Origin: Escherichia phage vB_EcoP_ACG-C91
Direction: 5' to 3' (one strand)
Length of the DNA stretch: 43,731 bases
Sequence record: NC_019403.1
Shown here: in pieces, positions 1 to 43,731 of the stretch
Layout of the letters: every line of letters starts with the position of its first letter
How positions within the stretch are numbered: position 1 is the first letter of the stretch
The notes under the pieces: model-generated
The model's input: the letters and a program-made list of their open reading frames with translations, nothing else
The model's database searches: none
Told to the model about the DNA's origin: nothing
Program-made: the position numbers and the translations under genes

Positions 1-569
1 TCTCGCCCTCGCCCCGCCGGACGGCCCCCCCCCCTACGGGTGGACTTGCCGCTTGGCTTAGGAATTGGGCTAGGCTGGTCCGTCTTCGACGGGCTGGGCA
101 GGGGCTTGCCTTGTACTCGCTTAGTGGTACACAAGGGAGAAGGGCTAGGAAGCGCTAGGGCGCGCCTTAGTATTGGACAAGGTGATTGCCTTAGTGCAAC
201 CGCTTAGGGCTTACACAGGCCGTTTTAGGGCTATTCCTGAGCGTTTGACAGGGTATGCGGGTGTGGGCTATCTGTTCCTTTGCTCCTCACTTCGTTCGTC
301 GCTGCGACTACCTGATGTGTACCTTAGTTATTACCTTGATGGATAGCTTAGGTTAGCCTTAGTGCTTAGCTTAGTATCAACTTAGTAGTGTACCTTAGTT
401 AGTCTTAGTGCCAGACCTCAGTGATTGCACATGCAAGCATGTAAGATGCTAATAGGTCGCGGTCGGTAGACCGCTAAGAAGAAGTAATAGTAATAAGATG
501 CAGTAGGAGGAACACCAGAAACCTAGCCAACCTAGCCTATCCTAGCTCTGTATCTATTGCTTTCCTTAG

Positions 570-585
570 TCTCACATGTTAGACA
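570..585. repeat. Imperfect copy of conserved palindrome (GTCTCACATGTtAGAC)
   Basis: Matches the 16-bp palindrome found at five other sites with one mismatch. Confidence 0.4.
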
Positions 586-652
586 ACCTAGGATTAACTT
601 AGTAGTTGTGACATGTATCACATAAATAGTCTATCTTAGTGAAATTTAGTGT

Positions 653-680
653 TGACACAGGCCATCAACAGGTATACATT
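653..680 (+). promoter_or_regulatory. Candidate host sigma70 promoter (TTGACA, 16-bp spacer, ATACAT)
   Basis: Perfect -35 hexamer TTGACA at 653-658 with a plausible -10 at 675-680; early region of a T7-like phage is transcribed by host RNAP. Confidence 0.3.
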
Positions 681-835
681 AGCAATCACTGAGACGGACC
701 TAGCAAGCTGTCTCAGGTTATAAGCAGGAGAATTGATGCGTAAGCCATAGCTAGTGGATGTAGTCGCATGAAGGCTTGAGTAAGGGGCCGTTTAATACCT
801 TCTTCCTCTGGAGACAACGCTTATAACACTGCTCT

Positions 836-864
836 TTAACAATCTGCTTAGTGTAACCTATGTA
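836..864 (+). promoter_or_regulatory. Candidate host sigma70 promoter (TTAACA, 17-bp spacer, TATGTA)
   Basis: -35-like and -10-like hexamers with 17-bp spacing, about 40 bp upstream of the first small ORF; overlaps conserved GCTCTTTAACAAT element. Confidence 0.3.
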
Positions 865-901
865 TGCCGTGGTTAATTACTTATTGAATGAGGAATTAAC
901 T

Positions 902-997
902 ATGAATTATGAAGAAATGTATGAAGTCTATTTCGACTCATTAGATGAAGGAGAAGAAGCATTATCCTTCGCTGAGTTTGTGGAGGCTTTATCATGA
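902..997 (+). CDS. Small early hypothetical protein (31 aa, acidic)
   Basis: ATG preceded by GAGGA; stop overlaps ATG of next ORF (ATGA); below ORF-track size cutoff. Confidence 0.35.
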   Translation: MNYEEMYEVYFDSLDEGEEALSFAEFVEALS

Positions 998-1221
998 AAG
1001 TACAGGTAAGGGCTTACAACATGCCAGTTGATGAGATTCAGCACTTTCTAGATAAAGGCTATGATTTATGTAAGATGCGCACACCAGATAACTATGACTA
1101 CTCACCTAAATATCTGCATTATATTGATCTTAAGATGGGTAAGAAGTTAGTTATTACAGGTACTGCATATAACCGCATTATCAATGTTCTTAAAGAAGGT
1201 GCTAGTCATGACATTAAATAA
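994..1221 (+). CDS. Early hypothetical protein (75 aa)
   Basis: ORF track; translationally coupled to upstream small ORF. Confidence 0.55.
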   Translation: MKVQVRAYNMPVDEIQHFLDKGYDLCKMRTPDNYDYSPKYLHYIDLKMGKKLVITGTAYNRIINVLKEGASHDIK

Positions 1222-1387
1222 CCGTGAACTATCCGTTATCTTTACTCTGTTATGCTACATGATACGTAACGGTGAACTACTAACTAATGATGAGCAAGCC
1301 TTGTATGACCGATTTATCAATGATGGTTGGACCGATACGGTTAATCAATACCGTAACATGATAGATGAGTTGAGGGAGGGTAAATAA
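1208..1387 (+). CDS. Early hypothetical protein (59 aa; start taken at internal ATG 1208)
   Basis: ORF track 1184..1387; ATG 1208 has GAAGGTG upstream and minimal overlap with previous gene. Confidence 0.5.
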   Translation: MTLNNRELSVIFTLLCYMIRNGELLTNDEQALYDRFINDGWTDTVNQYRNMIDELREGK

Positions 1388-1611
1388 TGTATCAACATGA
1401 GGTATTCTTTGAATCATCTAGCGAAGCTATTCGTCTCCGCGATGATATGATGCAAGCTGGCGTAGGTGTTGATGTATATCACTATTTGATAGATTACGAC
1501 ACTGAATATCACCGAGTTACCTTAGTATCTGAGTATGACAACCAAGTTATTACTGAGTATCTAGGCAGTGAAGATTATGATTACGATGAAGTAATCACGA
1601 CAAATCTCTAA
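1387..1611 (+). CDS. Early hypothetical protein (74 aa, acidic)
   Basis: ORF track; TAAATAATG start/stop overlap; GAGGG RBS. Confidence 0.55.
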   Translation: MYQHEVFFESSSEAIRLRDDMMQAGVGVDVYHYLIDYDTEYHRVTLVSEYDNQVITEYLGSEDYDYDEVITTNL

Positions 1612-1740
1612 ATTAACTATTGACAACCACGGCATACAAGGCTACATTAAGCATCAAGACGGCGACGTCTTTAAACATCCCCGCTCTTTAACAATCTGGT
1701 TTGTGTCTTGATAGGCTTACTAACAGAAAGGTAAATTATC

Positions 1741-1908
1741 ATGGAAACTTTAATCGTTACCACTACAATCAACGGCGTAAGTATCAGCATAACTAAGTAT
1801 TCTTCCGAAGAGTATGAAGTGAATCACGGAATAGCTGCTATGGTGTATGACAACTTGGCAGATGCCGTGGAGCATTGGATACAGTCATGTAAGGCTGCAA
1901 TTAAGTAG
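1741..1908 (+). CDS. Early hypothetical protein (55 aa)
   Basis: ATG with AAAGG RBS; not in ORF track because under 60 aa. Confidence 0.45.
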   Translation: METLIVTTTINGVSISITKYSSEEYEVNHGIAAMVYDNLADAVEHWIQSCKAAIK

Positions 1909-2062
1909 GAAAGATAAGGCTGGCACTAGCCAGCCTATCAAGGCACAAGCCACGCTCTTTAACAATATGGGTAGTCGCTTCTTAGTCTGGATAGGTTAAA
2001 CCTAGGAGATTCTCTTGAGTCTCCTATAATGTAACCTAACTAACTAAATGAGGATTAATAAC

Positions 2063-2419
2063 ATGGCTATGTCTAATATGACTTACTCTCAGGTTTACAA
2101 CACCGCTCATGCTGCATTAGTTGAACGTATCTGGGATGATGCTATTGATTGTATCGATAACGCACATGATGCAATCCATGAGGTGGCGGATAGTACTGTA
2201 CCAATCTATTATGCTGACATCTTCTCGGTGATGGCTAGTGAAGGCATCGACCACTTCTTCGAGGATTCTGGCTTAATGCCAGACACTAAGGATGTGACGG
2301 TCGTACTACAAGCCCGTATTTATGAACAACTCACCATTGATTTACGGGAACGTGTTCAAGATATGATTGATGCGTACATCGATTCCGCTGAGGATTCAGA
2401 AGAAGAGGAGGAAGAATGA
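2063..2419 (+). CDS. ocr: Ocr-like anti-restriction protein (T7 gp0.3 homolog; DNA mimic inhibiting type I restriction-modification)
   Basis: Protein begins MAMSNMTY and contains [42 protein letters not shown] and an acidic C-terminus, matching the T7 Ocr sequence as I recall it; GAGGA RBS 7 nt upstream of ATG 2063. Confidence 0.85.
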
Positions 2420-2532
2420 AGATGGAAAGGCAATATAACTTCATCTTCTCAGACGGTGTAACCCTGAAATGTTCCTTACGATTTGCGCAGATTCGTGAGG
2501 AAGTACTAGGAACTACATACAAGCTATTTAGC
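2416..2532 (+). CDS. Possible small early ORF (38 aa) overlapping ocr stop
   Basis: ATG 2416 preceded by GGAGG (inside the ocr acidic tail); position analogous to T7 0.4-0.6 small genes; no homology recognised. Confidence 0.25.
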
Positions 2533-2549
2533 TGACACTATAAGAGAAG
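2526..2549 (+). promoter_or_regulatory. Phage-RNAP promoter-like sequence (ATTTAGCTGACACTATAAGAG)
   Basis: Close to the SP6 consensus ATTTAGGTGACACTATAGAAG; upstream of ORF 2612. Confidence 0.4.
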
Positions 2550-2611
2550 ACTTAACAAGGCGTTGCTACGGTAGCGCCTGATTAAACTTTCACTTACTAG
2601 GAGTTGAGATT

Positions 2612-2797
2612 ATGAAAACCTTGATTGGATGCTTCTTGTTGGCTTCTCTTGCTCTGGCATTTACCGCTAAAGCTGGTTATGACGCTTATAAAGTAGAACA
2701 AGCCCAGCAAGACTGGGCCAAAAAGTTCAACTTGTGCAGCAAGAGCAACACCTACGAGTACTGCAACAAAACACTAAGACACTTATGGAAAGAGTAA
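2612..2797 (+). CDS. Small secreted early protein (61 aa) with N-terminal signal peptide
   Basis: MKTLIGCFLLASLALAFTAKA-GYD: hydrophobic core plus AxA-type cleavage site; mature part has 2 Cys; AGGAG RBS. Confidence 0.6.
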   Translation: MKTLIGCFLLASLALAFTAKAGYDAYKVEQAQQDWAKKFNLCSKSNTYEYCNKTLRHLWKE

Positions 2798-2831
2798 CTA
2801 GCCTATAGCCTACCTGAGTGGGCTATGTGAT

Positions 2832-2852
2832 ATTTACTTACACTATAAGGTG
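2832..2852 (+). promoter_or_regulatory. Weak phage-promoter-like sequence (ATTTACTTACACTATAAGG)
   Basis: Partial match to the CACTATAG core; immediately upstream of ORF 2859. Confidence 0.3.
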
Positions 2853-2858
2853 ATTACT

Positions 2859-3743
2859 ATGACTACTGAAAACACCCTCGTGTCTGTCCGTGAAGCTGCA
2901 ACCGCTGAAATCAAGCAACATTTAGACAATATCGGCACTTCTTACATCAAAGTTGGTGCTTGTCTGAATGAATTACGCGGTGATTTCGAAGGTCAAAAAG
3001 ACTTTTTAGCTTATGTAGAATCAGAGTTCGGCATCAAGAAGGCACAATGCTACAAGCTGATGAGTGTAGCCCGTGTCTTTGAAGGAGACGAACGCTTTAA
3101 AGGTGTGGCTATGCGTGTAATGCTGGCGCTTGTTCCTTTCGCTGATGAAAATATAATCATGGAGAAGGCCGCAGAACTCGCCGCAGATGGCAAGCTGGAC
3201 ACTAACGCCGTAAACGCCTTGATTGAGCCTAAGAAAGAGATAAAGACCGAAACGGTACAATCTAAGGCTGAGACAGTAAAACCGCAGGAGAGCGCGACTG
3301 AGGCCGCAGAATCACAGGAAATGCAAGCGCCGCAGGTAGTGCCACCCGCTAGCGAGCAGGAGGCCGACGAATCAGCACCATGGGGAGAGGAAAGCAAGCC
3401 GGAGGCACCGAAGGCAGCGCCGCTGGATAACACGGCTAATACCGAAAACGCCGCTATGGCTAGCCTCTTAGCACAAATTAAGGCACTGACCGAGCAATTA
3501 CAGGCAGCTAATGACCGCATTGCCTCCTTAAGCAGCGCACGCGAAAGCAAGAAGGCAGCCGCGCCTATGCTGCCGCAATTCAAATCTTCCTGCTTCTATG
3601 CTCGCTTAGGTTTAAGCGCTGAGGAGGCAACGAAGAAAACAGCAGTTAACAAGGCACGCCGCGAACTGGTTAAGCTAGGCTACGGCGAAGGCCATGAAGC
3701 ATGGCCCTTAATCTCTGAGGCAGTAGAAGAATTAACTAAGTAA
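2859..3743 (+). CDS. Early protein with DUF3102-like N-terminal domain and low-complexity acidic/Ala/Gln-rich C-terminal half
   Basis: Motif IKVGACLNELRGDFEGQKDFLAYVESEFGIKKAQCYKLMSVARVF resembles the DUF3102 signature (G-x-x-L-x-E...G-x-F-x-x-W/Y...G-I/F-S-x-x-x-A-x-x-Y-M-x-L/V-A) as I recall it; C-terminal half is compositionally biased with a coiled-coil-like stretch. Confidence 0.7.
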   Translation: MTTENTLVSVREAATAEIKQHLDNIGTSYIKVGACLNELRGDFEGQKDFLAYVESEFGIKKAQCYKLMSVARVFEGDERFKGVAMRVMLALVPFADENIIMEKAAELAADGKLDTNAVNALIEPKKEIKTETVQSKAETVKPQESATEAAESQEMQAPQVVPPASEQEADESAPWGEESKPEAPKAAPLDNTANTENAAMASLLAQIKALTEQLQAANDRIASLSSARESKKAAAPMLPQFKSSCFYARLGLSAEEATKKTAVNKARRELVKLGYGEGHEAWPLISEAVEELTK

Positions 3744-3806
3744 CCTTATCGGTGGCATCTTCTTAGGTGTCACCTATTAAGGTTTCTTTCACTAGGAGTA
3801 AACAAG

Positions 3807-6434
3807 ATGCAAGACCTACACGCTATTCAACTTCAACTTGAAGAAGAAATGTTTAACGGCGGTATCCGTCGCTTTGAAGCGGACCAACAACGCCAGATTG
3901 CATCCGGTAATGAATCAGACACGGCATGGAATCGCCGCTTATTGTCCGAGTTAATCGCGCCAATGGCTGAAGGTATTCAGGCATACAAGGAAGAGTATGA
4001 AGGTAAAAGAGGCCGTGCACCGCGTGCATTAGCTTTCATTAACTGCGTAGAAAACGAAGTGGCAGCATATATCACGATGAAAATCGTTATGGATATGCTG
4101 AATACAGACGTTACCTTACAAGCAATCGCTATGAATGTAGCGGACCGCATCGAAGACCAAGTACGTTTTAGCAAGCTGGAAGGTCACGCAGCTAAGTACT
4201 TTGAGAAAGTGAAGAAGTCGCTTAAGGCTAGCAAGACTAAATCTTATCGTCATGCGCACAACGTAGCGGTAGTAGCTGAGAAATCTGTTGCTGACCGTGA
4301 CGCGGATTTCTCCCGTTGGGAGGCATGGCCTAAAGATACCTTGCTACAAATCGGTATGACCTTGCTAGAAATACTGGAAAATAGTGTATTCTTCAATGGT
4401 CAGCCTGTCTTTCTTCGCACCTTGCGCACTAATGGTGGCAAGCATGGCGTTTACTACTTACAGACCAGTGAACACGTAGGGGAATGGATTACAGCATTTA
4501 AAGAACATGTAGCGCAACTTAGCCCGGCTTATGCACCTTGCGTTATACCTCCGCGTCCGTGGGTTTCTCCTTTTAATGGTGGATTTCATACTGAGAAAGT
4601 AGCAAGCCGTATTCGTCTGGTTAAAGGCAGCCGTGAACACGTCCGTAAGCTGACCAAAAAGCAAATGCCAGCGGTTTACAAGGCTGTTAACGCTTTGCAG
4701 GCGACTAAATGGCAGGTTAACAAGGAAGTATTACAGGTAGTTGAAGACGTTATACGCCTTGATTTAGGTTATGGTGTGCCTTCATTTAAGCCGCTAATTG
4801 ACCGTGAGAACAAGCCAGCTAATCCCGTTCCTCTTGAGTTTCAGCACCTGCGAGGCCGTGAACTGAAAGAAATGCTCACGCCGGAACAATGGCAAGCCTT
4901 CATTAACTGGAAAGGTGAATGCACCAAGCTGTACACCGCAGAAACTAAGCGCGGCAGCAAGTCGGCTGCTACGGTCCGCATGGTTGGTCAGGCCCGTAAA
5001 TACAGCCAGTTTGACGCTATTTATTTTGTGTATGCACTGGATAGCCGCAGCCGTGTCTACGCGCAATCTAGCACGCTCTCACCGCAATCAAACGACTTAG
5101 GCAAAGCATTACTCCGCTTTACCGAAGGGCAGCGCCTTGATAGCACTGAGGCGCTTAAATGGTTTTTGGTGAACGGGGCGAATAACTGGGGTTGGGATAA
5201 GAAGACTTTCGACGTGCGCACCGCTAACGTGCTGGATGGCGAATTTCAAGACATGTGCCGCGACATTGCAGCCGATCCTCTAACCTTCACTCAATGGGTA
5301 AATGCTGATTCCCCTTACGGATTCCTTGCATGGTGCTTTGAATATGCTCGTTATTTAGATGCGCTGGATGAAGGTACACAAGACCAATTCATGACGCACC
5401 TACCCGTCCATCAAGACGGTAGTTGCTCTGGTATCCAGCACTATAGCGCGATGTTACGCGATGAAGTAGGTGCGAAAGCGGTAAACCTTAAGCCCTCTGA
5501 CTCCCCTCAAGATATTTATGGTGCCGTTGCGCAGGTAGTAATTCAGAAGAACTATGCATACATGAATGCAGAGGATGCGGAAACCTTCACTTCTGGCAGC
5601 GTGACTTTAACAGGTGCGGAACTGCGTAGCATGGCTAGTGCGTGGGATATGATAGGAATCACTCGCGGCCTAACCAAAAAGCCCGTAATGACACTGCCTT
5701 ACGGCAGCACACGTCTAACCTGCCGTGAGTCAGTGATTGATTATATCGTTGATTTAGAAGAAAAAGAGGCCCAACGGGCTATTGCGGAAGGGCGTACCGC
5801 CAATCCTGTACACCCTTTTGATAATGACCGTAAGGATGGCCTGACACCTAGCGCAGCTTATAACTATATGACAGCTTTAATCTGGCCTTCTATTTCGGAA
5901 GTGGTTAAAGCTCCTATAGTGGCAATGAAAATGATTCGTCAACTTGCCCGTTTCGCAGCTAAAAGGAATGAAGGCTTAGAGTATCCCTTGCCCACAGGCT
6001 TCATTCTGCAACAAAAGATTATGGCTACTGATATGCTCCGCGTATCCACTTGCCTGATGGGAGAAATCAAGATGAGTCTACAGATTGAAACGGACGTAGT
6101 GGATGAAACGGCCATGATGGGCGCTGCTGCTCCTAACTTCGTGCACGGTCATGATGCTAGCCACCTGATTCTAACGGTGTGCGACCTAGTGGATAAAGGT
6201 ATTACCTCCATTGCAGTTATCCATGATTCTTTCGGTACTCATGCAGGCCGCACCGCAGACCTACGTGACAGTCTAAGGGCAGAAATGGTGAAGATGTATC
6301 AAGGCCGTAACGCTCTGCAAAGCCTGTTAGATGAGCATGAAGAGCGCTGGTTAGTAGACACCGGAATCCAAGTGCCAGAGCAAGGAGAGTTTGACCTTAA
6401 CGAAATCTTAGTATCTGACTATTGCTTCGCATAA
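3807..6434 (+). CDS. Single-subunit DNA-dependent RNA polymerase (SP6-type)
   Basis: 875 aa; N-terminus [32 protein letters not shown] and long internal stretches match SP6 RNAP as I recall it; catalytic IHDSFGT motif; C-terminal ...FA. Confidence 0.97.
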
Positions 6435-6442
6435 TATTAATA

Positions 6443-6475
6443 GGCCATCCCTTCGGGAGTGGCCTTTTTCTTTTA
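6443..6475 (+). terminator. Rho-independent terminator after RNAP gene
   Basis: GGCCATCCC-TTCG-GGAGTGGCC hairpin followed by TTTTTCTTTT. Confidence 0.6.
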
Positions 6476-6509
6476 CCTACTACCTGTAACATTTCATTAA
6501 CATAAAAGT

Positions 6510-6525
6510 GTCTCACATGTGAGAC
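6510..6525. repeat. Conserved palindrome GTCTCACATGTGAGAC (copy 1)
   Basis: Perfect 16-bp palindrome immediately upstream of phage promoter. Confidence 0.7.
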
Positions 6526-6527
6526 TT

Positions 6528-6548
6528 ATTTACCGGACACTATAGGAT
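6528..6548 (+). promoter_or_regulatory. Phage-RNAP promoter (ATTTACCGGACACTATAGGAT)
   Basis: Matches the window consensus ATTTAC(T/C)GGACACTATAGAAG, SP6-like CACTATAG core. Confidence 0.7.
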
Positions 6549-6690
6549 AGCCGTCGGAGACGGGAAAGAAAGGGAAGATAAAGGATATAAAGGAAGTAAT
6601 AGGTATTAAAGGTTATATAGGTTATCTAGGAATACCTATTACCTTCTTCCTTCCTCTTATTGCCACTTAGAGGAAGGGCAGATCTAAGTT

Positions 6691-6706
6691 GTCTCACATG
6701 TGAGAC
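6691..6706. repeat. Conserved palindrome GTCTCACATGTGAGAC (copy 2)
   Basis: Perfect palindrome again followed by a promoter-like sequence. Confidence 0.7.
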
Positions 6707-6711
6707 TTCGT

Positions 6712-6732
6712 ATTTACCGGACAGTATAGATA
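6712..6732 (+). promoter_or_regulatory. Phage-promoter variant (ATTTACCGGACAGTATAGATA)
   Basis: Two mismatches from consensus core; upstream of gp1.1-like gene and primase/helicase. Confidence 0.5.
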
Positions 6733-6759
6733 AGATTAACTCACTTTGGAGATTTAACC

Positions 6760-6888
6760 ATGCGTAACTTTGAGAAGATGACCCGTAAAGCTAACCGTTT
6801 TGACATGGAAGAAGGGCAGAAGAAAGGCAAGAAGCTGAATAAACCTGTCCGTGATCGTGCATCTAAACGCGCTGCGTGGGAGTTCTAA
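6760..6888 (+). CDS. Small basic protein, T7 gp1.1-like (42 aa)
   Basis: MRNFEKMTRKANRFDMEEGQKKGKKLNKPVRDRASKRAAWEF resembles T7 gene 1.1 protein (MRNFEKMTKRSN...) as I recall it; GGAG RBS. Confidence 0.6.
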   Translation: MRNFEKMTRKANRFDMEEGQKKGKKLNKPVRDRASKRAAWEF

Positions 6889-6891
6889 GTT

Positions 6892-8880
6892 ATGGCTATT
6901 ATTCAGAATGTACCGTGTCCTGCCTGTCAAAAGAATGGACATGATATTACTGGCAACCATCTTATGATATTTGAGGATGGCGCGGGTTACTGTAACCGTG
7001 GGCACTTCCATGATAATGGCAGGCCATACTACCATAAGCCCGAAGGTGGCATCGAGATAACCGAGTTGCCCATTACTGGCAATATCAAATATACACCTTC
7101 TCAATTCAAAGAGATGGAGACGGAAGGGAAGATAAGCGACCCTAAGTTGCGCGCCATCGCACTTGGTGGTATGCGTATGAAAGACCGTTGGGAGGTCATG
7201 AATGAGCAAGAAAGGGCAGACCAAGAAGCAGAGTGGAAACTTGATGTTGAATGGTTCCTCACGCTTAAGCGTAAGAACCTTGTGTCCCGTCACATTCGAG
7301 GTGACATCGCAGCAATGTACGATGTGCGCGTTGGACACGATGAAGAGGGAAGAGTCAACCGTCACTATTATCCACGATATGAAAAGGGTGTGCTTGTTGG
7401 AGCAAAATGCCGGACGTTGCCGAAGGATTTTAAGTTCGGACACCTAGGTAAACTCTTTGGTATGCAAGACCTTTTCGGTATGAACACTTTGTCTCACGTG
7501 TTAGACAAGGGGAGACGAAAGGATTGCTTGCTTATTGTAGGTGGTGAACTTGATGCACTAGCAGCGCAGCAGATGCTCCTTGATTCTGCCAAGGGTACTA
7601 AGTGGGAAGGCCAGCCATACCATGTATGGTCTGTCAACAAAGGCGAGTCTTGCCTTGAAGAGATAGTGCAGAACCGTGAGCATATCGCCCAATTCAAGAA
7701 GATTATATGGGGTTTTGATGGGGATGAGGTAGGGCAGAAGCAGAACCAACAAGCTGCTCGCCTGTTTCCTGGCAAATCCTACATCCTCGAATATCCCTCT
7801 GGTTGCAAAGATGCTAACAAGGCATTGATGGCTGGCAAGGCTAAAGAGTTTGTTGATGCTTGGTTTAATGCCAAGTCATCTGATGAAGTCTTTGGTAGCC
7901 AGATTAAATCTATCGCATCTCAAAGGGGTAAGCTCAAGGCTGCACGTCCAGAGCAAGGGTTATCATGGCCTTGGCCTAAGCTGAACAAGGTAACGCTAGG
8001 TATTCGTAAGAACCAGCTTATCATTGTAGGTGCAGGTTCTGGTGTAGGTAAGACTGAGTTCCTTCGCGAAGTGGTTAAGCACCTCATTGAAGAACACGGT
8101 GAATCTGTAGGCATCATTTCTACAGAAGACCCAATGGTCAAGGTGTCCCGTGCTTTTATCGGCAAGTGGATTGATAAGCGTATTGAGTTACCGCCAACCA
8201 ACGACCCGAAAGAAGACGGATACCGTGAGGTGTTCGACTACACCGAGGAAGAAGCTAACGCTGCCATTGATTATGTGGCTGATACAGGAAAGCTATTTGT
8301 GGCTGACCTAGAAGGCGACTATTCTATGGAGAAGGTAGAGCAAACTTGCCTAGAGTTTGAGGCTATGGGCATTTCTAATATCATCATTGATAACTTAACG
8401 GGGATTAAATTAGATGAGCGTGCTTTTGGTGGGAAGGTTGGTGCACTTGATGAATGCGTCAAACGAATTGGTACTATCAAAGACCGACATGCGGTTACGA
8501 TTTTCCTTGTCTCTCACCTTACACGTCCTCCGGCAAACCGTACCCAACACGAAGAAGGTGGCGAAGTTATCCTTTCTGACTTCCGAGGCTCAGGCGCTAT
8601 CGGATTCTGGGCATCTTACGCCTTGGGGATTGAGCGTAATACAAGAGCTGAAACGCTTGATGAAAGGACTACCACGTACATCTCGTGTGTCAAAGACCGC
8701 GATCAAGGTATCTACACTGGAACCAAGGTCATGCTTAAGGGTGACATTCAAACCGGACGTTTAATGGAACCACAAGCTAGAACAAGGTCATTTGATACAG
8801 GTGAAACAAGGCAGCAAGAGGTGCCTGATTTACCGGACACTATAGAAGAGACAACCTTTGACGATGAACAGGAGTTTTAA
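6892..8880 (+). CDS. DNA primase/helicase (T7 gp4-like bifunctional)
   Basis: 662 aa; N-terminal Cys-rich zinc-binding region (CPACQ...CNRGHFH); Walker A GAGSGVGKTEF; acidic C-terminal tail ...DDEQEF. Confidence 0.95.
   Translation: MAIIQNVPCPACQKNGHDITGNHLMIFEDGAGYCNRGHFHDNGRPYYHKPEGGIEITELPITGNIKYTPSQFKEMETEGKISDPKLRAIALGGMRMKDRWEVMNEQERADQEAEWKLDVEWFLTLKRKNLVSRHIRGDIAAMYDVRVGHDEEGRVNRHYYPRYEKGVLVGAKCRTLPKDFKFGHLGKLFGMQDLFGMNTLSHVLDKGRRKDCLLIVGGELDALAAQQMLLDSAKGTKWEGQPYHVWSVNKGESCLEEIVQNREHIAQFKKIIWGFDGDEVGQKQNQQAARLFPGKSYILEYPSGCKDANKALMAGKAKEFVDAWFNAKSSDEVFGSQIKSIASQRGKLKAARPEQGLSWPWPKLNKVTLGIRKNQLIIVGAGSGVGKTEFLREVVKHLIEEHGESVGIISTEDPMVKVSRAFIGKWIDKRIELPPTNDPKEDGYREVFDYTEEEANAAIDYVADTGKLFVADLEGDYSMEKVEQTCLEFEAMGISNIIIDNLTGIKLDERAFGGKVGALDECVKRIGTIKDRHAVTIFLVSHLTRPPANRTQHEEGGEVILSDFRGSGAIGFWASYALGIERNTRAETLDERTTTYISCVKDRDQGIYTGTKVMLKGDIQTGRLMEPQARTRSFDTGETRQQEVPDLPDTIEETTFDDEQEF
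8827..8847 (+). promoter_or_regulatory. Phage-RNAP promoter embedded in the 3' end of the primase/helicase gene
   Basis: ATTTACCGGACACTATAGAAG exact consensus; encodes the DLPDTIEE residues of the helicase tail. Confidence 0.6.
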
Positions 8881-9041
8881 TGGAAATTATTAAACCAGTA
8901 TTGAATATCGGTATTGAAATCCTATTCATGCTTGTGATCGCAGATTATGCTGCACGATATGGATTCAAGAAAGCTGTGAAACTTATCGTTGCATCTGGTT
9001 TTATGATGTCAATGTTCTTTATTGTAACACGCCTTATCTAG
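8880..9041 (+). CDS. Small hydrophobic membrane protein (53 aa)
   Basis: ATG overlaps helicase stop (TAATGG); hydrophobic segments; below ORF-track cutoff. Confidence 0.3.
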   Translation: MEIIKPVLNIGIEILFMLVIADYAARYGFKKAVKLIVASGFMMSMFFIVTRLI

Positions 9042-9055
9042 TGTATTTATCAGGG

Positions 9056-9077
9056 CTTGTCTCACATGTGAGACAAG
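9056..9077. repeat. Conserved palindrome, extended to 22 bp (CTTGTCTCACATGTGAGACAAG) (copy 3)
   Basis: Perfect 22-bp palindrome. Confidence 0.7.
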
Positions 9078-9113
9078 CTCTTATTAAGTACATTAAATAA
9101 CTGGAGATTGATT

Positions 9114-9836
9114 ATGTATAAATTAGTATTGAATGCAGGTGATTATGTTCGTAACATCAATGAAGCCTCACGTCGTTATCGTTGCCGTGGTGTAGTAGCT
9201 CGTGTAAGTGAGAACATGTATCATGTAGAATATGATGGTGGTATTAAGGCTTCTTATCACAAGAAAACCGCACATAAATATCTTGAAAAGGTTGTAGAGG
9301 TAAACAATCAATGTAAGTGCATACATGATGAGGTTTGCGATAAGTGTGCACGTCAGGTAGTTAAAGCCTTTACCTTTGCTCAACGCTATGGTTCTATGTA
9401 TGGTGCTGGTAACAAGACCCTTGCAGAAGCAGCTTGGAAGACATTGCAGTTTGAGCGTTCAAATGGACGACGCACCACACTTAAGAAGGAGCGCCGCAAT
9501 GTAATCACTGGTAAGACTCAAAGTGAGATGATTAAGCAATATGGCACTGCATTAGGTGTTACGCAGTTTAATACTCGTGCATTGGGTAAATCCACAGGAC
9601 AAGCTATGGTGAAGATTGGCGAAGCCATGATGCATCCAAATGTACCTGTGCGAATCATGGATGTTGACCATGCAATCACAGAACATGGTACACCACGGCG
9701 TGTAGCTAATAATCATTTTGCCGACACTATAGAAGATATTATCCGTAAGCAAGAGTTGAAAGGTCTTCACATCTTGAATGGTGAAGAGTTACTGTATCTC
9801 CCTATCGTTACTGAAGAAACCTACGTGAATATCTAA
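9114..9836 (+). CDS. Hypothetical protein (241 aa)
   Basis: ORF track (9108..9836); start moved to ATG 9114 with GGAG RBS at 7-nt spacing; no family recognised. Confidence 0.65.
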   Translation: MYKLVLNAGDYVRNINEASRRYRCRGVVARVSENMYHVEYDGGIKASYHKKTAHKYLEKVVEVNNQCKCIHDEVCDKCARQVVKAFTFAQRYGSMYGAGNKTLAEAAWKTLQFERSNGRRTTLKKERRNVITGKTQSEMIKQYGTALGVTQFNTRALGKSTGQAMVKIGEAMMHPNVPVRIMDVDHAITEHGTPRRVANNHFADTIEDIIRKQELKGLHILNGEELLYLPIVTEETYVNI

Positions 9837-9846
9837 GGAGTTAATC

Positions 9847-10065
9847 ATGACTAAGGTATTAATTTATATGCGTGGACCTCATAAATGCTATGCAGTTGTA
9901 GCACCAGATGGTGTTAAGCCCTATGGTACTTCAAAAGGATTGGCATTAATAGGTGCTAGTCGTAGTGCAAGTTTCCAAATGGAACTTTTTGGTCATTGGA
10001 CTGAATGGCAATTCCGTGAGGATTTTAAAGTTGTTGGCAGCTTTATGGTGAAACATGCAAAATAA
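9847..10065 (+). CDS. Hypothetical protein (72 aa)
   Basis: ORF track; AAGGAG RBS. Confidence 0.6.
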   Translation: MTKVLIYMRGPHKCYAVVAPDGVKPYGTSKGLALIGASRSASFQMELFGHWTEWQFREDFKVVGSFMVKHAK

Positions 10066-10264
10066 ACACAGCCTTAAGATGTTTGATGGTCACGAAGACC
10101 TGCAAGCACAAATTACTAATCAAGCCTTCCTGTTTGCACAGTTAACTATGGCTGAAGCAAAGAAGAATAGTCTGACATGTGAGCAGGTTATCAAGGAGGC
10201 AACTTGGGAGCCACACCAAGGCAAATACATGGGCCAGAAACTAACTGTAACACGCAGTCGGTAA
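10055..10264 (+). CDS. Hypothetical protein (69 aa; alternative start ATG 10079)
   Basis: ORF track; overlaps previous gene by 11 nt. Confidence 0.5.
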   Translation: MQNKHSLKMFDGHEDLQAQITNQAFLFAQLTMAEAKKNSLTCEQVIKEATWEPHQGKYMGQKLTVTRSR

Positions 10265-10273
10265 GTCAAGGGT

Positions 10274-10291
10274 TGTCTCACACGTGAGACA
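10274..10291. repeat. Conserved palindrome variant TGTCTCACACGTGAGACA (copy 4), followed by a T-run
   Basis: Palindrome then GCCTTTTAT; possible terminator or processing hairpin. Confidence 0.6.
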
Positions 10292-10321
10292 GCCTTTTAT
10301 CATATTGATTGGAGGTGCATT

Positions 10322-10432
10322 ATGCCACGTGATTATGATTCTGATTGGGACTACTATGACTCAATGAATCCAAAACCTGAACATTCAGATGATTATTATT
10401 GGGTGGAGGAAATGTATGAAGATTGTTGATTG
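10322..10432 (+). CDS. Small acidic protein (36 aa) overlapping DNAP start
   Basis: ATG with strong GGAGGTG RBS; aromatic/acidic composition; below ORF-track cutoff. Confidence 0.3.
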
Positions 10433-12962
10433 GAAGAAGGAGGCAGAAGGCCGTATCCTTGTCATGGATGCGGAAGCTAAAGGTCTTCTTGATGCTATCC
10501 GCTATGGTCATCGTGAAGATGTACACATCATTTGCTGCATGGATTTGCTTACTACAGAGGAGTTCCTCTTCTTTGACCCATATGAGATGCGTGACCCTGA
10601 AGCAAGGGAACACCTGAAGGAATGGGAGGGCCATCAAGATGGAACCTTGGTTGACGGTGTAAACTTCCTGAAGCACTGTGAAGCCATTGTGTCACAGAAC
10701 TTCCTAGGCTATGACGGGCTTCTCTTTGAGAAAGCATTCCCTGACATCTGGAAGGGCTTTAACTATACCGAGAGGCGCGGCAAGGGCAGACTTCGTGCTG
10801 ACCTGTGCCCAGTGCGCGTCATGGATACGCTGGTGATGAGTCGCCTGTTAAACCCCGATAGACGCCTTCCTCCGCAAGCATACGCCAAAGGTATGGGTAA
10901 CGTTGCCCCTCACTCAATTGAGGCGCACGGCATCCGTATAGGTCGCTATAAACCGGAGAACGAGGACTGGTCTAAGTTGACCGACCACATGGTTCACCGT
11001 GTACGTGAGGACGTGGCTATCGGACGTGACCTATTCCTCTGGCTATTTAACGGAGAATGGACGGAGCACAAACGCCGTGGCGTGAACAAACGCACTGGCC
11101 TAGGCATTGAGACAGCCTTCCACATGGAATCCATTGTTGCGCTGGAGATGAGCCGTCAGGCCGAGCGTGGATTCCGTCTGGACATTGACAAAGCATTAGC
11201 GCGATGCGAAGAACTGGACGCTAAGATTGACGAGACAGTCGCAGCGTTCCGTCCGCACATGCCTATGCGTATTAAGTCTAAACCTTTTAAACCGGAAGAA
11301 AAGAATGAAGTATGCCAACGCGCAAATGAGTATGGAGCTAGCAACAATATACCTACTGTCCTTGACCCCTCACACTTTCTTCATGCCGAGAGACGAGGAG
11401 ATCGCAAGACAGTATGGAGTGTCACTACTAAGTCTGGTGATTGGTCGGCTAGTGTCAAGAAAGACTTTCCTCACCTTAGAGGAAACCGTAATGACACGCC
11501 AAGTATCAAGTGGATTGGCGCTTACTCGCCTGTTACTTTCGAAGAGATTCCCTTGGGTAACAGGGATACAGTTAAGCAAGTGCTCTATGATTATGGATGG
11601 AAAGGTGTTGAATTTAACGATACCGAGCAAGCGCATCTGGATGAGTATGGAGTGTTACCCAAGCCTTGGAGTGGGAAGATAAATGAAAAGTCCCTTACTT
11701 TATGGCAAGAGAGAGCCGCACGTGAAGGTAAAACAGTCCCTGATTGGTGCTTGGGTATCGCTGCATGGTACATACTCGTATCCCGTCGTGGTCAGATCCT
11801 CAACCGTGGTGACGTTGAAGCCTTCGACCAGAAGGGGGTGTGGCCTTCGCAAGCTGGTATACGAAAGTGTCGCGGCCTTGTACCTGTAGCATTTAACAAG
11901 GAGTTAGGAATCAATGCGCAGCAATACTACGAAAGGTACGGATGCTGGCCTACGTCAGACAAGGATGACGGAGAATGGCGTGTGCCAGCTATTGCTATTA
12001 GTATTGGAACTTCTACGTTCCGTATGCGTCATCGTAACGTGGTTAATATTCCTGCCCGTGGTTTGTATCCTTTACGTGATTTATTCATAGCCGGTAAAGG
12101 TAAGCTAATCCTTGGTTGTGATGGTGCTGGTCTTGAACTACGTGTACTGTCTCACTTCATGAATGACCCTGAATATCAAGATATTGTACTGCATGGTGAC
12201 ATTCACACCCATAATCAAATGAAGGCTGGTCTTCCTAAGCGTGACATGGCGAAGACATTTATATATGCCTTCCTATATGGGTCTGGTATAGCTAACCTTG
12301 CAGCAGTATGTGGTGTTACTGAGGAAGAAATGGAGGAAGTTGTGGCAAGATTTGAGGTTGAACTACCATCTCTTGCACGTCTTCGTGAGAATGTTATCGC
12401 ACAAGGTAACAAGTTTGGCTACCTACAAGCACCTGATGGTCATTGGGGTCGCATCCGTATGTCTGGTGGTGAACTTAAAGAGCACACTATGCTTAACGTA
12501 CTACTCCAGATGACTGGTTCTCTGTGTATGAAATACGCATTGGTCAGAGCGTTTGCAGTGATGCGCAAGGAAGGTGTGGCCTTAGATAGCATGGGAAACC
12601 CTTGCGGTATAGCTAACGTGCACGATGAAATCCAGATGGAAGTCCCTAAAGATGAGGTCTTGTATCTCAACTACGACTTGCCTTTCACCTTAGAAGGGTT
12701 CGAAACAGAGAAGGCTGCTGTGAAAGCAGTGTTCGATGCAGAGGGGAAACGTGTTCATGTGGATTCTGAAGGACGTATGTGGTCTGCTGCAAATCTCGTT
12801 AGTGTTGATGCTGATGCTGGTGTACTTCATTGCCAGCGTCGTTATCACCGTGCAGGGCATATCATTGCCGATGCAATGACTTGGGCGGGTCAGTACCTGA
12901 AGATGCGTTGTCCGATGGCAGGTGAGTATAAGATTGGTGCAAGTTGGAAGGAAACACACTGA
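10416..12962 (+). CDS. DNA polymerase, family A (T7 gp5-like)
   Basis: 848 aa from ATG 10416 (GGAGG RBS); motif A DGAGLELRVLSHF, motif B KTFIYAFLYGSG, motif C VHDEIQ. Confidence 0.95.
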   Translation: MKIVDWKKEAEGRILVMDAEAKGLLDAIRYGHREDVHIICCMDLLTTEEFLFFDPYEMRDPEAREHLKEWEGHQDGTLVDGVNFLKHCEAIVSQNFLGYDGLLFEKAFPDIWKGFNYTERRGKGRLRADLCPVRVMDTLVMSRLLNPDRRLPPQAYAKGMGNVAPHSIEAHGIRIGRYKPENEDWSKLTDHMVHRVREDVAIGRDLFLWLFNGEWTEHKRRGVNKRTGLGIETAFHMESIVALEMSRQAERGFRLDIDKALARCEELDAKIDETVAAFRPHMPMRIKSKPFKPEEKNEVCQRANEYGASNNIPTVLDPSHFLHAERRGDRKTVWSVTTKSGDWSASVKKDFPHLRGNRNDTPSIKWIGAYSPVTFEEIPLGNRDTVKQVLYDYGWKGVEFNDTEQAHLDEYGVLPKPWSGKINEKSLTLWQERAAREGKTVPDWCLGIAAWYILVSRRGQILNRGDVEAFDQKGVWPSQAGIRKCRGLVPVAFNKELGINAQQYYERYGCWPTSDKDDGEWRVPAIAISIGTSTFRMRHRNVVNIPARGLYPLRDLFIAGKGKLILGCDGAGLELRVLSHFMNDPEYQDIVLHGDIHTHNQMKAGLPKRDMAKTFIYAFLYGSGIANLAAVCGVTEEEMEEVVARFEVELPSLARLRENVIAQGNKFGYLQAPDGHWGRIRMSGGELKEHTMLNVLLQMTGSLCMKYALVRAFAVMRKEGVALDSMGNPCGIANVHDEIQMEVPKDEVLYLNYDLPFTLEGFETEKAAVKAVFDAEGKRVHVDSEGRMWSAANLVSVDADAGVLHCQRRYHRAGHIIADAMTWAGQYLKMRCPMAGEYKIGASWKETH

Positions 12963-13078
12963 TGGACAGGTTTGATATTGTTTGCCTATTCTCTACCTCC
13001 TTTCTTATATTCCTTATGCTTGCTTGCTATGGAAGTATGCGATTAGATATACCTGATGAAGAGGAGGGTTACGATTGA
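12962..13078 (+). CDS. Small hydrophobic protein (38 aa)
   Basis: ATG overlaps DNAP stop; hydrophobic core; below ORF-track cutoff. Confidence 0.3.
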   Translation: MDRFDIVCLFSTSFLIFLMLACYGSMRLDIPDEEEGYD

Positions 13079-13176
13079 TGCAGGCATCTTTTATTATTCT
13101 TGGAGTCATATTATTTATGGTAGTATTCTGGGCTTTCTCTGGCATTGACCCAGATTGTGATGGTAACTACGACTGA
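13078..13176 (+). CDS. Small hydrophobic membrane protein (32 aa)
   Basis: ATG with AGGAGG RBS; single predicted TM segment. Confidence 0.35.
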   Translation: MQASFIILGVILFMVVFWAFSGIDPDCDGNYD

Positions 13177-13244
13177 GTTATACTCAAGGTCACTTACGAG
13201 TGGCCTTTATGAATAACTTATTCCTACTTATTTTGTCTAACATG

Positions 13245-13265
13245 ATTTACTGGACACTATAGAAG
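13245..13265 (+). promoter_or_regulatory. Phage-RNAP promoter (ATTTACTGGACACTATAGAAG)
   Basis: Exact consensus. Confidence 0.75.
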
Positions 13266-13331
13266 GAAAACCTAGGTAATCTAGGTTTATAAGGTAGTAT
13301 AGGTAATTAAGTAAATATAGGAGATATAAAT

Positions 13332-13709
13332 ATGTCTATGGTAACTACTCTGGTATTCGTGGCTCAATACTTCCGTGGTCTGGCTAATAAGTTCAAGTCC
13401 AAGGCCATCAAAGCTATTGAGGTTCGCATCGAAGCAGTACAGACAGAGCAAGTTAAAGTGGAAGAACATCGTAGTTCTCAAATGATTGACTGTCACAACC
13501 GCTACTATGCATCTCGTGATGAATTAAATGCACGTCAAGTCAAAGAGGTTGAAGAAATGATGGCACGTCACCAGCAAGAGCGTGACAGCCTGAAAGCTGA
13601 ATTTGAAGAGAACAAGGCATCCATTGCTCTGGTACATCAAGCAGCATCTGATAGCCTGAAGAAAGAGATTGTTATGCTGGAAATCGAACTGGACAACTTG
13701 ACTAAATAA
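13332..13709 (+). CDS. Hypothetical protein (125 aa), predicted coiled coil
   Basis: ORF track; AGGAG RBS; heptad-like charged sequence. Confidence 0.7.
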   Translation: MSMVTTLVFVAQYFRGLANKFKSKAIKAIEVRIEAVQTEQVKVEEHRSSQMIDCHNRYYASRDELNARQVKEVEEMMARHQQERDSLKAEFEENKASIALVHQAASDSLKKEIVMLEIELDNLTK

Positions 13710-13715
13710 GGAGTT

Positions 13716-14015
13716 ATGATGGAAGAAGTGATTCAAGCTAAACATGTAAGTATCATCTTTCGTGATTTAGAGCAGCGTAAAGTTGCAGGCCATACCCGTT
13801 TGGCTAAAGAAGATGATACAGCAATCACTACTGTTGAACAAGCAGATGCCTATCGTGGGCCAGAGTTCACCCAAGGTGAAACCTGTCACCAATTGAGCCT
13901 GTCACTTTGTGACACTATGGCTATTGTAAATGTGCAAGAAGTGGAAGACGGCGAGTGTGTTAGTTACATCTACCCTCTAGACACTATTGCACGCATTAAG
14001 GTAATCCATAAATAA
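13716..14015 (+). CDS. Hypothetical protein (99 aa)
   Basis: ORF track; AAGGAG RBS. Confidence 0.65.
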   Translation: MMEEVIQAKHVSIIFRDLEQRKVAGHTRLAKEDDTAITTVEQADAYRGPEFTQGETCHQLSLSLCDTMAIVNVQEVEDGECVSYIYPLDTIARIKVIHK

Positions 14016-14033
14016 TTACTGGACACTATAGAA
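14013..14033 (+). promoter_or_regulatory. Phage-RNAP promoter variant (AATTACTGGACACTATAGAAC)
   Basis: Two mismatches from consensus. Confidence 0.6.
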
Positions 14034-14092
14034 CAATAGGTCGGCTTAGTTCGGCCTATGATTGTGTAGTGTAACAATAGGAGACTAAATAA

Positions 14093-14899
14093 ATGGCACG
14101 TGGTGATTTTGATTTTGGTGCTCAGGTTACTAAAGCTGAAGGTAAAGTATTTAAGAACCCTGAAGTTGGTGATCATGAAGCAGTAATCTCTGGCATCATT
14201 CATGTTGGTTCCTTTCAAGACATCTTTAAGAAAGGCAATACCACTGAAGTTAAGAAGCCAGCAAACTTTGTTCTTGTTAAGATTGTCCTGATGGGTGACG
14301 ATGATAAGAACGAAGATGGCTCTCGCATGGAACAATGGATGGCTGTGCCTCTGAAGTCTGGTGACAAGGCAACCTTGACTAAGTTCCTGAATGCAGTAGA
14401 CCCTAAAGAGTTGCTCGGTGGCTTCGATGACTTCATCGGGGAGTGCCTGACTGCAACTATGGTTGGCTCTGGTGACAAGAATGAAGACGGCTCATTCAAG
14501 TATGTTAACTGGAAAGGGTTCGGTGGTATGCCGGACAAGCTGAAGAAACTTGTCATTGCTCAGGTAGAAGAGGAAGGTCTGTCTATGACAGGTCATATCA
14601 CATTTGATAAGCTGACTAAAGAAATCATTGATGATATTCCTGCTAATCTGGTGCGTCAGTATTTACTGAACGAGACGCCTCGTGGTAAGAACCTGTCTGT
14701 TGCTGGCTCTCACGTAGAAGCAATCATCAAAGCTGCTCGTGAAGAAGACCCAGAGTGGAAGAAAGCCAAGAAGAAAGACGACGAAGATGCTACCCCAGCT
14801 AATCGCAAATCTTTGGATACTGGCGAGTCTGTCCCGCAAGAAGTGCCGGAAGCAGATAATGCGCCTGCACCGGAAATGGATGAGGACGCGGAATATTAA
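14093..14899 (+). CDS. Hypothetical replication-region protein with acidic C-terminal tail (possible ssDNA-binding protein)
   Basis: 268 aa; two internal GDxDKNEDGS repeats; ends ...PEMDEDAEY (acidic tail with terminal aromatic, as in phage SSBs); SSB assignment is inference from position and tail only. Confidence 0.7.
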   Translation: MARGDFDFGAQVTKAEGKVFKNPEVGDHEAVISGIIHVGSFQDIFKKGNTTEVKKPANFVLVKIVLMGDDDKNEDGSRMEQWMAVPLKSGDKATLTKFLNAVDPKELLGGFDDFIGECLTATMVGSGDKNEDGSFKYVNWKGFGGMPDKLKKLVIAQVEEEGLSMTGHITFDKLTKEIIDDIPANLVRQYLLNETPRGKNLSVAGSHVEAIIKAAREEDPEWKKAKKKDDEDATPANRKSLDTGESVPQEVPEADNAPAPEMDEDAEY

Positions 14900-14908
14900 G
14901 GAGGTCTG

Positions 14909-15127
14909 ATGAAGGTACAAATCGTAACACTGCACTGTAAAAAGGGGGTTACCACGCTCGGAGGTAATACTTTTCACTCCTTCTCCGAAGGGGAGATTTA
15001 CGCTGACCTGCACTACATCTGGCGCGACGGACAGCACGTGGTGAACTACAGCGACCCTGCGACTGGTAAACGCCACGGCGTGTCGCTTCCGGCGCACGAC
15101 ATTGCGCAGGTGAACACAGTTTTATAA
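14909..15127 (+). CDS. Hypothetical protein (72 aa)
   Basis: ORF track; AAGGAGG RBS. Confidence 0.65.
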   Translation: MKVQIVTLHCKKGVTTLGGNTFHSFSEGEIYADLHYIWRDGQHVVNYSDPATGKRHGVSLPAHDIAQVNTVL

Positions 15128-15128
15128 A

Positions 15129-15144
15129 GTCTCACACGTGAGAC
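15129..15144. repeat. Conserved palindrome GTCTCACACGTGAGAC (copy 5)
   Basis: Perfect palindrome directly after stop of ORF 14909..15127 and 15 bp upstream of a promoter. Confidence 0.7.
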
Positions 15145-15159
15145 AACTCGGTGTCCGGT

Positions 15160-15180
15160 ATTTACTGGACACTATAGAAG
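15160..15180 (+). promoter_or_regulatory. Phage-RNAP promoter (ATTTACTGGACACTATAGAAG)
   Basis: Exact consensus. Confidence 0.75.
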
Positions 15181-15232
15181 AGAAGAATTTTAATCGGCGA
15201 TAATGCCATAACCAACAAAAGGAGAATTTAAT

Positions 15233-15604
15233 ATGTTCGCTATTGAAACTATCGTAAACCGTGTTGTTAAAGGTGCTGATCTGGTATCCGTTGAGTCTTT
15301 CGTTATCGTCGATGAAGCCAACAAACTGGTAGCTGGCACTAAGGCTTATGATACTCGTGAAGAAGCTCAGGCTAAGATTGACAGCATGGGTAACTTCGCT
15401 ACTGGTCTGGAGTTCGCTCGTGCTTGCTTCCCTGAGCAGGCTGACAAAGCCCAGATTGGTAAGGCTAACATCGTAGCTGAATATCTGGATTGGATTGCTG
15501 CTGGTAAACCAGTGAAAGAAGTTAAAGCTGCTGAAGAAGCTGAAGCTCCGGCAGTAGAAGTGTCTGCACCGGAAGCTCCGGTTAGCGAAGAGGAAGAGTT
15601 TTGA
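15233..15604 (+). CDS. Hypothetical protein (123 aa) with acidic C-terminal tail ending ...SEEEEF
   Basis: ORF track; AAAGGAG RBS; C-terminal tail resembles the DNAP-binding tails of T7 gp2.5/gp4. Confidence 0.7.
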   Translation: MFAIETIVNRVVKGADLVSVESFVIVDEANKLVAGTKAYDTREEAQAKIDSMGNFATGLEFARACFPEQADKAQIGKANIVAEYLDWIAAGKPVKEVKAAEEAEAPAVEVSAPEAPVSEEEEF

Positions 15605-15663
15605 TAATAGCAGGTGTAGCCTCTGTTAGTCCTAGTTGACTATCACGCTCACCTCATCTAATG

Positions 15664-15696
15664 CCCTGTCTGCCTTAGTGTAGGCAGGGTCTTTTG
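15664..15696 (+). terminator. Rho-independent terminator
   Basis: 9-bp stem CCCUGUCUG/UAGGCAGGG (with G-U pairs) followed by UCUUUUG; near-copy of the capsid terminator hairpin. Confidence 0.6.
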
Positions 15697-15721
15697 CGTA
15701 ATAGTTATTGGAGAATGAATT

Positions 15722-15994
15722 ATGCCGACTATTGAATCTCGAATTGAACTGGACATTAGCTACAATGCAATCACCAGACAGTATATTGGGGTTGCCTATG
15801 ATTACAAAACTGGTGAGAAGCTAGTGGAGGTGAGACAATGGGATGACTATTGGTTAAGACAGAACCTCCATGATGCGGTGTCCTCCTTCTTGAAGGAGTG
15901 GCCTACATGCGACCAAACTTCGACTTCGGAGCTACAGTGTCGGAAGACAATAATCTCATCCTGTGGCCGACTGAAGGTAATCGAATCGCTTTAA
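15722..15994 (+). CDS. Hypothetical protein (90 aa), 3' end overlapping exonuclease gene
   Basis: ORF track; overlaps next gene by about 88 nt in a different frame, so C-terminal extent is uncertain. Confidence 0.35.
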   Translation: MPTIESRIELDISYNAITRQYIGVAYDYKTGEKLVEVRQWDDYWLRQNLHDAVSSFLKEWPTCDQTSTSELQCRKTIISSCGRLKVIESL

Positions 15995-16932
15995 TAGATG
16001 CCGATATGTTGCCTTACATCGTCGCGTATACAATCAGCGACATGACTTATGTACGAGCCACAACTCGTGTTAAGTCAGGACAAGTCCCATCAATCAAAGA
16101 TACGCCTGAGTGTAAGCAGGCGTGTGACCGTGTGAACTCCTTGCTTAACTCTTGGGTGTATGCAGCAGAATGTGATGCAGCTAAGTTATTCATGACGAAA
16201 TCAGAAGCTAACTTCCGTGTCCGCCTCGCATTCACCAAGCCTTATAAAGGTCAACGTAAGACCGAGAAGCCTCCATTCTTCTATGAATTGCGAGAGCATC
16301 TCTTAGAGGTTCACGGTGCAATCTTGGCAGATGGAGAGGAAGCAGACGACCTCATGAGTATCGCACAATGGGACAGCCACCGCCGCTTCCAGCAAGATAC
16401 AGGTAACGAGTTCCCTATCGGTAGTCCAGAGCATAAAGCATTCTCTGATACTTGCATCGTTTCCTTGGATAAGGATTTGATGATTGTTCCCGGTTGGCAT
16501 CTACAGCCGGGTCAAGAGAAGAAGTGGGTAGAGCCTATGGGCTGGCTTGAGCTACGCCGTAAGGCTAATGGGCAAGTCAAAGATCTAAAAGGTGCTGGCC
16601 TCATGTTCCACTATGCACAGATGATTATCGGTGATGATATTGATAACTATGCTGGCATACCAGGTCGTGGTGCTAAATACGCCTATGATCTTCTCAAAGA
16701 TTGTAAGACAGAGAAAGAGTTGTACATGGCAGTGCTGGGTGCTTACAAGGCTAAGTTCGGGCATGGACAAGTTAAAATTAAGAATTACCGAGGTGGTTAT
16801 CGTATCGGCAAAGCATTTGACCTAATGCTTGAGTGTGGTCGCTTAGCTCACATGGCAAGATTCAAGGGTGATATATGGCGAGCCGATAAGAACCCAATCT
16901 TGTGGGGAGATGAAGGATGGCTACAAAGTTAA
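15907..16932 (+). CDS. 5'-3' exonuclease (T7 gp6-like, FEN/PIN fold)
   Basis: Motifs DGEEADDLM, SLDKDL, IGDDIDNYAGIPGRG parallel T7 gene 6 exonuclease (EGDDVMG, SCDKDF, GDITDGYSGIAGWG); ATG 15907 with AAGGAG RBS. Confidence 0.85.
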   Translation: MRPNFDFGATVSEDNNLILWPTEGNRIALIDADMLPYIVAYTISDMTYVRATTRVKSGQVPSIKDTPECKQACDRVNSLLNSWVYAAECDAAKLFMTKSEANFRVRLAFTKPYKGQRKTEKPPFFYELREHLLEVHGAILADGEEADDLMSIAQWDSHRRFQQDTGNEFPIGSPEHKAFSDTCIVSLDKDLMIVPGWHLQPGQEKKWVEPMGWLELRRKANGQVKDLKGAGLMFHYAQMIIGDDIDNYAGIPGRGAKYAYDLLKDCKTEKELYMAVLGAYKAKFGHGQVKIKNYRGGYRIGKAFDLMLECGRLAHMARFKGDIWRADKNPILWGDEGWLQS

Positions 16933-17330
16933 AAGCATCTGAAGTTGCTGCTTATAAGAAAGAGTTGCTAGAGAAGCAGGGCTGGAAATGTCCTATTTGT
17001 GGAGCACCTCTTAAAGCAGTAGCCGAGATTAACCGAGTACTAGACCATTGCCATCGCAGAGGTTACTGTAGAGCAGTACTCTGTCGTGGGTGCAATGGCG
17101 GTATCGGGAAGATAGAAAACCTAGTAAAGACTTATTGTAAGGCTGGGGATAATGAGTATTTCATTATCAAGACATTGCGAAACATTGCAGATTATCTAGA
17201 CTTACATAGTAAGCCTCAGACTGATAAGATTTATCATAAACATCAAACGGAGGCAGAGAAGCGCGAGGCTAAGAACCGTAAGGCACGCCTTGCTTATGCA
17301 AGAAAGAAGAAGGAGGTTAAAGTTGGGTAA
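16917..17330 (+). CDS. Endonuclease VII-like Holliday-junction resolvase
   Basis: CPICGAPL...LDHCHRRGYCRAVLCRGCNGGIG matches the T4 endonuclease VII zinc/HNH-like signature (C-x-I-C ... DH-H ... G-x-L-C-x-x-CN). Confidence 0.85.
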   Translation: MATKLKASEVAAYKKELLEKQGWKCPICGAPLKAVAEINRVLDHCHRRGYCRAVLCRGCNGGIGKIENLVKTYCKAGDNEYFIIKTLRNIADYLDLHSKPQTDKIYHKHQTEAEKREAKNRKARLAYARKKKEVKVG

Positions 17331-18330
17331 GCTCCGCAGCTTGTACAAAGACTCCGAGGTACTTGATGCAATCGAGCAAGCTACCGACGAGAAAGGTAAT
17401 GTTAACTACAATGAGATGGCACGGGTATTATCGTGCCACCCTGTGGGTAAGAAGATTACCCGCCAGTTGGCTCGATACTGGCATGGTCAATTCAAGAAGA
17501 CCAAGAAGAATGGTGATTATTACCAGACCCTTCTGCAAGAAGATAAGCGTATCAAAGAAGAGCGTAAGCTCAGGACTCCTGACCGCTACGAGGATTTGGC
17601 TATTGTACCATTGCCTGACTCGCCTCATCGAAGTGTACTGGTAATCCCTGACACTCATGCACCCTATGAGCATCCAGATACCTTAGAGTTCCTTGCAGCA
17701 GTTGCAGCACGTTATCGCCCAGATACAGTGGTACATCTTGGGGATGAGGCAGATAAACATGCCCTGTCATTCCATGATTCTGACCCCAATCTGGATAGCG
17801 CTGGCATGGAGTTAGAGAAGGCTCGTGTCTTCATGCATAAGCTGCATAAGATGTTCCCTGTTATGCGCCTGTGTCATTCTAACCACGGCTCTATGCACTT
17901 CCGTAAGGCAAGCGCCAAAGGTATTCCTGTACAATATCTGCGTACCTATCGTGAAGTATTCTTTCCGCATGGGGGTGGCGACCAGTGGGATTGGCAGCAT
18001 ACACACGTTCTTGAATTGCCGAATGGTGAACAGGTTGCATTTAAGCATCAACCAGCAGGCTCAGTCTTAGCAGATGCAGCGCATGAGCGCATGAACTTAG
18101 TGTGCGGTCACTTGCATGGTAAGATGTCGGTGGAGTATGCACGTAACACACATGAGCAGTATTGGGCTGTGCAGGGCGGCTGTTTGATTGATGAGTCATC
18201 TCGTGCATTTGCCTATGGTCGTGAGTCCAAATACAAGCCAGCATTAGGTTGTGTGGTTATTCTGGAGGGTGTGCCGCACATTGTCCCGATGCAGACCAAT
18301 AATGACAATCGCTGGATTGGTAAGATTTAG
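17296..18330 (+). CDS. Calcineurin-like metallophosphoesterase
   Basis: Motifs VIPDTHAP (DxH), HLGDEAD (GDxxD), GHLHG (GHxH); start uncertain (ATG 17296, or TTG 17323 which has the stronger AAGGAGG RBS). Confidence 0.8.
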   Translation: MQERRRRLKLGKLRSLYKDSEVLDAIEQATDEKGNVNYNEMARVLSCHPVGKKITRQLARYWHGQFKKTKKNGDYYQTLLQEDKRIKEERKLRTPDRYEDLAIVPLPDSPHRSVLVIPDTHAPYEHPDTLEFLAAVAARYRPDTVVHLGDEADKHALSFHDSDPNLDSAGMELEKARVFMHKLHKMFPVMRLCHSNHGSMHFRKASAKGIPVQYLRTYREVFFPHGGGDQWDWQHTHVLELPNGEQVAFKHQPAGSVLADAAHERMNLVCGHLHGKMSVEYARNTHEQYWAVQGGCLIDESSRAFAYGRESKYKPALGCVVILEGVPHIVPMQTNNDNRWIGKI

Positions 18331-18345
18331 TTGACACTATAGAAC
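18325..18345 (+). promoter_or_regulatory. Phage-RNAP promoter variant (ATTTAGTTGACACTATAGAAC), more SP6-like
   Basis: Overlaps the stop of the phosphoesterase gene. Confidence 0.6.
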
Positions 18346-18398
18346 AAAGGGTAGGTATTAGCTTACCCTTGATTGTATAGTGAATGGAGGAATTAATT

Positions 18399-18869
18399 AT
18401 GTCAAAGATTGATATTGGCGAATACGTCGTACGCTGTGCAGCTTACCGAGATGCCAACTGGAATAAACTGTGTGAAAGCCTAGACAAGAAACCAGATGGG
18501 GTATTTAAAGTATCCCGTGCAGAACCTAATTATAACTCTATCATGTTAGAAGGTGTTGAGAAGCGCGAATGGTATGCACCTTACTTCAAGGTTGTTGACT
18601 CATTGCAAGGTGAAGATCCTAGCACGTTGGACAACAATATGGTTACTAAGCCTAAGCACTACGAGTTCTTCGATGGGGTAGAGGTAATCACTATCATTGC
18701 TCGTAGTATGACCGAGAAGCAATTTGCTGGATATTGCATGGGTAATGCTTTGAAGTACCGTCTGCGTGCAGGTAAGAAGTTCAATACTGAAGAAGACCTG
18801 AAGAAAGCAGACTACTACAAAGAATTATTCCAGAAGCATCGTCACGAATGTATTGATGAGGATATTTGA
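18399..18869 (+). CDS. DUF3310-like phage protein (157 aa)
   Basis: KPKHYEFFDGVEVITIIA...YCMGNALKYRLRAGKK resembles the DUF3310 signature (HY...G-IE-I...GN-IKY-xRA-xK) as I recall it; start ATG 18399 with GGAGG RBS. Confidence 0.7.
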   Translation: MSKIDIGEYVVRCAAYRDANWNKLCESLDKKPDGVFKVSRAEPNYNSIMLEGVEKREWYAPYFKVVDSLQGEDPSTLDNNMVTKPKHYEFFDGVEVITIIARSMTEKQFAGYCMGNALKYRLRAGKKFNTEEDLKKADYYKELFQKHRHECIDEDI

Positions 18870-18870
18870 T

Positions 18871-18981
18871 ATGTCTGTATTTAAAATTTGTAAGTGCGGT
18901 TGCCGTTGCAATCTTCGTTGGTGTAAGGCGCTAGATGATGTCATATGGTATTGCCCTAAATGTAATACGGAGTATTTATGA
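18871..18981 (+). CDS. Small Cys-rich zinc-ribbon-like protein (36 aa, 8 Cys)
   Basis: MSVFKICKCGCRCNLRWCKALDDVIWYCPKCNTEYL; GAGGA RBS; stop overlaps ligase ATG (ATGA). Confidence 0.4.
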   Translation: MSVFKICKCGCRCNLRWCKALDDVIWYCPKCNTEYL

Positions 18982-19925
18982 ATATCTTCCAATTCCTAGG
19001 TCTTCCAGAAGACCACCGCAATCACCCATTCATGCTGGTGAAACATCGCGGTGAAGTGCCTGAGAAGAAATTAACTTTTCCATGTTATGCACAGGTAAAA
19101 CGAGATGGTATATTTAGTGCTGTGGTTGTTCGCAACGATGGTGTCGTTGGTGTCTTTGGACGCACTGGAAAGAAACTGGCTAACACGGAAACCTTGGAAG
19201 AATCTTATTCAGCTTTCCCTACTGGCATTTATCTCGGTGAGTTGCAATCTATGGCTATTGATGTCTACCTTGAAGCACTTTCTGGAGTAGTTAACCCTAA
19301 CCGCACTGAGCCACTGGATTTCATAGGCCAGCAGATTAAAGACAACCTGTATATTGACTTCTTCGATATGTTAACTATTAAGGCATTCCATGATGGATTC
19401 ACTGATGTTTCTTATCTCAAACGTTACGATGCTTTACATCGTCGCATCGGCGCTCATCTTAGCGGGTACAACGCTATCCTTCCTATTACTCCTTGCCATA
19501 ATGAGCGAGAAGTTGAAGCGTTTGCGCAAGAGCAAATAGACGCAGGCCGAGAGGGTGCTGTGTTTAAACTGGACTGTGATTATGAAGCAGGCCACAAAGG
19601 TTATCGTCAGACTAAAGAAGTCCGTAAGGTAACTTATGACCTTACTTGTATTGGCTTTGAAGAAGGCAAAGGTAAGTACAAAGGTAAGGTAGCTAACCTC
19701 ATTTTCAAATGGAAAGGAGGCAAGACAATCAAAGCTATGTTAGGTAAAGGGTGGACTCATGCAGATGCAGAACAGATGTTCCACGATATTAAACATGGTG
19801 GACGATTGAATGTCATTGGTAAAATCTTTGAGGTAAAAGGCCTTCAGGATTCAAGCAAGGGCAACATTCGTCTGCCCAAAGCGGGAGAATTAAGACATGA
19901 CAAAGATGAACCAGATTTCTTTTGA
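18978..19925 (+). CDS. ATP-dependent DNA ligase
   Basis: Nucleotidyl-transferase motif I K-x-DG present as AQVKRDGIF; size 315 aa. Confidence 0.85.
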   Translation: MNIFQFLGLPEDHRNHPFMLVKHRGEVPEKKLTFPCYAQVKRDGIFSAVVVRNDGVVGVFGRTGKKLANTETLEESYSAFPTGIYLGELQSMAIDVYLEALSGVVNPNRTEPLDFIGQQIKDNLYIDFFDMLTIKAFHDGFTDVSYLKRYDALHRRIGAHLSGYNAILPITPCHNEREVEAFAQEQIDAGREGAVFKLDCDYEAGHKGYRQTKEVRKVTYDLTCIGFEEGKGKYKGKVANLIFKWKGGKTIKAMLGKGWTHADAEQMFHDIKHGGRLNVIGKIFEVKGLQDSSKGNIRLPKAGELRHDKDEPDFF

Positions 19926-20112
19926 TAGCATGAAGGCAACTCGTGCAGTTGAGGTAGCAGAAGCTATCTTTGAAACTTTATCCTGTGGCATGGAATTGCC
20001 GTATACTTTACTGGCTGATGCAGAAGAGCTTGGTCTTTCTGTAGAAGCTATCCAAGAGAAGGTTGAAGAACTCTATGGTACAGACGAAGAAGAAACCGAC
20101 GATTTCATTTGA
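19897..20112 (+). CDS. Hypothetical acidic protein (71 aa)
   Basis: ORF track; overlaps ligase 3' end. Confidence 0.5.
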   Translation: MTKMNQISFDSMKATRAVEVAEAIFETLSCGMELPYTLLADAEELGLSVEAIQEKVEELYGTDEEETDDFI

Positions 20113-20116
20113 GGGT

Positions 20117-20245
20117 ATGGAGATGCTTGAGATGATTCTCAAGCCTTCTTCTCCTAAGGTGACTAAGACTCACGAAGAATTAATCGTAGATGAAGTGAAG
20201 CGTTACATTATGGATTGTGTTAGAGCACAACTGGTGGTCCAATGA
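20117..20245 (+). CDS. Hypothetical protein (about 42 aa from ATG 20117; ORF track gives 20063..20245)
   Basis: In-frame ATG just after stop of previous ORF; start uncertain. Confidence 0.4.
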   Translation: MEMLEMILKPSSPKVTKTHEELIVDEVKRYIMDCVRAQLVVQ

Positions 20246-20703
20246 TACGTCCAGCTTCATTCCTAGATATTCCTGAGATTATAAACCTTGGGAATAAATA
20301 TGTGGAAGAGGAAGTCAAGGTTGTAGCCCACCACTCAGCCTCATGGAATGCAGAACAAAGCGCACATAACCTTTGTGCATCTCTTAGTAGAGAAGATTTA
20401 TTCCTATGGGTTGCTGTAGATGAAGGGCAGATTGTAGGTTTTCTGTGGGCTGGATATCACGAGTTAGCCCCTTGGACACCTGTAAGAGTTGCATCTGACA
20501 TTCTCTTTTATATTGTACCAGAGAAGCGAGGGACACTGCTCGGTATGCGCCTCATCAAAGCCTTGAAGCAATGGGCTAACGATAGTAGGTGTTCCGAGGT
20601 TCGCCTGTCTATCGCTTCTGGTATTAATGAAGAACGTGTCGGACGTATGTATAAGCGACTTGGCTTTGAACAGTTTGGCACTGTGTATAACCTGAAGTTC
20701 TAA
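20242..20703 (+). CDS. GNAT-family N-acetyltransferase
   Basis: 153 aa; beta-strand/acetyl-CoA motif QIVGFLWAG ... EKRGTLLGMRLIKALKQWA (R-G-x-x-x-G-x-x-L pattern of GNAT motif A); typical GNAT length. Confidence 0.8.
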   Translation: MIRPASFLDIPEIINLGNKYVEEEVKVVAHHSASWNAEQSAHNLCASLSREDLFLWVAVDEGQIVGFLWAGYHELAPWTPVRVASDILFYIVPEKRGTLLGMRLIKALKQWANDSRCSEVRLSIASGINEERVGRMYKRLGFEQFGTVYNLKF

Positions 20704-20712
20704 GGAGATCAC

Positions 20713-20922
20713 ATGGGTATTGTAAAGAAAGCATTTAAGGCTGTTGGTCTTACTCAAGATGCACCGCGTATTGAAGCCAAGGTTCCTGCACAGCAGCTTG
20801 AGCGTAAGCCTGAGACTGAAGCTGAAGATATACAGATTGGTGCAGGTGATGATGATGCGACTGCATCTGCAAAAGGTAAGCGCGGGCTTGTCCGTCCGGT
20901 AGCTTCTAGCTTGAAGGTGTAA
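20713..20922 (+). CDS. Small hydrophilic protein (69 aa), possibly gp6.7-like virion/morphogenesis protein
   Basis: ORF track; AAGGAG RBS; composition and position before portal resemble T7 gp6.7. Confidence 0.65.
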   Translation: MGIVKKAFKAVGLTQDAPRIEAKVPAQQLERKPETEAEDIQIGAGDDDATASAKGKRGLVRPVASSLKV

Positions 20923-20923
20923 T

Positions 20924-22474
20924 ATGAAACAGAGCACAGATTTGGAGTATGGAGGTAAGCGGTCTAAGATACCTAAGCTATGGGAGAAGTTCTCCACTAA
21001 ACGTAGCTCTTTCCTTGATAGGGCGAAGCATTACTCCAAATTAACCTTGCCCTATCTGATGAATGACAAAGGTGATAACGAGACTTCGCAGAACGGATGG
21101 CAAGGTGTAGGTGCTCAGGCAACTAACCACCTAGCCAACAAGCTAGCGCAAGTGCTATTCCCTGCACAGCGCTCCTTCTTCCGTGTAGACCTAACTGCAC
21201 AAGGTGAGAAGATTCTTAATCAGCGTGGCCTGAAGAAGACAGAGCTAGCTACTATCTTTGCTCAAGTGGAAACACGGGCAATGAAAGAGTTAGAGCAACG
21301 TCAATTCCGGCCTGCTGTAGTAGAAGCATTCAAGCATCTTATTGTTGCTGGTAGCTGTATGCTATACAAGCCAAGCAAAGGTGCAATCAGTGCAATCCCA
21401 ATGCATCACTATGTAGTTAATCGTGACACTAATGGCGACCTGTTAGACATTATCTTACTGCAAGAAAAATCCTTGCGTACATTTGACCCTGCTACACGTG
21501 CTGTAGTAGAGGTTGGCTTGAAAGGTAAGAAATGCAAGGAAGATGACAGCATTAAGCTGTACACACATGCTAAGTATCTTGGTGAGGGTTTTTGGGAACT
21601 CAAGCAATCTGCTGATGATATCCCTGTTGGTAAGGTAAGTAAAATCAAATCAGAAAAGCTACCATTTATCCCGCTAACTTGGAAGCGAAGCTATGGTGAG
21701 GATTGGGGTCGTCCTTTAGCAGAGGATTACTCCGGTGATTTATTCGTTATCCAATTCCTGTCTGAAGCAATTGCCCGTGGTGCTGCACTGATGGCAGATA
21801 TTAAGTACTTGATTCGTCCTGGTGCTCAGACTGATGTTGACCACTTTGTTAACTCTGGCACTGGTGAGGTTGTCACTGGTGTAGAAGAAGACATCCATAT
21901 TGTACAGTTAGGTAAGTATGCAGACCTCACACCTATTAGTGCGGTTCTAGAGGTGTACACTCGCCGTATCGGTGTCGTATTCATGATGGAGACGATGACA
22001 CGCCGTGATGCCGAACGTGTTACTGCTGTAGAAATCCAGCGAGATGCGTTAGAGATTGAGCAGAACATGGGCGGTGTATATTCCCTCTTTGCTACTACTA
22101 TGCAATCGCCAGTAGCGATGTGGGGTCTGCTGGAGGCAGGTGATTCATTCACTAGTGACCTAGTTGACCCTGTGATTATCACAGGCATTGAAGCATTAGG
22201 GCGCATGGCTGAACTGGATAAGCTGGCAAACTTCGCTCAGTACATGTCACTGCCTTTGCAATGGCCTGAGCCTGTCCTAGCTGCTGTGAAGTGGCCTGAT
22301 TACATGGATTGGGTACGTGGTCAAATCTCTGCTGAACTGCCATTCCTTAAATCGACTGAAGAGATGGAGCAAGAACAGGAAGCGCAGATGCAAGCACAGC
22401 AAGCACAGATGCTTGAAGAAGGTGTGGCTAAGGCCATTCCGGGTGTAATTCAACAAGAACTTAAGGAGGCGTAA
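20924..22474 (+). CDS. Portal (head-tail connector) protein
   Basis: 516 aa ORF immediately upstream of scaffold and capsid genes, T7 gp8-like size and position. Confidence 0.8.
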   Translation: MKQSTDLEYGGKRSKIPKLWEKFSTKRSSFLDRAKHYSKLTLPYLMNDKGDNETSQNGWQGVGAQATNHLANKLAQVLFPAQRSFFRVDLTAQGEKILNQRGLKKTELATIFAQVETRAMKELEQRQFRPAVVEAFKHLIVAGSCMLYKPSKGAISAIPMHHYVVNRDTNGDLLDIILLQEKSLRTFDPATRAVVEVGLKGKKCKEDDSIKLYTHAKYLGEGFWELKQSADDIPVGKVSKIKSEKLPFIPLTWKRSYGEDWGRPLAEDYSGDLFVIQFLSEAIARGAALMADIKYLIRPGAQTDVDHFVNSGTGEVVTGVEEDIHIVQLGKYADLTPISAVLEVYTRRIGVVFMMETMTRRDAERVTAVEIQRDALEIEQNMGGVYSLFATTMQSPVAMWGLLEAGDSFTSDLVDPVIITGIEALGRMAELDKLANFAQYMSLPLQWPEPVLAAVKWPDYMDWVRGQISAELPFLKSTEEMEQEQEAQMQAQQAQMLEEGVAKAIPGVIQQELKEA

Positions 22475-23394
22475 TGTCTTTCTCATTTACTGAACCGTCA
22501 ACCACTCATCCTATTGCTGAAGACAATCCGGTAGAAACCAAGGAGGTATCAACTGATGCTACTACTAATGATGTTCATGCTGATACTAGCACTGATGTAC
22601 AAGATGACAATGCTAGTACACAACCTGCTGAAGACACCAGAGGAGAAACTACTGGACAGCCTTCAGAAGCAGGAGACAATGGCGGAGAGAATGGTGAGTC
22701 TAGGCCAGATGATACCACGACCGACACTGAGGAAGTGCAATATTTCTTCGGAGAACATGAAGTAACAGTAGATATACCGCAGGATGTTACTGATAGCCTT
22801 AAGGAGAAGGGTATTGACGCTAAGCAGGTTGCCAAGGAACTCTATGCCAAAGATGGCAAGTTTGAACTGTCGGATGCAACCAAGCAAAAGCTGTATGATG
22901 CTTTTGGCAAGTTTGCGGTAGATGCTTACTTGTCCGGCCTTAAGGCACAGAACGAAGCCTTCTTCCTGAAAGAAGCCAACGCAGCTAAAGAGTTGGAAGC
23001 AGCTAATACTCAGCGATTCTCTGATGTTTCTAAGGAAGTTGGTGGCGAAGAAGGTTGGTCCCGCCTTGAGGCATGGGCGCTTGAAGCACTGTCCGATGAC
23101 GAACTAACGGCCTTCAATGCGGTGATGGAGTCTGGCAACCAGTACTTACAGCAATACGCTGTGCGTGAACTGGAAAGCCGCCGTAAGGCTGCACAAGGTG
23201 ATGACAAGCCAAACCTGATTGAACCTTCTACACCTGCTGCTGCATCTGAAGATAATGGGCCTCTTTCTCGTGAGCAATACCTGCGTGAGATGATGACCCT
23301 TAGCTCTCGCTTCGGTACAGACAAGAAAGCTGCTGCTGAGTATCAGGCTAAACTGGATGCTCGTCGCCGTGCTGGTATGGCTCGCGGACTCTAA
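22474..23394 (+). CDS. Capsid assembly (scaffolding) protein
   Basis: 306 aa, highly acidic N-terminal region, between portal and capsid as T7 gp9; AAGGAGG RBS. Confidence 0.7.
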   Translation: MSFSFTEPSTTHPIAEDNPVETKEVSTDATTNDVHADTSTDVQDDNASTQPAEDTRGETTGQPSEAGDNGGENGESRPDDTTTDTEEVQYFFGEHEVTVDIPQDVTDSLKEKGIDAKQVAKELYAKDGKFELSDATKQKLYDAFGKFAVDAYLSGLKAQNEAFFLKEANAAKELEAANTQRFSDVSKEVGGEEGWSRLEAWALEALSDDELTAFNAVMESGNQYLQQYAVRELESRRKAAQGDDKPNLIEPSTPAAASEDNGPLSREQYLREMMTLSSRFGTDKKAAAEYQAKLDARRRAGMARGL

Positions 23395-23399
23395 TCAGT

Positions 23400-23420
23400 A
23401 TTTACTGGACACTATAGAAG
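23400..23420 (+). promoter_or_regulatory. Phage-RNAP promoter upstream of capsid gene
   Basis: ATTTACTGGACACTATAGAAG exact consensus followed by strong RBS. Confidence 0.8.
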
Positions 23421-23470
23421 GGAGGAATGTCTCCCTAAATTATCAATTTGATTTATAAGGAGGTTTATTA

Positions 23471-24676
23471 ATGTCTACACCGAATACTCTGACCAACGTT
23501 GCAGTCTCCGCTTCCGGTGAGGTAGACAGCCTGCTCATTGAGAAATTCAATGGTAAGGTAAATGAGCAGTACCTGAAAGGTGAGAACATCATGTCCTACT
23601 TCGATGTTCAGACTGTTACTGGTACTAACACGGTAAGCAACAAATACTTGGGTGAAACAGAGTTGCAGGTTTTGGCACCGGGTCAGTCTCCGGCTGCAAC
23701 CTCTACTCAGGCCGATAAAAACCAGCTGGTAATTGATGCCACTGTTATTGCTCGTAACACCGTTGCACACCTGCATGATGTACAGGGTGATATTGACAGC
23801 CTGAAACCTAAGCTGGCTACCAACCAAGCTAAGCAGCTTAAGAAGATGGAAGATGAAATGCTGATTCAGCAGATGCTGCTGGGTGGTATTGCTAACACTC
23901 AGGCTAAGCGTACTAACCCTCGTGTGAAAGGTCATGGCTTCTCTGTCAACGTGGAGGTCAATGAAAGCGAAGCACTGGTTAACCCGCAGTATGTAATGGC
24001 GGCTGTAGAGTTTGCTCTTGAGCAGCAGCTTGAGCAGGAAGTAGACATCTCTGATGTAGCTATCCTGATGCCGTGGCGCTACTTCAACGTACTACGTGAT
24101 GCAGACCGTATTGTTGATAAGAGCTACACCATTAGCCAGTCTGGTGCTACCATTCAAGGCTTTGTGCTTTCTTCTTACAACTGCCCTGTTATCCCGTCTA
24201 ACCGCTTCCCGAAATACTCTCAAAGCCAGAAACATCACCTGCTGTCCAATGAAGACAACGGTTATCGTTATGACCCGACCGCAGAGATGAATGGTGCTAT
24301 CGCTGTACTGTTCACAGCTGACGCTCTGCTTGTGGGTCGTTCTATTGATGTAACCGGTGATATCTTCTATGAGAAGAAAGAGAAGACCTACTACATTGAT
24401 ACTTTCATGTCTGAAGGTGCAATCCCTGATCGCTGGGAAGCAGTGTCTGTTGTGACAACTAAGCGTAACACATCTACTGGGGCTGCTGAGAGTACTGGTG
24501 GAGCACAGCACACTCAGGTTCTGAACCGTGCACAGCGCAAAGCTGTCTACGTCAAGAATGCTGCTCCGGCAGGTGCTGCCGCTGCTGCTAGCCTGTCTGC
24601 TGAAGACTTGGTTGCTGCTGTCCGTGCTGTAATGGCAAATGACATTAAGCCGACTGCAATGAAACCTATTGAGTAA
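23471..24676 (+). CDS. Major capsid protein
   Basis: 401 aa; strong promoter + TAAGGAGG RBS upstream and strong terminator downstream; position equals T7 gene 10. Confidence 0.9.
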   Translation: MSTPNTLTNVAVSASGEVDSLLIEKFNGKVNEQYLKGENIMSYFDVQTVTGTNTVSNKYLGETELQVLAPGQSPAATSTQADKNQLVIDATVIARNTVAHLHDVQGDIDSLKPKLATNQAKQLKKMEDEMLIQQMLLGGIANTQAKRTNPRVKGHGFSVNVEVNESEALVNPQYVMAAVEFALEQQLEQEVDISDVAILMPWRYFNVLRDADRIVDKSYTISQSGATIQGFVLSSYNCPVIPSNRFPKYSQSQKHHLLSNEDNGYRYDPTAEMNGAIAVLFTADALLVGRSIDVTGDIFYEKKEKTYYIDTFMSEGAIPDRWEAVSVVTTKRNTSTGAAESTGGAQHTQVLNRAQRKAVYVKNAAPAGAAAAASLSAEDLVAAVRAVMANDIKPTAMKPIE

Positions 24677-24684
24677 TACCTATG

Positions 24685-24720
24685 CCCTATCTACCTTGCG
24701 TAGGTAGGGTTCTTTTTGTT
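24685..24720 (+). terminator. Rho-independent terminator after capsid gene
   Basis: 9-bp stem CCCUAUCUA/UAGGUAGGG, 7-nt loop, then UUCUUUUUGUU. Confidence 0.8.
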
Positions 24721-24730
24721 AGGAGGATTC

Positions 24731-25468
24731 ATGCCTGTAATTAGACAAACCAGTAAAGTAGGACATATGATGGAAGATGTGGCCTTCCAGATTATTGATA
24801 GTAAGCTGGAAGCGGTAAACTTGTGTATGCGAGCTATTGGTCGTGAGGGTGTGGATTCTCTCGACTCAGGTGACTTGGACGCAGAAGATGCAAGCAAGAT
24901 GATCGACATCGTATCCCAGCGATTCCAGTACAACAAAGGAGGTGGCTGGTGGTTCAATCGTGAACCAAACTGGCAGATTGCACCTGATACCAATGGTGAA
25001 GTCAATCTACCTAACAACTGCCTAGCAGTATTGCAGTGTTATGCTTTGGGTGAGAAGAAAGTACCCATGACTATGCGAGCAGGCAAGCTCTACTCTACAT
25101 GGAGTCATACCTTTGATATGCGTAAGCATGTGAATGCTAATGGTGTGATTCGTCTTACCTTACTTACCTTACTTCCATATGAGCATCTACCTACTAGTGT
25201 AATGCAGGCTATTGCCTATCAAGCTGCTGTAGAGTTTATTGTATCTAAGGATGCAGATAAGACTAAGCTAGCCACTGCACAGCAGATTGCCACTCAGCTT
25301 CTTATGGATGTGCAATCTGAACAAATGTCACAAAAGCGATTGAATGTGCTTGTGCATAATCCTACGCAGCGTCAGTTCGGTATTATGGCGGGTGGCTCTC
25401 AGAATGTACCTGCTTACTCTCATTCACCATATGATAGCTGGGCACTTCGTCCTTGGGAGGATCGCTAA
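24731..25468 (+). CDS. Tail tubular protein A (gp11-like)
   Basis: ATG 24731 with AGGAGG RBS (ORF track 24716 start lies inside the terminator); position after capsid. Confidence 0.75.
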   Translation: MPVIRQTSKVGHMMEDVAFQIIDSKLEAVNLCMRAIGREGVDSLDSGDLDAEDASKMIDIVSQRFQYNKGGGWWFNREPNWQIAPDTNGEVNLPNNCLAVLQCYALGEKKVPMTMRAGKLYSTWSHTFDMRKHVNANGVIRLTLLTLLPYEHLPTSVMQAIAYQAAVEFIVSKDADKTKLATAQQIATQLLMDVQSEQMSQKRLNVLVHNPTQRQFGIMAGGSQNVPAYSHSPYDSWALRPWEDR

Positions 25469-27870
25469 TGGAAGTACAAGGTTCATTAGGGAGGCAAATC
25501 CAAGGGATTAGCCAGCAACCCCCAGCAGTACGTCTTGACGGTCAATGCACGACTATGGTGAACATGGTCCCTGATGTAGTGAATGGGACTCAATCCCGCA
25601 TGGGTACAACTCACATTGCTAAGCTCTTGGATGAAGGTACAGATAATATGGCAACGCACCATTATCGCAGAGGCGAGGGGGATGAAGAGTATTTCTTCAC
25701 CTTAAAGAAAGGGCAAGTGCCAGAGATATTTGATAAGCATGGACGCAAGTGCAACGTCACCTCTCAAGATGCACCTAGGACCTACCTTTCTGAAGTTGTT
25801 AACCCAAGGGAAGATGTGCAATTCATGACTATAGCTGATGTTACTTTCATGCTTAACCGTAGGAAAGTGGTTAAAGTTAGTAATAGGAAGTCACCTAAAG
25901 TTGGAGATAAAGCCATTGTGTTTTGTGCATATGGTCAATACGGTACATCTTATTCCATCATAATTAATGGAACTACGGCGGCTAGTTTTAAAACACCAGA
26001 TGGTGGAAGTGCAGACCACGTTGAACAAATTCGAACGGAACGTATCACTTCTGAATTGTACTCCAAGTTACAGCAATGGAGCGGTGTAGGCGACTATGAA
26101 ATACAAAAAGATGGTACGAGTATATTTATAGAGAGACGTGATGGTACAAGTTTCACAGTGACAACTACTGATGGTGCAAAAGGTAAGGATTTAGTGGCTA
26201 TCAAGAATAAAGTTAGCTCTACTGACCTACTCCCTTCTCGTGCGCCTGCGGGTTATAAAGTGCAAGTGTGGCCTACTGGCAGTAAACCTGAGTCCCGCTA
26301 CTGGCTGCAAGCTGAGCCTAAAGAGGGAAACCTCGTGTCTTGGAAAGAAACAATAGCTGCCGATGTATTACTTGGGTTTGATAAAGGAACAATGCCTTAC
26401 ATCATTGAACGTACAGGTATCATTGACGGCATAGCTCAATTCAAGATAAGACAAGGTGATTGGGAAGACCGTAAAGTGGGGGACGACCTGACTAACCCTA
26501 TGCCTTCTTTTATTGATGAGGAAGTACCTCAGACAATAGGTGGGATGTTCATGGTGCAGAACCGTCTATGCTTTACAGCAGGTGAAGCAGTTATTGCCTC
26601 CCGTACATCTTACTTCTTCGATTTCTTCCGCTATACGGTTATCTCTGCATTGGCAACTGACCCATTTGACATCTTCTCAGATGCGAGTGAGGTTTACCAG
26701 CTAAAACATGCAGTGACCTTAGACGGCGCTACCGTGTTGTTCTCTGATAAGTCACAATTCATACTGCCAGGCGACAAGCCTTTAGAGAAGTCAAATGCAT
26801 TGCTTAAGCCTGTTACAACATTTGAAGTGAACAATAAAGTGAAGCCAGTGGTAACTGGTGAATCGGTAATGTTTGCCACTAATGAGGGTTCTTACTCTGG
26901 TGTACGAGAGTTCTATACAGACTCTTATAGTGACACTAAGAAGGCACAAGCAATCACAAGTCATGTGAATAAACTCATCGAAGGTAACATTACCAACATG
27001 GCAGCAAGCACCAATGTCAACAGGTTACTTGTCACTACCGATAAGTATCGTAACATAATCTACTGCTACGATTGGTTATGGCAAGGAACAGACCGTGTAC
27101 AATCAGCATGGCATGTATGGAAGTGGCCTATAGGTACAAAGGTGCGAGGTATGTTTTATTCTGGTGAATTACTTTACCTGCTCCTTGAGCGAGGAGATGG
27201 CGTATATCTGGAGAAGATGGACATGGGTGATGCACTAACCTACGGTTTGAATGACCGCATCAGAATGGATAGGCAAGCAGAGTTAGTCTTCAAGCATTTT
27301 AAAGCAGAAGATGAATGGGTGTCTGAACCTCTTCCTTGGACTCCTACTAACCCAGAGCTTTTGGATTGCATCTTAATAGACGGATGGGGTTCATATATTG
27401 GTGGTTCTTTCCTATTCAAATACAACCCCGGTGATAACACCTTGTCTACAACCTTTGATATGCATGATGATAGCCACGTAAAAGCGAAGGTTATTGTTGG
27501 TCAGATTTACCCTCAAGAGTTTGAACCAACACCTGTAGTTATCAGAGATAGGCAAGACCGTGTATCCTATATTGATGTACCTGTTGTGGGGTTGGTTCAC
27601 CTTAATCTTGATATGTACCCTGATTTCTCCGTGGAGGTTAAGAATGCGAAGAGTGGTAAAGTACGCAGGGTGCTAGCGTCAAACCGTATAGGTGGTGCTC
27701 TCAACAATACAGTAGGTTATGTTGAACCAAGAGAAGGTGTCTTCAGATTCCCACTGAGAGCTAAGAGTACGGATGCTGTTTATCGTATTATTGTAGAATC
27801 ACCTCACACATTCCAGCTCCGCGATATTGAGTGGGAAGGTAGTTATAATCCAACTAGAAGGAGAGTCTAA
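25468..27870 (+). CDS. Tail tubular protein B (gp12-like)
   Basis: 800 aa from ATG 25468 (GGGAGG RBS, overlaps upstream stop); size and position as T7 gp12. Confidence 0.8.
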   Translation: MEVQGSLGRQIQGISQQPPAVRLDGQCTTMVNMVPDVVNGTQSRMGTTHIAKLLDEGTDNMATHHYRRGEGDEEYFFTLKKGQVPEIFDKHGRKCNVTSQDAPRTYLSEVVNPREDVQFMTIADVTFMLNRRKVVKVSNRKSPKVGDKAIVFCAYGQYGTSYSIIINGTTAASFKTPDGGSADHVEQIRTERITSELYSKLQQWSGVGDYEIQKDGTSIFIERRDGTSFTVTTTDGAKGKDLVAIKNKVSSTDLLPSRAPAGYKVQVWPTGSKPESRYWLQAEPKEGNLVSWKETIAADVLLGFDKGTMPYIIERTGIIDGIAQFKIRQGDWEDRKVGDDLTNPMPSFIDEEVPQTIGGMFMVQNRLCFTAGEAVIASRTSYFFDFFRYTVISALATDPFDIFSDASEVYQLKHAVTLDGATVLFSDKSQFILPGDKPLEKSNALLKPVTTFEVNNKVKPVVTGESVMFATNEGSYSGVREFYTDSYSDTKKAQAITSHVNKLIEGNITNMAASTNVNRLLVTTDKYRNIIYCYDWLWQGTDRVQSAWHVWKWPIGTKVRGMFYSGELLYLLLERGDGVYLEKMDMGDALTYGLNDRIRMDRQAELVFKHFKAEDEWVSEPLPWTPTNPELLDCILIDGWGSYIGGSFLFKYNPGDNTLSTTFDMHDDSHVKAKVIVGQIYPQEFEPTPVVIRDRQDRVSYIDVPVVGLVHLNLDMYPDFSVEVKNAKSGKVRRVLASNRIGGALNNTVGYVEPREGVFRFPLRAKSTDAVYRIIVESPHTFQLRDIEWEGSYNPTRRRV

Positions 27871-28598
27871 TGGCAATCGGTTCAGCCGTTATGTCTGGTA
27901 TGTCTTCTATTGGTAGTATGTTTGCAGGCAGCGGTGCAGCAGCCGCTGCTGGAGGGGCAGCCACGGCCGCAGGTGGTGGAGGTTTACTAGGCTCACTTGG
28001 TGGCTTCCTCACTGGCTCAACCGCTGGCTTCTCTAATGCTGGCCTTCTTAGTGCTGGCCTTCAGGGTTTAGGCTTAATTGGTGATCTCTTTGGTGGGAGT
28101 GATGAAGCCAAGGCGATGAAGAAAGCACAAGAAGAGCAATGGCGGCAGCAATTAATTGCTACACAAGAAGCGTACAAGACAGTGGCAGACGCAGAACGTT
28201 CTGCTGCAAAACAGTATCATGCAGATGCAATCAGTAATCAGGCTTCACTGCTACAGCAGCGAGCACAGGTTGCATTACTTGCTGGGGCCACTGGTACTGG
28301 CGGTAACTCTGTGTCCTCTATGCTTAATGATTTAGCAGCAGATGGCGGCAGAAACCAGAGTACCATCATTGATAACTATGAGAATCAGAAGATTAATTTC
28401 ACCAACCAGCTTAAGTCTATCCAACGCGGTGGTCAGATGCAGATGCGTGAGTTTAAGAAGCCTTCTGCTATGAGCACCTTAGTTCAGGGCATTCCAAGTC
28501 TGGCATCTGCTTATGTAACTGGTAGTAAGTCTGGCAAGGCATTAGGTAAAGCCTTAACTGATTCTCGTACATATTCATCTGGAACAAGAGGTATTTAA
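27870..28598 (+). CDS. Internal virion protein (Gly/Ala-rich N-terminus)
   Basis: 242 aa; first of three consecutive core-protein genes. Confidence 0.7.
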   Translation: MAIGSAVMSGMSSIGSMFAGSGAAAAAGGAATAAGGGGLLGSLGGFLTGSTAGFSNAGLLSAGLQGLGLIGDLFGGSDEAKAMKKAQEEQWRQQLIATQEAYKTVADAERSAAKQYHADAISNQASLLQQRAQVALLAGATGTGGNSVSSMLNDLAADGGRNQSTIIDNYENQKINFTNQLKSIQRGGQMQMREFKKPSAMSTLVQGIPSLASAYVTGSKSGKALGKALTDSRTYSSGTRGI

Positions 28599-31546
28599 TG
28601 GCAATCGAGCGACAAGCAGTACAAGGTCTGCCACAAGTGCAGGCCACTTCTCCTAATGTCATGACCTTTGCACCTCAACAAGTTGGAGGTGTGGAGGCTG
28701 GCGTGGCTTCTACCTCCGGTAGTAGGTTTATCGAAGACCTTATTCGTGCAGCCAGCAGTGTGGCTGATGTTACCACTGGTATTCTTAATCAGAAGATTGA
28801 GGAAGATAAGGTTGTTCAAATGGAAAGGGCATACAATGGATTAATGCCCTCTGAGGACGCAACTCGTGGTGGCGCTCGTGCTAACATGCTTGTCAAAGCT
28901 CAACTGCTAGCTAATGATGAAGCAGCACGAATGAAAGACATGGCTACTCGTTTCCAAGGGACGGATGACGAGTGGACACAACTTATGGTTGACTCTCGTA
29001 ATGAGATGCAGAATAAGCTGTTCAAGCAATACCCTGAGTTGCAAGGTGACAAAGATACTATGCGTATGGTCACTAATGTCTTCCAAGAACAGCAGCCTCA
29101 GATTTGGGCTACACGGACCCGGCATAAACTTGACCGTGAACAAGCAGACCGTGAGGATACCTTTGACGGGCGAGTGGCTTCTACTTGGGATTCTAATATT
29201 GATCCTGAAGCCTCTGGCTATGCTTTACAGGAACGAATCCGCGAAGGTCTGACTCAAGGATTACTACCTGAACAGATGCACAAGAAGTTAGTCCAGCGGG
29301 CAATTTCACTTGCACAAGGTGGAGATGTTAGCATGGCTGAAGCCCTGAAGTATGTGAAGGACGATAAGGGCGTTTCTGTTTATGCTAAGAATCCACAGCT
29401 TATCACAGCCATCACTAGTGGTAATGCAGTTTGGGCTAGAAATAATGTAGCTGATGTAACTCGTATGTCTTTTGAAGTCAAAGAATCCTACCTTGCAGGT
29501 GACTTGACTGATGAAGAGTTACTTGAGCGAGCACAGCACATTAATGGTCTGACAGGTAACTCTGTCTTCTCTAATCCAGAACTTGAAGCACTCATGCGTC
29601 AACGAGCTAAACAGAATGCAGAACTAGGTGCAATGCAAGATATGCGCCGTGAGCTTTATTCTGATCGCATGATAGGGTTCCAAGGCAAAACTGACAAAGA
29701 GAAGAAAGCCTATGTTGATGTTATTAAACAGGACAGTCAACTATGTGCAGACCAGCAGATTAAGCAGCGAGGTCTTGACCCTTATAGCCAAGAAGCTGAA
29801 GCTATTCGTGGTGCTGTAGAGGTTCAACGGCTCCAGTTTATGAACTCAAAGGGCTTAGTGGATGACACCTTTGAAGCTCGTATCAAGGCTATGGAATCTA
29901 TGCTATCACCTGAACACTTCTCTAAAGGTGAGCCACAAGAGTTGATGAACATTCGCCAGCTGTGGGAGCAGCTACCCGAAGAAAGCCGAGGTGTCTTTGG
30001 GGACACGGTGAATGGCTACATGGACAACTATAATACCGCCTTGCAGATGGGCGAAACACCTTTGCAGGCTGCAAGGTTTGCCCGTGAAGCACAGCAGAAA
30101 TTCTCTCGTACTGAGAAAGAAACTAAGAAGTTTAACTCGGCTATTGGAGATGCACTTGATGAAGTATCAGGTGCTGGCTGGTTTGATGGTAAAACTGAAG
30201 TGTCTGACTTAGGTAAAGCTATCGCAGAAGAAGAACTGCGAGCTAAGGCGAATATGCTGTGGTCTAGCGGTATGCGCAACATGGACTCTATCAAGAAGGC
30301 TTTAATTACTTGGGGCAATAAGAGATATACTCAATCAGAGGATGCAAAGACTTCCGGTGGATACTTTATTAAAGGTGATTACACTTCTGCATCTGATATG
30401 CTTATGTCAGTTGGGAAAGGTGTAAACCCTACCGATGTTCCTCTGGCGCTAGGTAGGTATGTAGAGACACAGATGCCAGAGCTGAAGAAAGAGCTTCAAG
30501 AGTGGGAAACTAAAGATGATGTATATATTGATTACAATGAACAGAAAGGAACTTTTGTGATTCGTGCTGGTGCAGCAGGTCGCCCTCTTTCTGGAGTAAT
30601 CCCTGTAACATCCTTGGATACCACTTCCCTATTGGATTCTGCTTACAAGGCGAAAGTTGAAGCACGAAATAAAGGTGAATATGTACATCCCTATCGTACA
30701 GATATTGGTGCACAAGAGCCTATGCCAGATAAACCTACGGCTAAAGACATTGGTAAGCTAGGTCTTGCTAATTTCCTTATGTCTTCTGCTTTTGCTTCCG
30801 GCGAGAATCTCCCTGTTAACTTCGAGATTAACTATCAAGGAAACATGCAGCAGTTCTACAACAAGCTGGCTATGGAGGAAAATAGAGATAAGGTTGGCTT
30901 TAATAAGGCAACTGGAACCTTTACCCCATACAAAGATGCTCACGGTGAGTCCATAGGTTACGGTCACTTCTTAACAGAGGAGGAGAAGAGGAACGGATAT
31001 ATTAAGATTGGAGACGAGCTAGTTCCATACCGAGGTTCTATGTCTCAGCTTACTGAGAGTAAGGCCCGTGCCCTTATGAAGCAAGATGCCAAGAAGCATG
31101 TACCTTCTACTCGTGATTGGAAGATCCCATTTGACCAAATGCATCCAGCGCAGCAACGTGGTATTATGGGTTTATCTTACAATCTAGGTCGTGGTGGTAT
31201 CCAAAACTCACCTCGTGCACTTGCTGCATTCAAAGCAGGTAAGCTCACTGAAGGCTTTATCGAAATGCTTGGTACAGCCTCAAGTGAAGGTAAGCGCATT
31301 CCTGGCTTATTGAAGCGTAGGGCAGAGGCTTATAATATGGCATCTGCTGGAGGTGTGCCTAAGATTACCGAAGTAGAGACTCGTGAAGATGGCTCTATGT
31401 GGGTTAAGTTTGGTGGACCTATGCCAGCAGGGTCTGTTTCTGCATGGACTCACAAACGTATTGGTGCTGATGGTTGGTATCAAGTCTATGAGGCTGCACC
31501 AACTAAATTAGCCAAAGGAACCAAAGTGGGTAAAATTAAGTTATAG
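28598..31546 (+). CDS. Internal virion (ejection) protein with C-terminal lysozyme-like domain
   Basis: 982 aa; C-terminal region YKDAHGESIGYGHF...GIMGLSYNLGRGG resembles T4-lysozyme-type (GH24) motif YKDTEGYYTIGIGH. Confidence 0.8.
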   Translation: MAIERQAVQGLPQVQATSPNVMTFAPQQVGGVEAGVASTSGSRFIEDLIRAASSVADVTTGILNQKIEEDKVVQMERAYNGLMPSEDATRGGARANMLVKAQLLANDEAARMKDMATRFQGTDDEWTQLMVDSRNEMQNKLFKQYPELQGDKDTMRMVTNVFQEQQPQIWATRTRHKLDREQADREDTFDGRVASTWDSNIDPEASGYALQERIREGLTQGLLPEQMHKKLVQRAISLAQGGDVSMAEALKYVKDDKGVSVYAKNPQLITAITSGNAVWARNNVADVTRMSFEVKESYLAGDLTDEELLERAQHINGLTGNSVFSNPELEALMRQRAKQNAELGAMQDMRRELYSDRMIGFQGKTDKEKKAYVDVIKQDSQLCADQQIKQRGLDPYSQEAEAIRGAVEVQRLQFMNSKGLVDDTFEARIKAMESMLSPEHFSKGEPQELMNIRQLWEQLPEESRGVFGDTVNGYMDNYNTALQMGETPLQAARFAREAQQKFSRTEKETKKFNSAIGDALDEVSGAGWFDGKTEVSDLGKAIAEEELRAKANMLWSSGMRNMDSIKKALITWGNKRYTQSEDAKTSGGYFIKGDYTSASDMLMSVGKGVNPTDVPLALGRYVETQMPELKKELQEWETKDDVYIDYNEQKGTFVIRAGAAGRPLSGVIPVTSLDTTSLLDSAYKAKVEARNKGEYVHPYRTDIGAQEPMPDKPTAKDIGKLGLANFLMSSAFASGENLPVNFEINYQGNMQQFYNKLAMEENRDKVGFNKATGTFTPYKDAHGESIGYGHFLTEEEKRNGYIKIGDELVPYRGSMSQLTESKARALMKQDAKKHVPSTRDWKIPFDQMHPAQQRGIMGLSYNLGRGGIQNSPRALAAFKAGKLTEGFIEMLGTASSEGKRIPGLLKRRAEAYNMASAGGVPKITEVETREDGSMWVKFGGPMPAGSVSAWTHKRIGADGWYQVYEAAPTKLAKGTKVGKIKL

Positions 31547-31610
31547 TACCTAACTCAAGGCTTGTCCAACGTGTTGGACAGGTCTTTATGATAGGCACTA
31601 AGGAGGTCAT

Positions 31611-34600
31611 ATGGAACAAGATATTCAAACTAATTGGGCTAGTTATGTACAGTCCACTCCTGAGCTGTTTGCTATTGAGGCGGCTCCGGTATCGGCTCCT
31701 ACGATACGTCAGCGTAATGAGTTGCAAGAGCAAGTTCTTGAAGCTAAAGCGGACGCTGATGTCTTAGGGGCTGTAGGTGCTGCCTTCCAGAATGAATGGT
31801 TGGCATTTGGGGGTGAGCGGTGGTATGACCGTGCCACTGCTGACTTTGCACCTCAACCTGACTTTGAAATACAACCAGAGCGACGTGAAGCTCTCCGCTT
31901 CAAATATGGCACAGATATGATGCAGGCAATCACGGAAGGGGTTCGCTCTGAGGATGAGTTAAACTTTCGTATTCAGAATGCAGATGAAGACCTTGAGCGC
32001 AATAGGCGTATTGCTCAGGCAGGCTGGGTTGGCCCTGTGGCAACGGTTGGTGCTGCTGTGCTTGACCCTGTAGGCTGGGTTGCCTCTATTCCAACTGGCG
32101 GCGCAGTTAAGGTTGGCCTTGTGGGTCGTGCTGTCCGTGGTGCTATAGCAGCTGGTGTGAGTAATGCCGCTATTGAATCCGTATTGGTCCAAGGTGACAT
32201 GACTCGTGATTTAGATGACATTATGGTAGCACTAGGTTCCGGTATGGCTATGGGTAGTGTTATTGGCGCTGTAGCGCGTGGTAGGGCCACTAAGCTCAGT
32301 GAGCAAGGGGATGACAGGGCTGCGAGTATTGTGCGCAGTGCAGACGCAGGGGACCGCTATGTGCGTGCTGTTGCTGACGACAGTATCGGTGCGATGCGTG
32401 TTAAGGGTGCAGAGGTGCTTACTGAGGGGGCTTTTGACATCTCTAGTAAAGGTGAAGATTTACTGAAAACCTTGCAGCGTGAGGGCAATGCGATAGACAT
32501 GACACCGCGCCGCTGGGCTGGAACTTTGTCTGCCCTAGGTACTGTTGTGCACTCATCTCAGGATGCCAGCATCCGTGGCCTTGGTGCTCGCCTGTTTGAG
32601 TCCCCGCAAGGTTTGGGTATGCAGAAAGCCTCTGCTAGTCTTATGCAGAATACCAATTTAAACCGCTTAAAGTCTGCGGATATGAACCGCTTCAATGATG
32701 GGTTTGATTTGTGGCTTAAGGAGAACAATATCAATCCGGTAGCAGGGCACACAAACTCTCACTATGTACAGCAATACAACGAGAAGGTATGGGAGGCTGT
32801 GCGTATCGGTATGGATGAATCTACGCCTAAATCCATCCGCATGGCAGCAGAAGGGAAGCAAGCTATGTATCGTGAAGCCTTAGCCTTACGCCAACGCTCT
32901 GGTGAAGCTGGCTTTGAAAAGGTTAAAGCTGACGATAAGTATATGCCTGATATTTTTGATAGTATGAAGGCTCGCCGTCAATTCGATATGCATGATAAAG
33001 AAGATATTATTGAGTTATTCTCTCGTGCATACCAGAATGGTGCTCGTAAGATTCCAAAGGAAGTAGCAGAGGAGATTGCACGAGCACAGGTTAACCGTGT
33101 TGCTGATGCCACCTTGACAGGTCGTATGAGTTTTGAAAAAGCTATGTCTGGTCAAACTAAAGCAGAGTATGAAGCTATTATGCGTAAGGCTGGCTTTAGT
33201 GATGAAGAAATTGAAAAGATGGTAGAAGCTCTGGATAACAAAGAAACCAGAGATAATATCTCTAACCGAGCTAAGATGAGTTTAGGGTTGGATGTTACTC
33301 AAGAGTACAAGGGTATCCGTATGCGTGACTTTATGAATACCAACGTAGAGGAGTTAACAGACAACTACATGAAAGAAGCGGCAGGGGGTGCTGCATTAGC
33401 TCGCCAAGGCTTCTCTACTTATCAAGCCGCACTTAACGCCATTGACCTTGTAGAGCGAAATGCACGTAACACAGCCAAAGATAGTAAAGCAAGCCTAGCT
33501 TTAGATGAGGAAGTTCGTCAGATGCGAGAAGGTCTTCGCTTAATTATGGGTAAATCTATTGATGCAGACCCACAGGCTCGCTCCGCTAAGATGCTGCGTC
33601 GTGGTCGTGACATTACAGGTGTACTTCGCTTAGGTCAGATGGGCTTCGCACAGCTAGGTGAACTTGCTAACTTCATGGGTGAGTTTGGTGTTGCTGCAAC
33701 CACTATAGCTTTAGGTAAGCAATTCCGCTTTACCTCCAAAGCACTACGCAGTGGTGATGGCTTCTTCCGAGATAAGAACTTGGCAGAAGTAGAGCGAATG
33801 GTAGGTTATATTGGTGAAGACAACTGGCTAACAACCAAGGGTGCACGTCCAGACGAGTTCGGTGATGTAACAACGGTGCGCGGTATGATGGTCCACTTTG
33901 ACCAGTCCATGAACTCAATTCGTCGCGCTCAGACAAACCTGTCCCTCTTCCGCATGGCTCAGGGTTCTCTAGAGCGAATGACCAATAGGCAGATAGCCCT
34001 GTCTTTTATCGACCACCTTGAAGGTAAGAAGGTTATTCCTCAGAAGAAACTTGAGGAGCTTGGTCTTACTCAGGAGTTCATGACTAGCTTACAGAATCAT
34101 TATGATGCTAACTCTAAAGGCTCTGGCTTACTTGGCTTTGATACAATGCCTTATGCCATGGGTGAAACTTTAGCTAATGCTATTCGTCGTAAGTCAGGTT
34201 TAATTATCCAACGTAACTTCATTGGTGATGAAGGTATCTGGATGAACAAAGCACTAGGCAAGACCTTTGCACAACTTAAGTCATTCTCTCTCGTATCTGG
34301 TGAGAAGCAATTTGGTCGAGGTATTCGCCACGATAAAATTGGCCTAGCTAAGAAGACAGCCTTTGGCTTTGCTTTAGGTTCTATGGTGTATGCAGCGAAA
34401 ACTTATGTTAACTCTATTGGACGAGATGACCAAGATGAATACCTTGAGGAGAAACTGTCACCTAAAGGTTTGGCATTTGGTGCATTGGGCATGATGAGTA
34501 CAACTGCTGTATTTAGTCTAGGTGGGGATTTCTTAGGCGGTTTAGGTGTTCTTCCCTCAGAGTTGGTACAATCACGTTATGAGGCTGGCTTTCAGACTAA

Positions 34601-34796
34601 AGGCTTGATAGACCAAATTCCCCTAGTTGGTGTAGGTCAAGATGCTTACCGTCTGGCAGACTCTATAACTAAGTACGCTGAAGGTGACACAGAGGGCGTA
34701 GATGTGGCACGCAGAGTGTTGCGCTTAGTGCCTCTTACAAATGTAATAGGGGTCCAAAACGCATTGCGTTATGGCTTAGATGAACTGGAGGATTGA
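31611..34796 (+). CDS. Internal virion (ejection/core) protein, large
   Basis: 1061 aa; Gly/Ala-rich hydrophobic segments near N-terminus; TAAGGAGG RBS; position as T7 gp16. Confidence 0.8.
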   Translation: MEQDIQTNWASYVQSTPELFAIEAAPVSAPTIRQRNELQEQVLEAKADADVLGAVGAAFQNEWLAFGGERWYDRATADFAPQPDFEIQPERREALRFKYGTDMMQAITEGVRSEDELNFRIQNADEDLERNRRIAQAGWVGPVATVGAAVLDPVGWVASIPTGGAVKVGLVGRAVRGAIAAGVSNAAIESVLVQGDMTRDLDDIMVALGSGMAMGSVIGAVARGRATKLSEQGDDRAASIVRSADAGDRYVRAVADDSIGAMRVKGAEVLTEGAFDISSKGEDLLKTLQREGNAIDMTPRRWAGTLSALGTVVHSSQDASIRGLGARLFESPQGLGMQKASASLMQNTNLNRLKSADMNRFNDGFDLWLKENNINPVAGHTNSHYVQQYNEKVWEAVRIGMDESTPKSIRMAAEGKQAMYREALALRQRSGEAGFEKVKADDKYMPDIFDSMKARRQFDMHDKEDIIELFSRAYQNGARKIPKEVAEEIARAQVNRVADATLTGRMSFEKAMSGQTKAEYEAIMRKAGFSDEEIEKMVEALDNKETRDNISNRAKMSLGLDVTQEYKGIRMRDFMNTNVEELTDNYMKEAAGGAALARQGFSTYQAALNAIDLVERNARNTAKDSKASLALDEEVRQMREGLRLIMGKSIDADPQARSAKMLRRGRDITGVLRLGQMGFAQLGELANFMGEFGVAATTIALGKQFRFTSKALRSGDGFFRDKNLAEVERMVGYIGEDNWLTTKGARPDEFGDVTTVRGMMVHFDQSMNSIRRAQTNLSLFRMAQGSLERMTNRQIALSFIDHLEGKKVIPQKKLEELGLTQEFMTSLQNHYDANSKGSGLLGFDTMPYAMGETLANAIRRKSGLIIQRNFIGDEGIWMNKALGKTFAQLKSFSLVSGEKQFGRGIRHDKIGLAKKTAFGFALGSMVYAAKTYVNSIGRDDQDEYLEEKLSPKGLAFGALGMMSTTAVFSLGGDFLGGLGVLPSELVQSRYEAGFQTKGLIDQIPLVGVGQDAYRLADSITKYAEGDTEGVDVARRVLRLVPLTNVIGVQNALRYGLDELED

Positions 34797-35758
34797 TGAG
34801 TTATACTTTCACAGAGCATATAGCCAATGGTACGCAGGTTACTTATCCTTTCAGCTTTGCTGGCAGGGATAAGGGTTATCTCCGTGCCTCAGATGTAATA
34901 GTGGAGTCTTTCCAAGCTGGGACTTGGATAGAAGTAACATCTGGTTGGCAACTGTCTGGTACACACCAGATTACCTTTGATGTAGCACCAGTTAGGGGTT
35001 TGAAGTTCCGCATTCGAAGAGAGGTGCAAAAGGAGTACCCATATGCAGAGTTTGACCGTGGTGTTGCTCTGGATATGAAATCACTGAATGGCTCCTTTAT
35101 TCACATCCTAGAAATCACCCAAGAAATTCTAGATGGGTTTTATCCAGAAGGTTACTTCGTTAAGCAGGATGTGTCATGGGGTGGCAATAAGATAACCAAC
35201 CTAGGCAATGGTACTGAGCAGGGAGATGCGGTCAATAAAGGGCAGCTTGACGCTGTGGATGCTAAGCACACAGAGTGGAACTCACGTCAGGATTTAGAGA
35301 TCGCAGGTATTAAGAAGGGCATGACCTCTGGGGTAGCACACAGAACAATCCCTTGGTATATGTTGGCCTCTGGTGGAGAACAAATCATACGCCCACCTTA
35401 CACCTTTGATGATGCAATAGTGTTTATTAATGGTGTATTCCAGCATGAATTAGCTGGTGCAGTGTCGGTGGGGCATGACGTTATAGCCTTGTCTGAACCA
35501 CTTCAAGCAGGGGATGAGTTGTATGTACTTATTGGTAGCCGCATCACACCACCTACTAGTGAAGATACTATCCTGTTATCCCAGCAGGTAAGTGAGGGAA
35601 CACAGGCAATTGACATAGTAACTGCCTTTAAGCGTATTGATGTTTACCTCGACGGCCTGTATCAACCTAATGACTCTTATAACATTCAGGATACTACTAT
35701 TACTTTTAGTGAACCATTACCTGAATGCACACTGAGCGCCAAACTACAGTTAGTATAA
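34796..35758 (+). CDS. Tail fiber-like adaptor protein (T7 gp17 N-terminal-domain homolog)
   Basis: 320 aa; N-terminal region resembles the tail-attachment domain of T7 gp17; too short to be a full fiber. Confidence 0.8.
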   Translation: MSYTFTEHIANGTQVTYPFSFAGRDKGYLRASDVIVESFQAGTWIEVTSGWQLSGTHQITFDVAPVRGLKFRIRREVQKEYPYAEFDRGVALDMKSLNGSFIHILEITQEILDGFYPEGYFVKQDVSWGGNKITNLGNGTEQGDAVNKGQLDAVDAKHTEWNSRQDLEIAGIKKGMTSGVAHRTIPWYMLASGGEQIIRPPYTFDDAIVFINGVFQHELAGAVSVGHDVIALSEPLQAGDELYVLIGSRITPPTSEDTILLSQQVSEGTQAIDIVTAFKRIDVYLDGLYQPNDSYNIQDTTITFSEPLPECTLSAKLQLV

Positions 35759-35769
35759 GGAGGGGTTGA

Positions 35770-35994
35770 ATGATTAACTCCGAACTGGTAGACAGTGGTG
35801 TGAAGCTGGCGCCACCTGCACTTGTCTCAGGTGGGTACTTCCTCGGTATCAGTTGGGATAACTGGCTTGTAATTATGACCCTCATTTACACTATTATGCA
35901 AATGGGTTGGTTTATCTACGAGAAGGTCCGAACTATAAAACAGAGAAGAAAAGAGAAGTGTATTCAGAAGTTGAAAGAGCAGGATACATCATAA
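35770..35994 (+). CDS. Holin (T7 gp17.5-like)
   Basis: 74 aa; LAPPALVSGGYFLGISWDNWLVIMTLIYTIMQMGWFIY parallels T7 holin (AAPIVGTGV...GLSLNEWFYVAAIAYTVVQIG); single TM plus charged C-terminus. Confidence 0.7.
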   Translation: MINSELVDSGVKLAPPALVSGGYFLGISWDNWLVIMTLIYTIMQMGWFIYEKVRTIKQRRKEKCIQKLKEQDTS

Positions 35995-36344
35995 CTGAAG
36001 AAGGTTTTGTATTAAGTAAGAAGGGTAAGAGGCTGGCAGGAGCTATCAGAGAAAGAGGCTACCGTACTGTTTCTCTGCGAATTGATGGTAAGACTAAAAC
36101 TTATAAAGTACACAGATTAGTAGCATGGAAGCACGTACCTAATCCTCACAATTATAAGATAGTAAGCCATAAAGATCGCAACCCTTCTAATTGTCATAAA
36201 GACAACCTAGAGTGGTGTACTCAACAGGAGAATACAATACATGCACATTATGGTTGTTTAAACATTGACAACAAGGTTGCTGAAGCTAAACGATTAAGGG
36301 AGGAGGTTGGTCTTACCCTAAAATTGGTAGGCATTTCGGACTAG
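35907..36344 (+). CDS. HNH homing endonuclease (HNH_3 type)
   Basis: GYRTVSLRIDGKTKTYKVHRLVAWKHVPNPHNYKIVSHKDRNPSNCHKDNLEWCTQQEN: canonical HNH motif; start uncertain (ATG 35907 overlaps holin; alternative in-frame GTG 35958). Confidence 0.85.
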   Translation: MVYLREGPNYKTEKKREVYSEVERAGYIITEEGFVLSKKGKRLAGAIRERGYRTVSLRIDGKTKTYKVHRLVAWKHVPNPHNYKIVSHKDRNPSNCHKDNLEWCTQQENTIHAHYGCLNIDNKVAEAKRLREEVGLTLKLVGISD

Positions 36345-36384
36345 ACCACAAGACCGTATGGTACTGGATTAACGGGAGGCGTAC

Positions 36385-36684
36385 ATGAGCGTACACAATA
36401 AACATGCAGCTACAGAGGATGAAGTTGGCATTCTGCATGGTGCTATTACCAAAATCTTCAATAAGAAAGCACAGGCAATACTGGACACTATAGAGGGGGA
36501 CCCCGATGCAGCATTGCATTTAGTATCTGGTAAAGATATTGGTGCTATGTGTAAGTGGGTTCTAGATAACGGCATCACTGCTACACCTGCTGCACAGCAG
36601 GAAGAGTCCAAGTTATCTAAGCGCCTCAAGGCTATCCGAGAGGCATCCAGTGGTAAGAGCATCCAATTCACTAAGGAGGATTGA
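36385..36684 (+). CDS. Terminase small subunit (putative)
   Basis: 99 aa directly upstream of and overlapping large terminase; GGGAGG RBS. Confidence 0.6.
   Translation: MSVHNKHAATEDEVGILHGAITKIFNKKAQAILDTIEGDPDAALHLVSGKDIGAMCKWVLDNGITATPAAQQEESKLSKRLKAIREASSGKSIQFTKED
36470..36492 (+). promoter_or_regulatory. Promoter-like sequence inside small-terminase ORF (ACTGGACACTATAGAGGG)
   Basis: Matches the downstream 15 nt of consensus; upstream part diverged. Confidence 0.35.
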
Positions 36685-38582
36685 TGGCTAAGGCAAGAGA
36701 ATCACAAGCAGAGGCTCTTGCCAGATGGGAGATGTTACAGGAGTTACAGCAGACCTTTCCTTACACAGCAGAAGGTTTGCTTCTCTTTGCAGATACAGTT
36801 ATCCATAACTTGATTGCAGGCAACCCTCATCTGATTCGTATGCAGGCCGATATATTAAAGTTCTTATTCTATGGACATAAGTATCGCCTCATCGAAGCGC
36901 CTCGTGGTATTGCTAAGACAACACTATCAGCAATCTATACAGTATTCCGTATCATCCATGAGCCACATAAACGTATCATGGTTGTATCCCAAAACGCCAA
37001 GCGAGCAGAGGAAATTGCAGGTTGGGTAGTGAAAATCTTCCGTGGCCTAGACTTCCTTGAGTTTATGCTACCGGACATATACGCTGGCGACCGTGCATCC
37101 GTCAAAGCATTTGAGATTCACTACACGTTACGCGGCAGCGATAAGTCACCTTCTGTATCCTGTTACTCTATCGAAGCAGGTATGCAGGGTGCTCGTGCTG
37201 ATATTATTCTAGCAGATGACGTAGAATCGATGCAGAATGCTCGTACAGCAGCAGGTCGTGCCTTGCTTGAGGAATTAACTAAGGAATTTGAATCTATCAA
37301 CCAGTTTGGTGATATTATCTACCTTGGGACACCACAGAATGTAAACTCTATCTACAATAACTTGCCTGCCCGTGGATACTCTGTTCGTATCTGGACGGCA
37401 CGTTATCCTTCAGTAGAACAGGAGCAATGTTATGGTGACTTCCTTGCACCAATGATTGTTCAAGATATGAAGGATAACCCAGCACTTCGCTCTGGCTACG
37501 GTTTGGATGGTAACAGTGGTGCACCTTGCGCACCTGAGATGTATGATGACGAAGTGTTGATTGAGAAGGAAATTTCTCAAGGTGCTGCTAAGTTCCAGCT
37601 TCAGTTTATGCTGAACACTCGCATGATGGATGCTGACAGATACCCACTTCGTCTAAACAATCTAATCTTTACTTCGTTCGGTACAGAGGAAGTCCCTGTG
37701 ATGCCTACGTGGAGTAATGATTCTATTAATATCATTGGCGATGCCCCTAAGTATGGTAACAAGCCTACAGACTTTATGTATAGACCTGTAGCCCGTCCTT
37801 ACGAATGGGGTGCTGTTACCCGTAAGATTATGTATATTGACCCTGCGGGTGGTGGTAAGAACGGGGATGAAACGGGTGTGGCTATCGTCTTCCTGCACGG
37901 CACATTCATTTATGTGTATCAGTGCTTTGGTGTGCCGGGAGGATACCGCGAATCGTCCCTGAATCGCATTGTGCAGGCCGCAAAGCAGGCGGGTGTTAAA
38001 GAGGTATTCATAGAGAAAAACTTCGGCCATGGCGCGTTTGAGGCCGTAATTAAGCCGTACTTTGAGCGAGAGTGGCCTGTGACTCTGGAAGAGGATTACG
38101 CCACCGGACAGAAAGAGTTGCGTATCATTGAAACACTAGAGCCACTAATGGCGGCCCACAGGCTCATCTTCAACTCAGAGATGGTCAAGTCTGATTTTGA
38201 GTCGGTACAGCACTATCCGCTTGAACTACGCATGTCATACAGCCTTTTCAATCAAATGTCGAACATCACGATTGAGAAGAACAGCCTACGACACGATGAC
38301 CGCTTAGACGCTCTGTATGGCGCTATACGGCAATTAACTTCTCAGATAGACTATGACGAGGTTACACGGATTAATCGCCTCAGAGCGCAGGAGATGCGCG
38401 ATTACATCCATGCTATGAACACACCTCACCTCCGTAGGGCAATGCTCTATGGAGATTATGGCACTGAGCGAAGAGTAACCAACACTTCCGTGGCTATGCA
38501 GCAAAGAGTATACGGTCAGAATTACAGGAGTAAATCGGCAAGCAGAAATACACTTTCTGCAAGGATTTCAAGGACTTATTAA
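36684..38582 (+). CDS. Terminase large subunit (DNA maturase, T7 gp19-like)
   Basis: 632 aa; Walker A-like PRGIAKTT; ATG 36684 with AAGGAGG RBS. Confidence 0.9.
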   Translation: MAKARESQAEALARWEMLQELQQTFPYTAEGLLLFADTVIHNLIAGNPHLIRMQADILKFLFYGHKYRLIEAPRGIAKTTLSAIYTVFRIIHEPHKRIMVVSQNAKRAEEIAGWVVKIFRGLDFLEFMLPDIYAGDRASVKAFEIHYTLRGSDKSPSVSCYSIEAGMQGARADIILADDVESMQNARTAAGRALLEELTKEFESINQFGDIIYLGTPQNVNSIYNNLPARGYSVRIWTARYPSVEQEQCYGDFLAPMIVQDMKDNPALRSGYGLDGNSGAPCAPEMYDDEVLIEKEISQGAAKFQLQFMLNTRMMDADRYPLRLNNLIFTSFGTEEVPVMPTWSNDSINIIGDAPKYGNKPTDFMYRPVARPYEWGAVTRKIMYIDPAGGGKNGDETGVAIVFLHGTFIYVYQCFGVPGGYRESSLNRIVQAAKQAGVKEVFIEKNFGHGAFEAVIKPYFEREWPVTLEEDYATGQKELRIIETLEPLMAAHRLIFNSEMVKSDFESVQHYPLELRMSYSLFNQMSNITIEKNSLRHDDRLDALYGAIRQLTSQIDYDEVTRINRLRAQEMRDYIHAMNTPHLRRAMLYGDYGTERRVTNTSVAMQQRVYGQNYRSKSASRNTLSARISRTY

Positions 38583-38601
38583 TTACCGGACACTATAGAA
38601 G
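38582..38601 (+). promoter_or_regulatory. Phage-RNAP promoter immediately after terminase stop
   Basis: AATTACCGGACACTATAGAAG, one mismatch from consensus. Confidence 0.7.
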
Positions 38602-38738
38602 GAAGGCCCAGATAATAAGAGAAATAACAAGGATAATATAGGTTAACCTAGGTTATATAGGTATTCCTTAGTATGGGTGTACTCCTGTACACCCTATTCC
38701 TTACTTCCTTACTATACTTACATAATAGGAGAGAGAGA

Positions 38739-39017
38739 ATGTCTAATAGTTATAGTACACAACCTCTTACAGGTAAGTCTGCTCGTAAGCAGATACAACC
38801 TGTTAGTGAAGCCCTGATGCTTCCTGTAGTTTACGGGGACACTGTTGAGAAGAAAGGTGATGTTATTAATGATGCCACCAAATCAGGTAAGCAGAAAGGG
38901 GCCATGGTGTGTCTTGATACACATGATAACCTGGTTATTGCTATCGCAGTTGATGGCAAAGAAGATTCCAATTGGTTGACAGTTAATAAAGCGGTCACTA
39001 CTATTACCCCAGTTTAA
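38739..39017 (+). CDS. Hypothetical protein (92 aa), paralog of the next gene
   Basis: ATG 38739 with AGGAGAG RBS; shares MSN start, SGKQKG(A/S)MV and IAIA motifs with ORF 39030. Confidence 0.65.
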   Translation: MSNSYSTQPLTGKSARKQIQPVSEALMLPVVYGDTVEKKGDVINDATKSGKQKGAMVCLDTHDNLVIAIAVDGKEDSNWLTVNKAVTTITPV

Positions 39018-39029
39018 GAGGAGAATTAC

Positions 39030-39347
39030 ATGTCTAATTATGGAGACGCAGATACTGTTACGGGTCAGGCTTTTCGAGTAAAAACTGTACAAACAACTGC
39101 AACGGCAATTCCTTTGCCTATTGTTGCTGAAGCAGACCTTAAGAAGAAAGATCACCCTATCAACATTAAACACCTATCTGGTAAACAGAAAGGCTCCATG
39201 GTTGCTGTAGAGAAAGCAGGCAACCCCTTGTACATCGCTATTGCACGTGGTAGTGAACCTACTGACCCTTGGGATGCAACCGCTATGGAGTCGACCCCTG
39301 TAACCCCTAAGGGCTTAATTGTAAAAGATGAGGTCAATAGTGCTTAA
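39030..39347 (+). CDS. Hypothetical protein (105 aa), paralog of the previous gene
   Basis: ORF track; AAGAGGAG RBS. Confidence 0.65.
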   Translation: MSNYGDADTVTGQAFRVKTVQTTATAIPLPIVAEADLKKKDHPINIKHLSGKQKGSMVAVEKAGNPLYIAIARGSEPTDPWDATAMESTPVTPKGLIVKDEVNSA

Positions 39348-39684
39348 CAAGTACTTCAAGCGTAAAGAGTTTGCTTGCCGTTGTGGGTGCGGTACATCCA
39401 CTGTTGATGCTGAGTTATTACAGGTAGTCACAGATGTACGTGAGCATTTTGGCGTACCTGTAGTTATCACTTCTGGTCATCGCTGTGCTAAGCACAACGC
39501 CAACGTAGGTGGAGCTAAGAACTCCATGCATCTTACAGGTAAGGCTGCTGATATTAAGGTACAAGGTATTACACCGTATCGTGTATGGTCTTACCTAACA
39601 GCACGATACCCTAATAGATATGGAATTGGGTCTTACCAAAACTTCACTCACATTGATGTACGAGATGGGTGTGCGCGATGGTAA
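39328..39684 (+). CDS. Endolysin, peptidase M15 family (L-alanyl-D-glutamate peptidase-like)
   Basis: SGHRCAKHNANVGGAKNSMHLTGKAADI...THIDVR: zinc-binding H/D/H signature of M15 peptidases; start may be GTG 39340. Confidence 0.85.
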   Translation: MRSIVLNKYFKRKEFACRCGCGTSTVDAELLQVVTDVREHFGVPVVITSGHRCAKHNANVGGAKNSMHLTGKAADIKVQGITPYRVWSYLTARYPNRYGIGSYQNFTHIDVRDGCARW

Positions 39685-39809
39685 GTTGTGTTGAATGGTG
39701 TGAACGCATGGTTGCTCAAGCTGCCGAGGACGGCAACTATGATGACTGGAAGAACTACTCAGACCTGTTAGCTCAATGGAAGGGGAGATGCAATGAAAAA
39801 GTTGTTTAA
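39678..39809 (+). CDS. Small hypothetical protein (43 aa)
   Basis: ATG overlaps endolysin stop; no TM; below ORF-track cutoff. Confidence 0.3.
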   Translation: MVSCVEWCERMVAQAAEDGNYDDWKNYSDLLAQWKGRCNEKVV

Positions 39810-39942
39810 GTCTAAGAAGGTGGTAGGTGCACTGGTTGCACTGGTGATTGCCCTTGTTTCTGTAGGACTTGGCGTAGATTTTGGTGAAGGTACGGAAGGT
39901 TCCGTCACTGACGTGGTGTGCCAAGTAATCACCTGTGAATAA
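39793..39942 (+). CDS. Small membrane protein (49 aa), possible lysis accessory
   Basis: ATG with AAGGGGAG RBS; VVGALVALVIALVSVGLGV predicted TM. Confidence 0.45.
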   Translation: MKKLFKSKKVVGALVALVIALVSVGLGVDFGEGTEGSVTDVVCQVITCE

Positions 39943-40156
39943 GGTGCTTGAGGTGGTGGCAGGCCTTATTGGCCTGCTGCTTGCCGCTAAGAAGAAAAAG
40001 GAAGACAAGGAGGCACAAAGTGAAGCGAATCGTGCTAGCGACAATCCTGCTGATTGGTTCGCTGATCACTTCAGGGTGTCAGACGGCGTTACCAGAGAGT
40101 CAAAAGGTAAAGCCGCTGAAGCAGACGCTGACGGCAGTTTACGAGGTAGACGATAA
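39935..40156 (+). CDS. Putative i-spanin (Rz-like)
   Basis: N-terminal TM (VLEVVAGLIGLLLAA) followed by charged domain; GTG start; contains the o-spanin ORF in another frame. Confidence 0.5.
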   Translation: MNKVLEVVAGLIGLLLAAKKKKEDKEAQSEANRASDNPADWFADHFRVSDGVTRESKGKAAEADADGSLRGRR

Positions 40157-40229
40157 GGTCTGCTTTAGTAAGCCTGACGCTACAAAACTTGGTTTGTACA
40201 TTCTTTCGCTAGAACGCGGATATAATTAA
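40020..40229 (+). CDS. Putative o-spanin (Rz1-like lipoprotein), embedded/overlapping in i-spanin gene
   Basis: GTG 40020 7 nt after AAGGAGG; signal peptide with lipobox-like ...LITSGC followed by Pro-containing mature region. Confidence 0.55.
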   Translation: MKRIVLATILLIGSLITSGCQTALPESQKVKPLKQTLTAVYEVDDKVCFSKPDATKLGLYILSLERGYN

Positions 40230-40258
40230 TACATAGCTTTATGTATCAGTGTCTTACG

Positions 40259-40279
40259 ATTTACTGGACACTATAGAAG
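40259..40279 (+). promoter_or_regulatory. Phage-RNAP promoter upstream of tailspike genes
   Basis: ATTTACTGGACACTATAGAAG exact consensus. Confidence 0.75.
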
Positions 40280-40361
40280 AGATAAGATAGTGCCGTTCGT
40301 TTGAGCGGCCTATTACTAGCCAATCTTCATAGAGAGGGTTGGAATAGTAATAGGAGATTAT

Positions 40362-40697
40362 ATGGGTAAGTTAACTAAACCAAAGACAACTGGCTTGCTG
40401 CATGGAAACACTCTAGTATCTACCTTGTTAGATAATTTGGTATCTAAGAGGCGTGTTACGTTTGAGAGAGTAGTACCAAGTGAAGATACTAAAATTGAGA
40501 TAGAAGTACCAGCAACAGGAGATTTAGATTCTTCATGGGTATCAATTGTATCATTAAGTACACCTGCACTTTGTACAGCTTGGATCACTAAACTGTCAGA
40601 TACTACTTTAGAGATTCATGTCTTTCATACAGCACAAGTCGAAATAGACATAGAGGTAGATGTTTACTATCTGGGTAAACATGTTATCAGTGCGTAA
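40362..40697 (+). CDS. 111-aa protein upstream of endosialidase (tailspike-locus ORF)
   Basis: ORF track; position and length match the small ORF I recall preceding the endosialidase gene in coliphage K1E (where K1-5 carries a K5 lyase). Confidence 0.65.
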   Translation: MGKLTKPKTTGLLHGNTLVSTLLDNLVSKRRVTFERVVPSEDTKIEIEVPATGDLDSSWVSIVSLSTPALCTAWITKLSDTTLEIHVFHTAQVEIDIEVDVYYLGKHVISA

Positions 40698-40763
40698 GCA
40701 CTGCTTTCACGCAAATTTTCTTAAAGGTTATCATGGTGGTAGCCTTTCAGAAGAGGAGGTAAT

Positions 40764-43199
40764 ATGCTTCAGAGACTTGGGGCTTCTTTGGTAAAATTTA
40801 AAAGTAAACTGCTGAACTCTGCATATCGCAACCTTGATGATAAGCTAACGGAGTTAGTATCATTAAAAGATTTCGGTGCTAAAGGGGACGGAGTTACTAA
40901 CGATAACGCAGCAGTGGTTGCAGCTATGGCTACTGGTAAGCGTATCGATGGGGCAGGCGCTACTTATAAGGTAGATGCACTACCTGACATGGAACGCTTC
41001 TACAATACGAGATTTGTATGGGAGAGGGTTGCAGGTCAACCTCTTTACTATGTAAGTCAGGGTTTTATTAATGGTGAGTTGTATAAGATTACAGACAACC
41101 CGTACTACAACGCTTGGCCTCAAGATAAAGCCTTTGTATACGAGAACGTAATTTACGCACCTTATATGGGTAGTGACCGTCACGGTGTTAGCCGTCTCCA
41201 TGTGTCATGGGTTAAGTCTGGTGACGATGGTCAAACATGGTCTACTCCAGAGTGGCTTACTGACTTGCACCCAGAGTATCCTACAGTGAACTATCATTGT
41301 ATGAGTATGGGTGTCTGCCGTAACCGCCTATTTGCTATGATTGAAACACGTACCTTAGCGAAGAACGCACTTACAAATTGTGCGCTATGGGATCGCCCTA
41401 TGTCTCGCAGTTTGCATCTCACTGGTGGTATCACGAAGGCAGCAAATCAGCGATATGCAACAATCCATGTACCTGATCACGGGCTGTTTGTGGGTGACTT
41501 TGTTAACTTCTCTAACTCTGCGGTAACAGGTGTATCTGGTGATATGAAGGTTGCAACGGTAATAGATAGGGACAACTTCACGGTTCTTACACCTAACCAG
41601 CAGGCCTCAGATTTGAATAACGCTGGAAAGAACTGGCATATGGGTACTTCATTCCATAAATCGCCATGGCGTAAGACAGATCTTGGCTTGATTCCTCGTG
41701 TTACTGAAGTACATAGCTTTGCTGCTATTGATAACAACGGCTTTGTTATGGGTTATCACCAAGGCGGTGCAGCTCCACGCGAAGTTGGACTATTCTACTT
41801 CCCTAACGCTTTCGATAATCCAGCGAACTATGTTCGTCGTCAGATACCTTCAGAGTATGAGCCAGATGCCGCAGAACCCTGCATCAAGTATTACGATGGT
41901 GTATTGTACCTCATCACCCGTGGTACTAGAAGCGATAGATTGGGAAGCTCTTTGCATCGCAGTAGAGATATAGGTCAGACTTGGGAGTCACTGAGATTTC
42001 CACATAATGTGCATCATACCACTTTACCATTTGCTAAAGTAGGCGATGAGCTTATTATGTTTGGTTCAGAGCGTGCAGAAAATGAATGGGAAGCAGGTGC
42101 ACCAGATGATCGTTACAAGGCATCTTATCCTCGTACCTTCTATGCACGATTGAATGTAAACAAGTGGAGTGCAGATGACATTGAGTGGGTGAACATCACA
42201 GACCAAATCTATCAGGGTGATATTGTAAACTCTAGTGTAGGTGTAGGTTCTGTTGTAGTTAAAGACAGCTATATCTACTACATCTTTGGTGGCGAAAACC
42301 ATTTCAACCCAATGACTTATGGTGACAACAAAGGTAAAGACCCATTTACGGGACATGGACACCCTACTGATATATACTGCTATAAGATGCAGATTGCAAA
42401 CGACACTCGTGTATCTCGTAAGTTCACATATGGTGCAACACCGGGTCAGGCTATACCTACCTTCATGGGCACTGATGGTGTACGAGATATTCCTGCACCT
42501 TTGTACTTCTCAAACGACATCACTACCGAGGATGCTAAAGTTGGACACTTGACTCTTAGAGCAACTACCAGTGCCAACATTAGGTCTGAAGTGCAGATGG
42601 AAGGTGAGTACGGTTTTATTGCTAAGGCTGTTCCAAAGACCAACCCATCAGGTCAACGTTTACTTCTTTGTGGTGGAGAAGGGACTTCATCTTCCACAGG
42701 TGCACAGATAACGTTGCATGGCGCTAATTCAAGTAAACCTAAGCGTATCACCTATAACGGGAATGAACACCTATTCCAAGGTGCACCAATCATGCCTGCT
42801 GTAGATAACCAGTTTGCTGCTGGCGGACCTCGTAACCGATTCACTACTATCTACTTAGGTAGTGACCCTGTTACCACTTCCGATGCTGACCATAAGTATG
42901 GTATCTCTGGTATTGACACCAAGGTATTAAAGGCTTGGAGTCTTGTTGGCTTCAAACAGTACGGTTTGAATAGTGAAGCAGAACGAAACCTTGATAGTGT
43001 ACACTTTGGTGTTTTGGCTCAGGACATCGTAGCTGCTTTTGAAGCTGAAGGTTTGGATGCCATCAAGTACGGGATTGTGTCCTTCGAAGAAGGTAGGTAT
43101 GGTGTAAGGTATAGTGAAGTCCTCATTCTAGAGGCTGCTTATACTCGCTATCGTCTAGATAAATTAGAGGAGATGTATGCCACTAATAAAGTCAGTTAA
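40764..43199 (+). CDS. Endosialidase (endo-N-acetylneuraminidase) tailspike with C-terminal intramolecular chaperone domain
   Basis: 811 aa; two Asp-boxes (SGDDGQTWS, SRDIGQTWES); C-terminal ...GISGIDTKVLKAWSLVGFKQYGLNSEAERNLDSVHFGVLAQDIVAAFEAEGLDAIKYGIVSFEE... typical of the auto-cleaving chaperone domain; AGGAGG RBS. Confidence 0.9.
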   Translation: MLQRLGASLVKFKSKLLNSAYRNLDDKLTELVSLKDFGAKGDGVTNDNAAVVAAMATGKRIDGAGATYKVDALPDMERFYNTRFVWERVAGQPLYYVSQGFINGELYKITDNPYYNAWPQDKAFVYENVIYAPYMGSDRHGVSRLHVSWVKSGDDGQTWSTPEWLTDLHPEYPTVNYHCMSMGVCRNRLFAMIETRTLAKNALTNCALWDRPMSRSLHLTGGITKAANQRYATIHVPDHGLFVGDFVNFSNSAVTGVSGDMKVATVIDRDNFTVLTPNQQASDLNNAGKNWHMGTSFHKSPWRKTDLGLIPRVTEVHSFAAIDNNGFVMGYHQGGAAPREVGLFYFPNAFDNPANYVRRQIPSEYEPDAAEPCIKYYDGVLYLITRGTRSDRLGSSLHRSRDIGQTWESLRFPHNVHHTTLPFAKVGDELIMFGSERAENEWEAGAPDDRYKASYPRTFYARLNVNKWSADDIEWVNITDQIYQGDIVNSSVGVGSVVVKDSYIYYIFGGENHFNPMTYGDNKGKDPFTGHGHPTDIYCYKMQIANDTRVSRKFTYGATPGQAIPTFMGTDGVRDIPAPLYFSNDITTEDAKVGHLTLRATTSANIRSEVQMEGEYGFIAKAVPKTNPSGQRLLLCGGEGTSSSTGAQITLHGANSSKPKRITYNGNEHLFQGAPIMPAVDNQFAAGGPRNRFTTIYLGSDPVTTSDADHKYGISGIDTKVLKAWSLVGFKQYGLNSEAERNLDSVHFGVLAQDIVAAFEAEGLDAIKYGIVSFEEGRYGVRYSEVLILEAAYTRYRLDKLEEMYATNKVS

Positions 43200-43326
43200 G
43201 CAAAGTATTGTACGACAGAACACAGAAGAACTCATTCAATCAGGACGTGACCCTAAGCAGGCTTATGCCATTGCCAAGGATGTACAACGTCGTGCCTTGA
43301 AGAAGCCTTCTGCATCTTCTGCGTAA
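43177..43326 (+). CDS. Small basic protein (49 aa) overlapping endosialidase 3' end
   Basis: ATG 43177 with GAGGAG RBS at 6 nt; below ORF-track cutoff. Confidence 0.35.
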   Translation: MPLIKSVKQSIVRQNTEELIQSGRDPKQAYAIAKDVQRRALKKPSASSA

Positions 43327-43329
43327 GCA

Positions 43330-43731
43330 GGTTAATATCTTAGTGTACACAAGGGCAGACCTATGATAGCTCACAGCACACCTATGAGTGCCGCTCTGGA
43401 GTCTATGACTTGTTCCCTGACTATCTAGGTTTGCTCTTAGTGTGTTTCAAAGGAGGTATGTATGCTGTATATAATGGTTGGTAGCTTATGGGTAATCATG
43501 GCTTTCTTCTTTCTAGCATGGTTGTTAGGTTGGAGGCCAAGCTGTTCATAGGGTGCACCTTAGTGTTGTACAAGGAGGGTGTAGGTATGCTGTCTTTGTT
43601 GTGTATACTTAGTGATATGCTAAGTCGTAAGAGGTACATTCTTAGTGAAGACCAAATAAGGGATGAGAGGATACGGAGGTCGCTCACAAAGTAACCAAAG
43701 TCAAAATTTTGATATAGGCGTGTGTCAGCTC
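43330..43731. repeat. Right terminal non-coding region with CTTAGTG-containing short repeats and duplicated RBS-like elements
   Basis: cttagtgtacacaaggg, ctcttagtgtg, caccttagtgttgtacaaggaggg, tacttagtgatatgc, cattcttagtgaag; mirrors left-end repeat content. Confidence 0.4.

Follow-up and report, generated by a model that had tools for sequence, protein, structure and literature searches.

The question raised by this locus is what an acetyltransferase gene is doing directly upstream of the head-assembly genes of a K1E-like phage, and on what its product might act. The locus lies within a stretch of 43,731 nucleotides from Escherichia phage vB_EcoP_ACG-C91 (NC_019403.1), referred to here as the window, which is of Vectrevirus (K1E-like) type. 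A sequence-only reading had called one 153-residue ORF in it a GNAT acetyltransferase, and we have followed this call through fold, catalytic residues, gene context and remote kinship. The coordinates of the features discussed are collected in the table.

The ORF is a genuine gene that is under strong purifying selection, with dN/dS values of 0.03-0.12 against nine relatives of 68-98% nucleotide identity; in two further relatives, at 60% identity, synonymous sites are too saturated for dN/dS to be scored. Homologs are found in 246 phage records, and the protein matches the PHROG family phrog_1249, annotated 'acetyltransferase', with an E of 2e-53. No antisense ORF across the region matches any family. 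Recent horizontal acquisition was rejected, as the GC content of the gene is the same as that of its neighbors, and a pattern-based scan of 185,579 species genomes, which sees near relatives only, returned no cellular homologs of the SP6-type clade. The gene is the ortholog of K1E gp27, K1-5 gp27 and SP6 gp28. The K1E and SP6 proteins, at 99% and 74.5% protein identity, respectively, are like the window protein in length, slot and neighbors, whereas K1-5 gp27 carries a 22-residue in-frame duplication. A survey of these three phages had been proposed, and all three carry the gene under the annotation 'acetyltransferase' (SP6 gene 28, K1-5 gene 27, K1E gene 27). The acetyltransferase call is thus correct but already known from public records, RefSeq among them, and the value of the result is its context, namely a conserved slot and a lineage. 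A literature search for work on the SP6-type GNAT, whether on its function, by proteomics or by knock-out, found none.

Table. Features of the GNAT locus and its transcription unit, in window coordinates
Feature	Position	Strand	Basis or remark
Phage-RNAP promoter, SP6/K1E type, ATTTAGTTGACACTATAGAAC	18325..18345	+	heads the transcription unit holding the GNAT
Small ORF, 71 aa, K1E gp25 homolog	19897..20112	+	phrog_5860, E 5e-41; conserved upstream of the GNAT in SP6-like loci
Small ORF, 60 aa, K1E gp26 homolog	20063..20245	+	phrog_6507, E 3e-37; conserved in SP6-like loci
GNAT N-acetyltransferase, 153 aa	20242..20703	+	ATG start; Pfam, PHROG, AF2, Foldseek, dN/dS
Motif A: beta4-alpha3 pyrophosphate-binding loop and start of helix alpha3 (E94-L108; R96-G97-x-x-x-G101)	20521..20565	+	conservation and model
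Motif B region: S126-G127-I128-N129 ... Y137 ... G141-F142 (beta5-alpha4; putative general-acid Tyr)	20617..20667	+	conservation
T7 gp7.3 homolog, 69 aa	20713..20922	+	phrog_1320, E 3e-11
Portal (head-tail connector; T7 gp8 homolog)	20924..22474	+	as annotated in K1E and mutPK1A2
Scaffolding protein, final gene of the transcription unit	22474..23394	+	annotation of relatives

The protein scores 38.4 bits against Pfam PF00583 (Acetyltransf_1; cut-off 20.7, E 1.6e-9), and is also above the cut-offs of PF13508 (37.4 versus 27 bits) and PF13673 (26.2 versus 23.6 bits). The AlphaFold (AF2) model, with a pLDDT of 87.5 and a pTM of 0.84, has its elements in the order beta1-alpha1-alpha2-beta2-beta3-beta4-alpha3-beta5-alpha4-beta6-beta7, which is exactly the GNAT topology. 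A Foldseek search with this model gave 557 PDB matches at E<=1e-3, the best 50 of which are all GNATs, with TM values of up to 0.77. By its sequence and its predicted structure, the protein belongs to the GNAT superfamily. The sequence-only call is thereby upheld, a significant PF00583 match and a GNAT-topology model having been found where it had named the lack of a GNAT Pfam match and of an acetyl-CoA pocket as grounds for dropping it.

The peptide that had been described as motif-A-like, EKRGTLLGMRLIKAL (residues 94-108), turns out to be the beta4-alpha3 acetyl-CoA pyrophosphate loop and the start of helix alpha3, which spans residues 99-114 in the AF2 model. Among 158 diverse family members, Arg96 is conserved in 98% and Gly97 in 88%, and position 101 is either Gly or Ala in 92%. 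Set against the canonical Q/R-x-x-G-x-G/A, the window sequence R96-G97-T-L-L-G101 has a variable residue in place of the fourth-position Gly, with Gly97 conserved instead. It could represent a variant motif A, in which the pyrophosphate may be bound by backbone amides. The Asn...Tyr...Gly-Phe feature of motif B is found as N129, Y137, G141 and F142. In the same 158 sequences, Gly127 is present in 84% and Gly141 in 96%, position 137 is Tyr in 73%, Phe in 13% and Leu in 9%, and position 86 is Asp or Glu in 91%; the SGIN stretch is invariant within the SP6-type clade. Judged by these residues, both the acetyl-CoA loop and the putative catalytic Tyr are kept in the window protein.

The nature of the acceptor is less readily read from the protein. 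No substrate-specific family was matched in NCBIfam, in PDB sequence searches with either the single sequence or the profile, or with Foldseek, all of the matches being generic and sub-threshold. Among the NCBIfam models, ArsN1a gave 28.7 bits against a cut-off of 170, AAC(6') group E 26.6 against 140 and RimI 24.4 against 86.4, and the SpeG model is absent from the matches. Similarity to the spermidine and diamine N-acetyltransferases (SpeG, SSAT, DpA) falls short of family level, with a PDB phmmer E of 3e-4 or weaker, and the GNAT family profile reaches an E of 4e-5 with DpA. The best solved-structure and NCBIfam matches are the phosphinothricin/ArsN1-type, SSAT/SpeG/DpA and AAC(6') enzymes. 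These share the minimal single-domain fold with the window protein (TM 0.65-0.77), but at 15-24% identity, with scores 4-10 fold under the family cut-offs and with no substrate-binding signature that can be transferred. The earlier view that sequence does not reveal the substrate stands.

More can be said from the position of the gene. The phage promoter consensus, ATTTACTGGACACTATAGAAG, has 13 matching sites, all on the + strand, with no site between 18325 and 23400 and the next one at 23400-23420. Throughout the unit 18325-23400 the ORFs abut or overlap. The GNAT start overlaps the stop of the preceding 60-residue ORF (ATGA at 20242-20245), and its own stop is overlapped by the ribosome-binding site of the next ORF (TAAGGAGATCACATG). 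Phage RNA polymerase would be expected to transcribe the gene from the promoter at 18325, within one tight unit composed of ligase, two small ORFs, GNAT, gp7.3 homolog, portal and scaffold, and transcription in this unit would have the GNAT made in the middle to late period. An ORF discrepancy upstream of the ligase was considered as a frameshift and rejected; a DUF3310 protein whose N-terminal half is mosaic accounts for it. The 69-residue ORF that follows the GNAT includes the peptide GIVKKAFKAVGL, and shares an M-G start and a C-terminal KGKRGL...R motif with T7 gp7.3, which is itself a member of phrog_1320 / PF11653. Most gp7.3-like proteins have the M-G start followed by a Lys-rich stretch. 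According to the T7 literature, gp7.3 is a small virion protein that the particle ejects on infection and that adsorption requires.

Since the next ORF is a gp7.3 homolog, the window GNAT by synteny occupies the position of T7 gene 7, the 'host range' gene. The sequence-only reading had spoken more loosely of a slot that in T7 holds small virion or host-range genes, and this remark is both borne out and sharpened by the phrog_1320 neighbor. With tblastn, the order GNAT, gp7.3 homolog, portal was found in 35/35 loci, of which 29 are close SP6-type relatives, and in all 35 the portal lies 221-582 nt downstream of the GNAT. The same order is seen in annotated records of other Autographiviridae subfamilies, in every one sampled (SP6-like, phiKMV-like, Colwellvirinae, Ghunavirus and T7-like phages were covered). 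The gene upstream of the slot varies, being ligase, RNAP or exonuclease, and the slot gene itself is retained near-universally in phages of hosts as different as E. coli, Nostoc and Rhizobium. Divergence is faster in the GNAT than in the portal or the ligase, for example with 49% versus 70-75% identity; host-interacting proteins often diverge fast. Among distant members, two with canonical sequences (L050, L055) have tail tubular protein B on one side and a gp14-like internal virion protein on the other, a location already published for a GNAT of Alteromonas phage ZP6, and a third (L052) is surrounded by DNA-metabolism genes. T7 gp13 was tried as kin of these podovirus GNATs of the 'gene 13 slot' and rejected (hhalign <1%).

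T7 gp7 lies, as does the window GNAT, directly upstream of gp7.3 and the portal. Its relation to the window protein is seen by profile-profile comparison only (hhalign of the window family with phrog_2746, 83.6%, E 8e-6); the window protein does not match phrog_2746 and gives an E of 0.19 with the gp7-family HMM, so it is not a member of that family. T7 gp7 has no Pfam match, yet its AF2 model (pLDDT 90.6) has a GNAT core, its best 50 PDB matches are all GNATs, and its nearest viral structural neighbors are the slot GNATs of other Autographiviridae. In the gp7 family, Asp mostly stands in for the CoA-loop Arg, and helix alpha4 with its Tyr is missing, whereas the window protein retains the Arg, the helix and the Tyr. 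On account of these losses, T7 gp7 is probably a degenerate, non-catalytic GNAT. The 'host range' label of gene 7 dates from the earliest T7 genetic maps, and in RefSeq the products of genes 7 and 7.3 are both called 'host range and adsorption protein'. The accessible portion of the PhageMaP text holds nothing specific on gene 7, and a literature search found no paper on the mechanism of gp7.

A second relative is Rac (LUZ19 gp28; phrog_3986), the RNAP alpha-subunit cleavage protein of phiKMV-like phages, a GNAT-derived protein of about 150 residues (PMC7552054). It sits in the same slot as the window GNAT, with GNAT, small virion protein, portal and scaffold in succession. The window and Rac families align in hhalign at 96.6-97.4% (E 6e-10 to 1.4e-11, 116-122 columns), compared with 0.4% for reversed-sequence controls, and such profile comparisons support remote homology beyond chance. 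The link is visible to broad profiles only. Direct similarity was rejected (BLASTP E 4.6, narrow-profile HMM E 0.2), identity is about 16%, the Rac-family HMM gives the window protein an E of 3.7e-7 and 21 bits against more than 180 for members, and the protein matches phrog_1249 rather than phrog_3986, which places it outside the Rac family profile. Conversely, among seven Rac-family members, gathered by tblastn on phage records (a word-index search gave one protein), phrog_1249 ranks first among the PHROGs annotated as acetyltransferase for those five that match any of them. Both proteins keep a P-E-x-R-G CoA loop, and hhalign pairs Rac Y89, V90 and R95 with window Y90, I91 and R96. Rac-type proteins, however, are without alpha4 and motif B and have an AY(S/T)HR..G.GRY hairpin there, whereas the window protein keeps alpha4. 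The Rac family aligns in turn with T7 gp7 at 89%, and the 'host specificity protein A' of ICP3 bridges all three families. From sequence comparison and models, the slot genes thus appear to form a lineage of three grades, the complete enzyme of the window, the Rac type and the degenerate T7 gp7 type. If this lineage holds, Rac and T7 gene 7 become one question, and the SP6/K1E protein, with all of its catalytic motifs intact, would be the best member for a biochemical search for the substrate.

Rac has been shown to require its acetyl-CoA pocket, to raise host lysine acetylation and to inhibit growth, with the RNAP alpha subunit cleaved 5-6 min into infection and without the help of any other phage protein (PMC7552054). 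We tentatively favor, as a reading that may well be wrong in one part or another, that the window protein is a catalytically competent, non-virion GNAT from the intact-enzyme branch of the lineage, which acts on a protein acceptor, with host proteins as the first choice of target. In such an enzyme, acetyl-CoA would be bound across the beta4-alpha3 loop (R96-G97...G101) and alpha4, and the acetyl group would be transferred to a primary amine with Asp86 as the putative general base and Tyr137 as the putative general acid. The acceptor would most likely be a protein, at a Lys side chain or the N-terminus. This is suggested, over a small molecule, by the conservation of T7 gp7 with its GNAT-like fold, degenerate CoA loop and missing alpha4, as if a binding function can outlive catalysis. 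By analogy with LUZ19 Rac, proteins of the infected cell would be the first to consider, because Rac, the only characterized relative, raises host lysine acetylation and so triggers inactivation of the host RNA polymerase. That the slot GNAT is not itself a virion component may be supposed from phiPsa17, in whose virion-proteome table, the part of that source available, gp6.7, gp7.3 and gp8 are listed and the Rac-family protein is absent. Against a host target stand the remoteness of Rac, as described above, the expression of the window GNAT alongside structural rather than early genes, and the fact that the best weak matches among characterized enzymes are small-amine acetyltransferases. Moreover, alpha cleavage is genus-specific, as it is not brought about by the slot homolog of LKA1 (PMC7552054), and the host effect has been demonstrated in P. 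aeruginosa only, Rac having no effect in P. putida. Therapy and biocontrol make use of K1E- and SP6-like phages, and a gene with an effect on takeover of the host or on adsorption matters for their engineering.

Other roles have to be weighed against this one. The sequence-only reading had mentioned toxins that acetylate aminoacyl-tRNA, and a TacT/AtaT/ItaT-like protein that halts host translation would indeed be a GNAT, but the generic fold is all that speaks for it. Toxin-type GNATs are absent from the NCBIfam and Pfam matches and from the 50 best PDB fold matches, and the neighbors are conserved phage morphogenesis genes, none of them antitoxin-like. A tRNA-binding toxin is expected to be basic, whereas the window protein has 17 K+R to 18 D+E, and a block of translation during the synthesis of structural proteins would be self-defeating; this role finds no support and is extremely improbable. 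AcrVA5, which acetylates and inactivates Cas12a, provides the precedent for a GNAT that disarms a host immune protein; such an enzyme would be required only where the host has the system in question. Such a role would also read as 'host range', the label borne by the T7 relative, and would suit the faster evolution of the GNAT. It is nonetheless very unlikely, as anti-defense genes are accessory, patchy and usually early, whereas this gene is retained near-universally at a core position across hosts, and the PADLOC models gave a 12-bit match only. Rather better placed, yet still unlikely, is acetylation of a small amine (candidates are polyamines and diamines, aminoglycoside-like antibiotics and toxic analogues of amino acids), by which the phage might adjust polyamine pools for DNA packaging or detoxify an inhibitor. 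The nearest characterized relatives by sequence and fold are the phosphinothricin/ArsN-type, SSAT1/2, DpA and AAC(6') enzymes, the gene is expressed together with those for head assembly, and functional phage spermidine acetyltransferases exist (PMC9992855, accessible part). However, all of these matches lie far under their family cut-offs (PDB E 1e-6 or weaker), the nine spermidine acetyltransferase candidates named in the text of that survey that is available include none from Autographiviridae, and a T7 gp7 that is conserved yet catalytically degenerate is hard to square with a purely metabolic role.

The most serious competitor to a host-directed enzyme, though we think it somewhat unlikely, is a virion-directed one, which would acetylate or otherwise acylate a phage structural protein during assembly and so tune adsorption or infectivity, the 'host range' of the label. 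The prime candidate would be the co-translated, ejected gp7.3-like protein, at its N-terminal Gly or in its Lys-rich N-terminal stretch, and in T7 a descendant that has become a pseudoenzyme, gp7, would have kept its binding to this partner. The constancy of the GNAT, gp7.3-like, portal order whatever lies upstream, the overlapping or abutting ORFs, the M-G and Lys-rich starts of the gp7.3-like proteins and the joint RefSeq name of T7 genes 7 and 7.3 all argue for it. So does the ZP6-like location of the L050 and L055 genes, which again adjoin ejection proteins and to that extent count against a host target. That the phiPsa17 virion table, the part of that source available, does not list the Rac-family protein is compatible with an assembly enzyme. 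On the other hand, Autographiviridae genomes are generally collinear, so that synteny alone is weak functional evidence; L052 sits amid genes for DNA metabolism; T7 gp7.3 keeps its M-G-K-K start though T7 gp7 looks non-catalytic; and Rac acts on the host unaided. To our knowledge, moreover, no phage virion protein is acetylated by a phage GNAT. In its most specific form, which we consider unlikely, the slot GNAT would be a morphogenetic modifier of the downstream ejected protein (gp7.3-like here, gp14-like in other podoviruses) that sets adsorption competence and host range, with T7 gp7 as a pseudoenzyme that still chaperones gp7.3. Were this true, it would be the first known phage acyltransferase to act on a virion protein, and would supply a mechanism for T7 gene 7, which is among the last unexplained genes of T7.

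The 153-aa open reading frame that the sequence-only reading had proposed as a GNAT acetyltransferase begins with ATG, gives the translation quoted there, and is a real gene. Its start overlaps the stop of an upstream 60-aa ORF as ATGA, its own stop sits inside the RBS of the next ORF (TAAGGAGATCACATG), and that 69-aa ORF ends 1 base ahead of the portal start. The dN/dS values are 0.03-0.12 against relatives at 68-98% nucleotide identity, and homologs turn up in 246 phage records by tblastn. Base composition is that of the neighboring genes, and ORFs antisense to the gene match no family. Megablast places the phage in Vectrevirus (K1E-like, SP6 supergroup), the GNAT region being 99% identical to vB_EcoP_C and 98.7% identical to mutPK1A2. 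Presence in SP6, K1-5 and K1E, for which a survey had been proposed, was found in all three, as SP6 gene 28, K1-5 gene 27 and K1E gene 27; each is named "acetyltransferase" in RefSeq or GenBank, and the GNAT annotation is thus already public. A pattern-based scan of 185,579 bacterial and archaeal species genomes returned no near relatives of the SP6-type GNAT. The K1-5 protein reaches 175 aa through an in-frame insertion of 22 aa that opens with a 12-residue copy (HHSASWNAEQSA) of the adjoining sequence. The insertion falls in the loop between alpha1 and alpha2, where GNATs usually bind the acceptor, and it may be natural or may have arisen in a laboratory stock.

Positions of features in the window and in compared records (L labels)
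Feature	Record	Position	Strand
Phage-RNAP promoter	window	18325	+
DUF3310 protein gene, 161 aa	window	18384-18869	
GNAT ORF, 153 aa	window	20242-20703	+
gp7.3-like ORF, 69 aa	window	20713-20922	
Next phage-RNAP promoter	window	23400	+
Terminator-like hairpin	window	24684-24710	
Counterpart of the mutPK1A2 post-terminase stretch	window	~38733-39336	
Post-terminase ORFs of mutPK1A2, 92 and 95 aa	L014	38849-39431	
T7 gp7	L013	1131-1532	
gp7.3-like ORF, Vibrio phage AS51	L003	2980-3111	
K1-5 gene 27	L044	1131-1658	
GNAT-family cluster P0100	L050, L051	1383-1817 (both)	
GNAT-family cluster P0075	L055	1005-1457	

The assignment to the GNAT fold was borne out by both profiles and structure. The protein scores 38.4 bits with PF00583 (cut-off 20.7), also exceeds the cut-offs of PF13508 and PF13673, and matches the "acetyltransferase" family phrog_1249 at an E-value of 2e-53. 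An AlphaFold2 model built from 16 homologs (pLDDT 87.5, pTM 0.84) has the order beta1-alpha1-alpha2-beta2-beta3-beta4-alpha3-beta5-alpha4-beta6-beta7, and Foldseek returns 557 PDB matches to it at E<=1e-3, the best 50 of which are all GNATs, with TM up to 0.77. The peptide described earlier as motif-A-like corresponds to the beta4-alpha3 pyrophosphate loop and the start of alpha3. Across 158 diverse family members, conserved positions are R3, D9, E23, G66, A84, D86, Y90, P93, R96, G97, W111, G127, Y137, G141 and G146, with Asp or Glu at D86 in 91%, R96 in 98%, G97 in 88% and Y137 in 73%. The CoA loop, R-G-x-x-x-G/A, is a variant of Q/R-x-x-G-x-G/A, and motif B (N129...Y137...G141-F142) is intact. 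Judged from these motifs and the model, the protein is very probably catalytically competent; there is nothing unusual about the enzyme itself. In an exhaustive profile search, 1,201 clusters passed E<=1e-10, and most are of 145-160 aa. Five matches are of 277-385 aa (P0064, P0070, P0076, P0086 and P0097), and in four of these the profile matches twice, which points to tandem GNATs or fusions.

The genomic setting of the gene is that of T7 gene 7. There are 13 phage-RNAP promoters matching ATTTACTGGACACTATAGAAG, all those counted lying on the + strand, and none falls between those on either side of the GNAT, which is therefore part of one transcription unit. This unit runs DUF3310 protein, ligase, two small ORFs, GNAT, 69-aa ORF, portal and scaffold, and is followed by the capsid gene with its own promoter. 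The 69-aa ORF encodes a T7 gp7.3 homolog (phrog_1320, E 3e-11; T7 gp7.3 itself belongs to phrog_1320 / PF11653), which puts the GNAT in the gene 7 position. The portal starts 221-582 nt downstream of the GNAT in all 35 loci with a detectable homolog (29 IMG/VR contigs of close SP6-type relatives, at 49-99% identity, and 6 GenBank records). A gp7.3-like ORF was detected in the gap in 33; in the other two, from Nostoc phage NMeng1 and Rhizobium phage Paso, small ORFs are annotated there. The order is kept in the loci compared regardless of the upstream gene, which is ligase in Molineuxvirinae and Colwellvirinae (AS51, Njord) and the phage RNAP in NMeng1 and Paso. Among more distant canonical members from metagenomes, one (L054) retains the order GNAT, small ORF, portal and one (L052) is set among DNA-metabolism genes. 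Two protein clusters of such members, P0100 and P0075, are flanked by tail tubular protein B on one side and a gp14-like internal virion protein on the other. The published Alteromonas phage ZP6 shows this placement too, so that the family recurs in a second setting within the structural module. T7 gp13, which occupies that second slot in T7, was considered as a GNAT relative and rejected as unrelated.

A characterized relative in this arrangement is Rac (LUZ19 gp28), a predicted GNAT that increases host lysine acetylation. At 5-6 min after infection it leads a host protease to cut the linker of the RNAP alpha subunit; a version mutated in the acetyl-CoA pocket has no activity, and the LKA1 homolog brings about no alpha cleavage (PMC7552054). 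The cleavage is genus-specific, Rac likewise being inert in P. putida. In LUZ19 the genes run RNAP, small ORF, Rac, small virion protein gp29 and portal, so that Rac is placed like the window GNAT ahead of a small virion protein and the portal, and the same holds for seven further relatives that were sampled (from Krylovirinae, Waewaevirus and Ghunavirus). BLASTP finds no similarity between the window protein and Rac, but hhalign of their families (158 and 7 sequences) gives 96.6-97.4% over 116-122 columns (E 6e-10 to 1.4e-11), against 0.4% for reversed-sequence controls. The Rac-family HMM detects the window protein at 3.7e-7, and five of seven Rac-family members match an acetyltransferase-annotated PHROG, phrog_1249 being best in all five. 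Rac-type proteins share the P-E-x-R-G loop but have an AY(S/T)HR..G.GRY hairpin in place of alpha4 / motif B, which the window protein retains; by these sequence features it is a remote homolog of Rac outside the Rac family.

T7 gp7 itself, the "host range" protein of phrog_2746, contains no Pfam domain. It is predicted with high confidence (AlphaFold2, pLDDT 90.6) to have a GNAT-like core without alpha4, and the best 50 PDB matches of the model are all GNATs. Its nearest viral structural neighbors, its own orthologs aside, are Lidtsur, K1F gp6.8, Axy23, phiNV3 and PPpW-4, Autographiviridae slot proteins that are confirmed here or annotated as GNATs. A diversified gp7 alignment reaches the Rac family at 89% (E 2e-6) and the window family at 84% (E 8e-6), Rac-family proteins match phrog_2746 (E down to 3e-8), and the ICP3 "host specificity protein A" scores on the window, Rac and gp7 HMMs. 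In the Ghunavirus phages KNP and phiPsa17, whose Rac-family proteins are identical (100%; gp32 in KNP), the Rac-type GNAT has a gp6.7 homolog directly on one side and a gp7.3 homolog directly on the other, and it was named gp7 by those who described phiPsa17. Profiles, fold and gene order thus connect T7 gp7 to the slot GNATs of the Rac and SP6 types; we found no published statement of this link or of the GNAT-like fold. The Arg of the CoA loop is mostly replaced by Asp in the gp7 family, so with this degenerate loop T7 gp7 is probably a pseudoenzyme. The conservation of such a non-catalytic protein would point to a macromolecule, and not a metabolite, as the ligand of the lineage.

The window GNAT is intact, is transcribed together with morphogenesis genes in a compact block, and shares homology with both Rac and T7 gp7; it would be expected to carry out acetyl-CoA-dependent N-acetylation of a protein amine. 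A protein acceptor is somewhat favored when host and virion proteins are taken together, and becomes fairly probable if a counter-defense role is included. By analogy with Rac, host proteins are the leading candidates, put forward tentatively. The adjacent ejected virion protein is a rather doubtful target on its own, close in likelihood to host proteins, and would make the finding of greater interest. In the accessible part of its virion-proteome table, phiPsa17 has gp6.7, gp7.3, gp8 and later structural proteins, and its Rac-family gp7 is absent.

Acetylation of a small amine is improbable. No substrate-specific family was matched, the NCBIfam equivalogs all falling far under their cut-offs (ArsN1a 28.7 bits vs 170, AAC(6') 26.6 vs 140, RimI 24.4 vs 86.4). 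PDB sequence matches are weak (4j3g 1e-6; SSAT 3e-4), as is the hit of the family profile on the polyamine acetyltransferase DpA (4e-5), and fold matches are at 15-24% identity. As far as its accessible text goes, a systematic survey of phage spermidine acetyltransferases names nine candidates, none from Autographiviridae (PMC9992855). A counter-defense enzyme is less probable still, PADLOC returning nothing of note for the protein. A tRNA toxin is scarcely credible: no such GNAT is among the matches, and the charge (K+R 17 vs D+E 18) lacks the imbalance expected of a tRNA-binding toxin. The interpretation in the sequence-only reading is supported overall, its GNAT call being known already, and what is added is the placement of the protein in a family-wide "gene 7" lineage uniting Rac and T7 gp7.

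Several further features were observed. In Vibrio phage AS51, an unannotated gp7.3-like ORF, 39% identical to the window 69-aa ORF by tblastn, fills the "empty" acetyltransferase-portal gap. Across subfamilies, gp7.3-like proteins mostly start with M-G and a Lys-rich stretch, which, speculatively, resembles an acylated-Gly and polybasic membrane-binding motif, and they end in a KGKRGL..R...G(I/L)N(I/V)-type tail. The DUF3310 protein, named nucleotide kinase or gp1.7-like in relatives, is unrelated to that of mutPK1A2 in the DNA of its N-terminal half and near-identical in its C-terminal half; the gene appears to be a mosaic junction, and a frameshift was rejected on the same grounds. Two small ORFs (92 and 95 aa) located after the terminase of mutPK1A2 are called "acetyl-CoA acetyltransferase" in RefSeq, a name with no Pfam support; the window has no megablast alignment to this stretch and is ~660 bases shorter there. 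Finally, a strong terminator-like hairpin (11-bp stem, then a T-run) lies directly past the major capsid gene, in a location equivalent to that of the T-phi terminator of T7.

Follow-up and report, generated by a model that had tools for sequence, protein, structure and literature searches.

A T4-lysozyme-type (GH24) domain in the gp35 internal virion protein of Escherichia phage vB_EcoP_ACG-C91

Introduction

Virion-associated lysozymes have been described for relatives of the phage studied here. Table 2 of one review (PMC5380687) lists SP6 Gp36 (NP_853596.1) and its K1-5 counterpart (YP_654136.1) as such enzymes, citing Moak & Molineux 2004, and the review describes SP6 gp36 as a lysozyme-active protein of the internal head that contributes to the extensible tail. 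That the C-terminus of SP6 Gp36 resembles lysozymes is mentioned in PMC4837284, with the observation going back to Dobbins 2004 and Scholl 2004, and K1E and K1-5 gp35 are stated to “contain lysozyme activity” (PMC8954989). The phiKMV-like phages have the same design, with a T4-lysozyme-like C-terminus on the middle ejection protein that, in the phiKMV-like Ar-KM, is predicted to point outward at the height of the murein (bioRxiv 10.64898/2026.05.18.726046). Taken by itself, the phiKMV domain is a thermostable, active lysozyme (PMC5380687, with Lavigne 2004 and Briers 2006 cited there). The movement of lysozymes between ejection proteins is an explicit theme both in reviews and in the 2026 structural preprint.

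The SLT domain of T7 gp16 differs from the domain described below in its family, in its carrier (gp16 rather than the protein in the gp15 position), and in its location at the opposite terminus (residues 15–127). The chemistry would differ too, GH23 transglycosylase as against GH24 hydrolase. Mutants in the T7 gp16 transglycosylase show delayed genome entry when the murein is highly cross-linked. T4 lysozyme (gpe) and the P22/RrrD-type GH24 endolysins possess the same catalytic fold and triad as the gp35 domain, but they are free lysis proteins of about 140–165 aa, whereas the gp35 domain is fused behind about 740 residues. T4 gp5, the tail lysozyme, is another example of a GH24 domain incorporated into a penetration device of the virion.

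The gp35 gene and its orthologues

The window (the whole stretch of 43,731 nucleotides, NC_019403.1) belongs to a Vectrevirus (K1E/K1-5-like, SP6 group) and its DNA is about 90–94% identical to that of K1E and K1-5. All coordinates reported here are on the plus strand. The ORF at 28598..31546 encodes a gp35-type internal virion (ejection) protein of 982 aa and 109 kDa, an assignment drawn from the ORF list, nucleotide and amino acid identity, PHROG 4290, and RefSeq. It is the orthologue of K1E/K1-5 gp35 and SP6 gp36 and lies in the T7 gp15 position. In a nucleotide search with 63 Vectrevirus records among its matches, the gene is 90% identical to those of K1E and K1-5, with 100% of its length covered, and the protein shares 97% amino acid identity with K1E gp35 and 42% with SP6 gp36. 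PHROG 4290 (“lysozyme domain-containing protein”) matches residues 1–982 over profile positions 1–969 of 969 (E=0), and RefSeq gives the K1E, K1-5, and SP6 orthologues the same label. By analogy with these relatives (PMC5380687, PMC8954989), gp35 is probably a component of ACG-C91 virions and ejected at infection.

K1E gp35 (YP_425013.1) and K1-5 gp35 (YP_654136.1) have the same length of 982 aa, the same gene order, the GH24 domain and the C-terminal module, while SP6 gp36 (NP_853596.1) shows the same architecture and position, with an identity to gp35 of 35% for its N-terminal part and 64% for the lysozyme domain. No other part of the protein is as well conserved between genera as the lysozyme domain (44–64% identity, as against 27–37% for the N-terminal 739 aa). 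Close relatives were scarce in a large protein collection, where the C-terminal 242 aa used as a query retrieved three proteins and an alignment of nine orthologues retrieved five. The roughly 740 residues ahead of the lysozyme domain gave no Pfam match and are presumably helical.

A GH24 domain in the C-terminal part of gp35

The initial annotation had recognized a T4-lysozyme (GH24) domain in the C-terminal part of this internal virion protein from two peptides. Both lie in the frame of the ORF, YKDAHGESIGYGHF at residues 778–791 (nt 30929–30970) and GLSYNLGRGG at residues 858–867 (nt 31169–31198). The Pfam search that it proposed for residues of about 770–920 returned PF00959 (Phage_lysozyme) at residues 776–910 (E=1.7e-9, 38.5 bits, gathering cut-off 22.3), and the SP6 orthologue scored 39.8 bits against the same family at residues 770–905. 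In a sequence search of the PDB, T4 lysozyme chains were the only matches (best E=2e-3, residues 777–890). A search with a profile of the domain found 948 proteins, with PF00959 present in nearly all of 120 among the matches listed; collecting GH24 sequences required a profile that included distant members. NCBIfam gave a sub-threshold match only, to a gene-transfer-agent endolysin model.

An AlphaFold2 model of the C-terminal region, built from a 122-sequence alignment, reached a pLDDT of 90.9 and a pTM of 0.84. The predicted domain has the two-lobed T4-lysozyme fold and its closest structural matches are GH24 lysozymes, the best being RrrD, P22 lysozyme, and FAHEc1 endolysin. It differs from the T4/P22/RrrD-type endolysins by an extra beta-hairpin at residues 801–810. 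By the Pfam, PDB, profile, and model results the resemblance to lysozyme goes well beyond chance, and chance similarity was rejected. A reading as an SLT-type domain was also rejected, as the protein has no match to Pfam SLT (PF01464), by which GH23 membership was judged.

The domain extends over residues of about 740–918 (30815..31351). The range given originally, 30900–31360, locates the domain correctly, but it misses the reading frame by one base (30899 being the first position of codon 768), so that translating it directly yields many stops, and it omits the N-terminal helix (residues of about 740–762), leaving E761 20 nt upstream of its start. The accompanying view that the fold differs from that of the T7 gp16 transglycosylase does not hold, since GH24 and SLT (GH23) share a lysozyme-like superfold.

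Catalytic residues and motif spacing

E761 (codon at 30878..30880) is the predicted catalytic general acid and corresponds to T4 lysozyme E11 in the orthologue and GH24 alignments and in the model, where it stands at the C-terminal end of the first helix (residues 740–762). It is invariant in nine Molineuxvirinae orthologues, and its column in the 122-sequence GH24 alignment holds Glu in 113 of the 115 non-gap sequences. The HMMER alignment to T4 lysozyme places YKD onto Y18-K19-D20, so that D780 (30935..30937) corresponds to D20, and pairs S785 (30950..30952) with T26. The D780 column reads D75/S34/C7 and the S785 column T108/S3, with S, T, or N at the latter position in Molineuxvirinae orthologues. 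E761, D780, and S785 are all intact and match the T4 lysozyme triad. The initial annotation had named as refuting evidence the lack of a glycoside hydrolase family match and of the catalytic Glu/Asp; what was found is a PF00959/GH24 match with both E761 and D780 present.

The canonical GH24 spacing is E-x8-D-x5-T. In gp35 it is E-x18-D-x4-S, because a lineage-wide insertion of 10 residues follows the Glu, unlike in the T4/P22/RrrD-type endolysins, and it is owing to this insertion that the Pfam alignment starts only past the Glu.

Gene neighbourhood and lysis cassette

The gene order around gp35 is nozzle, gp14-like, gp35, gp16-like, and it is conserved in eight relatives with flanks available (K1E, SP6, CrRp3, PM 116, phD2B, Koku, PP1, and Era103). 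The nozzle or tubular tail protein B (T7 gp12-like; 25453..27870; Pfam PF25675 Phage_nozzle, E=8e-178) would form the exit channel for the core proteins. It is followed by gp34, a T7 gp14-like internal virion protein (27870..28598; Pfam PF24072 T7_gp14, E=5.8e-33; PHROG 805), which is a homologue of the outer-membrane component of T7. Downstream of gp35 lies gp36 (31611..34796; PHROG 342), a T7 gp16-like internal virion protein without the N-terminal SLT: the PHROG 342 match covers the profile only from position 181 onward, and Pfam SLT is absent in gp36, K1E gp36, and SP6 gp37, with T7 gp16 as the positive control of the search (SLT at residues 15–127). SP6 gp37 exceeds ACG-C91 gp36 in length by about 200 aa.

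Homology between the N-terminal body of gp35 and T7 gp15 was not detected by hhalign with a nine-sequence profile (probability 0.1%, E=0.55), and a profile search of the PDB found no ejection-protein chains. For this reason we describe gp35 as being in the gp15 position and not as a gp15 homologue, and a “periplasmic tunnel” role is drawn from gene order and published assignments. The T7 gp15 assignment in published work itself draws on synteny together with secondary structure (PMC8954989, PMC4819975).

The window also encodes a T7-type class II holin (35770..35994; Pfam PF10746, E=3.7e-18) and the endolysin of the lysis cassette (Peptidase_M15_3; 39328..39684; Pfam PF08291, E=1.2e-32). By gene order, the K1E “endolysin” gene (gp43) occupies the position equivalent to the latter, and the K1E lysis region has an annotated Rz-like spanin as well.

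Proposed role during entry

Because of its core-gene context, the SLT-less gp16-like protein next to it, and the holin and M15 endolysin that are encoded separately, the best reading of the GH24 domain is that of an enzyme for entry and not for lysis. We consider it very probable that gp35 residues of about 740–918 form a catalytically competent GH24 (T4/P22-lysozyme-type) muramidase carried in the internal core of the capsid. The part in cell-wall penetration suggested in the initial annotation is thereby supported, as gene order, the separate lysis cassette, and the reviews PMC5380687 and PMC8954989 all fit it. Its comparison with T7 gp16 stands as to the C-terminal location of the domain and needs amending as to the carrier, which is the protein in the gp15 position, the gp16-like protein being without SLT.

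Taking the architecture of the T7 and phiKMV-like ejectosomes from published descriptions, we infer the ejection and refolding sequence that follows, along with hydrolase over transglycosylase chemistry and the activity of the ACG-C91 allele. The K1 capsule would be cleared first by the endosialidase tailspike. The proteins gp34, gp35, and gp36 would then be ejected by way of the portal and nozzle and reassemble as a trans-envelope conduit, in which gp35 would take the periplasm-spanning place of T7 gp15. Its C-terminal lysozyme would refold and cut MurNAc-beta-1,4-GlcNAc bonds locally, with E761 as the general acid and a water positioned by D780 and S785, and the hole in the murein would allow the conduit and gp36 to reach the inner membrane. 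The domain would functionally substitute for the N-terminal SLT transglycosylase of T7 gp16, and a virion-associated lysozyme on gp35 would explain a gp36 that lacks it.

The initial observation of a lysozyme domain is confirmed and the domain itself is already known: it is annotated in RefSeq and PHROGs, and orthologues are listed as virion-associated lysozymes from work of 2004. The only two unreported elements are the unique D858G and a conserved 64-residue module assigned to no known family. For annotation, the value lies in naming gp35 as the virion-associated lysin of a K1-specific phage, and refoldable, thermostable muralytic enzymes are of some applied interest, as shown for phiKMV gp36C.

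D858G and alternative readings of the domain

The G858 codon (GGT, 31169..31171) represents a lineage-unique Asp-to-Gly substitution in a conserved helix of the domain, at the position of T4 lysozyme N101. All 20 relatives examined have Asp here (K1E codon GAT), as do eight contigs in IMG/VR, where Gly was found in none. In the 122-sequence alignment the column is D in 81 sequences and Gly only in ACG-C91. Relative to K1E, gp35 has 33 substitutions, 14 of them inside the lysozyme domain and D858G among these. The DNA of the gene is a mosaic in comparison with K1E/K1-5, with 96–98% identity over the first 300 codons and 84–92% afterwards.

Judged by this conservation, D858G could lower lysozyme activity. 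Together with the non-canonical Glu–Asp spacing, it would fit a domain that has kept the lysozyme fold while being weakened or inactive in ACG-C91, and whose main function in the ejectosome would be structural or murein-binding. We regard this as quite unlikely, given that the three catalytic residues are intact and that the spacing is no different in the orthologues of SP6 and K1-5, both listed as active. Position 858 is moreover variable across GH24, where S, N, E, C, and A are found as well and T4 lysozyme has Asn, and the DNA around codon 858 has diverged as a block (84–86% nucleotide identity) and therefore resembles ordinary lineage divergence, not decay.

GH24 comprises both hydrolase and transglycosylase chemistries, and lambda R is a member that produces 1,6-anhydro-MurNAc. 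The gp35 domain might similarly be a lytic transglycosylase acting on the same bond, as the T7 enzyme being replaced is a transglycosylase (SLT) and the reaction product is not fixed by sequence and predicted fold alone. This is very improbable in view of the T4/P22-type signature Y-x-D...[ST]-I-G-x-G-H, whose Asp and Ser/Thr position the hydrolytic water in T4 lysozyme, and of the best structural matches (RrrD, P22 lysozyme, and FAHEc1 endolysin), which we take to be muramidases. The SP6 and K1-5 proteins are also classed as lysozymes in PMC5380687.

That the domain is the endolysin with which the phage lyses its host from inside when infection ends, as the PHROG category “lysis” and the lysis function annotated in some records would have it, can practically be dismissed, because it is not a small free enzyme encoded among lysis genes but is fused to a 109-kDa protein within the internal-core gene cluster, in a phage with a separate holin and M15 peptidase endolysin (and, in K1E, the spanin).

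Comparison with phiKMV gp36

For all their common design, gp35 and phiKMV gp36 showed BLASTP similarity limited to the YKDAxGxS[IV]GxGH motif (10 of 15 residues), and phiKMV gp36 gave no Pfam PF00959 match at E<0.01. In the phiKMV protein, which is 898 aa long, the motif lies at residue 760, and this leaves too little space for a complete 64-residue C-terminal module. Compared at the sequence level, the SP6-group and phiKMV-group lysozyme fusions may reflect either a distant relationship or independent fusion.

The C-terminal module

Residues 920–982 (31355..31543) form a conserved, mostly-beta module, delineated from the orthologue alignment and the model. This 64-residue module reaches the stop codon, and none of the nine aligned Molineuxvirinae orthologues lacks it. 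It might be a murein-binding or gp36-docking element that places the lysozyme in the ejectosome, with D858G altering activity or substrate preference, though we hold this combination to be rather unlikely.

A Pfam search of residues 915–982 returned nothing even at E<=10. HMMER matches to PD40/FG-GAP-like repeat proteins were weak and spread over multiple stretches, and we rejected them as compositional or short-motif similarity rather than homology. Among 1.84 billion representatives searched with HMMER, residues 915–982 found one representative of 982 aa that is 96% identical over the module. The module has a pLDDT above 90 in the AlphaFold2 model, which agrees over the entire C-terminal region with the BFVD model of an orthologue from an Erwinia phage (TMq 0.93).

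Identification of a GH24 domain in gp35

Analysis of the ORF at 28598..31546 (+), which encodes gp35 (982 aa, calculated mass 109 kDa), revealed that residues 776–910 match the Pfam family PF00959 (Phage_lysozyme, GH24) with an E-value of 1.7e-9 and 38.5 bits, the gathering score being 22.3. PHROG 4290 (“lysozyme domain-containing protein”) covers the whole of gp35 (E = 0), and the PDB sequence matches, whether from a single-sequence search or from a profile of nine orthologues, were T4 lysozyme chains only. A profile built from the domain finds 948 proteins, with PF00959 present in nearly all of the 120 listed. The lysozyme domain is also the best-conserved part of gp35 across genera (44–64% identity vs. 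27–37% for residues 1–739). The resemblance to lysozyme is real and far above chance, which bears out the T4-lysozyme (GH24) likeness proposed from sequence in the initial annotation; both peptides quoted there exist in the ORF (residues 778–791 and 858–867). The proposed range of 30900–31360 needs correction: its start lies one base out of frame, read literally it contains many stops, and the domain begins about 85 nt upstream of 30900, a stretch that includes the catalytic Glu.

The finding is correct but not new, since lysozymes have been reported in orthologues. Virion-associated lysozymes listed by Latka et al. (2017; PMC5380687, Table 2) include SP6 Gp36 (NP_853596.1, 107 kDa) and a K1-5 protein (YP_654136.1, 109 kDa), both entries being credited there to Moak & Molineux (2004); these are exactly the gp35 orthologues compared here. 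A passage in PMC4837284, recalling Dobbins (2004) and Scholl (2004), describes the SP6 Gp36 C-terminus as similar to cell-wall lysozymes, and Hardies et al. (2016; PMC4819975) generalized that tail lysozyme domains are variably hosted by internal virion proteins. In a 2026 preprint (10.64898/2026.05.18.726046) the gp15-like protein of a phage related to phiKMV was visualized with its T4-lysozyme-like domain; of 205 Autographivirales genomes analyzed there, 127 had an identifiable domain, and 31 of these showed the C-terminal layout. The likeness of phiKMV gp36 itself to gp35 is limited to the motif YKDAxGxS[IV]GxGH; phiKMV gp36 falls below PF00959 detection in a Pfam search at E < 0.01 and is, by length, too short for the full module that follows the lysozyme domain in gp35.

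Catalytic residues and predicted structure

The HMMER alignment places Y778-K779-D780 on Y18-K19-D20 of T4 lysozyme and S785-I-G-Y-G-H on T26-I-G-I-G-H. Both the Pfam and PDB alignments begin past the catalytic Glu because this lineage carries a 10-residue insertion between Glu and Asp. Among nine aligned Molineuxvirinae orthologues E761-N762 is invariant, unlike the adjacent E760, and in a 122-sequence GH24 alignment the E761 column holds Glu in 113 of 115 non-gap sequences, with G72/N35 at N762, D75/S34/C7 at D780 and T108/S3 at S785. Given these aligned and conserved columns, gp35 possesses the catalytic triad, spaced E-x18-D-x4-S. The initial annotation had staked its proposal on a glycoside hydrolase family match and a catalytic Glu and Asp; PF00959, E761 and D780 supply them, although the E761 codon (30878–30880, +) lies upstream of its range.

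An AlphaFold2 model of residues 735–982, built with the 122-sequence alignment, reached a pLDDT of 90.9 and a pTM of 0.84. It predicts a helix (740–762) with the catalytic Glu at its end, a β-hairpin bearing both D780 and S785, an additional hairpin (801–810) and a helical lobe running to about residue 918. The best Foldseek matches were T4 lysozyme, R21 and a fungal GH24 muramidase, and a BFVD search matched the entire model to the 953-aa orthologue from Erwinia phage S2, named “Lysozyme” (TMq 0.93). The lysozyme fold is followed by a small, mostly β, confidently modelled 64-residue module (residues 920–982; 31355–31543, +) that is kept in 9/9 aligned Molineuxvirinae orthologues. A Pfam search assigned it to no family; outside its own family it gave only weak, multi-stretch, repeat-driven matches to PD40/FG-GAP-type repeat proteins, which are probably spurious.

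Gene neighborhood and proposed role in entry

The gp35 gene is preceded by a nozzle gene (PF25675) and by the gene for gp34, which is gp14-like (PF24072), and is followed at 31611–34796 by the gene for the 1061-aa gp36, a member of the T7 gp16 family (PHROG 342) that aligns only from profile position 181 on. A Pfam SLT (transglycosylase) domain was not found in gp36, K1E gp36 or SP6 gp37, while T7 gp16, as positive control, gave SLT at residues 15–127. The three-gene order and annotation are common to K1E, SP6, Citrobacter, Proteus, Lelliottia, Klebsiella, Pectobacterium and Erwinia phages. In size, gp36 is shorter than its K1E counterpart (1102 aa), a highly charged segment of 41 residues (AHAQFEAESAKIRQSEPDYKKAQEKIEELKKRLKLKEKDEA) being absent after residue 626, and SP6 gp37 exceeds gp36 of the present phage by about 200 aa.

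The GH24 domain is dispensable for lysis from within, since the phage encodes separate lysis proteins, a holin of the T7 type (35770..35994, +) and an endolysin of the Peptidase_M15_3 family (39328..39684, +). The synteny, the lack of SLT in gp36 and these lysis genes support, with minor corrections, the cell-wall-entry role put forward in the initial annotation, and gp35 is best regarded as a virion-associated lysin. We infer that it is packaged in the internal core, ejected together with gp34 and gp36 and refolded as the periplasm-spanning part of the conduit, where its C-terminal muramidase would hydrolyze murein to make a local opening. In T7 the same task is done by the gp16 SLT domain; the analogy drawn with T7 gp16 holds for murein opening but not for the carrier, which occupies the gp15 position and is not the gp16 counterpart. 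An hhalign comparison of residues 1–739 with T7 gp15 did not reveal sequence homology (probability 0.1%).

Relatives and features peculiar to this phage

The gp35 gene has about 90% DNA identity over 100% of its length to K1E, K1-5 and a further 61 records. Almost all of these matches are Vectrevirus (Molineuxvirinae, SP6 group of T7-like podophages), and over the window's first 25 kb the identity to the same phages is 93–94%. The full-length tailspike (40764..43199, +) has β-propeller, β-barrel, tail-spike and S74 chaperone domains and is an endosialidase, so the phage belongs to the K1E type and is specific for the K1 capsule. The tailspike region is K1E-like: just before the tailspike, in the K1E gp46 position, lies a 111-aa ORF (40362–40697, +) with no Pfam match which, like K1E gp46, is far below the size of a second full-length tailspike. 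A 145-aa HNH_3 homing-endonuclease ORF with a TTG start (35907–36344, +) overlaps the 3′ end of the holin and precedes the small terminase subunit. The corresponding site in K1E holds no gene; there a homing endonuclease instead interrupts the large terminase gene, whereas the present phage has that gene unbroken (36681..38582).

Codon 858 of gp35 (31169–31171, +) is GGT (Gly), whereas K1E has GAT. Asp occupies this position in 20/20 relatives examined, from Vectrevirus to Erwinia phages, and IMG/VR contigs with the same motif gave eight with Asp and none with Gly. The residue, equivalent to T4 lysozyme N101, lies within a helix conserved in the lysozyme domain, and the position is variable among GH24 enzymes (D81/S14/N12/E7/C5/A2), so that Gly858 may affect activity although no such effect is predicted. 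Compared with K1E (segment 6001–8949), the gp35 gene is a mosaic, with 96–98% nucleotide identity over the first 300 codons and 84–92% over the remainder; this fall in identity suggests a recombination boundary around codon 300.

Follow-up and report, generated by a model that had tools for sequence, protein, structure and literature searches.

The complete genome of Escherichia phage vB_EcoP_ACG-C91 (NC_019403.1), whose 43,731 bp make up the window analysed here, probably carries a free-standing, I-HmuI-like HNH homing endonuclease gene at the junction of the holin gene and the small terminase subunit gene (terS), as an element that appears to be decaying. The genes at this locus lie on the plus strand in the order holin, HNH_3 ORF, terS:

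35770..35994, plus strand: holin gene, 74 aa, a type-B allele extended by 10 aa (Pfam PF10746, T7-family, E=3.7e-18)
35958..36344, plus strand: truncated, putative HNH homing endonuclease ORF, 128 aa, GTG start (HNH_3 match; exact protein AFH19869.1/YP_006987806.1)
36385..36684, plus strand: terS (Pfam PF11123, E=1.1e-15)

The Pfam matches at the locus (PF13392, PF10746 and PF11123) agree with an initial annotation of this DNA, which had placed an HNH_3 ORF between holin and terS. The holin is an exact match to AFH19868.1, and AFH19869.1 is already labelled "putative HNH endonuclease" in the public record of ACG-C91. The genome paper contains no discussion of the endonuclease gene (PMC3347319), and we found no paper on Vectrevirus homing endonucleases at the holin|terS site. 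A tblastn search with three Vectrevirus HNH proteins as queries identified no paralogues elsewhere in the ACG-C91 genome.

The ORF as delimited mechanically extends from 35907 to 36344 on the plus strand, and its HNH_3 match (PF13392, E=2e-9) passes the curated cut-off. A start at the TTG at 35907 would give an 88-nt overlap with holin, but this start was rejected, as an in-frame stop directly precedes the aligned ATG in the homologues of ULINTec4 and EC120. The GTG at 35958 aligns with that ATG and is also the GenBank start for the KY435490 and ACG-C91 genes. With this homologue-supported start, the overlap with holin is 37 nt, and the last 12 sense codons and the stop codon of the 74-aa holin fall within the endonuclease ORF. 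The overlap of up to about 88 nt given in the initial annotation thus stands only as an upper bound.

Intact alleles of the gene encode 143 aa, with an HNH_3 domain and an HTH_23 domain (PF13384, E=1.3e-5). The intact protein matched I-HmuI (PDB 1u3e) in a phmmer comparison (E=3e-11, alignment from residue 10), with no other significant sequence match in the PDB, and was assigned in PHROGs to phrog_59, HNH endonuclease (E=2e-38). An AlphaFold2 model of the intact allele (pLDDT 91.5) gave a single significant fold match in the PDB, again to 1u3e (Foldseek, E=4.5e-9, 149 aligned columns). In the model, strands at residues 36-42 and 45-50 precede the HNH motif, a linker helix occupies residues 103-115, and the helices of the helix-turn-helix lie at 120-127 and 131-139. 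In a 26-sequence alignment, residues H71, N83 and L84 do not vary, and ACG-C91 has all three. Residue 70 is Asn in 26 of the 29 homologues, Asp in I-HmuI and Ser in ACG-C91; the weight given to residues of the motif was drawn from such conservation counts across homologues. Two sub-lineages of the gene, the KY435490 type and the ULINTec4 type, are 77% identical in nucleotide and 83% in amino-acid sequence. The raw pN and pS between them are 0.10 and 0.84 (ratio 0.12), the synonymous sites being saturated under the NG86 dS correction. This ratio indicates that intact copies have been under purifying selection as proteins.

The copy in ACG-C91 has three changes of its own relative to the intact alleles, one in the ribosome-binding site, one a 1-nt deletion that leaves an out-of-frame remnant, and one in the codon for residue 70. 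The features affected by the first two are:

35943..35948, plus strand: endonuclease ribosome-binding site, weakened, GAGAAG in place of the GAGGAG of KY435490, L031, ULINTec4 and EC120 (alignments)
36303..36304, plus strand: site of a 1-nt deletion, GGGAGGAAGG to GGGAGGAGG, shifting the frame after codon 116 (alignment with KY435490, L031, ULINTec4 and EC120)
36304..36388, plus strand: helix-turn-helix coding remnant, out of frame, …GWSYPKIGRHFGLDHKTVWYWINGRRT followed by the stop (three-frame translation; HTH_23 in the intact allele)

The first of these reflects a G to A change at 35946, which is synonymous in the holin frame. At the second, ACG-C91 lacks one A after 36303 relative to KY435490, the metagenomic contig L031, ULINTec4 and EC120, and tblastn of the intact protein against ACG-C91 returned two HSPs in different frames. 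The ACG-C91 product keeps residues 1-116, which are followed by 12 unrelated, out-of-frame residues. As a result of this shift the ORF stops at 36344, and not at 36385, where the element had been taken to end; the ancestral stop TGA, at 36386-36388, overlaps the terS ATG as ATGA. Because the frame changes after codon 116, the C-terminal helix-turn-helix is lost, with both helices 120-127 and 131-139 removed. The ACG-C91 ORF therefore retains the N-terminal beta-sheet region and the HNH motif of an I-HmuI-like enzyme but not the C-terminal helix-turn-helix, which the intact alleles possess. The third place is the codon for residue 70, where an AAC to AGC change at 36166 results in Asn70Ser, adjoining the invariant His71. 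The description of the ORF as a "canonical" HNH_3 endonuclease was thus too strong, given the absence of the helix-turn-helix and the Ser in place of the near-invariant Asn before His71.

The deletion, Asn70Ser and the ribosome-binding-site change are all specific to the ACG-C91 lineage, as judged against L031, KY435490 and the ULINTec4/EC120 outgroup. L031, whose backbone is of the ACG-C91 type (about 96-97% identity over the gp37 region), has the gene intact, and of the 28 members of the 90% cluster only ACG-C91 encodes the 128-aa allele. The helix-turn-helix domain is also hit by independent frameshifts in L030/P0002 (+1 T) and in P0038, so that three independent frameshifts all lie within the helix-turn-helix region; the detection of frameshifts was biased to C-terminal truncations, since a protein shifted early would not cluster with the intact protein. 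From the sequence of these lesions, the ACG-C91 copy is most likely inactive and is a probable pseudogene, and the element seems to have reached the degeneration phase of the homing cycle. Programmed -1 frameshifting at the deletion site is unlikely because there is no slippery heptamer.

One could argue that the frameshift is an error of sequencing or assembly in the deposited genome and that the phage itself has an intact, active gene. The genome was obtained by 454 pyrosequencing (PMC3347319), a method prone to errors in the length of homopolymer runs; the deletion is of the AA to A kind, and the 128-aa allele was seen on no other contig. Against this, the 454 coverage was 195-930x (PMC3347319) and the run of bases at the deletion is only two long. 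Asn70Ser, at a 90%-conserved position, and the change of GAGGAG to GAGAAG are not errors of the 454 type, yet they occur in the same gene of the same lineage, and frameshifts in the same domain arise independently in other assemblies. Given the two-base run and the two accompanying changes, a consensus error is the less likely reading, and we regard it as rather unlikely; it could account for the frameshift alone but not for Asn70Ser or the ribosome-binding-site change.

The distribution of the gene was determined in 84 phage (Vectrevirus) records of GenBank that match a 2.5-kb region around the locus. The insert was found in four of them, at 99.2% identity in KY435490 and at about 77% in EC120, ULINTec4 and 6948, and in none of 14 IMG/VR relatives at the holin|terS junction. 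The junction is empty in K1E (AM084415), K1-5, VEc3, mutPK1A2 and about 80 other records. At the empty sites of K1E, K1-5, VEc3 and mutPK1A2, a 64-aa holin overlaps the GTG start of terS by 17 nt, and in two Proteus phages (Acadevirus), with holins of 62 and 63 aa, holin and terS overlap directly by 14 or 17 nt. Close relatives are thus polymorphic for presence and absence of the gene at a single site, as the initial annotation had predicted for a comparison across K1E, K1-5 and SP6-like phages. In a divergent Molineuxvirinae contig, whose nearest phage relatives in GenBank, the Proteus Acadevirus phages, are only about 66% identical to it, this junction contains a third variant, P0003 (71% identity). 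Outside the clade, identity to the nearest homologues falls below 45%, and these come from scattered phages that infect many hosts. Dozens of contigs of 44-46 kb in public assemblies encode the intact protein. We also observed that the intact 143-aa gene has no annotation in the ULINTec4 and EC120 records, and apparently none in that of 6948, the gap between holin and terS having been left empty. The two genes are located as follows:

1257-1688 of the ULINTec4 locus sequence (L002): unannotated intact endonuclease gene
1205-1636 of the EC120 locus sequence (L005): unannotated intact endonuclease gene

This distribution bears on the alternative raised in the initial annotation, a terminase-associated HNH, taken here as a protein similar to HK97 gp74 that aids DNA cutting by terminase in packaging. 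Its position would suit such a role, the gene being directly upstream of terS and, in intact alleles, translationally coupled to it through the ATGA overlap. SP6/T7-like phages do not package from cos sites; their substrate is concatemers bearing direct terminal repeats. About 95% of close relatives lack the gene and still package normally, their terS and terL being nearly identical, and it is also absent from all IMG/VR relatives examined and from the Acadevirus (Proteus phage) relatives. Furthermore, the protein belongs to HNH_3 and has I-HmuI-type architecture with a helix-turn-helix, unlike the short PF01844-type proteins, and it is truncated in ACG-C91. On these grounds of dispensability, family and truncation the terminase-associated reading was rejected, and we consider it extremely improbable.

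The element is fitted closely into both of its neighbours. The sequence that distinguishes carriers from non-carriers runs from 35866 to 36385, and its right boundary is the first base of the terS start codon, which is ATG or TTG in carriers and GTG at empty sites. No phage promoter, sigma-70 promoter or terminator was found within this cassette, so the endonuclease gene must be read through from upstream. Two of its parts belong to the flanking genes:

35866..35957, plus strand: type-B 3' segment of holin, co-inherited with the endonuclease gene (protein alignment; fixed differences; GC 34.8%)
36374..36379, plus strand: terS ribosome-binding site GGGAGG, within the 3' end of the endonuclease gene (sequence)

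The type-B segment is 85-100% identical among insert carriers and 51-61% identical to the alleles of empty sites, from which carriers are separated by 30 fixed differences at 35866-35939. The type-B half of the holin reads …WLVIMTLIYTIMQMGWFIYEK…, as compared with …WVLIATFIYTVLQIGDWFY.K… in type A, and the type-A half is conserved even in the Proteus phages. In tblastn searches of GenBank phages, the type-B tail occurred only in the four insert carriers. The frameshift, the 37-nt overlap, the variant 3' half of holin and the rebuilt translation start of terS were all absent from the initial annotation.

At the protein level, the same 90% cluster of a large protein collection also contains type-B holins of 65-67 aa that end in ERTQ, EHTQ or ERT. 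Translated out of frame, terS codons 1-6, such as those of K1-5, give exactly these tails, and from this we infer that insert-free type-B sites exist. Pattern scans of metagenome, genome and viral collections gave no match to the DNA of such loci, and only type-A holins were found in IMG/VR. If type-B empty sites exist, the insert proper would be about 35954-36385, essentially the ORF alone, and it would separate the terS start codon from the ribosome-binding site once used by terS. In that case the type-B half of holin would be donor flank, co-converted in every invasion of a type-A genome. As insert-free type-B holins apparently exist, the variant holin half may be the allele of the element's ancestral host and not a protective adaptation.

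The cassette resides in backbones that do not agree with it. By gp37 type, EC120 groups with K1-5 and VEc3 (98-99%), and ULINTec4 and KY435490 group with K1E (99%). The gp37 tail-fibre/adaptor gene of ACG-C91 itself (34793-35758) was observed to form a third allele class, with only 76% identity to the K1E type and 68% to that of K1-5; the genome paper, too, describes the region as dissimilar (PMC3347319). In pairs of carriers, gp37 is 68-76% identical for ACG-C91 and 73% for ULINTec4/EC120, as against an endonuclease gene that is 99.5% identical between ACG-C91 and KY435490 and 99.1% identical between ULINTec4 and EC120. One cassette is thus found in three different backbones. The mismatch profile of ACG-C91 and KY435490 defined the following region:

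35824..36431, no strand assigned: low-divergence tract common to ACG-C91 and the K1E isolate KY435490, a candidate gene-conversion tract

The tract contains 5 differences in 608 nt and spans the cassette with about 40 nt on each side. The flanks of these two phages differ at 5-8 positions per 100 nt downstream and at 14-34 per 100 nt upstream. A comparable low-divergence tract is common to ULINTec4 and EC120. Segment identity matrices and mismatch profiles therefore agree in that the element conflicts with the backbone and in that the cassette is closer than its flanks. The GC content of the element is 40.3%, compared with 45.3% for the genome. Between the two endonuclease sub-lineages (35958-36389 compared with ULINTec4/EC120), pS is 0.84, but identity is 85-86% for the type-B holin half and 90-95% for terS. 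The saturated gene body next to closer flanks implies that the gene body is older than the flanks or was exchanged independently of them. The proposal that the ORF is a free-standing homing endonuclease gene acquired as a mobile element gains support from its sporadic presence, the incongruent backbones and the I-HmuI-like protein.

It might be asked whether a nuclease is needed for this pattern at all. The gene could be passive cargo, spread without nuclease drive by ordinary homologous recombination at conserved flanks and perhaps conferring some other benefit, such as damage to competitor genomes. With 90-99% conservation, the flanks (the 5' end of holin and terS) would be suitable for recombination, and exchange between them could give the same mosaic pattern; mosaicism is common in Vectrevirus, where gp37 exists in at least three types. 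Several observations weigh against this account. The characterised members of the family are site-specific homing nickases (PMC2988022), and the inserted DNA amounts to exactly an ORF, at a junction between genes. Endonuclease genes are inserted at three more sites in Vectrevirus-like genomes, one of them upstream of the RNA polymerase gene and the other two in the packaging module, and purifying selection has acted over the whole protein, DNA-binding parts included. Spread as mere cargo is, in our judgement, quite improbable, and we favour spread by homing.

Intronless homing and the action of nicking HNH enzymes have been reviewed in general terms (PMC2988022). By analogy with I-HmuI and the T4 Mob and Seg enzymes, we infer a cleavage activity, a target location and a means of self-protection for the element described here. 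During mixed infection, the intact enzyme would nick or cut insert-free genomes in the conserved region of the holin 3' end and the terS 5' end. Recombinational repair off an insert-carrying genome would then copy both the gene and the type-B 3' segment of holin next to it. Carriers would be shielded from their own enzyme by the divergence of that segment and by the disruption of the junction. The insertion of the ORF is almost exact: it begins 9 nt past the ribosome-binding site that presumably served terS at the empty type-B site, and its 3' end, with a new ribosome-binding site and the ATGA overlap, restores terS translation.

The close fit raises the question of how such an element is lost. 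The holin stop codon with 12 codons before it and the terS ribosome-binding site with the first base of the start codon are contained in the ORF; hence a simple deletion would damage both genes. One speculation is that the element has become entrenched, and that a dead copy decays by frameshifts that spare the holin and terS signals. The swapped and extended holin tail could also change the timing of lysis and give the cassette a phenotype of its own. We consider entrenchment a doubtful and, on balance, unlikely explanation.

Other endonuclease genes were observed in the vicinity of this locus in related phages. A second HNH gene, 34-37% identical, lies at the terS|terL junction of mutPK1A2 (L003, 1550-1980), VEc3 (L007, 1496-1939) and EC120 (L005, 1934-2377). 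In mutPK1A2, the HNH part (p49) and the helix-turn-helix part (p50) of this gene are separate ORFs, a break of the same type as that in ACG-C91. In K1E (AM084415; L052, 1978-2511), the putative homing endonuclease gp40.5 interrupts the large terminase gene, leaving the parts 40A and 40B. With gp40.5 located in terL, the holin-terS-terL module has at least three distinct endonuclease insertion sites in the genus. Elsewhere, P0004 (143 aa), a 43%-identical paralogue, is encoded immediately upstream of the RNA polymerase gene in the Vectrevirus-like Logan contigs L032-L035 (3001-3432), and L035 has one more HNH_3 gene near it. A separate observation concerns terS itself, within which ACG-C91 has, at 36476-36499, the sequence AATACTGGACACTATAGAGGGGG, to be compared with the phage RNA-polymerase promoter consensus ATTTACTGGACACTATAGAAGAG found at about ten other sites. 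The match is kept at the same place in all nine of the other Vectrevirus loci examined and, as a predicted promoter, would drive transcription of terL.

The value of these results lies mainly in annotation and comparative genomics. Free-standing HNH homing endonucleases are already well established in lytic phages; the present one is an ordinary case and opens no new biological question. It accounts for a 440-nt indel and a polymorphism in holin length (64 compared with 74 aa) in a genus used for therapy and capsule studies, and the gene is unannotated in several GenBank records (ULINTec4, EC120 and 6948). The holin-terS-terL module is a hot spot for endonuclease insertion and a likely recombination boundary in Vectrevirus. 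Points of modest interest are the tidy integration of the element into both neighbouring genes and its apparent decay.

Among known systems, the closest counterpart is I-HmuI, the HNH nicking enzyme of Bacillus phage SPO1. It has the same domain order of beta-sheet region, HNH motif, linker helix and helix-turn-helix, with approximately 32% identity over roughly 100-150 residues. I-HmuI is intron-encoded and has 174 aa, whereas the gene described here is free-standing, encodes 143 aa when intact and is known from its sequence and a structural model. The other HNH genes of Vectrevirus (VEc3 gp46, that of EC120, mutPK1A2 p49/p50, K1E gp40.5 and P0004) belong to the same HNH_3(+HTH) superfamily, share 34-43% identity and are likewise sporadic. 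Three of these five are in the packaging module; they are distant paralogues at other insertion sites, and none is present in ACG-C91. In its genomic setting, the element resembles the free-standing endonucleases of the T-even phages, the HNH nickases MobA and MobE as well as SegF and SegG, which are also intergenic and sporadic and whose flanks are co-inherited (PMC2988022). For SegF and SegG, intronless homing comes with co-conversion and marker exclusion. Those enzymes differ in their C-terminal domain and belong to another phage group, the present gene being one of Autographiviridae (Vectrevirus) known from sequence. A further difference from the T-even enzymes is that the ORF described here overlaps both of its neighbours, bearing the stop codon of holin and the ribosome-binding site of terS.

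Follow-up and report, generated by a model that had tools for sequence, protein, structure and literature searches.

We are inclined, on balance, to regard the products of two small genes of Escherichia phage vB_EcoP_ACG-C91 as late, abundant and probably trimeric virion-surface proteins that sit on the capsid as decoration or cement proteins. Such genes have been catalogued since the genomes of K1E, K1-5 and SP6, and a virion role has already been stated for their orthologs in Klebsiella phage Kp7; what appears to be new is the family-wide picture, with a mis-annotation, split, fused and display architectures, a fold that may resemble that of a trimerization domain and a common post-terminase decoration slot. 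The initial annotation of this DNA had called the function unknown, which was overstated, since one GenBank record and one preprint already annotate the orthologs as minor capsid proteins. Among the functions that it had offered, that of a minor virion or decoration protein is favored by the mass spectrometry of Kp7 virions, by fusions to immunoglobulin (Ig), knob and head-fiber modules in relatives, and by synteny with Pectobacterium phage ΦM1.

All coordinates refer to the window, i.e., the whole stretch of 43,731 nucleotides (NC_019403.1) that was analyzed (Table 1). The DNA at 38583-39347 is 94-95% identical to that of Vectrevirus Escherichia phages, including K1E (~94%) and vB_EcoP_B/C/D. 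Judged from these identities and from the gene order, the window belongs to Vectrevirus and the ORFs at 38739-39017 and 39030-39347 correspond to K1E gp41 and gp42, respectively. The gene order is that of K1E genes 40-47, with the large terminase followed by the two small genes, a Peptidase_M15 endolysin, holin, spanin, a 111-aa adaptor remnant and an 811-aa endosialidase; the initial annotation was right in assigning both genes to the late region after the terminase gene, and the lysis cassette follows them. In the K1E reference (L001, 1856-4500) a homing-endonuclease gene (40.5) has been inserted into the terminase gene and divides it into 40A and 40B; the copy in the window is intact. The endolysin gene overlaps the 3' end of the gp42-type gene and probably starts at GTG 39340, as K1E gp43 does; the mechanical ORF begins at ATG 39328.

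Table 1. Features of the post-terminase region in the window (aa, amino acids).
Feature	Coordinates	Strand	Basis
Large terminase subunit, 633 aa, intact	36681..38582	+	ORF; K1E 40A/40B at the same place
Late promoter of the phage RNA polymerase (SP6/K1E type), AATTACCGGACACTATA followed by GAAGGA	38581..38603	+	Exact GACACTATAGAAG match at 38589-38601
Hairpin GGGTGTAC-TCCT-GTACACCC, perfect 8-bp stem, then pyrimidine-rich tail	38675..38694	+	Terminator-like match
gp41-type gene, 92 aa	38739..39017	+	97% aa identity to K1E gp41; phrog_2725 E=1.9e-40; Kp7_45 reciprocal best match
gp42-type gene, 105 aa	39030..39347	+	85% aa identity to K1E gp42; phrog_2725 E=4.6e-49; Kp7_46 reciprocal best match
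Peptidase_M15_3 endolysin	39340..39684	+	Pfam PF08291 E=1.2e-32; K1E gp43 = 114 aa

Both ORFs were found on the plus strand at the positions given in the initial annotation, together with the motifs from which it had proposed a tandem duplication, namely the MSN start, SGKQKGAMV / SGKQKGSMV, and IAIA. Strong Shine-Dalgarno sequences (GGAG, 7 nt upstream of ATG 38739, and GAGGAG, 6 nt upstream of ATG 39030), about 90 homolog clusters for each gene at 90% identity, and dN/dS values of 0.28 (gp41) and 0.15 (gp42) against phage CC1, at a dS of ~1, establish both as real genes; the dN/dS values point to purifying selection on each of them. Ahead of gp41 (38727-38741), its Shine-Dalgarno sequence and start codon are separated by a (GA)n run that differs in length between the window (GGAGAGAGAGAATG) and K1E (GGAGAGAGAGAGAGAGAGAATG) and could be a slippage-prone tract that changes translation efficiency.

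The two proteins share 37% identity across 93 columns (BLASTP, E=7e-13), and their Smith-Waterman score of 118 lies far above that of shuffled controls (27.1 +/- 5.0, z=18; maximum 58 in 5000 shuffles). Thirteen columns are invariant in 71 homologs of both types (M1, T11, G12, R16, K18, P30, S50-G51-K52-Q53, M57, A72 and W81), and every invariant or nearly invariant column of the family signature, TG...(R/K).K ... P.V ... IN ... SGKxxG ... A.G ... W ... TP, is present in both (alignments A1 and A2). The paralogy therefore stands, but not as a local or recent event, since SP6 and Kp7 both have a separate ortholog of gp41 and of gp42; in SP6, as in Kp7, gp41 and gp42 pair with gp41 and gp42 of the window, respectively. 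The duplication is thus an ancient one, and the gp41 and gp42 lineages are older than the divergence of Vectrevirus, Zindervirus and the Kp7 lineage.

The length of 105 aa is peculiar to gp42 of the window, its relatives all having ~95 aa. Residues 1-95 are conserved, and the final 10 are a window-specific read-through extension: within 39310-39347 there is one extra base relative to K1E (CCTAAGGGCTTAA versus CCTGCGGCTTAA), the usual TAA is read through, and the new stop overlaps the endolysin start. All 92 homolog clusters span just 89-91% of the window protein, without its tail. The extra base may reflect strain variation or an error in sequencing.

Transcription of both genes would start from the late promoter in Table 1, which the initial annotation had placed at about 38582 and which is borne out by the sequence. 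It opens one base past the first base of the terminase stop codon and carries one of 12 plus-strand copies of the promoter consensus ATTTACTGGACACTATAGAAG; the search returned 13 matches versus 1.2 expected, and the 12 on the plus strand have a longer consensus in common. K1E, CC1 and SP6 have the promoter conserved at the equivalent position. By analogy with the convention for SP6 promoters, G38598 would be the first transcribed base. The start GAAGG(G/A)AGG occurs otherwise only in the late promoter before the major capsid protein gene (23408) and in the copy before the tailspike genes (40267), and the likeness to the major capsid promoter suggests high late expression of gp41 and gp42. The major capsid protein itself (ORF 23471-24676, 401 aa) is 73% identical to its Kp7 counterpart of 363 aa, which aligns to residues 1-362 only and leaves a C-terminal extension of ~39 residues without a counterpart in Kp7.

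A hairpin lies between the late promoter and gp41, and hairpins occupy the equivalent position in the loci L002, L018 and L021. Those of SP6 (GGGAGGTA/TCC/TACCTCCC) and Kp7 (GGGTACTCT/ACA/GAGTACCC) differ in sequence from that of the window, which indicates that the stem has been maintained through changes on both sides. The equivalent hairpin of Vibrio phage phiA318 is annotated as terminator Tphi-2, and an Rfam scan of the 5' UTR gave no family match. It could serve as an mRNA stabilizer, a pause site, an attenuator or a weak terminator. On its 5' side, at 38610-38672, the leader contains repeated TATAGG(T/A)...CCTAGG and AGGTATTCCTTAG-like units, which occur at the same place in K1E, CC1, SP6 and Kp7.

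Both proteins belong to phrog_2725, a family of ~90 aa, with matches covering residues 1-92 of gp41 and 1-104 of gp42, and both match our own profile A2 (E=4e-32 and 7e-36, respectively). A tblastn search located the family in 189 GenBank phage records, all of Autographiviridae, at one to three places per record; the hosts include Escherichia, Klebsiella, Salmonella, Proteus, Vibrio, Erwinia, Pseudomonas, Pectobacterium and Aeromonas. The profile search detected 207 members among 1.84 billion representative proteins, and the best 150 of these comprise 94 single-domain proteins, 36-42 chains with three tandem domains and 11 in which an N-terminal family domain is joined to another partner. No Pfam or NCBIfam model matches either protein. 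The sequence search of the PDB with each protein and two profiles gave nothing meaningful (best PloI4, E=0.7, and a transaminase, E=1.6), and the solved capsid decoration proteins (lambda gpD, T4 Soc/Hoc, phage L Dec and alpha-claw) showed no likeness in sequence or fold to gp41 or gp42.

The link to the virion comes from Kp7 (Molineuxvirinae, ON148527), where the large terminase gene is followed by Kp7_45 (88 aa), Kp7_46 (88 aa), Kp7_47 (178 aa, Ig) and the endolysin gene. All three small proteins are annotated in GenBank as minor capsid proteins, gp47 “with Ig-domain”, and match the family HMM with E values from 1e-21 to 1e-30. The pairs gp41/Kp7_45 (45%, 1.5e-16) and gp42/Kp7_46 (48%, 1.7e-17) are reciprocal best BLASTP matches. 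Kp7 differs from the window in its third, Ig-bearing paralog, and the paired proteins are only 45-48% identical. According to the preprint, gp45, gp46 and gp47 were identified by mass spectrometry of purified-virion bands in a silver-stained SDS-PAGE gel; the label “capsid” is a prediction there, and the mass spectrometry places the proteins in virions only (bioRxiv 10.1101/2024.05.19.594906). The Kp7 proteins are the only family members with such evidence from virions. The PDB copy searched contains no structure of Kp7 gp45-gp47. The direct orthologs in K1E, K1-5 and SP6 (gp41 and gp42, in SP6 also gp42.3) bear the RefSeq name “acetyl-CoA acetyltransferase”; K1E gp41/gp42 have the same position, promoter and 5'-UTR hairpin as the genes of the window, and SP6 differs in the third copy, the truncated gp42.3, which the window lacks. 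For these three phages the literature searched, with the 2007 cryo-EM paper lying outside it, contained no usable virion proteomics and no report of capsid decoration.

A survey of copy number in relatives, which the initial annotation had suggested, found one to three tandem genes or one fused three-domain chain. It covered 12 genomes, namely K1E, SP6, CC1, Kp7, F4M1D, phiA318, Vp670, Era103, Achelous and three uncultured contigs with a fused three-domain gene. The family gene or genes lie directly 3' of a T7-type large terminase gene in all 12, as they do in the window. Short genes alone occur once in phiA318 and Vp670, twice in K1E and the window, and three times in SP6; a short and a long paralog are present in Era103 and Achelous, two short ones and a long one in CC1, Kp7 and F4M1D, and three fused domains in the uncultured contigs. 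With a single gene in phiA318 and Vp670 and two in K1E and the window, a strict 1:1:1 heterotrimer is not general, and the single-copy phages show that mixed assembly is not obligatory. Since the tblastn search against GenBank phages returned split genes only, no isolated phage has the fused form. In L015 (9887-10807), L017 (9822-10763) and L003 (2790-3479), long paralogs of 229-313 aa follow short or fused family genes; their C-terminal domains have no Pfam match and are candidates for new virion-surface binding modules.

In ΦM1 the same slot after the large terminase gene is occupied by the solved decoration proteins alpha-claw and alpha-paw (PDB 8VB0), so that at least one further lineage uses the slot for genes of head decoration. 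ΦM1 belongs to the same virus family, and its pair consists of a short bare paralog and a longer one with an outward fiber; a combination of short and long paralogs is also seen in Era103, Achelous, CC1 and Kp7. The ΦM1 proteins differ in being helix-turn-helix four-helix bundles that form dimers at two-fold axes, and the ΦM1 genome contains no member of the gp41/gp42 family. The likeness is one of position and function, not homology. In the phiKMV-like phage Ar-KM, gp55 and gp54 follow the same logic of a short decoration protein plus a spike, and their place in the genome may be comparable; a homology of the decoration proteins of ΦM1 and Ar-KM to our family was considered and rejected, given the helical dimers and the missing family member in ΦM1. 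The post-terminase slot may be a general “decoration gene” locus of Autographiviridae that has been filled by unrelated families in different lineages.

The family domain is always N-terminal when it is fused, and its partners are an Ig domain (Ig_3, 2.5e-8, in the protein P0267; by annotation in Kp7_47), a tail-needle knob of the Sf6 type (PF16532; E=1.7e-30 and 5e-43), the segment that ends the phi29 head fiber at its C-terminus (PF11133, 26.5 bits versus a cut-off of 24.6) and, among BFVD entries, an SGNH esterase from Pseudomonas phage BUCT553. All of these are extracellular modules of virion surfaces. The Sf6 knob and the phi29 head fiber are both trimeric. Matches of P0267 to siphovirus tail proteins came through the Ig domain alone and were discarded. 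In the fused chains the best match of a repeat is the repeat at the same position in 63 of 69 cases, which means that the three positions date far back and cannot be swapped; the order of the split genes is colinear with that of the repeats only in part, repeat 1 being gp41-like in 11 of 23 fusions.

The AlphaFold2 model of gp41, based on a diverse alignment of 86 sequences, has a pLDDT of 87 (>90 at residues 31-80), with residues 1-28 nearly devoid of regular secondary structure, followed by a strand (30-32), a helix (33-37), a 3-10 turn (42-44) and strands at 56-60, 65-70 and 79-82. In the gp42 model, which is based on a shallow alignment, the same elements are predicted more weakly (pLDDT 67). 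A Foldseek search of the PDB gave no match with E<1. The predicted fold may resemble the unit of the NC1 trimerization domain of multiplexins (collagen XV/XVIII), a resemblance that would agree with the existence of single chains of three domains. These three-domain chains and the trimeric fusion partners suggest a trimeric state for gp41 and gp42.

From these observations we infer a capsid location, a co-assembly of gp41 with gp42, a role of the N-terminal arms and a binding site, as follows. Both proteins would be produced late and abundantly from their own phage promoter, which would also serve the lysis genes downstream. Each would begin with a basic N-terminal arm that is flexible, spans ~28 residues and contains the motif TG-x3-(R/K)-x-K, followed by a compact core of a strand, a helix, a 3-10 turn and three strands bearing the invariant signature N...SGK..G...A.G...W...TP. 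The cores would join in threes as homo- or hetero-trimers, the same unit being formed elsewhere by one three-domain chain. The trimers would occupy the outer face of the T=7 capsid, most probably its three-fold or quasi-three-fold sites, with the arms extending over adjacent major capsid proteins and the C-termini pointing outward. In relatives the C-terminus carries Ig, knob, head-fiber or esterase modules, and the two bare copies of the window would act as cement or plain decoration. The proposed mode is that of lambda gpD, phage L Dec and phi29 gp8.5, small trimers at three-fold or quasi-three-fold sites with N-terminal arms on the major capsid protein and possibly an outward fiber. A hetero-trimer of gp41 and gp42 would then correspond, in split form, to the three-domain single chains of uncultured relatives. 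The heads of K1E, K1-5 and SP6 have long been regarded as bare and T7-like. We put forward only tentatively that they bear an unrecognized modular trimeric decoration with an NC1-like fold new to capsids, in which gp41 and gp42 form hetero-trimers or occupy separate quasi-equivalent sites and the C-terminus serves for display.

A serious rival, although we consider it rather unlikely, is that gp41 and gp42 reside instead on the tail or neck, as a trimeric collar, whisker or fiber base attached close to the portal, adaptor (gp37) or nozzle, a module that in relatives would be tipped with receptor-binding or esterase domains. The Sf6 tail-needle knob and SGNH esterase partners are commoner on tail fibers than on heads, one relative in BFVD is annotated as “tail fiber protein”, and the mass spectrometry of Kp7 assigns no position within the virion. 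The Kp7 authors, however, group gp45-gp47 with the capsid proteins, and the visible stained bands in their gel suggest many copies. The Ig domain and the phi29 head-fiber segment, classic modules of head surfaces, are partners as well, and capsid decoration genes occupy the same slot in ΦM1. A further point against a tail or neck location is that the densities seen in the tails of K1E and SP6 have been attributed to products of other genes. The capsid surface is thus favored by the annotation of the Kp7 proteins, the Ig and head-fiber partners, the ΦM1 synteny and a promoter like that of the major capsid gene.

It is improbable that both are non-structural late proteins, such as regulators of lysis, assembly chaperones or anti-defense factors, with an incidental presence in virions. 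The promoter in common with the lysis cassette (endolysin, holin and spanin) and the overlap of the gp42 stop with the endolysin start would fit such a role. PHROGs assigns the lysis category to the neighboring genes but not to gp41 or gp42. A lysis or anti-defense accessory, the other function named in the initial annotation, finds no support: neither sequence has a membrane segment, signal peptide or hydrophobic stretch, PADLOC, like Pfam and NCBIfam, returned no match, and the Kp7 preprint reports the orthologs from purified virions. A cytoplasmic regulator would hardly be expected in fusions to Ig, knob and head-fiber modules, and in phiA318 and in the genome L013 the family gene is away from the endolysin gene.

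There is hardly any chance that gp41 and gp42 are acetyl-CoA acetyltransferases (thiolases), a reading that follows from the name carried by phrog_2725 and many RefSeq records: thiolases have an N- and a C-terminal domain with a catalytic Cys, His and Cys in ~390 aa, versus 92 and 105 aa here, no thiolase model of Pfam or NCBIfam matches even at E<=1, gp42 has no cysteine at all and hence no catalytic one, and the predicted fold is a beta/alpha core of ~60 residues. With size, domain matches, cysteine content and predicted fold all against it, the enzyme name is wrong, and its removal would put right a mistake now widespread in RefSeq and PHROGs: family members occur in ~190 phage records, and many of them are labeled “acetyl-CoA acetyltransferase”.

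If the assignment of gp41 and gp42 to the capsid surface is true, a component would be added to the heads of well-studied podoviruses that serve in work on the K1 capsule and in phage therapy. A C-terminus exposed on the head would make both proteins ready display sites on SP6/K1E-type phages, comparable to lambda gpD and T4 Soc/Hoc. The family, which has no solved structure, is also a structural target because of its unusual combination of split paralogs, a fused three-domain chain and display fusions.

A hybrid gene (P0140, 95 aa) was found directly 3' of the terminase gene in two separate metagenome assemblies (L019 1632-1919 and L020 1023-1310). Its first 56 residues are of the gp41 type and the remainder is of the gp42 type, with the junction at the common SGKQKGAMV motif. 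An assembly artefact in low-coverage contigs is also possible; the gene looks like the product of an unequal recombination between the tandem paralogs that reduced two genes to one.

Follow-up and report, generated by a model that had tools for sequence, protein, structure and literature searches.

Phages with a gp37-type adapter display their tailspikes indirectly: the adapter joins the tail via a T7 gp17-like domain and provides two tailspike docking sites (PMC6872550, PMC6966330). In K1E and K1-5, both tailspike proteins are reported to have been located on the adapter by cryo-EM (Leiman et al. 2007, as cited in PMC6966330 and PMC6872550), and the second of these articles, also citing Leiman et al. 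2007, describes an undecapeptide motif and its docking role (PMC6872550). K1E encodes the small protein gp46, the endosialidase gp47 (endoNE) and the adapter gp37 (AM084415 / NC_007637; X78310 with the '12kDa ORF' and gp90), and descriptions of this K1E-type arrangement date back to the 1990s-2000s. In K1-5, the first tailspike slot is occupied by a full 632-aa K5 lyase. The endosialidase of phage K1F, endoNF (gp17; PDB 1V0E, 3GVJ-L, 3GW6), carries its own T7 gp17-like anchor of ~245 residues and needs no adapter. Finally, the article on Escherichia phage vB_EcoP_ACG-C91 (Chibeu et al. 2012, PMC3347319) gives a genome of 43,731 bp with 45% GC, calls orf53 an endosialidase and connects it with K1 phages; it is silent on the docking peptides, the adapter and the 111-aa ORF.

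The stretch of DNA analysed here, hereafter the window, comprises 43,731 bp with 45.3% GC, and the 811-aa, 111-aa and 320-aa proteins that it encodes are exact sequence matches to ACG-C91 entries; orf52 and orf53 of that phage (GenBank JN986844; AFH19878.1, AFH19879.1) are identical to the locus, with no differences. Taken as a whole, the data are best explained by a locus that serves ACG-C91, a K1E-like Vectrevirus, as its receptor-binding cassette, a reading to which we assign a probability of about 93%. The main finding is thus not new, given that the endosialidase has been deposited and annotated and the phage was published in 2012, and the locus is an ordinary one with the K1E-type layout. 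The features are as follows, all on the + strand.

34796..35758, +, adapter protein of 320 aa, homologue of K1E/K1-5/SP6 gp37, identical to AFH19867.1 of ACG-C91
40263..40279, +, phage-RNA-polymerase promoter core ACTGGACACTATAGAAG, the predicted driver of the tailspike operon
40292..40353, +, structured 5' leader identified by RNA folding, two adjacent hairpins (40292-40309 and 40310-40353)
40362..40697, +, gp46-like 111-aa protein (the stub) with docking heptapeptide MGKLTKP and a predicted beta-sandwich at aa ~25-105
40698..40763, +, 66-nt spacer between the tailspike-slot genes, with RBS GAGGAGG at 40753-40759 and fold z -3.3
40764..43199, +, endosialidase tailspike of 811 aa, gp47 homologue, identical to AFH19879.1 'endosialidase'
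40764..40796, +, docking undecapeptide MLQRLGASLVK, 9/11 identical to K1E/K1-5 MIQRLGSSLVK
40878..41069, +, endosialidase N-terminal extension domain, aa 39-102 (PF12218, E 4.3e-33)
41070..42398, +, six-bladed beta-propeller catalytic domain, aa 103-545 (PF12217, E 2e-219, full profile length)
41403..41651, +, beta-barrel insertion domain, aa 214-296 (PF12195, E 1.9e-46)
42399..42878, +, stalk (tail-spike) domain, aa 546-705 (PF12219, E 1.8e-81)
42879..43196, +, C-terminal intramolecular chaperone domain, aa 706-811 (PF13884 at aa 706-763)
43177..43326, +, 49-aa ORF, K1-5 gp48 homologue, sharing 23 nt with the 3' end of the endosialidase gene

The two ATG-initiated ORFs of the tailspike locus are present just as a previous, sequence-only reading of this DNA had delineated them, and the lengths that it gave for K1E are correct (gp46, 111 aa; gp47, 811 aa). 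Gene order, ORF lengths, promoter position, spacer, domains, docking peptides and adapter are all shared with K1E, and the protein identities are 92% for gp47, 81% for gp46, at equal length, and 84% for gp37 (tblastn, over 320 aa). At the nucleotide level, identity to K1E is 87.6% across the locus and ~94% elsewhere in the genome, and the large terminase gene, which is split by a homing endonuclease in K1E, is intact in ACG-C91. The adapter system and the spacer are shared with K1-5 too, as is the 49-aa gp48 homologue (92% identity; phrog_2423 match with E 6.6e-23). A search for terminal direct repeats in the window found none.

By every sequence test applied, the 811-aa protein is an endosialidase, as the sequence-only reading had proposed. 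All five endosialidase Pfam domains (PF12218, PF12217, PF12195, PF12219 and PF13884) score above cutoff, phmmer matches the endoNF structures 1v0e/3gvl with E=0 over aa 38-705, and the proposed BLASTP comparison yields 92.0% identity to K1E gp47, an enzyme that has been characterised biochemically, and 91.5% to K1-5 gp47. The protein is still closer to its homologue in phage SHAK7163 (93.8%); the K1E, K1-5 and SHAK7163 homologues are all 811 aa long, with zero indels, and the endosialidase dN/dS is 0.07. The C-terminal intramolecular chaperone, also claimed from the letters alone, is borne out by PF13884 (Peptidase_S74; 35.8 bits, cutoff 22) and by phmmer matches of the C-terminal part to PDB 3gw6 (E 5e-57) and 3gud (E 1.2e-10). 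Both predicted Asp-boxes exist, namely SGDDGQTW (aa 152-159, at 41217-41240) and SRDIGQTW (aa 400-407, at 41961-41984). They are the only two matches to the pattern S.D.G.TW when the full window is translated in six frames, so that both lie in the 811-aa ORF (mean of 0.005 in 200 shuffles). The approximate ends given earlier for the two boxes (41243 and 41990) lay 3-6 nt too far downstream.

The propeller, beta-barrel, stalk and chaperone are common to the ACG-C91 protein and endoNF, in which the beta-barrel is a polysialic-acid binding module. Judging from the alignment, the residues for catalysis, polySia binding and autocleavage have all been conserved. H140, E371, R386 and R437 of the propeller correspond to endoNF H350, E581, R596 and R647 in identical local contexts; R632, S643 and Q648 of the stalk correspond to R837, S848 and Q853, residues for which Stummeyer and colleagues reportedly described, in 2005, a role in polySia binding; and the putative autocleavage dyad Ser706/Lys711 aligns with S911/K916. 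Both the enzymatic activity and the autocleavage of the 811-aa protein can be predicted by homology. Overall identity to endoNF is 74% over 801 aligned columns, a figure that counts the gap-flanked N- and C-terminal regions, while the crystallised core aligns easily; the stalk of the ACG-C91 protein contains an insertion of 5 residues, and its chaperone domain is shorter. The confident part of this alignment begins at about endoNF residue 245, past the anchor, with only scattered short blocks upstream. In place of the endoNF anchor, which it lacks (a Pfam search for PF03906, the T7-type anchor, gave no match in the 811-aa protein), the ACG-C91 protein has the undecapeptide, a motif that also heads four unrelated second-slot tailspikes. 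PF03906 (Phage_T7_tail, the T7 gp17-like N-terminal domain) is found instead at aa 3-152 of the adapter. The first-slot heptapeptide MGKLTKP matches the conserved MAKLTKP in 6/7 positions, with L4, T5, K6 and P7 invariant throughout the family. By analogy with K1E and K1-5, both proteins would dock on the adapter, and the stub would be located in the virion.

The 111-aa protein is a member of the K1E gp46 small-protein family (phrog_15083, E 3.1e-69 over 1-111/111), and it is encoded directly upstream of the second-slot tailspike, in the same slot and with the same spacer as in K1E. Two collinear matches connect it to the first-slot tailspike P0005 (493 aa), which is encoded in the same genomic slot of a metagenomic Vectrevirus-like contig (L011), with an hhalign probability of 82-85%. 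Stub residues ~1-23 correspond to the adapter-docking peptide, which is carried by all first-slot tailspikes (57% identity to P0005 over 23 aa), and residues ~22-106 can be aligned to the beta-sandwich at the very C-terminus of this tailspike family, ~85 residues in P0005, up to a common C-terminal end and with an identity of only 27%. Between these two segments, P0005 contains a pectate-lyase-like beta-helix of ~380 residues, which is wholly missing from the stub; proteins with the same type of body include P0007-P0012 and the tail spike of Lederbergvirus E212 (QVW53997.1). Because the stub aligns to the docking peptide and the C-terminal beta-sandwich of a full-length tailspike, the beta-helix body appears to have been deleted. 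The C-terminal match alone, at 26 bits and an estimated E of ~0.5 for a library of 1.84 billion proteins, would not be significant, and the reported E of 5.8e-7 includes the N-terminal peptide. The AF2 model of the stub improved from pLDDT 62 to 81 once the tailspike C-termini joined the alignment. A Foldseek search against BFVD returned only the self-match (ACG-C91 K4FCB4) and non-specific matches, and a profile search with the C-terminal domain alignment yielded more 111-aa members and no intermediates, an absence to which we attach no weight, the tailspikes inside the query profile being likewise unlisted. Another candidate relative, P0006 (779 aa, with cadherin/VCBS-like repeats; profile search E 9.5e-5 in 5 stretches), was judged a repeat/low-complexity artefact.

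The small ORF resembles a 'headless' tailspike that has been conserved, not a gene in decay, and this is the new point of the present analysis. Our tentative interpretation, which we hold at somewhat less than even odds, is that the stub is a selectively maintained headless tailspike, which arose when a tailspike of the P0005/E212 type cleanly lost its beta-helix, so that the docking peptide is now fused directly to an H-type-lectin-like beta-sandwich; that a stub combined with one exchangeable tailspike is a widespread Vectrevirus layout; and that the stub is required to cap or stabilise the first site of the adapter and might still bind sugar. A more active role, with the 111-aa protein serving as a receptor-binding module, that is, a small trimeric lectin-like knob for a second carbohydrate, going beyond a passive plug, appears unlikely to us.

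A different origin of the stub is suggested by the older literature, in which K1E is derived from a K5 phage by gain of the endosialidase gene and truncation of the lyase gene kflA, so that the 111-aa ORF would be a non-functional K5-lyase remnant drifting toward loss. Reviews call K1E gp46 'small and probably truncated' and refer to Clarke et al. 2000 for the kflA truncation (PMC6966330). The proposed comparison of the ORF at 40362 with the K5 lyase, which came out as the K1E-type arrangement would have it, aligned residues 1-27 only (BLASTP, 48% identity to the K1-5 lyase, E 1.8e-4); past residue ~27, a profile search with filters off found no similarity to the K5 lyase (KflA). The identification of the ORF as a truncated K5 lyase was rejected, the docking peptide alone being in common. 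The pattern of conservation, too, is at odds with a drifting remnant: stub family members that are as little as 50% identical still have 111-112 codons and no indels, 34 positions never vary, dN/dS is 0.2-0.5, and the stub gene, which precedes four unrelated tailspikes in metagenomic relatives, accompanies five unrelated second-slot tailspikes, which would not be expected of such a remnant. The ORF is frameshifted by 1-nt indels in two K1A-lineage records, so the stub may be dispensable in culture. All in all, we consider the remnant scenario quite improbable. The sequence-only reading had inferred a K1E-type arrangement in which a second tailspike gene is absent or degenerate; the arrangement holds, but the small ORF is conserved, invariant in length and under purifying selection. 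Because the first slot of ACG-C91 is occupied by the stub and not by a K5 lyase, no K5 specificity is predicted for this phage.

The non-coding parts of the cassette are conserved as well. The promoter core is a perfect 17-mer present in 10 copies in the window, all on the + strand (0.13 expected); it aligns with the annotated promoter of the '12kDa ORF' in X78310, and K1E, mutPK1A2 and the metagenomic L006 all carry it unchanged; ACTGGACACTATAGAAG probably functions as a promoter. The leader that follows has a predicted fold of -33.3 kcal/mol (z -6.1; 0/200 shuffles equally stable), is near-invariant in four phages and leads into the RBS AGGAG (40352-40356); a role in RNA stability or processing is a candidate function. 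The spacer, too, is almost invariant in K1E, mutPK1A2 and L006, while the flanking ORFs are as low as 59% identical in amino acid sequence or unrelated. A scan of 39900-43731 for sigma-70 promoters and intrinsic terminators gave counts not above those in shuffles.

Under the K1E-type reading of the cassette, the phage RNA polymerase would transcribe the stub gene and the endosialidase gene from the promoter at 40263-40279. The 811-aa endo-N-acetylneuraminidase (GH58) is predicted, from its homology with endoNF and endoNE, to trimerise with the help of the chaperone domain, which would then remove itself by a cut at Ser706 involving Lys711, and the mature spike of ~705 residues would dock by its undecapeptide onto the tail-mounted adapter. 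The six-bladed propeller with its four catalytic residues, helped by the polySia sites in the beta-barrel and stalk, would cut alpha-2,8-linked polysialic acid and thereby open a path for the virion through the capsule of E. coli K1. The stub, apparently an anchor peptide joined straight to the C-terminal beta-sandwich of a tailspike from which the beta-helix body was deleted, most likely fills the first tailspike site of the adapter through MGKLTKP as a non-enzymatic component.

Homology and the hosts of the nearest relatives point to specificity for K1 hosts: cassette-bearing relatives were isolated on O18:K1:H7, K1 LU_100, K1 EH954 and IHE3034. In the spot tests of ACG-C91, performed on isolates of untyped capsule, O1, O2 and O18ac:H7 isolates were lysed, and CFT073 as well as O25:H1, O75:H7, O134, O135 and O153 isolates were scored sensitive (PMC3347319). 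CFT073 is an O6:K2 strain. Possible explanations are that some of these isolates carry K1, that spot clearing exaggerates the range of hosts, or that the phage is less than strictly confined to K1. Spot tests with lysates up to high titre commonly overcall sensitivity. A target other than, or besides, the K1 capsule (K92 alternating alpha-2,8/2,9 polySia or another receptor) would fit the inclusion of CFT073 and several serogroups not classically K1 among the sensitive isolates, as well as the divergence from K1E of the N-terminal 100 aa and stalk aa 551-650 of the endosialidase (76-88% amino acid identity), but is very unlikely, considering that identity to K1E reaches 96-100% in the propeller core (aa 101-300 and 401-500), that all mapped catalytic and polySia-binding residues are kept, and that SHAK7163, likewise an endosialidase phage, has the divergent stalk segment at 98-100% identity. 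For the divergent N-terminal 100 aa, a closer donor was sought in the collection; every K1E-like phage showed 82% identity and none was closer, and hence this set of phages gives no sign of a recent mosaic donor.

Escherichia coli with the K1 capsule causes neonatal meningitis as well as urinary and bloodstream infections, and the practical value of the main finding would lie in predicting from sequence a host range on such bacteria. The stub result has a modest value for phage engineering and for the annotation of receptor-binding proteins. The small ORF of the first slot is probably a structural component of these phages, conserved alongside at least five unrelated tailspike partners and near-invariant non-coding flanks; therefore, designs that swap tailspikes in K1E/SP6-type phages should keep the stub or deliberately replace it, and not discard it as junk.

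Both ORFs of the ACG-C91 tailspike locus were recovered by ORF translation at the positions and with the lengths assigned to them in the sequence-only reading. They are given here with the adapter that offers docking sites for two tailspikes, the promoter core found by motif match, and the Pfam domains of the larger product.

34796-35758: adapter, homologue of K1E gp37 (84% identity), with a T7-fibre N-terminal domain
40263-40279, + strand: exact match to the promoter core ACTGGACACTATAGAAG of the phage polymerase
40362-40697, + strand: 111-aa ORF
40764-43199, + strand: 811-aa endosialidase ORF
aa 39-102 of the endosialidase: N-terminal extension, PF12218
aa 103-545: beta-propeller, PF12217, E 2e-219
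aa 214-296: beta-barrel inserted in the propeller, PF12195
aa 546-705: stalk, PF12219
aa 706-763: Peptidase_S74 chaperone, PF13884

The 811-aa protein thus displays the full endosialidase architecture with the domains in proper order, and the C-terminal chaperone domain recognized earlier scores above the curated Pfam cutoff. In sequence searches of the PDB, the endoNF structures 1v0e and 3gvj-l were hit over residues 38-705 (E=0), and the chaperone region matched the solved endoNF chaperone domain 3gw6 (E 5e-57). The E=0 hit makes the structure prediction put forward in the sequence-only reading superfluous as a check on the propeller. The two Asp-boxes are also present, SGDDGQTW at 41217-41240 and SRDIGQTW at 41961-41984; the pattern S.D.G.TW occurs only these two times in the six frames of the 43.7-kb window, both inside the 811-aa ORF (mean 0.005 after shuffling). 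In an alignment with full-length endoNF (K1F gp17) and K1E gp47, residues H140, E371, R386 and R437 correspond to endoNF H350, E581, R596 and R647, the stalk residues R632, S643 and Q648 to R837, S848 and Q853, and S706 and K711 to the autocleavage dyad S911 and K916, all in conserved contexts. Together, the five domains, the structural matches and these residues bear out the endosialidase identity. The finding was already known because the protein is identical in sequence to AFH19879.1 ('endosialidase') and the report of this genome (43,731 bp, 45% GC) names orf53 an endosialidase as in K1-specific phages (Chibeu et al. 2012; PMC3347319). The 111-aa protein and the 320-aa adapter are likewise identical to AFH19878.1 ('hypothetical protein ACG-C91_0052') and AFH19867.1, respectively. 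The window covers the whole genome as deposited, 43,731 bp (45.3% GC), and no terminal direct repeat is present in it; since SP6-like phages carry such repeats, that of ACG-C91 was probably collapsed or omitted during assembly.

The closest GenBank relative of the endosialidase is that of SHAK7163 (93.8% identity); in the comparison that the sequence-only reading had proposed, identity is 92.0% to K1E gp47 and 91.5% to K1-5 gp47. All three counterparts are 811 aa long and align without indels. Differences from K1E gp47 cluster in residues 1-100 (76-88% amino acid identity) and in stalk residues 551-650, and the propeller core is 96-100% identical. At the nucleotide level, identity to the nearest GenBank relatives is 87-89% over the tailspike locus (40200-43400) versus approximately 94% over 1-25000, where the replication and structural genes lie; the best matches genome-wide are also at approximately 94%. 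Despite a dS of 0.54-0.69 for gp47 relative to these relatives, the enzyme core is almost unchanged at the protein level, and dN/dS for the gene is 0.07.

The isolation hosts of phages bearing this cassette are O18:K1:H7, K1 LU_100, K1 EH954, IHE3034 and APEC 45. Serotypes O1, O2 and O18ac:H7 are classical K1 serogroups. ACG-C91 lyses urinary isolates of all three, and spot tests were also positive for CFT073 and for O25:H1, O75:H7, O134:H31, O135:H6 and O153:H18 isolates, the K antigens of which were untyped (PMC3347319, Table 1). The predicted K1 specificity of ACG-C91 is strongly supported by homology, but this spot-test range does not readily fit a strict dependence on K1.

The organization of the locus is that of K1E, in which the spanin gene gp45 is followed by gp46 (111 aa) and gp47 (811 aa) in the same order and with the same spacing, and the lengths given for K1E in the sequence-only reading are correct. 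The 1994 K1E fragment X78310 (promoter, '12kDa ORF', gp90 endosialidase) has an equal layout, whereas in K1-5 the first slot is occupied by a 632-aa K5 lyase. The docking peptides given in reviews citing Leiman et al. 2007 (PMC6872550), MAKLTKP for the first-slot protein and MIQRLGSSLVK for the endosialidase, have their equivalents in MGKLTKP of the 111-aa ORF and MLQRLGASLVK of the 811-aa ORF. The final 23 nt of the endosialidase gene also belong to an overlapping 49-aa ORF (43177-43326), which shows 92% identity to K1-5 gp48, matches phrog_2423, a family without assigned function, and lacks annotation in the K1E RefSeq record. Elsewhere in the genome, the large terminase gene (36681-38582) is one intact ORF of 633 aa, whereas in K1E (gp40A/40.5/40B) and in the metagenomic Vectrevirus-like contigs L006 and L016 it is in two parts, with a homing-endonuclease gene of approximately 177 aa between them.

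The promoter core ACNGGACACTATAGAAG occurs 10 times in the window, always on the + strand, against 0.13 expected (6532, 8832, 13249, 14018, 15164, 18329, 23404, 36480, 38585 and 40263). The tailspike operon has a 5' leader (40276-40361) predicted to form a pair of strong hairpins (-33.3 kcal/mol, z -6.1). Both this leader, together with the promoter, and the 66-nt intergenic spacer (40698-40763) are almost invariant across K1E, mutPK1A2 and L006, whose coding sequences differ far more or show no relationship. Such conservation fits the known modular tailspike exchange of this phage group; the two segments may be cassette boundaries for that exchange or, alternatively, RNA processing or stability elements.

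The sequence-only reading held that the second tailspike is absent or degenerate in a K1E-type arrangement. The arrangement with the 111-aa ORF is indeed present, but conservation of the ORF argues against decay. In reviews (PMC6966330 among them), K1E gp46 is termed 'small and probably truncated', with reference to a proposal that it descends from a K5 lyase gene by truncation. Comparison with the K5 lyase N-terminus showed similarity over residues 1-27 only, and this segment is the docking peptide present in every first-slot tailspike. The family retains a length of 111-112 aa even at 50% identity, 34 positions are invariant, and dN/dS is 0.22-0.49. In cultured phages (26 records in our collection), the ORF is paired with endosialidases only. 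Four metagenomic Vectrevirus-like contigs with equal gene spacing carry homologous stubs (50-63% identity) ahead of other tailspikes.

L006, 6001-7778: 111-aa stub and 458-aa second-slot tailspike
L013, 4001-6119: 111-aa stub and 571-aa second-slot tailspike
L016, 4001-6026: 111-aa stub and 540-aa second-slot tailspike
L017, 4001-5798: 111-aa stub and 464-aa second-slot tailspike

These tailspikes and the endosialidase have essentially only the N-terminal (M)xLQRLGxxLVK docking region in common, except that the L013 protein also matches the endosialidase chaperone domain (27% identity over 142 residues). Two records of the K1A lineage, mutPK1A2 (MG004687, 601-932) and K1A (EF507428, 297-630), show a 1-nt indel within an A-run of the ORF, the indel differing between the two; for mutPK1A2 the annotation states that the deletion terminates the protein prematurely. 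The 111-aa protein may accordingly be dispensable in laboratory culture, unless one of the indels reflects a sequencing error.

A search of 1.84 billion representatives with the family profile yielded one meaningful outsider, P0005 (E 5.8e-7), a 493-aa tailspike. Its gene occupies the first slot on a syntenic contig, and the second tailspike after it is 626 aa long. Stub residues 1-23 align with P0005 1-23 (57% identity) and, collinearly, residues 23-106 with P0005 405-490 (27% identity, pairwise E 7e-8), although this C-terminal match, at 26 bits, would not by itself be significant library-wide. Profile-profile comparison with the P0005 family gave 82-85% probability for the C-terminal part, and MAFFT independently placed residues 20-111 at the extreme C-terminus of that family. 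Addition of P0005-family C-termini to the alignment raised the AlphaFold pLDDT of the stub from 62 to 81, with approximately 95 over residues 30-100. The body family of P0005 (P0007-P0012 and E212; ~46-48% identity to P0005) is found on four N-terminal anchor types, namely the SP6-type heptapeptide (P0005), the T7/K1F-type fibre N-terminus (P0012), Tail_spike_N, PF18668 (P0008 and P0011), and a P22-like head-binding domain (E212, MZ043897, 1036-2877), and thereby illustrates anchor swapping clearly.

Simple truncation or decay of a K5 lyase explains the 111-aa ORF poorly because the likeness to the lyase is confined to residues 1-27 and because of the constant length, the dN/dS values, the varied tailspike partners and the match to P0005. 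The most economical reading is that the stub arose by internal deletion from a tailspike that lost a beta-helix of approximately 380 residues but kept its anchor peptide and C-terminal domain. The only increment over existing knowledge is the view, plausible but unproven, that the small ORF ahead of the endosialidase gene encodes a conserved headless tailspike.
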